From the IMG/VR virus record IMGVR_UViG_3300031949_000021: a stretch of DNA of 20,000 nucleotides; one strand, written 5' to 3'. The position numbers and the translations under genes were made by a program. Origin of the DNA: an uncultured virus (IMG/VR IMGVR_UViG_3300031949_000021). Lineage: Duplodnaviria > Heunggongvirae > Uroviricota > Caudoviricetes. Below, piece by piece: positions 1 to 20,000 of the stretch. Numbering within the stretch: the first letter of the stretch is position 1; each line of letters begins with the position of its first letter. The notes below the pieces were generated by a model that worked only from the letters and a program-made list of their open reading frames with translations, was not told where the DNA came from and made no database searches.

Positions 1-1
1 A

Positions 2-880
2 AGATGTAGAAAGCTTAGACATAGAAAAGCAAGATTTTTAAATAGTGGCAGAAAAGGTTGGATACCCCCAACTATAAAGCAAAAGAAAGAATCAATATTG
101 AGAGTAATTGACGATTTAAAGAAGCGATTAAATATTACAGAAGGCACTATAGAACAAGGGCAGTTTGATACTTCTTCGATGAGTAGAGGGTATCAATTAA
201 TAGGAAAAGAATATCAATTATCAGAATATGTGGGAAATACTTGGAGACAAAAAGTTTTATGGCGAGATAAGTATATTTGTCAACATTGTGATAGTAAAGA
301 AGAATTACAAGCTCATCATATTATTTTAAAGTCTAAAGGTGGAACTAATAGAGTAAATAATGGAATTACCTTATGTAAAAAATGCCATAAAGAGTTACAT
401 GAAGAAAGATGGGAATTAAGTAGAAAACCAAGACATTTTAAGTATCCAACTCATTTACAGCAGGGAAAACAATATTTATTTAATGAGTTAAAAAAGAGAT
501 TTCAAAGTATAGATGTTTGCTATGGTTGGATGACGGCAAAAGCAAGGAAGGCATTGGGGTTAGAGAAAGAGCATTATCACGATGCTTCTGCAATGATTGG
601 GGCAAATAAATATTATTGTAAACTTTATATAATAAAACCAAAAAGGACTAAAATATGGGAAAACAACCCAACAAAGACTTGTAATGAAAAAAATGGTTTT
701 AGGCATATGGACATAGTTAAAGCAAAACACAGAACTAGAGGTACTGTTATTGGATCAATAAGGAGTTTGAAAGCTAAAGTAATAACATTAAGAACAAGTT
801 TTGACGATAACTTTTCTGTAAGTTATAACAAAACAAGATTATTATGGAGACCTAAAGGTTTAATTTATTGTAGAAGTTAA
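2..880 (+). CDS. iscB: IscB-like (IS200/IS605 OMEGA) RNA-guided endonuclease, 5'-truncated by the window edge (at least 292 aa visible)
   Basis: The frame is open from position 2, upstream of the TTG at 98: RCRKLRHRKARFLNSGRKGWIPPT (Arg-rich bridge helix plus the GWxPP motif of IscB). It continues with RuvC-II-like TIEQGQFD, an HNH with Zn ligands (CQHC...LQAHHII...GGTNRVNNGITLCKKCHKELH), RuvC-III-like TAKARKALGLEKEHYHDA, and C-terminal GFRHMDIVKA. RuvC-I, PLMP and omega RNA would lie upstream of the window. Confidence 0.88.
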   Translation, partial: RCRKLRHRKARFLNSGRKGWIPPTIKQKKESILRVIDDLKKRLNITEGTIEQGQFDTSSMSRGYQLIGKEYQLSEYVGNTWRQKVLWRDKYICQHCDSKEELQAHHIILKSKGGTNRVNNGITLCKKCHKELHEERWELSRKPRHFKYPTHLQQGKQYLFNELKKRFQSIDVCYGWMTAKARKALGLEKEHYHDASAMIGANKYYCKLYIIKPKRTKIWENNPTKTCNEKNGFRHMDIVKAKHRTRGTVIGSIRSLKAKVITLRTSFDDNFSVSYNKTRLLWRPKGLIYCRS

Positions 881-896
881 AAGGGAGGTGAAAAAT

Positions 897-1508
897 ATGG
901 CGATTTACAAAAGTGGTGTAGCTATTGAAGTAAGATATGCCCCACCAGATTTTCAAAGTGGTTTAAGTGATGTAAAGATGGAAGTATATGATGAGGCAGG
1001 TGTCGAAATTGCTGGTAGTCCTTTTTCTATGACAGAGATGGATGATGGTGCTGCAACACCAACACTATTAGGTGTTTATGAGGACACATCTAATTTTTTA
1101 CCTGATGCACAGGGATCTTGGACAGTTATTTGCTACTCTATTGCTAATGGTGGGAAAACAGCTAAGACTTACAAAATTGAAGCTCATGATATTGATGATC
1201 TTGGTACAGATTTGGATACAATTATAGCTGATACTAATGAATTACAGACAGATTGGGCAGATGGTGGTAGACTTGATCTTCTTATTGATGCAATTAAGGC
1301 TCAAACAGACTTGTTACCTTCTGATCCAGCAGATCAATCAGCAGTAGAAGCAGCAATAACGGCAGCTCATGCAACTACAGATGGTTTAATTACTACAGTT
1401 GATGGAGTTGTAGATGGTATTCAGACGGATTTAAGTAATGGAACAGATGGCTTGGGAGCAATTAAGGCTGCTGTTGACGCAATCGGTACTGGAGGAATAA
1501 TTCTCTAA
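897..1508 (+). CDS. Putative virion structural protein: N-terminal beta-rich domain plus acidic helical/coiled repeat region
   Basis: ATG at 897 is preceded by GGGAGGTG (883-890), so it is a better start than the GTG at 888. Very acidic, Ala/Asp/Thr-rich C-terminal half (DTNELQTDWADGGRLDLLIDAIKAQTD). Located just before the neck genes. Confidence 0.55.
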   Translation: MAIYKSGVAIEVRYAPPDFQSGLSDVKMEVYDEAGVEIAGSPFSMTEMDDGAATPTLLGVYEDTSNFLPDAQGSWTVICYSIANGGKTAKTYKIEAHDIDDLGTDLDTIIADTNELQTDWADGGRLDLLIDAIKAQTDLLPSDPADQSAVEAAITAAHATTDGLITTVDGVVDGIQTDLSNGTDGLGAIKAAVDAIGTGGIIL

Positions 1509-1532
1509 AATTAGAAAGAAGGAGGAGAATAA

Positions 1533-1937
1533 GTGAATGTTTTAACACCAACAGCAGATTATCAAATTTTATATCGAGATATCAACTATCAAGAGGGTCT
1601 TTCATTAAATGCCTATCTTTATTCTCCTCCAACTTTTACTAAAAGTGGGCCTCTTCCTTTAACTGAAATAGCCGATGGCTATTATTATTTAGAGGTAGAC
1701 CTATCAACTGAAGGAACATATATTGTTAAAATAGAAAATGCTTCTGAAGTTTATAGGATTGTTAATATGGCAAAAGAAACTTCAATTCAAAATATAGAAG
1801 ATTTAATGAAAGCTACAGTAGTTTTTAATAAGACTACTAACAAGCTAAGTTTTTATAAAGATGCTGCAAGAACTCAATTAATTGTGGAATTTGTTGTTTC
1901 AGATACAGTTTCAGAAACTTCAAAGACTAAGTTATAA
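1533..1937 (+). CDS. Hypothetical virion protein, apparent paralog of the N-terminal domain of the 897 ORF
   Basis: GTG start after AAGGAGGAG. Shares the pattern Y....(F/Y)Q.GLS...Y...P..(M/L)TE...G.Y...G.(W/Y).V with the preceding ORF. Confidence 0.55.
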   Translation: MNVLTPTADYQILYRDINYQEGLSLNAYLYSPPTFTKSGPLPLTEIADGYYYLEVDLSTEGTYIVKIENASEVYRIVNMAKETSIQNIEDLMKATVVFNKTTNKLSFYKDAARTQLIVEFVVSDTVSETSKTKL

Positions 1938-1964
1938 AACCTATTTTTGGGACAGTGATTTAAA

Positions 1965-2213
1965 ATGGTAGAACCAATCAAAAGAAGCGACGATATTTTA
2001 GATGATATAAAAAGAAGTGATACTCTAGGTGATGCTGGTTTTACTGTAACTGATGCTTTACCTTTAGTAACAGATGGGTTTGTGACTAAGGATGGTTGGA
2101 GAGCAAAAACATATCTAACACATGGTCTATGGCCTTTTCTTAAGACAATACTGGATTACTTATTAAAAAGATATGATGAAATAATAGACATTATAAAAAG
2201 ACATACACCATAA
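1965..2213 (+). CDS. Small hypothetical protein (82 aa)
   Basis: Fills the gap in the operon on the same strand. Has a KRxDxIxDxIKR motif at both ends. Confidence 0.55.
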   Translation: MVEPIKRSDDILDDIKRSDTLGDAGFTVTDALPLVTDGFVTKDGWRAKTYLTHGLWPFLKTILDYLLKRYDEIIDIIKRHTP

Positions 2214-2279
2214 GTATTCTGCAAAACTATTATTGGGTATAATGAAGAAGTTTATGCTGATTAAAATAAGGAGAAACTA

Positions 2280-2996
2280 ATGGCAGAATTTTATCTTAAA
2301 AATTTAGCCCCCTATCTTGCAAGATCTGTAAAGGACTTGGGAAAAATGGTCCGTGATGATAATTGTGGGGTGGGTAATGGCAGCAAAACCACTTTTAGAA
2401 CAAACCACTTTCCAGTTAAAATTAATTCCTTAACTGCTTATGTTGATGGAGTTGAAGTAGATGTTGATGAATATGATTACACATATGGCACATTTACTTT
2501 AGTTAGCACGCCAACAGCAGGACAATTAGTTACAGCAAATTATGTGTATTATAGTTGGCCTGATGGTCTATTACAGGATTATATAGCAGATGCAGTTATT
2601 CGTGTAGAAGCAATAGTATATAACCAGGGATATGTAGTACAACGAGACCCAACTACAGATGATGCCTATTTGGAATCAGAACCAGATCAAGCAACAAAAA
2701 TGTTATATGTAATACAAGCTACAATAGATTTTGCTAACTCCGATATTGGTGGAGATAGTTTAATCAGCACTAGAAATTTTAAAGACGATGAAGTAGAACA
2801 ATCTTATACAAGAAGTGCTCAATTAACAAGAGACTACTTGAATAATTTATATAAAGAAAGAGATCGACTAGCCGAAGCCCTTATTTCTGATGATTCAGAT
2901 TATGGATATTATATAGAGAGCACGCTCAATACTAACGAAGCCAGGATGAGATATCTGGATTCTATAGCTGTTGGGGCGTATGAAGAAATTGGATAA
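2280..2996 (+). CDS. Head-to-tail adaptor-like protein with an inserted beta-sandwich domain
   Basis: SD AAGGAG. The segment GNGSKTTF...YVDG...GTFTLVSTPTAGQLVTANY is a small phage beta-domain, followed by helical DGLLQDYIADA... typical of adaptors. It is the first gene of the neck block. Confidence 0.6.
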   Translation: MAEFYLKNLAPYLARSVKDLGKMVRDDNCGVGNGSKTTFRTNHFPVKINSLTAYVDGVEVDVDEYDYTYGTFTLVSTPTAGQLVTANYVYYSWPDGLLQDYIADAVIRVEAIVYNQGYVVQRDPTTDDAYLESEPDQATKMLYVIQATIDFANSDIGGDSLISTRNFKDDEVEQSYTRSAQLTRDYLNNLYKERDRLAEALISDDSDYGYYIESTLNTNEARMRYLDSIAVGAYEEIG

Positions 2997-3007
2997 GAGG
3001 AGATAAA

Positions 3008-3463
3008 TTGGCTAATTGGTACTCTTCTGACGAAATAAAAGAGCAAATAAATGAAATTAGAGACTTAACAGGAGACTCTAATAGAGTATATTTAATTACA
3101 ATTACAGAAGCAGATTGCCCATCTTGTGAGTATAATGAAGTTACTCACGAATCTAAAGATAGTAGTTGTGTAACCTGCGGAGGTAGTGGTAAATTACCAA
3201 CGGAATCATCTGTATCCTTATTAGCTAAAATAAGATGGGTAAATGAAATAGAGGCCAATTTAATGAAAATAGGTTATTTACCAAGAGGAGGAGTAACTAT
3301 CACTATAGATAATACTTATGAATCAAATATAGATAATCTTACTCCAATAGATAGAGTAGAGGTAGATGGAATAGAGATAAGAATAAAAGGAAAAAAACCG
3401 AAAGGGTATAAGAAAGTAAACCGAACAGTATTTTATGCTGAGCCAATATCATTAAGCACATAA
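3008..3463 (+). CDS. Head closure/stopper-like neck protein with a Zn-binding insertion
   Basis: TTG start after AGAGGAG. CPSC...CVTCGGSG motif and a beta-rich C-terminus (DRVEVDGIEIRI). Follows the adaptor. Confidence 0.55.
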   Translation: MANWYSSDEIKEQINEIRDLTGDSNRVYLITITEADCPSCEYNEVTHESKDSSCVTCGGSGKLPTESSVSLLAKIRWVNEIEANLMKIGYLPRGGVTITIDNTYESNIDNLTPIDRVEVDGIEIRIKGKKPKGYKKVNRTVFYAEPISLST

Positions 3464-3470
3464 GAAAGGG

Positions 3471-3827
3471 ATGAGGATAATGGAAGAAATAAGGGAACTA
3501 GAGGTCTTAAAGAACAGATTAATTCGTGAATACTTAAAAGAGATCGTGGGAGATAAGGATGATAAGCAGTTTATTCCTTTAATAGAAGATGAAGAAGTAG
3601 CTAGAAAAGTAAGAAAACTTTTTCTAGATACTATAAATACTTTGTATAAAAATGCACTAATTTATATTGCAGCGCAAAAAGGAGTTATTATTCAAAGTTT
3701 AGAGACATTAGCAAAACAAGATTTACCAGAAGATTTTAGTTTAGAGGGTTTAATAGAAAGAACAGAAAAGAAAGTAGCGGAGAGAAAAGTACAAGCTAGA
3801 CGAGCAGATGGAAAAAATGAGGACTAA
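3471..3827 (+). CDS. Hypothetical protein (charged, predicted helical)
   Basis: ORF packed between neck genes; no motif recognised. Confidence 0.6.
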   Translation: MRIMEEIRELEVLKNRLIREYLKEIVGDKDDKQFIPLIEDEEVARKVRKLFLDTINTLYKNALIYIAAQKGVIIQSLETLAKQDLPEDFSLEGLIERTEKKVAERKVQARRADGKNED

Positions 3828-3831
3828 ATAA

Positions 3832-4407
3832 ATGTTAACAGCAAGTTGTAATTACTCAGCCGTATTAGCTGGGGCCAAAAAGCTACAAATGAAGGTTAAA
3901 TTAGGAACTAAAGCAGCTTTTACTAATTTAGTTATTAGTGGAACAGATGAGACTATAAATAACCTATTAAAGTCATATAAGACTACTCCAGGAAGATCTG
4001 ATTTTGCTAGAACAGGTATTTTGGAAAGGGCTATATTTACAGCAATAAATACAGGAACAGCTATTCCTGGTGGTTGGTTAGCTGGAATAGGGGATATGAA
4101 ACAATTATATTCTATGGCCCCTTATTGGAATATGGTAGAAGAGGGGTCAAGCGAATATGTTGGGGAAGAGAGAGAAGGCTTTTGGGCAGATTCTAGTGGA
4201 TCACCATATTCTATTCATGGTGCTTTTGGAAGATCTGGAGCACCAGACTCTTCTTATTATCCACAGCATAAATGGGTAGATGCTCCTGGTTTTATTATGG
4301 AGATTACAAAACCAATTCAAGAGCACAAATTTTATGCAAATACAGCAGATGGTATGAGGAAAATATTTTTATCTTATGTTTCAGGATTTGTTAAAGGAGC
4401 AATTTAA
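3832..4407 (+). CDS. Neck/tail-completion protein, HK97 gp10-like
   Basis: RTGILERAI and APYWNMVEEGS resemble the gp10-family RTGxL and Y..xVExGT motifs. Sits between the stopper and the terminator. Confidence 0.6.
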   Translation: MLTASCNYSAVLAGAKKLQMKVKLGTKAAFTNLVISGTDETINNLLKSYKTTPGRSDFARTGILERAIFTAINTGTAIPGGWLAGIGDMKQLYSMAPYWNMVEEGSSEYVGEEREGFWADSSGSPYSIHGAFGRSGAPDSSYYPQHKWVDAPGFIMEITKPIQEHKFYANTADGMRKIFLSYVSGFVKGAI

Positions 4408-4880
4408 TGGGTGCAAACAAGCAAGGAAATACAACACTAACAATTTTAAATCTACACTATTATCTTACTGAAGAACTAATAGATCAGGGGTATGGTTTTG
4501 TAAATATATTTGAGGCTTATCCAGATACAACAGATAATGACTTTGTATCTCAATTACCTGCTGTATCTATAGGGAGTTTTGGTAATGCTGAAGGAAATGT
4601 ATTTGAATTAGGAAATCCACAAGAAGAATATGATAGACCTATTATGGTTGATATATTTACAAAACCAAGAAAAGATATGCAGTGTAATGATTTAAAAGAT
4701 ATAATTAAAAATTTATTTAAGAAAGATAGGCTATTTGATTTTTTAGATTTTAATGCTGCTACACCATATCCAACAGTAAGTAAATTAGCAATAAGGGATA
4801 CAAGGGATACTGTTTTAGCAACAGCCCCAGAAATTTATTGTCAGGCAATCGTGGCGTTTAAAGCAGAATTGGTGGAATGA
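4407..4880 (+). CDS. Tail terminator-like protein
   Basis: 157 aa, TAATG coupling with the previous gene. LPAVSI...ELG...IMVDIF...DLKDII pattern. Last structural gene before the major tail gene. Confidence 0.6.
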   Translation: MGANKQGNTTLTILNLHYYLTEELIDQGYGFVNIFEAYPDTTDNDFVSQLPAVSIGSFGNAEGNVFELGNPQEEYDRPIMVDIFTKPRKDMQCNDLKDIIKNLFKKDRLFDFLDFNAATPYPTVSKLAIRDTRDTVLATAPEIYCQAIVAFKAELVE

Positions 4881-4907
4881 ATATAATTCCTCAAAAGAGG
4901 ATTATAT
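4881..4907 (+). promoter_or_regulatory. Hairpin covering the GAGGA Shine-Dalgarno upstream of the LAGLIDADG gene
   Basis: ATATAAT-T-CCTC-AAAA-GAGG-ATTATAT forms an 11-bp stem with one bulge and a 4-nt loop. ATG follows at 4915. Confidence 0.5.
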
Positions 4908-4914
4908 AAAAACA

Positions 4915-5694
4915 ATGAAAAGGAGTGAAAACTTAGTGCGGAATGATTTAACTAAGGAAGTTATTTGTAAAAAATATGTGGAAGAAAAGAAGTCTATTAA
5001 TAAGATTAGTGAAGAACTAAGGTCATCTCATACCACAATAGCTAATAGGTTAAAGACTTATGGGCTAGAAATAAGAGATTATCATAGATTTAACGAATTT
5101 GATAAAGAATTTTTTGCACAAAATTATGTAAAAAATGAAAAATCTTCAAAAGAAATTGCAAAAGAGGTTGGAGTATCTCAAGGAGCTATTTTAAATCGGC
5201 TTAGAAAACATAATATAGATATTAGAAAAAGAGAATCTAAGGATATCAAATTAACCGAAACACAAAAAGCATATATAGCTGGTGTAATAGATGGAGAAGG
5301 TTGTATTTGTTTATATAAAAGTAATTCTAGGCATATATTATGTGTATCCTTTACATCAACAGATAAAAGATTGATAGCCTATTTATCTAAATTGCTAGAT
5401 TGGAATTTTGCTTATACAAAGCCTAAAAATAGGATATGGAAAACTTCTTATAGATTACAGGCAATGGATTCAAGATCAGAAAGAGCTTTAAAAGATATAC
5501 TACCTTATTTAATTATTAAAAGAGAACAGGCAGAATTAGCTTTAAGATTTAGGGAGACTTATAAGATTAAATATCCTAAAAGAAAAGGGATACCTAAAAA
5601 TATTTGGGATTTAAGAGAATCCCAAGAAAAACAGATGCATATTCTTAATAAAAAAGGTGCATCAAATAAACCTATTGAAAAGGAGGTTATTTAG
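4915..5694 (+). CDS. Free-standing single-motif LAGLIDADG homing endonuclease with two N-terminal HTH repeats
   Basis: AYIAGVIDGEGCI motif and ILPYLIIKREQAELALRF C-terminal signature. Two HTH-like repeats (KYVEEKKSINKISEEL...IANRL and NYVKNEKSSKEIAKEVGVSQGAILNRL). An alternative start is GTG 4936 after AAGGAG. Confidence 0.85.
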   Translation: MKRSENLVRNDLTKEVICKKYVEEKKSINKISEELRSSHTTIANRLKTYGLEIRDYHRFNEFDKEFFAQNYVKNEKSSKEIAKEVGVSQGAILNRLRKHNIDIRKRESKDIKLTETQKAYIAGVIDGEGCICLYKSNSRHILCVSFTSTDKRLIAYLSKLLDWNFAYTKPKNRIWKTSYRLQAMDSRSERALKDILPYLIIKREQAELALRFRETYKIKYPKRKGIPKNIWDLRESQEKQMHILNKKGASNKPIEKEVI

Positions 5695-5696
5695 TT

Positions 5697-6947
5697 ATGA
5701 GTGATTACTCGGACATCCTCGCTCTTCAGAGCGAAAAAATCTTAGTATTAAGTCAAGGTATTGTATGTGATAGGATGCAGTCATTAGGCTGTAATGGAGA
5801 TATACCTTTTGAGGAAATTAAGGAATTAGGAAACCCTGCTATAGTAGCAGTGGTTAAGGATATACCAAATGTTACCATTGATACAGAAGCTTTTGATGTG
5901 AATTGTGAGTTAATTTCTTTACTACAAGGAGAAGACCCTCATGCAGCTACACCAGTTACTCAGTTTGATATTTTAGCAAGCAATTTTAGAAAAGTCAACT
6001 TCTTATTTCCAGTAAAAGAAGAAACTTCAACTACAGTGTTGAAGACTTGTGGTGTTGGTGCAGCTCAGGTAACAAGTATTAACTATAAGTATGCAGTAGA
6101 TGGTAATGCAACAGAGAGTATGAGCTTTTCTGCTGATAATAAGTTTTGGGCAGATAACTCAGCAGCTTATGAAGGTTTTATTCAAAGTGCTACTCCAGTA
6201 GATACTTTTGATTTAGACGAAGCTACTTATGGGGGTACTATTGAGTGGGCTACTAATAAGCGAACTTTTAGTGTTAGTGTAAGTGGTGTAAGAAAGAAAG
6301 AGGGTACTGAAGTACAAGTATTAGCTGGAACAGCAGATTTTTGGATTAGTCCTGGAACTGGTGCTGGAGGTGCTGACCAACTAATATTTGGTGCTAATCC
6401 TGCCGTAAGTGCATATATTGATATTATTTATCCTTGTGTAACTACTTTAGTATTTGGGTCAGGAGCACATGAAGGTGGATCAGTATATCCAGGAGCGATT
6501 CGTGGAAAGAATATCAGGTTGGAAATTAGTGCTGCACAAATGTATAGAGTACAGGGAGTAAATGTCAGTATTGAATTTCCAAATGAGCAAATTAAAGAAC
6601 TTGGGAATACAATGTCTCCAGGAACAATTATTGATATTCCTAATGTAACAGGAGATATATCTGTACTAGATAGAGAAGGAGATTTCTTCGCAAAATTGTG
6701 TAATGTAGCTGATTTAGCAACAGCGAAAGGATTAAGTATTGAGGATTTTTCAGATACTATTCCACTAGAAATTAAGGTAATGGACCCAGATGATGACGTA
6801 ACAGTTTTGAAGACAATCTATTTACCAAAGATTAGTATTACATCTGAAGGACATTCTTCTAAAGTAGGGGATAAGCTAACACAAACGTTTAATTTCAAAT
6901 TGACTGCGGGAGAAGTTGCACAAATATTCCGTGGAGAAAGACCATAA
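5697..6947 (+). CDS. Major tail (tube) protein with an internal tandem duplication
   Basis: Strong SD AAGGAGGT. Lies between the terminator and the chaperone/tape measure genes. Repeated R.Q...P.E.IKELGN.......DIPNVT.D and TVLKT motifs. Confidence 0.8.
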   Translation: MSDYSDILALQSEKILVLSQGIVCDRMQSLGCNGDIPFEEIKELGNPAIVAVVKDIPNVTIDTEAFDVNCELISLLQGEDPHAATPVTQFDILASNFRKVNFLFPVKEETSTTVLKTCGVGAAQVTSINYKYAVDGNATESMSFSADNKFWADNSAAYEGFIQSATPVDTFDLDEATYGGTIEWATNKRTFSVSVSGVRKKEGTEVQVLAGTADFWISPGTGAGGADQLIFGANPAVSAYIDIIYPCVTTLVFGSGAHEGGSVYPGAIRGKNIRLEISAAQMYRVQGVNVSIEFPNEQIKELGNTMSPGTIIDIPNVTGDISVLDREGDFFAKLCNVADLATAKGLSIEDFSDTIPLEIKVMDPDDDVTVLKTIYLPKISITSEGHSSKVGDKLTQTFNFKLTAGEVAQIFRGERP

Positions 6948-7028
6948 AGTTTAACTTTAGGTTTATAGTTTTGTTTCTTAGCATTTGGGTATCTGAATTA
7001 AAGGAGGATTTTTACGGGAGATGAAAAA

Positions 7029-7648
7029 GTGAGATTATGTAAGTGTGGCTGTAAAAAGTCTACCACTAGGGAAGAAAACAATTTTATTCAAGGACATAAC
7101 CTAAAGAATAGGATTGTTGCAGTGGAAACCAAAAGAAAAATATCTGAGGCACTAAAAGGTATAAATAACCCTAATTATGGCAAGCATTTTTCCGAAGTAA
7201 CTAGAAAAAAGATGTCTAAAGCACGTAAAGGAAAAAAGAATTCTTTTTACGGCAAGCAGCATTCGGCAAAGACAAGGGAAAAGATGCATAAAGAGCACAA
7301 AAAAGGACAGATTGCCTGGAATAAGAATTTAACAAAAGAAACAGATGATCGTGTGGCGGGGATAGCCAAAAAATATCAAAGGCAGCAAGAGGAGAAAATA
7401 ATTCTTCTTGGAAAGGTGGCATATCATTTGAACCATATTCTTTGGAATTTAATAATGAGTTGAAGGAAAAAATTCGAAAAAGAGATAAGTATACATGCCA
7501 AAAATGTGGTATTAAAGAACCGTTAAATAATTATTTTAAAGTTTTAGATATTCACCATAAGGATCACAATAAGAAAAATAACAGCACTCAAAATTTAATC
7601 TCACTGTGTAGAAGTTGCAATGTAAAAGAGAATAAGAAGATAGTATAG
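7029..7648 (+). pseudogene. NUMOD3-repeat/HNH homing endonuclease split by a 1-nt frameshift at A6 (7368-7373)
   Basis: The 5' part has CKCGC and NUMOD3-like repeats (ETKRKISEALKG, NPNYGKHFSEVTRKKMS, NSFYGKQHSAKTREKM). The -1 frame reads KISKAARGENNSSWKGGISFEPYSLEFNNELKEKIRKRDKYTCQKCG...IHHKDHNKKNN...NLISLCRSC. One extra A gives a single 206-aa ORF. Confidence 0.8.
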
Positions 7649-7656
7649 TATTTAGA

Positions 7657-7749
7657 GCTTGGGAATAGATTTAGGGGGTATGGTCGATATAGTCGGCCCC
7701 CCTCTTAATCCCCAAGTAAACCAGGAGAGGCAAAAACCTGGGATTAAGA
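7657..7749 (+). promoter_or_regulatory. GC-rich structured intergenic element with two mutually exclusive hairpins (candidate cis-regulatory RNA)
   Basis: Stem A pairs CTTGGG/CCCAAG, GATT/AATC, AGGGG/CCCCT and GGTCGA/TCGGCC (7657-7717). Stem B pairs TCTTAATCCC (7703-7712) with GGGATTAAGA (7740-7749), with inner CCAGG/CCTGG. Confidence 0.55.
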
Positions 7750-7792
7750 CTAGGAAAATATAAATGTTTTTAAGATTAAAGGAGAGAGGAAA

Positions 7793-8464
7793 ATGAGTAA
7801 AATTAGTATTAAAGACCTGTACAAGATTGAAAAGGTAGTTACTGTTAAGGATGAAAAAACAGGAAATGAAGCAGATGTATGTTTAAGAATTATATCAGAT
7901 AGTGGAAGAGAAGATGCAATTAGATATGCAAACAAAGAAAAAGCAGAATTAGCTAAAAAGCTAGAGGATAAAGATAGCCCAGAGTATTTTGCTTTAAAAG
8001 AGCAGATAAAAAATTCTCCTGTAGACACATTAGAACTAAAGATTAAAATTATAAAAGAGTCTTTAGTTGGTGATGAGGCATATTTAGCTTTGAGAGCAGA
8101 TGATAAGTATAAAGAGTTGGATGATGGAGAATTATCAGATAGTGAAGATTTTCAAGATGCCTATCTTAAAGAAAGAAGTAAAATAGCTGATGAGTATCTT
8201 GAAAAGCTAGATAAAAATGAAAATAATCTTAGAAAAGAATTAATGGATTTGCAGCTTAAATCCATGCTTAATTCTTTTTTTATGCACAGTTTTAATGAAA
8301 AGATTTTAGTACATGCTATAAGAGATCCAGAAGATTCTTCTAAAAGACTTTTTGATTCTGTAGAGAAGATGAAAGATAACTTTTTTGGGGATAGTTATGT
8401 ACAACTAATTGAAAAATATTATGGTCTTTCTGGAAATAAAACGGAGAATGATATAAAAAACTAG
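7793..8464 (+). CDS. Tail assembly chaperone (lambda gpG-like)
   Basis: Located between the major tail and tape measure genes. Ends ATA AAA AAC TAG, with a slippery heptamer just before the stop. Confidence 0.8.
   Translation: MSKISIKDLYKIEKVVTVKDEKTGNEADVCLRIISDSGREDAIRYANKEKAELAKKLEDKDSPEYFALKEQIKNSPVDTLELKIKIIKESLVGDEAYLALRADDKYKELDDGELSDSEDFQDAYLKERSKIADEYLEKLDKNENNLRKELMDLQLKSMLNSFFMHSFNEKILVHAIRDPEDSSKRLFDSVEKMKDNFFGDSYVQLIEKYYGLSGNKTENDIKN
8455..8461 (+). promoter_or_regulatory. Programmed -1 ribosomal frameshift site A_AAA_AAC
   Basis: Canonical X_XXY_YYZ heptamer in the correct phase, directly before the chaperone stop codon. Confidence 0.85.
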
Positions 8465-8751
8465 CACAAAGCGATACCTTTCTTAATTTAGTTGGTATCG
8501 CAAAGGATTTTAATAACCTAGATTCTCTACTTCCAGAAGGAATAAAGAAATTGTATGACGTTCCGTGGACTATTATTTTAGCTATAGAACAGGCTAAGAA
8601 AGTACTTAGTTGGTATGAAAATTTATCAGAAGAAAAAAGACCACCGAAAGAAATATGGAAAAATGATAGAAAACTTAAAAAATGGTTTGATGATGTATTC
8701 GGAGATAAAGGAAATAAGCACTACGATAGTTATATCAAAGTTGATAAGTAA
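8461..8751 (+). CDS. Frameshift extension of the tail assembly chaperone (gpT part of a ~319-aa gpGT fusion)
   Basis: The -1 frame is open from the slip site (LAQSDTFLNLVGIAKDFNNLDSLLPEGIKKLYDVPW...) and continues into the listed 8551..8751 ORF, whose TTG start lacks a clear SD. Confidence 0.8.
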   Translation, partial: LAQSDTFLNLVGIAKDFNNLDSLLPEGIKKLYDVPWTIILAIEQAKKVLSWYENLSEEKRPPKEIWKNDRKLKKWFDDVFGDKGNKHYDSYIKVDK

Positions 8752-8776
8752 ATTGTTTGAGAGTGTGGTGATTAAA

Positions 8777-9538
8777 ATGTTTGGAAGAGAATATGTTAGT
8801 ATTTATTGGCATACTTGTAAATATTGTGGTAAAGATTTTTATGAAAAGTCTAGTAGTAGAAAAAGAATTTTTTGTAGTAAGAGTTGTTGGAATAAATATT
8901 ATCGAGGAGAGCGTAGTTTAGATGTAAACTTTTTTAAACAATGGACAGAAGAAATGGCCTATATTCTAGGATATATAGCCGCAGATGGGTGCATTAGTAG
9001 ATCTAATGGTTATCCTTATCTAATGTTTGCTAGTATTGATAAGGACATAATATTGAAAGTAAGGAAAGTATTAAAGTCTACCCATAAAATACGGGAGTTG
9101 TTTCCTAACGGATTTAAAGGAAAAAAACAGTATCACCTGTCTATTGGAGCAAAAGATATTTGGGAAGACTTAGAAAGTTTAGGGATAACTGAAAGGAAGT
9201 CTTTAACTTTAAAATTCCCTAGTGCGCCAAAAGAATACCAAAGACATTTTATTAGGGGATATTTTGATGGAGATGGGTATATAACAAAGTGTGAAGACAG
9301 AGATACGATTGGATTTTTGGGTACTTATGACTTTATATCTACTGTAGAGAATATTTTTAGAAATAGGCTTAATATAAGAGAAAAAAAGATTCAGGAAATA
9401 GAATCTGGCAAGTTGCATAGAATCAATTATTACACTAGGGAAGCTTTTTCTATTTTAGAGTGGATGTATAAGGATTCAAATATTTATTTAGACAGAAAAT
9501 ATAACAAATATAAAGAGATGATAGCTTATGCCAGATAG
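8777..9538 (+). CDS. Free-standing double-motif LAGLIDADG endonuclease with an N-terminal Cys4 Zn motif
   Basis: YILGYIAADGCI and HFIRGYFDGDG motifs, YLDRKY C-terminus, and CKYCGKDF...FCSKSC. ATG 8777 follows GTGGTGA and avoids overlap with gpT. Confidence 0.85.
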   Translation: MFGREYVSIYWHTCKYCGKDFYEKSSSRKRIFCSKSCWNKYYRGERSLDVNFFKQWTEEMAYILGYIAADGCISRSNGYPYLMFASIDKDIILKVRKVLKSTHKIRELFPNGFKGKKQYHLSIGAKDIWEDLESLGITERKSLTLKFPSAPKEYQRHFIRGYFDGDGYITKCEDRDTIGFLGTYDFISTVENIFRNRLNIREKKIQEIESGKLHRINYYTREAFSILEWMYKDSNIYLDRKYNKYKEMIAYAR

Positions 9539-12500
9539 TGCGCATTCTTTTGTAATTTCCTTCATTGCTAATATGGCACAATTAGATGCTGCGATTGGTG
9601 TCCAATTGCCTGCTAAAATGGCACAGGCGGTAAAAAATACAAACACTATTTTAACAACAGGAATGTCACAAAATGTAAAAGATGTAGCTACTGTAAAAAA
9701 GGGTATGGACAATCTAACAAAAGCACCCGCACCAAAACCAACCCCACAGCCGTTTGCACCAATTCCTCCAGGTCAAATAAAAACAATTAAACAGCATAAG
9801 GCTGAACAAGATGCATTGGCTGCTTCAACAGGTAAAGTAACTAAAGCACAAGAACAATCTTTAGCTATAAATCAAAAAGCAGCGAAACAATTAGGAGTAC
9901 ATCCAGATGCACTTACCAAGAGTAGAGAAGCCGCTAAAGTACAAAGTAGAGTAAATCAACATTTAAGAGATACGGGTCAGGCAGGAACAAAAGCTAAAAA
10001 GGGTTTTACTGATGCTTTTACTGGTGCTGATTCTTTATCTTCTGTTATTGGTAAGGTAGCTTTATGGACAATAGCAACTGGAGCAGTATTTGGTATGGTT
10101 AGGGCTGTTTCTGAATTAACCCAAAGAAACATAGAATTAGAGAAACATTTTGCAGATTTAAAGCGTGTAATTGATGCAACAAATATGGACAGAATAACAA
10201 CTCAAGTATTTGGTATGGCCCATGCTTTTGGTGTTGCAACTACAGATGTCATAGACGCTACATTTGAATGGGGAAAAACTACAAGAAGTATGACAGATAT
10301 AGTTTATGGGCAGCAAGCATCTATACTAGCAGTAAAAGTTGGGGAAATGGAACTAGCCGATTCTACTAAGTATTTGACTGCTCTTTATCATTCTATGGGA
10401 TTACGTGGACAAGAACTTATAGATGTAGTAGATCAATTAAATGCTTTGCAGAATAAATATGGCGCAAATATTTCTGGTACAATGGAAGTATTAGCTAGGT
10501 CTGGTGGTATTATTAAGACCTATGGAGGAGATTTAAGACAAACTATGGCCCTATCTGCTGCTGCTTTGAAAATGACAGGAGAACAGCCGTCTAAGGTTGC
10601 AACATTATTTAGAAGGCTTCCCGAATATTTAGAAAAGAATAAAGGAAAGCTTGCACTTTTAGGCGCAGAAATGAGCAAAGCTGATGGAACTTCTCTTAAT
10701 TTGGAAAAACGAATAAACAACTTATTTAAAGCATACACTAAACAAGATCAAGCAGGAAAAGAGGCTATTGTAAGATTAGCTGCTGAAGGAAGAAGTAGGG
10801 GTATAATGGCAACCCTACTTAAAAACCAAGATGTTTATATGGCAATGCAAAAAGAAACATATGGAGCTGCTGGAAGTGCTGCTATAGAATATTCCTTAAT
10901 AATGGATACGACAAAGGAAAAAATGGCAAGACTTAATGCAACAATAGATAGATTTGCTAGTGCATCTAATGTAACTAATCCAATAGGGGAAATGGTAGAT
11001 TCTTTTGATGCTTTATTAAGAGCTGTATTAGCAGTTAATGATGCTGCTGGTAGCTTATTTGATACATTAAACAATATTCCTGGAAAAATTACTTTACCTA
11101 TTCCAGCTCCAGGAGGGGCACAAGCAGGAGTAGGGGAAGTAGCTCAAATGGGCTATGCCGCAGGAACAAGTGCTTTTATAAAAGGCCCAGCAGTTGCGCC
11201 TGGTAGAATGGCATCAGCATTAGATGTTGCTGGGGCACTTAGACCAGAAATTATAGAAGCAAAAAGTGCAAAAGAGAGAATGGAAGCCTGGCAAAAACAT
11301 AATAAGGAAGTCCTTAAAGCACTATTAGGGATAGAGTCTACTCCAGAAACAAAATCTAAAGTAGCAATGAAGAAATTGTTAGATAATAGAGAACAGGCAT
11401 TAGATCAAACAAAACAAGATATGCAGGTAGAACTTCAGGCTAAAGCAGCTTACATGGAAATGGAAGATAAGATTAAAAAGGAGTATGAAAAGAAATCAGG
11501 AAAAGAATTAAGTGATTCAGGCATAAAAATAGCAATGATAAAAGAGATGGGTAAGTTGGGGGATTTTAAAAAGTCCACTATAAAAACAATGATAGAGGAG
11601 GAAAACGCAGCAGCTAAATTAGCTGGGATAGAGGGATTATCTAAAAAAGAGATTCAAAAGATAGAAGATACCACTACTGATTTAACAGCAGCAACAAACG
11701 AATATAGTGTTGGATTAATATCTGCTGCTGAATACCAAAAAGAATTAAATAAAGCATTAAAAATATTACCTGAAGGGTCAGAAGAGTGGATTAAGACATT
11801 ACAAGCAAGTAAACAACAAATGGCTGCGCTTATTCAATCTAGAAATAACTTAGCCAAAGCCGCTGCTGAATTTGCAGGTACAGGGGAATTAGAGTCTGCT
11901 ATAATGACACAAAGACAAGCAACTGATGAGTATAATAGGATTAAAAAGTTGCATAAACAAAATAGGGCAACTGAAGAAGAATTAAATAATGCCAAAGCAG
12001 CTTCATATCAAGCAGGAGCAGCGGCTAAAGAGTCAAGAAAAAATCAAATAAGGGCTGAGGAAGAACTGTCTGTAGCCTTTGCAAAAAGTGGAATAGAAAT
12101 AGCAGAAAAAGAACTTCGGATAGCTATAAATGAATTAAGTAGGGCAAACGGGAAAATAGAAAAAGATAAAGCTAGAAAAAATATAGAAGATAAAAGAAGA
12201 GCTTTAATTGATGCCCAAATAGCACGACAAAATTTATTATTAGATGTAGCAGAAGCAGGGGCTAGAACAGAACAGGCATCTATAAATATAGCTTTTCAAA
12301 GAGCTTCTATATTAGCTAAAGCTGCTTATACATGGGAGCAATCTCAGCAAGCTGTAATAATGAAAGAAGAGGCCATAAAAAGACAAGAGGAATATAATAA
12401 GAGTTTAGCTGAAGCACGATTTTCTCTATCATTAGCTAGTAAAAGAAAGCCATTAGAAAGAGTACAAATGGAAATACAGCATGCATATAAAATGCTTGCT

Positions 12501-13172
12501 TTAGAAAAAGACGCAGTAAAAAAACTAGGTATTTTAGCAAAAATAGAAGATTTAAGACTTCAACAACATGCAGATTTGCATGATTTAGAGAAAGCTGTAG
12601 ATGAAGCAAGAGAAGCTAGGATTCTTGAGCCTCTTGAAAAAGCTAGGGCCGAATTACAAAGATCAGAAGCAGAAGTTCCCTGGGTTAGAAATATGGAAGG
12701 AGAAGCAGCAGCACTTAGACAAGAAACGGCAAATTACGAAAAAGCTAAACAATTAAGAATGGATTATTATACACAGGAAAAATCTATTCTTGAAATGCGA
12801 AGAGAATTAGGAGAGATAACTGTACAGCAACAAATAGAGGCTACTATAGCACTTGCTAGAAGCGTAGAGATGACTAGAGAACAAACCTATCAGTTAAGAA
12901 CGGAACTTAAAAGATTACAAGAGGAATCAGAAGCAGAAAAAAGAGAGTCCTTTAATCTTCCAGATATAGCTCTTCCAACCATGTATGAAATAAAACGTAG
13001 TTTACAAGGAGGATATTATCAGCAAGGCGGAGGATATAATGATAATCGAGAAGTTAATATATTTATTAGTAGAGATGTTGATATGAATAGGATAGATGAG
13101 GCTTTAGGAAGAAATAATGTAAATATTTATCAAGGTGGAAAGACTAGAGGTTTGGTGACAAGGAGGTACTAA
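9528..13172 (+). CDS. Tape measure protein (1214 aa)
   Basis: Longest ORF, Ala/Lys/Glu-rich and helical. TP901-like core (DVIDATFEWGK...VVDQLNALQNKYG...SKVATLFR). Directly downstream of the chaperone locus. Confidence 0.92.
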   Translation: MPDSAHSFVISFIANMAQLDAAIGVQLPAKMAQAVKNTNTILTTGMSQNVKDVATVKKGMDNLTKAPAPKPTPQPFAPIPPGQIKTIKQHKAEQDALAASTGKVTKAQEQSLAINQKAAKQLGVHPDALTKSREAAKVQSRVNQHLRDTGQAGTKAKKGFTDAFTGADSLSSVIGKVALWTIATGAVFGMVRAVSELTQRNIELEKHFADLKRVIDATNMDRITTQVFGMAHAFGVATTDVIDATFEWGKTTRSMTDIVYGQQASILAVKVGEMELADSTKYLTALYHSMGLRGQELIDVVDQLNALQNKYGANISGTMEVLARSGGIIKTYGGDLRQTMALSAAALKMTGEQPSKVATLFRRLPEYLEKNKGKLALLGAEMSKADGTSLNLEKRINNLFKAYTKQDQAGKEAIVRLAAEGRSRGIMATLLKNQDVYMAMQKETYGAAGSAAIEYSLIMDTTKEKMARLNATIDRFASASNVTNPIGEMVDSFDALLRAVLAVNDAAGSLFDTLNNIPGKITLPIPAPGGAQAGVGEVAQMGYAAGTSAFIKGPAVAPGRMASALDVAGALRPEIIEAKSAKERMEAWQKHNKEVLKALLGIESTPETKSKVAMKKLLDNREQALDQTKQDMQVELQAKAAYMEMEDKIKKEYEKKSGKELSDSGIKIAMIKEMGKLGDFKKSTIKTMIEEENAAAKLAGIEGLSKKEIQKIEDTTTDLTAATNEYSVGLISAAEYQKELNKALKILPEGSEEWIKTLQASKQQMAALIQSRNNLAKAAAEFAGTGELESAIMTQRQATDEYNRIKKLHKQNRATEEELNNAKAASYQAGAAAKESRKNQIRAEEELSVAFAKSGIEIAEKELRIAINELSRANGKIEKDKARKNIEDKRRALIDAQIARQNLLLDVAEAGARTEQASINIAFQRASILAKAAYTWEQSQQAVIMKEEAIKRQEEYNKSLAEARFSLSLASKRKPLERVQMEIQHAYKMLALEKDAVKKLGILAKIEDLRLQQHADLHDLEKAVDEAREARILEPLEKARAELQRSEAEVPWVRNMEGEAAALRQETANYEKAKQLRMDYYTQEKSILEMRRELGEITVQQQIEATIALARSVEMTREQTYQLRTELKRLQEESEAEKRESFNLPDIALPTMYEIKRSLQGGYYQQGGGYNDNREVNIFISRDVDMNRIDEALGRNNVNIYQGGKTRGLVTRRY

Positions 13173-13522
13173 TGCCAAAATGGCAGATTAATTCTACTCC
13201 TTTCGAGATAAATCCAGTATCCTATGGGTTAGAAAGAAGAAAAAGAATAACAGTATCAGAGATAATTGAAGGGGAAGATATTATTCAAGAAGGGGAAAGA
13301 GAAGTTGATGAAATGTCTTGTGAAATCACTGTCTTAACTTCTACTGCTTTTAGTCAATTAAATACCTGGTATGAAGCAAGTGGCTTAGTAACTTTAACAG
13401 ATGATAATAATATTTCTTATTCTGCTTTAATTACCGGATTAAGTTTAAAACGTACTTATGCAACGAATACGCAATATTATTTTACTGGGACTATTTCATT
13501 TAAGATTCTTAGTGGACTATAG
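13172..13522 (+). CDS. Distal tail protein (Dit)-like
   Basis: Small beta-rich protein coupled by TAATG to the tape measure gene; FEINPVSY N-terminus. Called mainly by synteny. Confidence 0.6.
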   Translation: MPKWQINSTPFEINPVSYGLERRKRITVSEIIEGEDIIQEGEREVDEMSCEITVLTSTAFSQLNTWYEASGLVTLTDDNNISYSALITGLSLKRTYATNTQYYFTGTISFKILSGL

Positions 13523-13532
13523 GTGATGTGTT

Positions 13533-14273
13533 ATGGCTAAAGATAAAATTTGGTTGGAAAATAGGTGTGTAGAAGGACTAACTAGGGAAGAAATGTCTAA
13601 ACTAGCCAACTGCTCTACAAGAACAATTAGTCGTTGGGTAAGTAAATTTAATATTAGTATGCAAGTAGGCAAACCAAAAATTAGTATAGATAAAGATTGG
13701 TTATATCATAAATATAGTATTGAAAAGTTGTCTACACTAGATATAGCTAATTTATGTGGCTATAATGAGGAAACTATACGAAATAGATTAATTGAGTTTA
13801 ATATTCCTATAAGGAGTCGAGTAGAAGGAATAAATACTAATTTAGATAAAAATAAACTGTATAGAAATAAGGAATGGTTATATGACAAATATGTAATAAA
13901 GAAAATGTTAATTAATGCAATAAATAAACAATACTTCTATAGTAGAAAAATAATACGTTTATGGATGGATAAACACAGGATAGAAAAAAGAATTGAAAAG
14001 GGAGGATATATTGCTGCTTATGGCTATATTAAATTAAATATTAATTTTTTATCCCCTTTAGGGTACGTTAATAATGAAGTAATATTAGCTAGATTAATGT
14101 CTACTGATAATATTCATATTTATGAACATCGTCTTATCAGGATAGAAAATCTAGAGTTATGTAATAAACAAGCAGAGCATCTATCTATTCAACAAATAAA
14201 TAAATTAGTTAAAGAGAACACACTATTGCGTGAGGAGAATAAAAAATTAAAGCGGGTGTTATTATATGAGTAG
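13533..14273 (+). CDS. HTH-repeat protein with a degenerate (internally deleted) HNH endonuclease domain
   Basis: Three HTH-like repeats (KIWLE, KDWLYHKY, KEWLYDKY). GYIK...YEHRLI is joined directly to RIENLEL, with no intervening HH...N segment. Confidence 0.7.
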   Translation: MAKDKIWLENRCVEGLTREEMSKLANCSTRTISRWVSKFNISMQVGKPKISIDKDWLYHKYSIEKLSTLDIANLCGYNEETIRNRLIEFNIPIRSRVEGINTNLDKNKLYRNKEWLYDKYVIKKMLINAINKQYFYSRKIIRLWMDKHRIEKRIEKGGYIAAYGYIKLNINFLSPLGYVNNEVILARLMSTDNIHIYEHRLIRIENLELCNKQAEHLSIQQINKLVKENTLLREENKKLKRVLLYE

Positions 14274-15987
14274 ATACCTTGGTAAAGTCTCTCAAACATG
14301 TTATGTTTACCCCCGTGCTACGATCACACAAACACATAGTTTTCAACCAGATAATAATATTAGCTATCGAGTATTTGAACAAGGGGCTATAGAATTAACA
14401 TTACCTAGAGTTAGTTCAATTAATATTTCTAAAACTTATGGTAGTGATGCTGCAACTTGTGATATACAAGTATATGACCCAAATAATCAATTACATCCTT
14501 TAGGATTAGATGTAGATTGGGGGAATACCACTTATCCAGCATTAGTTCCAAACACACTAATTAAAACTTATCAAGGATATGGGGCATCATTACAAAAAAC
14601 GGGTACGTGGATTATTGATGAGGTTAATTTTAATAACCCCCCTGATACAATTACAATAAGTTGCAGAGATTTAGGAAAACTTCTTATAGAACAAACAATG
14701 TATCCACCAATAATCCCTGATGAATTTTATCCGATAGGGTTTTGTTCGACAAGTGATAAAACATCTAATGAAACATATAAAAACACTTCAAGATGGATTC
14801 CTTACACTGATTTATCTGATGTTATTAAATGCCTTTTTAGAATCGCTGGTTTTGATTCTTGGAATATTGAAACTACAGGTATAATGATTACTTTGGAAGA
14901 AATGTCACATATGATGCTTATAGATATAATAAGTAGAGTAAAAGAAATAGTTGGCTATCAACTGTATTTTGATGTAAATGGGATACCTCATTTTGAACAA
15001 GCTCCTGGATCTGGAGGAATATTGCCAACATCAAGCTATGCTATTACACAAGGAGCAGAGTTAATTAATATTAGTAGGACAATAAGAGATGCTAATGCAA
15101 GATCTAAAATATTGGTTCATGGTAGAACAGTTGGTGGAGTAGGAAATATAAACATTATTCCACCACAAAATATCCAACATGTTAGTTATGAAAACCGTCA
15201 AATATTAAATAAATATTGTTTTAACTATTTTAATCCAACACAGGATTGGATAAACTTTAAAGGTTGGGTTTGTGGTATGCCTGCTGATGCTGTTGATAGC
15301 AGTGCAGCAGTTAATAATTGGGTTCCAGTAGCAAGACAAGGAAGTGGTACTAATTATTATGGAATGAATTGTTATAATGCAGTTAAAAACTTTCAAATAG
15401 CTAATGGAATAGTTACATCATCAATTGTAAGAAGTACACATATTGAATGGGGAGATGAAATACAAGGAAAATCTGGTAATTATTGGACAGTTAATAGATA
15501 CAGTCCTGGAGGAAGAACTGTAGGTAATTTTTTTGGGGTTACAAAAAATAAATGGAATTCTGGTAATGCAAATGTTGTAACTACTACAAACGAGTATATT
15601 CCAGGAAGAACTGAAATTGATTTTAGACCTTTAGAATTAATATCTGATTTTGTTGAACCAAACCATTTTTTAACCCCTCTTAGGGGACAGATTAGAGCAG
15701 CAGTACATTCTGATGAGGCCATAGAAAATAAAGAACAGTGTAAAAAAATGGCTAATTTAATTGATTTTTGGAGTAATATGCATAATCATACTATTAGTTT
15801 AACAGTATATGGACAAACAAGATATGATGTAGGGCATTTTGTTGACTTATATGAAGTTGCAACTAAAACAAGAACTAAAGTATTAATAACGGGTGTAAAT
15901 AGTCAAATGGATATATTAAATGGTCATTGGACAATAGGATTAGAGACTTTTGATGCTGATCCTGCTGAACCAATAACTTTCTTGTAG
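14266..15987 (+). CDS. Baseplate hub / tail-associated (Tal-like) protein with a putative peptidoglycan-binding motif
   Basis: Hub-like motifs (GTWIIDEV, ITISCRDLGKLL, LYFDVNG, and C-terminal VYG...DVG...ITGV). YYGMNCYNAVKNFQIANGI resembles the PG_binding_1 helix. Lies after Dit. Confidence 0.75.
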   Translation: MSRYLGKVSQTCYVYPRATITQTHSFQPDNNISYRVFEQGAIELTLPRVSSINISKTYGSDAATCDIQVYDPNNQLHPLGLDVDWGNTTYPALVPNTLIKTYQGYGASLQKTGTWIIDEVNFNNPPDTITISCRDLGKLLIEQTMYPPIIPDEFYPIGFCSTSDKTSNETYKNTSRWIPYTDLSDVIKCLFRIAGFDSWNIETTGIMITLEEMSHMMLIDIISRVKEIVGYQLYFDVNGIPHFEQAPGSGGILPTSSYAITQGAELINISRTIRDANARSKILVHGRTVGGVGNINIIPPQNIQHVSYENRQILNKYCFNYFNPTQDWINFKGWVCGMPADAVDSSAAVNNWVPVARQGSGTNYYGMNCYNAVKNFQIANGIVTSSIVRSTHIEWGDEIQGKSGNYWTVNRYSPGGRTVGNFFGVTKNKWNSGNANVVTTTNEYIPGRTEIDFRPLELISDFVEPNHFLTPLRGQIRAAVHSDEAIENKEQCKKMANLIDFWSNMHNHTISLTVYGQTRYDVGHFVDLYEVATKTRTKVLITGVNSQMDILNGHWTIGLETFDADPAEPITFL

Positions 15988-16034
15988 AGGATGAAAATAG
16001 ACAACTAAAGCGCTTTTTAAAAGGAGGAATATAA

Positions 16035-16493
16035 ATGGCAGAAGAATTCAATAAAGAATTTTATAATTTATTACATCCAAATACACCTAAACCCCCACAA
16101 AACCAAGTAGCAATTAAAATATCTGATGAAATTAATAGATTAAAAGCAGAACAAACTAAAAGGATGTCTTTACAAGAACAAGTAAGAGAGATATCTGGAA
16201 CACTACACTTTTCAGGAACAGATAACGCTACTACAGATACTACTTCTTTTAGTTTTGGTTTTGTTAGATTTTTAGATGAGCCTAATTTAGTAACGGGCTT
16301 TAAAATAAATAATGGAACTATTACAAGCGCACAATTAGCTATATTAGGTTTTGAAATAGATAGTAAAGGAATGTATAGTGGAGTTCAATTTAGAGGAATG
16401 TTTGAGGGTGCAGGGGATTGGGCAGTAGATATAGAATATAGATTACAAGGAAATTGTCATTTAATATATGAGCAAGGGGATGGTTTTAACTAA
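16035..16493 (+). CDS. Minor tail protein (short coiled coil plus beta domain)
   Basis: Strong SD AAGGAGGA; position in the tail-tip block. Confidence 0.55.
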   Translation: MAEEFNKEFYNLLHPNTPKPPQNQVAIKISDEINRLKAEQTKRMSLQEQVREISGTLHFSGTDNATTDTTSFSFGFVRFLDEPNLVTGFKINNGTITSAQLAILGFEIDSKGMYSGVQFRGMFEGAGDWAVDIEYRLQGNCHLIYEQGDGFN

Positions 16494-17362
16494 TGCCGAG
16501 TAATTATGTTCGTTTTCTAGTATATAGGGATGATATTCTTGTTGGTCAAGTAGATCAACAGTGTAATTATACTATGAGTTTTAATAATATTGTTTCTTAT
16601 AGGCAACTCGCTTCTAGAATAGATTATAAAGAATCAAATTTCTATTCTTGTGAAGCTTATACTAAGTTATCTAATTCTTTTTTATCACCAGCATATCCTA
16701 TAACTTGGGATATTTTAAATGAGGATTGGGATTGGTATTTTCCTATAACGGAAGAATATGGTGATCCTCCTCCTTGGTGGTGGGAGGGGGATGTTGGTTT
16801 TTGGTACGTTAAGTTGACACACTCTCCCCATACGCATACTGATCCTATTGATTTTAAAGTTACTCCTCATGAACTTTATGTTCATTTGTTTAATCAGGAA
16901 GGGCATAATGATAATACTGTTTTTACAGTGGATAGAAATTTTTTGTCTTTATATAATAAGTGGACTTTTGAAGTAAATTATAGATGCTATAGGGTATACT
17001 CTGGTCTAGAAACTAGTCCAATATCCTATTGGTATTTTTATGATAACACAAAGTATCTTCGTTTCTTTATTTATAAAAACGGAGTTGCCCTTTTAGCAAA
17101 TGGATATGGAATGTATCCATATAGTTGGGGTTTTTCTACGGGTGAAAATTTTGATAATATTTATCATGCATATAGAGTTTGTGTTGTTAATTACCCTGAA
17201 GGCTTTCCCCCAGAACCAGAACCACCAGGTCCAGGAGAAGCAAGTCTAGGAGCCGCGCAATTTAATAGGTGGAATACAGCAATAGGAGATAAAGGTAAAC
17301 AACATAAAGCTATTGACCTAATTTGGGGAAAGTCTAAAATACCAAGGATAAAAGGAGTGTGA
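16493..17362 (+). CDS. Aromatic-rich hypothetical protein, possible tail tip/receptor-binding component
   Basis: TAATG coupling. Very Tyr/Trp/Phe-rich, with a Pro-rich linker (PPEPEPPGPG) before a basic C-terminus. Confidence 0.5.
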   Translation: MPSNYVRFLVYRDDILVGQVDQQCNYTMSFNNIVSYRQLASRIDYKESNFYSCEAYTKLSNSFLSPAYPITWDILNEDWDWYFPITEEYGDPPPWWWEGDVGFWYVKLTHSPHTHTDPIDFKVTPHELYVHLFNQEGHNDNTVFTVDRNFLSLYNKWTFEVNYRCYRVYSGLETSPISYWYFYDNTKYLRFFIYKNGVALLANGYGMYPYSWGFSTGENFDNIYHAYRVCVVNYPEGFPPEPEPPGPGEASLGAAQFNRWNTAIGDKGKQHKAIDLIWGKSKIPRIKGV

Positions 17363-17368
17363 TTTTAA

Positions 17369-18901
17369 ATGCCAGAATGGTTGGGTGAAACATCATGGAA
17401 AACAGCTTATTTTGGATTACAGGTTTTAAGGGGACAAGCGGTATCAGAAGATAATTATGCTTTTACTGATGCAGATAGAGTATTAATAGATAAGCTATTA
17501 AATCAAATTTTTATACATCAGCATACAGGAGAAGGGGCATTAACAAACCCTTTAAATGAGGCTACTCCAAGTGAAACTGTAACATTAGAACAAACTGTTA
17601 CTGGAGGAGCTATTCCAGCAGGGGTATTAATGTGCTATAGGGTGTCTTTTTATGATGAGACAGGAGAAACAGTAGCAAGCGAGGAACAAACAATAGCTAC
17701 ACTATCTCCAGTAGCAGATCCTTCATACCCATCTGTAGAAACAGCAACTACAGGAGGAACTTTAGCTCCAGGACAATACTTTTATGCTGTTTCAGCAGTT
17801 AAGGGAAATGGGGAAACTTATCCTTCTAGTCCAGCAGCAATAGTTGTACCAACAACAACAAGCACAAATAAAAATACTTTAACATTACCCTCACCACCTT
17901 CAGGAGCAACACACTGGAAAATATATCGTAAAATAGGGGAAAGTAGTTATTACTATTTAACTCAGATAACTGTTGCTACATTTACTTGGGAAGATACAGG
18001 AATAGCAAATGGAGCAGAGGGTTTACCACAAGAAAATAACACAAATAGTGAAAATAAAGTAACTATAACATTATCCGGATATCCAGTAGGGGCAACTGGC
18101 TATAGAATATATCGAAGTATTATTAGTGGGTATTATCCCTCATATAATTTACTTGTAGATCAAACAATAGGAGCAACACCAGATTTAATTCAAGAAGATA
18201 TATATCAAACACCAGAATATGGTGTGCCATTAGATGCAAGTGGAACATATGGAGCCCCTCCAGAAGTTAATTTAGCTTCTGAAGTAATAGGGCACTTATT
18301 GACAAGTCATATAACACCATTAGATGCTAATATAGATTTTGCAAAGTATCAAGCATTACAATTTGTAGTACATAAAGCAACATCAGCTCCACTTACCCCA
18401 GTTGAAGGCCAAGTATGGGAGGATACAACTACCAATAAGTTGTATATTTATTTAAATGCTGAATGGAGATTAGTATTTACAAGCAATGTTAATTTTTATC
18501 AGTGGGCATCTCCTTCATTTATTGTACCAGGTAGTCTTTGGGATGATAGTTTGGCGACACCAACAATAAAAGTATGTAATATAACACAAAAACCAGCAGG
18601 AAATTTAACAATTATAGAAGTACATGCACATGTTAAAACTGCACCAGTAGCAGCAGCAACACCCATAAGTCTTGGAGTAAGAATTGATATAAAAAAAGAT
18701 GGGTCGTCTATATTTATTAATGATGCCGCTAAACCAATAATTCTTAATGGACAATATGATGGGTATTCTACCACAATTCAAACAACTGCTTTAGTTAAGA
18801 ATAGTAATCTTACAATGGTAATTGATACAGTTGATGATATCCATACAGCAGCTGATCTTGAGACTTTTGTACGATGTAAACAATATTTATTAGTTGAGTA
18901 G
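17369..18901 (+). CDS. Minor tail/fibre protein with two FnIII-like modules and a C-terminal beta domain
   Basis: Repeated GG.(I/L)..G...Y.VS.....GET..S and GAT.(W/Y).IYR motifs. Fibre-type motif APLTPVEGQVWEDTTTNKLYIY...W. C-terminal KTAP...IDIKKDGSSIF domain. Confidence 0.7.
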   Translation: MPEWLGETSWKTAYFGLQVLRGQAVSEDNYAFTDADRVLIDKLLNQIFIHQHTGEGALTNPLNEATPSETVTLEQTVTGGAIPAGVLMCYRVSFYDETGETVASEEQTIATLSPVADPSYPSVETATTGGTLAPGQYFYAVSAVKGNGETYPSSPAAIVVPTTTSTNKNTLTLPSPPSGATHWKIYRKIGESSYYYLTQITVATFTWEDTGIANGAEGLPQENNTNSENKVTITLSGYPVGATGYRIYRSIISGYYPSYNLLVDQTIGATPDLIQEDIYQTPEYGVPLDASGTYGAPPEVNLASEVIGHLLTSHITPLDANIDFAKYQALQFVVHKATSAPLTPVEGQVWEDTTTNKLYIYLNAEWRLVFTSNVNFYQWASPSFIVPGSLWDDSLATPTIKVCNITQKPAGNLTIIEVHAHVKTAPVAAATPISLGVRIDIKKDGSSIFINDAAKPIILNGQYDGYSTTIQTTALVKNSNLTMVIDTVDDIHTAADLETFVRCKQYLLVE

Positions 18902-18911
18902 GTGATATAAA

Positions 18912-20000
18912 ATGGCAACACTAGAAGTTTCAGTAGCACAAAGCACAGATGACTGTCGAACATATGGTCCATTAGGAAGAAAAAATCATACTGCAATAAG
19001 TTTAACAGTAGTTAATGGCAGTTTTGGTGGGGGATATGGAGCTTATTATTGTGGCTCTTTTAGATTTCAAAATATAACTATTCCAAAAGATAGTACAATA
19101 ACAGCGGCTTATATAACGATGACGTGTGCATTTTCGACCTCGGCGACATGCCAATCTACAATATATGGTGAAGCATCAGATAACGCAGCTACATTTTCCA
19201 CGTTAGGTAACTATCTGGCTAGAGATAACACCTCTGCTTCTGTATCTTGGAATCCTAGCACATGGACTCTTGGGAGTTCTTATTCTTCTCCAAGTATTGT
19301 TAGTATAATTCAAGAACTTGTTAATCGCACAGGATGGGTATCAGGAAATTCTTTAGCTATATTTCTTGATGGTACATATACAACTGGTGGCGGAGATAAC
19401 GGAAGATATCCTGCATCTTGGGATCATGCAACATATACAGAAGCATTAATTCACATTGAGTATACCGAACCCGCATCACCACCAACGCAGTCAGCTATTG
19501 CCCCATCGTCAGGTATTCAAGGTGATATAATAAACGACGCCAGTATTAGCGGAACAGATTTTGTAGATGGGGCTACAATAAAACTTACTAAGATAGGTGA
19601 ATCGGATATTAATGGAACAGATGTAACATTTATAGATTCTACTGAATTGACTTGTGATTTTAATCTAACAGGGGCAATTGTAGGAGAATGGGCTGTTGTC
19701 GTAACAAACCCTGATGCGCAAGAATGTGATACTCCTGTGATATTTGAAGTTTTAGCACTTCCCCCAGCACAGTCAAGTATTAATCCTTCTAGTGGATATG
19801 CTGATGAGACTATAGAAGGAGCGACTATATCTGGAACCGATTTTGTTGATGGAGCAACAATTAAGTTGACTAAGATAGGTGAATCGGATATTAATGGAAC
19901 AGATGTAACATTTATAGATTCTACTGAATTGACTTGTGATTTTAATCTAACAGGGGCAATTGTAGGAGAATGGGCTGTTGTCGTAACTAACCTAGATGCT
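18912..20000 (+). CDS. Virion surface/adhesin-like protein with an N-terminal beta-sandwich and tandem IPT/TIG (Ig-like) repeats; 3'-truncated
   Basis: Not in the ORF track because there is no stop in the window. ATG 18912 follows AGGTGA and is open for 363 codons: MATLEVSVAQSTDD...FRFQNITIPKDSTITAAYI...IIQELVNRTGWVSGNSL..., then two 94-aa units (I.PSSG...ISGTDFVDGATIKL...GEWAVVVTN). Confidence 0.85.
   Translation, partial: MATLEVSVAQSTDDCRTYGPLGRKNHTAISLTVVNGSFGGGYGAYYCGSFRFQNITIPKDSTITAAYITMTCAFSTSATCQSTIYGEASDNAATFSTLGNYLARDNTSASVSWNPSTWTLGSSYSSPSIVSIIQELVNRTGWVSGNSLAIFLDGTYTTGGGDNGRYPASWDHATYTEALIHIEYTEPASPPTQSAIAPSSGIQGDIINDASISGTDFVDGATIKLTKIGESDINGTDVTFIDSTELTCDFNLTGAIVGEWAVVVTNPDAQECDTPVIFEVLALPPAQSSINPSSGYADETIEGATISGTDFVDGATIKLTKIGESDINGTDVTFIDSTELTCDFNLTGAIVGEWAVVVTNLDA
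19479..20000 (+). repeat. Tandem 282-bp coding repeat containing an identical 119-bp tract (19587-19705 = 19869-19987)
   Basis: Direct base-by-base comparison of the two copies. Confidence 0.95.

Follow-up and report, generated by a model that had tools for sequence, protein, structure and literature searches.

IscB is a small RNA-guided ancestor of Cas9. To our knowledge, the question which purpose RNA-guided cutting originally served has been answered only for bacterial transposons, where the excised copy is restored. Phage genomes represent a setting in which the IscB machinery could be a true gene drive between genomes. Phage-borne IscB is not new in itself, and the element described here is of a known kind. 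IscB and HEARO in viral genomes have already been published, according to the available parts of two reports (PMC9755519, PMC13346280), the second of which lists HEARO as an RNA feature of CIFT_MFB_MRSA phages, in these parts without a mechanism. Phage-to-phage homing by OMEGA elements is treated as a theoretical case in the accessible portion of a 2026 review (PMC13565253), and a full-text literature search, the supplementary lists of PMC9755519 aside, returned no report of experiments showing that IscB drives homing from one phage to another.

In GstIscB/ISGst-type IS605 elements, as far as the available text of Meers et al. describes them (10.1101/2023.03.14.532601), an omega RNA is encoded upstream of iscB and obtains its guide from the flanking DNA, tnpA is missing in cis, the upstream gene is co-oriented and the insert-free junction is the expected target of the nuclease. 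These features recur, in part as predictions, in the clade studied here. With SegF, SegB and Mob of phage T4 the clade has in common that a small nuclease gene is wedged between conserved phage genes, would be present or absent among relatives and is expected to spread by cutting the insert-free genome (PMC13565253, in its accessible portion).

Here, we analyzed a 20,000-nt stretch of DNA from an uncultured virus (the window), which opens within an iscB gene. We assign a probability of roughly 55% to the reading that this gene belongs to a compact omega RNA/IscB element (OMEGA, HEARO-type), which resides as a selfish unit in a phage virion operon, between two of its genes, and propagates by RNA-guided homing.

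The first reading frame of the window (2..880, + strand; 879 nt, open at the 5' edge) comprises codons 101-392 and the stop codon of a 392-aa IscB, i.e. the rear three quarters of a genuine, intact protein; codons 1-100 and a presumed omega RNA are located upstream of the window. The 292 residues encoded in the window (P0001) match the Pfam families RRXRR (E 2e-14) and HNH (E 1.7e-9), as well as solved IscB chains (HfmIscB, 9k2z_A; E 2.2e-28). The NCBIfam model guided_IscB is hit at positions 103-311 of 314 (E 2.5e-48) with 164.8 bits, which is below the cut-off of 175 bits solely because the window does not include the N-terminus. Indeed, the full-length version of the same protein (P0002, a 392-aa database copy with 100% identity to the window part) reaches 284.4 bits over model positions 1-311 of 314, i.e. 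equivalog level, and aligns with HfmIscB 9k2z_A over residues 3-384 (phmmer, E 1.5e-46). The initial annotation, which was made from the letters of the window, had thus rightly recognized an IscB-like nuclease. A protein search for longer versions provided no fused form.

The frame of P0002 is open over all 392 residues, and its domains succeed each other as in known IscBs. Upstream of the window border, a PLMP-type motif (KPLLPT, residues 11-16) with an invariant P15 is followed by RuvC-I (GIDDG), whose residues D58 and D59 are invariant in 33/33 homologues. The undisrupted 5' part, for which the initial annotation had asked to look, is accordingly present. The window itself begins with the end of the Arg-rich bridge helix (RCRKLRHRKARF; 2..37, + strand), which aligned to the bridge-helix regions of HfmIscB and OgeuIscB; R100, R101, R108 and F112 are invariant, while the motif as a whole is less constant than the other motifs. 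The RuvC-II catalytic glutamate (E151; 152..154, + strand) is invariant in all 33 homologues. It is followed by the zinc-binding HNH domain of the CxxC...HH...N...CxxCH type (278..400, + strand; Pfam HNH at P0001 residues 93-134), in which C193, C196, H205, H206, N220, C225, C228 and H229 are kept in each of the 33 aligned homologues, and by RuvC-III (HYHDA; 572..586, + strand) with H291 and D294, both likewise invariant (33/33). Hence, all four motifs that had been described as intact are present, and all except the bridge helix are invariant throughout. A C-terminal beta-rich domain (599..877, + strand) occupies the place of the TAM-interacting domain of IscB, the HfmIscB alignment extending to residue 384 of 392. 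In a structure model of P0002 (mean pLDDT 76), beta strands were found at residues 308-391 with pLDDT values of mostly 64-92; this domain would read the TAM. When the model was compared with the PDB using Foldseek, the best ten matches were all IscB/IsrB-omega RNA complexes (E 4e-23 to 1e-16; TMq 0.48-0.61). The protein is thus an RNA-guided nuclease by family, and cleavage is its predicted activity. Comparison of the window copy with that of its relative L001 yielded a dN/dS of 0.10 (dS 0.51), indicative of purifying selection; the corresponding value for relatives L049 and L051 was 0.15.

At its 3' end, iscB is tightly packed with phage virion genes, which are encoded on the same strand. The stop codon TAA (878..880, + strand) is followed by a 16-nt spacer (881..896, + strand), which flanks the element downstream and contains the Shine-Dalgarno sequence GGGAGGTG (883-890) of the first downstream phage gene (897..1508, + strand). 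The latter starts with ATG at 897; the list of open reading frames has it begin at GTG 888. Both the virion-operon setting and the ribosome-binding site directly after the stop had been noted before, and the coordinates bear them out. Terminator-like sites were missing near the stop codon and in the spacer; within positions 1-2300 there are two, at 57-72 (- strand) and 1667-1683. The sole inverted repeat detected in 700-1100 is an AT-rich pair of 10-mers inside the reading frame. DNA homology between the window and L001 stops at nt 881, one base past the iscB stop, and that between L049 and L051 stops 26 nt past it; subterminal LE/RE hairpins were not found at these 3' ends, in agreement with the earlier remark that no terminal hairpin or downstream transposon end is visible. 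A phage tail module makes up the remainder of the window and includes four to five homing-endonuclease-like genes: a LAGLIDADG_3 + HTH gene (4915..5694), a NUMOD3 gene (7029..7463) overlapping an HNH gene (7442..7648), a second LAGLIDADG_3 gene (8615..9538) and a gene of the HTH / PHROG 'HNH endonuclease' type (13533..14273). All four protein-guided endonuclease genes mentioned in the initial annotation are found among them (two LAGLIDADG_3, one NUMOD3/HNH, one HTH/HNH-type).

In the relatives of this gene, the DNA upstream of iscB encodes a structured RNA of ~230 nt that ends at the start codon. It was present at 10/10 distinct loci, i.e. all relatives with sufficient upstream DNA, and at each of them the conserved upstream region ends at CTTAAATG. 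RNAalifold predicted 43 pairs, of which 28 exhibit compensatory changes. In the alignment 95.5% of cells are paired as compared to 34-39% when the partner is slid, and the observed values were reached by none of 500 shuffles. The 5' hairpins of one sub-lineage include G-U pairs, which we read as RNA pairing. The Rfam HEARO model (RF02033) matched over its full length at L001 (36.1 bits, E 2.8e-5) and L002 (42.5 bits, E 2.2e-5). Hits of this kind (32-43 bits) appear only in E-value mode and are far under the gathering score of 83, at which HEARO was absent from 6/6 sources. Therefore, the RNA of the clade is a divergent HEARO variant, for whose structure we rely on the above covariation data. 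A profile of it (nhmmer) had no match in the window or near the distant IscBs L217, L061 and L062. By analogy with the ten relatives, the window copy probably possesses an omega RNA as well.

Several observations show that omega-IscB forms a discrete, mobile unit. A segment of exactly 1,470 nt, made up of 256 nt upstream of the reading frame, the frame itself and a 26-nt tail, is 96% identical in L049 and L051; the two reside in unrelated contexts, and nothing outside this segment can be aligned. Likewise, the alignment of the window with L001 is confined to nt 8-881 (89.4% identity) and their flanks cannot be aligned. The flanking proteins have identities of 44% and 32% and are shifted by 2.9 kb, the 44% referring to gene 897..1508, whose counterpart is located 2.9 kb downstream of the iscB of L001. 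As two such similar iscB copies (89%) adjoin different genes, the locus of iscB is not fixed. In the relatives, iscB variously follows a major head protein gene, precedes an endolysin gene, follows a phosphoesterase gene or resides between terminase and portal genes. The ends of L049 and L051, base-sharp and at unrelated sites, resemble transposition and are not accounted for by homing on its own; the clade still gets to new sites by some route, as these near-identical units imply. The earlier suggestion that this copy no longer transposes is consequently doubtful. Near-identical copies at unrelated sites, which had been named as the mark of an ordinary IS insertion, do exist between contigs (L049/L051) and are not seen within genomes: in 4/5 viral records there is one close iscB copy. 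P0003 and P0004, which are both listed with a longest contig of 114,682 nt, are only 83% identical.

How might such a unit persist between phage genes? According to the reading we favor, read-through from the co-oriented operon would produce an omega RNA of ~230-260 nt, encoded immediately 5' of the start codon, a step deduced for the window copy from the co-varying RNA of the relatives. The 5' end of this RNA, comprising ~16-20 nt of phage DNA flanking the element, would serve as guide; we infer such a flank-derived guide from where conservation ends in the relatives. IscB with its PLMP motif, split RuvC, bridge helix, HNH and C-terminal TAM-reading domain would bind the omega RNA and is predicted to cut where a match to the guide is followed by a TAM, that is, in genomes of phages of the same type that lack the insert. 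For the window, the spacer 881..896 would contain this TAM. Upon mixed infection, the break may be repaired with the IscB-bearing genome as template, so that the element and some flank are copied, which would amount to homing with marker exclusion. The carrier itself would be immune, as its own guide match adjoins the RNA scaffold instead of a TAM. The element ends right at the ribosome-binding site of the next gene, and one sub-lineage supplies its own, so that expression of the operon is preserved. For the window IscB, the homing role is a plausible one. A more specific version is offered tentatively, at somewhat below even odds, namely that the clade represents a phage-specialised, TnpA-independent RNA-guided homing gene, which is nearly confined to phages, does no harm in operons because it ends at the following ribosome-binding site or provides one, and attains new loci via newly captured flank guides.

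Rather unlikely in our view, albeit in accord with part of the data, is an ordinary non-autonomous insertion of the IS200/IS605 family (ISC), mobilized by a host Y1 TnpA in trans, for which the phage setting would be incidental. IscB would then merely be 'restorative', re-cutting the donor joint after excision, which is its published role. This scenario accounts for the base-sharp, identical ends that L049 and L051 share at two unrelated sites; equivalog-level similarity of P0002 to IscB and co-orientation with the upstream gene, a general property of reported iscB elements, are also in keeping with it. Y1 TnpA was detected in 0/37 reading frames of the window and 0/5 viral records of the relatives, the initial annotation having proposed such a search for the genome, whereas positive controls were detected in 6/14 genomes. 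The missing tnpA says little, because tnpA is near only ~1.5% of iscB genes, a figure from the available text of Meers et al. (10.1101/2023.03.14.532601), and this figure suits the insertion scenario; the transposase-free records nevertheless count to some degree against it. More difficult to reconcile are the absence of subterminal hairpins and recognisable LE/RE with a tail of only 1 to 26 nt past the stop, and the single close copy in four of five records. Moreover, a scan of 185,579 species genomes, which detects close relatives only, revealed one full-length relative, and this resides on a phage-like contig with terminase and portal genes. Finally, a distant element in Staphylococcus phages has a recoded target duplicate (see below), unlike the scarless product of TnpA insertion.

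Strong purifying selection and the position in a highly expressed late operon would also fit a domesticated weapon, directed by the phage against competing phages or the host chromosome in the manner of phage-borne CRISPR and no longer mobile. Classical phage homing endonucleases double as competitor-exclusion devices, as stated in the accessible portion of the review (PMC13565253). However, recent moves between unrelated phage backbones (89-96% nt identity, flanks unalignable), decayed or HNH-less copies in other contigs and a guide position occupied by mere local flank in every relative, the pattern of a selfish element with no conserved chosen target, make this highly improbable. We give the smallest chance to the idea that the window holds an orphan, whose protein is intact while omega RNA or expression has been lost, and which is heading for decay. 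Such products exist in the clade: L008 consists of an omega remnant beside a C-terminal iscB fragment only, and L006 has lost the HNH domain. Against this stand the open 392-aa frame, the dN/dS of 0.10, retention of every catalytic residue and an RNA that is kept in 10/10 full-length relatives.

A direct signature of homing would be an empty site in a sibling phage. For the window, L001, L005, L004 and L051, the search yielded no IscB-free sibling, and megablast of the window against 50,697 phage records gave zero matches. Viral contigs likewise had no exact match to the window, and its source contig was absent from the protein-anchored loci retrieved from viral and metagenome contigs. In one public run that contains the stretch, contig pieces covered nt 2537-3000 of the 3000 nt queried. 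The major head protein of L001 retrieved solely itself. The phosphoesterase of L005 retrieved relatives with at most 40% identity, the best full-length ones having 30-37%. The protein encoded at 888..1505 of the window matched 80 loci, with no close sibling and a best whole-length match of 40%; the repeat that makes up its C-terminal half is widespread in phages. Searched as an exact 20-mer, the guide of L004 matched only itself and that of L051 had zero matches. By eye, the first bases 3' of ~10 element ends share no motif that could be a TAM. Local alignment against shuffles for a target duplication across the element returned non-significant p values of 0.11-0.91 in the clade; this test has little power, given that the known positive L228 reached only 0.20.

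An occupied/empty pair is available for a distant IscB of Staphylococcus Silviavirus phages, which is 31-33% identical to P0002. The element query matched 57 Silviavirus records. Seven of these match over at least 80% of the query and therefore carry the element, and among the 40 matches listed, 30 match in two pieces and thus lack it. In the three records inspected (occupied, L228 and L230; empty, Remus, L229), the element starts at the exact point where homology with the empty site ends. The 19 nt preceding it are native sequence; a second copy of these 19 nt, recoded synonymously, restores the start of the next gene. In Staphylococcus phage VL10, a full-length HEARO match (model positions 1-211) is located directly upstream of iscB. 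By analogy, this element may serve as a precedent of like kind from a distant clade and, as a side result, cultured Staphylococcus phages offer a site pair that is directly testable.

Compared with the solved IscBs HfmIscB (9k2z), TbaIscB (9k30) and OgeuIscB (7xht, 7utn, 8csz), P0002 has the same domain order and catalytic residues, but only ~17-25% identity in structural alignments. Its length of 392 aa is below the 441-1068 aa of the solved proteins, and the N-terminal extension of ~130 aa present in HfmIscB is missing. At L001, L002 and VL10, HEARO is found directly upstream of iscB and on the strand that the family description of RF02033 gives. The Silviavirus element (VL10, OP940114.1; CIFT_MFB_MRSA phages) shares with the window's clade the arrangement of omega RNA and IscB between two co-oriented genes. 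Its iscB stop overlaps the start of the next gene, and it is present or absent among phages, with a clean empty site in Remus. It differs in its recoded target duplicate, for which the clade tests gave the p values above, and in its location in a DNA-metabolism module, whereas the window iscB belongs to a virion module. The findings leave knowledge of IscB itself unchanged; the window adds one intact, selected, phage-resident copy and a compact clade of 392 aa, whose omega RNA is divergent. In contrast to SegF, SegB and Mob, which recognize their targets by protein, the window IscB would use a guide RNA and a short TAM, and self would be told from non-self by the insertion itself rather than by substitutions in the neighbouring gene (PMC13565253, same portion). 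GstIscB/ISGst-type elements have conserved LE/RE, are multi-copy in the bacterial chromosome and possess an identified TnpA, again going by the text available (10.1101/2023.03.14.532601), whereas in the window's clade ends are not recognisable, each phage genome has a single copy and TnpA was found in 0/5 records. There, the sister chromatid is the target; in the clade described here it would be the genome of another phage.

Position 2..880 of the window (+ strand) carries an open reading frame whose 5' end lies beyond the window edge. Its 292-residue product, P0001, matched Pfam RRXRR and HNH, the NCBIfam family 'RNA-guided endonuclease IscB' (E 2.5e-48, model positions 103-311 of 314) and, over ~200 residues, the PHROG 'HNH endonuclease' families phrog_2214 and phrog_119; among solved IscB chains, HfmIscB (9k2z_A) was the top match (E 2.2e-28). 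The RuvC-II Glu (152-154), the HNH domain (278-400, also recognized by Pfam) and the RuvC-III HYHDA motif (572-586) were all located on the + strand, as the initial annotation had claimed for these motifs. A protein search retrieved the full-length protein, P0002 (392 aa, from a 73,427-nt contig), which is 100% identical across the entire window part and is marked as the window's own. The initial annotation had left open whether PLMP and RuvC-I are present upstream, and P0002 indeed possesses both a PLMP-type N-terminus (KPLLPT) and RuvC-I (GIDDG). P0002 scored 284.4 bits against guided_IscB (cut-off 175; model positions 1-311 of 314) and aligned with HfmIscB over residues 3-384 (E 1.5e-46). 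In an alignment of 33 homologues with 58-76% identity, D58/D59, E151, the Cys/His/Asn set of the HNH domain, H291 and D294 were invariant. For an AlphaFold model based on this alignment (mean pLDDT 76.2, pTM 0.66), the top ten PDB matches were all IscB- or IsrB-omega RNA-DNA complexes (E 4e-23 to 1e-16); Cas9d and other Cas9 proteins ranked next. Because score, invariant residues and fold agree, the identification of P0002 as IscB is secure.

The iscB stop codon (878-880) is followed by a Shine-Dalgarno sequence, GGGAGGTG (883-890), and the ATG of the next gene at 897 (all + strand), in agreement with the close spacing initially described. The lack of a terminal hairpin was likewise borne out: no terminator-like site was detected at or near the stop, and the single inverted repeat within 700-1100, an AT-rich pair of 10-mers, lies within the ORF. 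The C-terminal half (~residues 100-200) of the product of the following gene (897-1508) matched 212 IMG/VR stretches with 40-88% identity, while its N-terminal half did not; the matching half resembles a phage repeat or module that is widespread. The phage setting of iscB is secure. All 23 main ORFs lie on the + strand; one (2280..2996) has a 'virion structural protein' match, 9528..13172 encodes a tape-measure protein and 14266..15987 a tail protein. Scattered among these tail-module genes are four to five protein-guided, homing-endonuclease-like genes, all on the + strand: two LAGLIDADG_3 genes (4915..5694 and 8615..9538), a NUMOD3 ORF (7029..7463), an HNH ORF (7442..7648) and an HTH/endonuclease-type gene (13533..14273). 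The NUMOD3 and HNH ORFs share 22 nt, read in different frames, and may represent one frameshifted gene.

Protein-anchored scans of viral and metagenome contigs detected close IscB relatives sharing 53-90% identity, and a word-based search returned 357 proteins at E <= 1e-10. We compared the 10 distinct loci that have at least 250 nt upstream of iscB. In 10/10 loci the DNA is conserved up to the start codon (CTTAAATG), and beyond the conserved block the sequences are unrelated. RNAalifold predicted 43 pairs, 28 of which showed compensatory changes. Paired cells amounted to 95.5%, as compared to 34-39% when partners were slid by 1-3 columns, and double changes occurred at 28 pairs versus 5-10 in the slid controls; none of 500 shuffles reached the observed values. 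Directly upstream of iscB, the Rfam HEARO model matched over its full length in L001, the closest relative (36.1 bits, E 2.8e-5), and in a second relative, L002 (42.5 bits, E 2.2e-5). Both scores fall well short of the gathering score of 83, a value that no HEARO match reached. The conserved upstream RNA is the omega RNA, i.e. the guide RNA, of this IscB clade; by analogy, the window's own copy would be preceded by such an RNA as well. As read from the alignment, the scaffold starts with a short co-varying stem, directly 5' of which lies unique flank. In L001, this flank overlaps the stop codon of the major-head-protein gene. The IscB guide is described as abutting the omega scaffold, and if this applies here, the L001 guide would be located at that overlap.

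Omega RNA and iscB appear to form a discrete unit that moves. The relatives L049 and L051 share 96% identity across exactly 1,470 nt. This block begins 256 nt ahead of the ATG and runs through the ORF to 26 nt past the stop, taking in a Shine-Dalgarno site; the remainder of both contigs is unalignable. Similarly, the window aligns with L001 (89.4% identity) at 8-881 alone of its 20 kb, and its next two proteins are 44% and 32% identical to products of L001 genes located 2.9 kb further downstream. Contexts of iscB differ: it follows the major-head-protein gene in L001, lies between a cysteine-dioxygenase-like gene and endolysin in L002, between phosphoesterase and phrog_2072 in L005, a locus of a complete 168-kb phage genome, and between terminase and portal in L217 (7569-8705, on a 15-kb MAG contig). 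The L217 contig also encodes a 378-aa protein matching phrog_506 'transposase' (E 2e-102), which may be a TnpB. At the edge of the L005 locus, 20738-20819 matched Rfam tmRNA above gathering (54.2 bits vs 47), covering just 82 nt of the 374-position model. Ratios of dN/dS of 0.10 (window vs L001; dS 0.51) and 0.15 (L049 vs L051) demonstrate purifying selection on iscB. Decay was also observed: in L008 and L065 an omega remnant adjoins a C-terminal IscB fragment. L006 (9479-10429 of a 57-kb IMG/VR contig) encodes a 317-aa protein aligning to P0002 residues 1-186 and 252-391 without the HNH domain, preceded by a partial omega-profile match; it is an IsrB-like derivative that arose within this clade. 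Two contigs of one phage type, L004 and L048, share a 2,362-nt block of 99.66% identity (72 nt upstream, the element and ~830 nt downstream), which is bounded by unalignable segments on both sides, other blocks being 92-99% identical; this could reflect a co-conversion tract or ordinary mosaicism. For P0003 and P0004, intact 392-aa IscBs with 83% mutual identity, the longest contig on record is 114,682 nt in each case; they may be two diverged copies within one phage genome.

Base-sharp ends and unrelated sites would also be expected of a classical IS insertion. Moreover, Meers et al. (bioRxiv 10.1101/2023.03.14.532601) report tnpA in the vicinity of only ~1.5% of iscB genes, and describe iscB elements as following the orientation of the upstream gene. 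However, the tnpA search proposed in the initial annotation detected no Y1 transposase domain in the 37 window ORFs scanned and none in the viral records of five relatives (0/5; one 100% complete, the others 22-82%), with positive controls found in 6/14 genomes. End hairpins are absent, and four of these five records contain a single close iscB copy. The fifth, G003 (the record of L003), has one close copy, a distant copy (37% identity; frame 95636-96055) and two terminal fragments with 71-72% identity to P0002; this 149-kb contig is classed as bearing inverted terminal repeats, and 4-147 and 148894-149034, at its two ends, encode the last ~48 IscB residues. In addition, a scan of 185,579 species genomes, which reaches close relatives only, yielded one full-length relative (55% identity), the terminase/portal copy of L217. 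Homing is the best-fitting, though still hypothetical, reading of the window's IscB element. It predicts that the junction of an insert-free sibling gives a guide match plus TAM (the motif adjoining the target); no such sibling was found for the window, L001, L005, L004 or L051, and no common TAM motif was visible by eye in the 3' flanks of about 10 insertions. A comparison of the two flanks for a duplicated target gave no significant signal, in a test that is weak even for a known positive.

Among 50,697 phage records, tblastn with P0002 detected IscB-like genes in 42, all below 60% identity (best listed 27-37%), in phages of Staphylococcus, Ralstonia, Clostridium, Nodularia and Microcoleus; most are annotated as 'HNH endonuclease' or 'hypothetical protein'. 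In Silviavirus VL10 (OP940114.1; unit at 2721-4247), a 271-nt gap with a sub-threshold HEARO match (2721-2959) precedes the IscB gene. Megablast of this region returned 57 records, among them seven with query coverage of 80% or more, which carry the unit. Among the matches listed, 30 of 40 were two-piece with 55-58% coverage and therefore lack the 1.5-kb HEARO-IscB unit, for which cultured Staphylococcus Silviavirus phages are polymorphic. We compared the empty site of phage Remus (NC_022090.1, 1088-1106) with the occupied sites of VL10 and CIFT_MFB_MRSA28 (PV017447.1). Homology with the empty site ends exactly at the start of the HEARO match. The 19 nt before the element are native sequence, the start of a RusA-like resolvase gene, and after iscB this 19-nt target recurs with synonymous changes, restoring the gene start. 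In the empty Remus allele, the bases following the guide match differ from those in the occupied alleles. In the one empty and two occupied genomes inspected, these features are hallmarks of a homing element.

A 2025 paper on these Silviavirus phages (PMC13346280) gives HEARO and RAGATH-18 as RNA features, with no mechanism in that description. A 2026 review (PMC13565253) describes 'transposon non-restorative homing', with co-infecting phages or plasmids as the recipients, terming the phage case theoretical and citing a TnpB plasmid experiment; our literature search turned up no experimental work on homing by phage IscB. Goltsman et al. 2022 (PMC9755519) put the viral or prophage-derived share of HEARO/IscB-encoding fragments at >16%. 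Phage-borne IscB is already known, and the window adds another intact copy.
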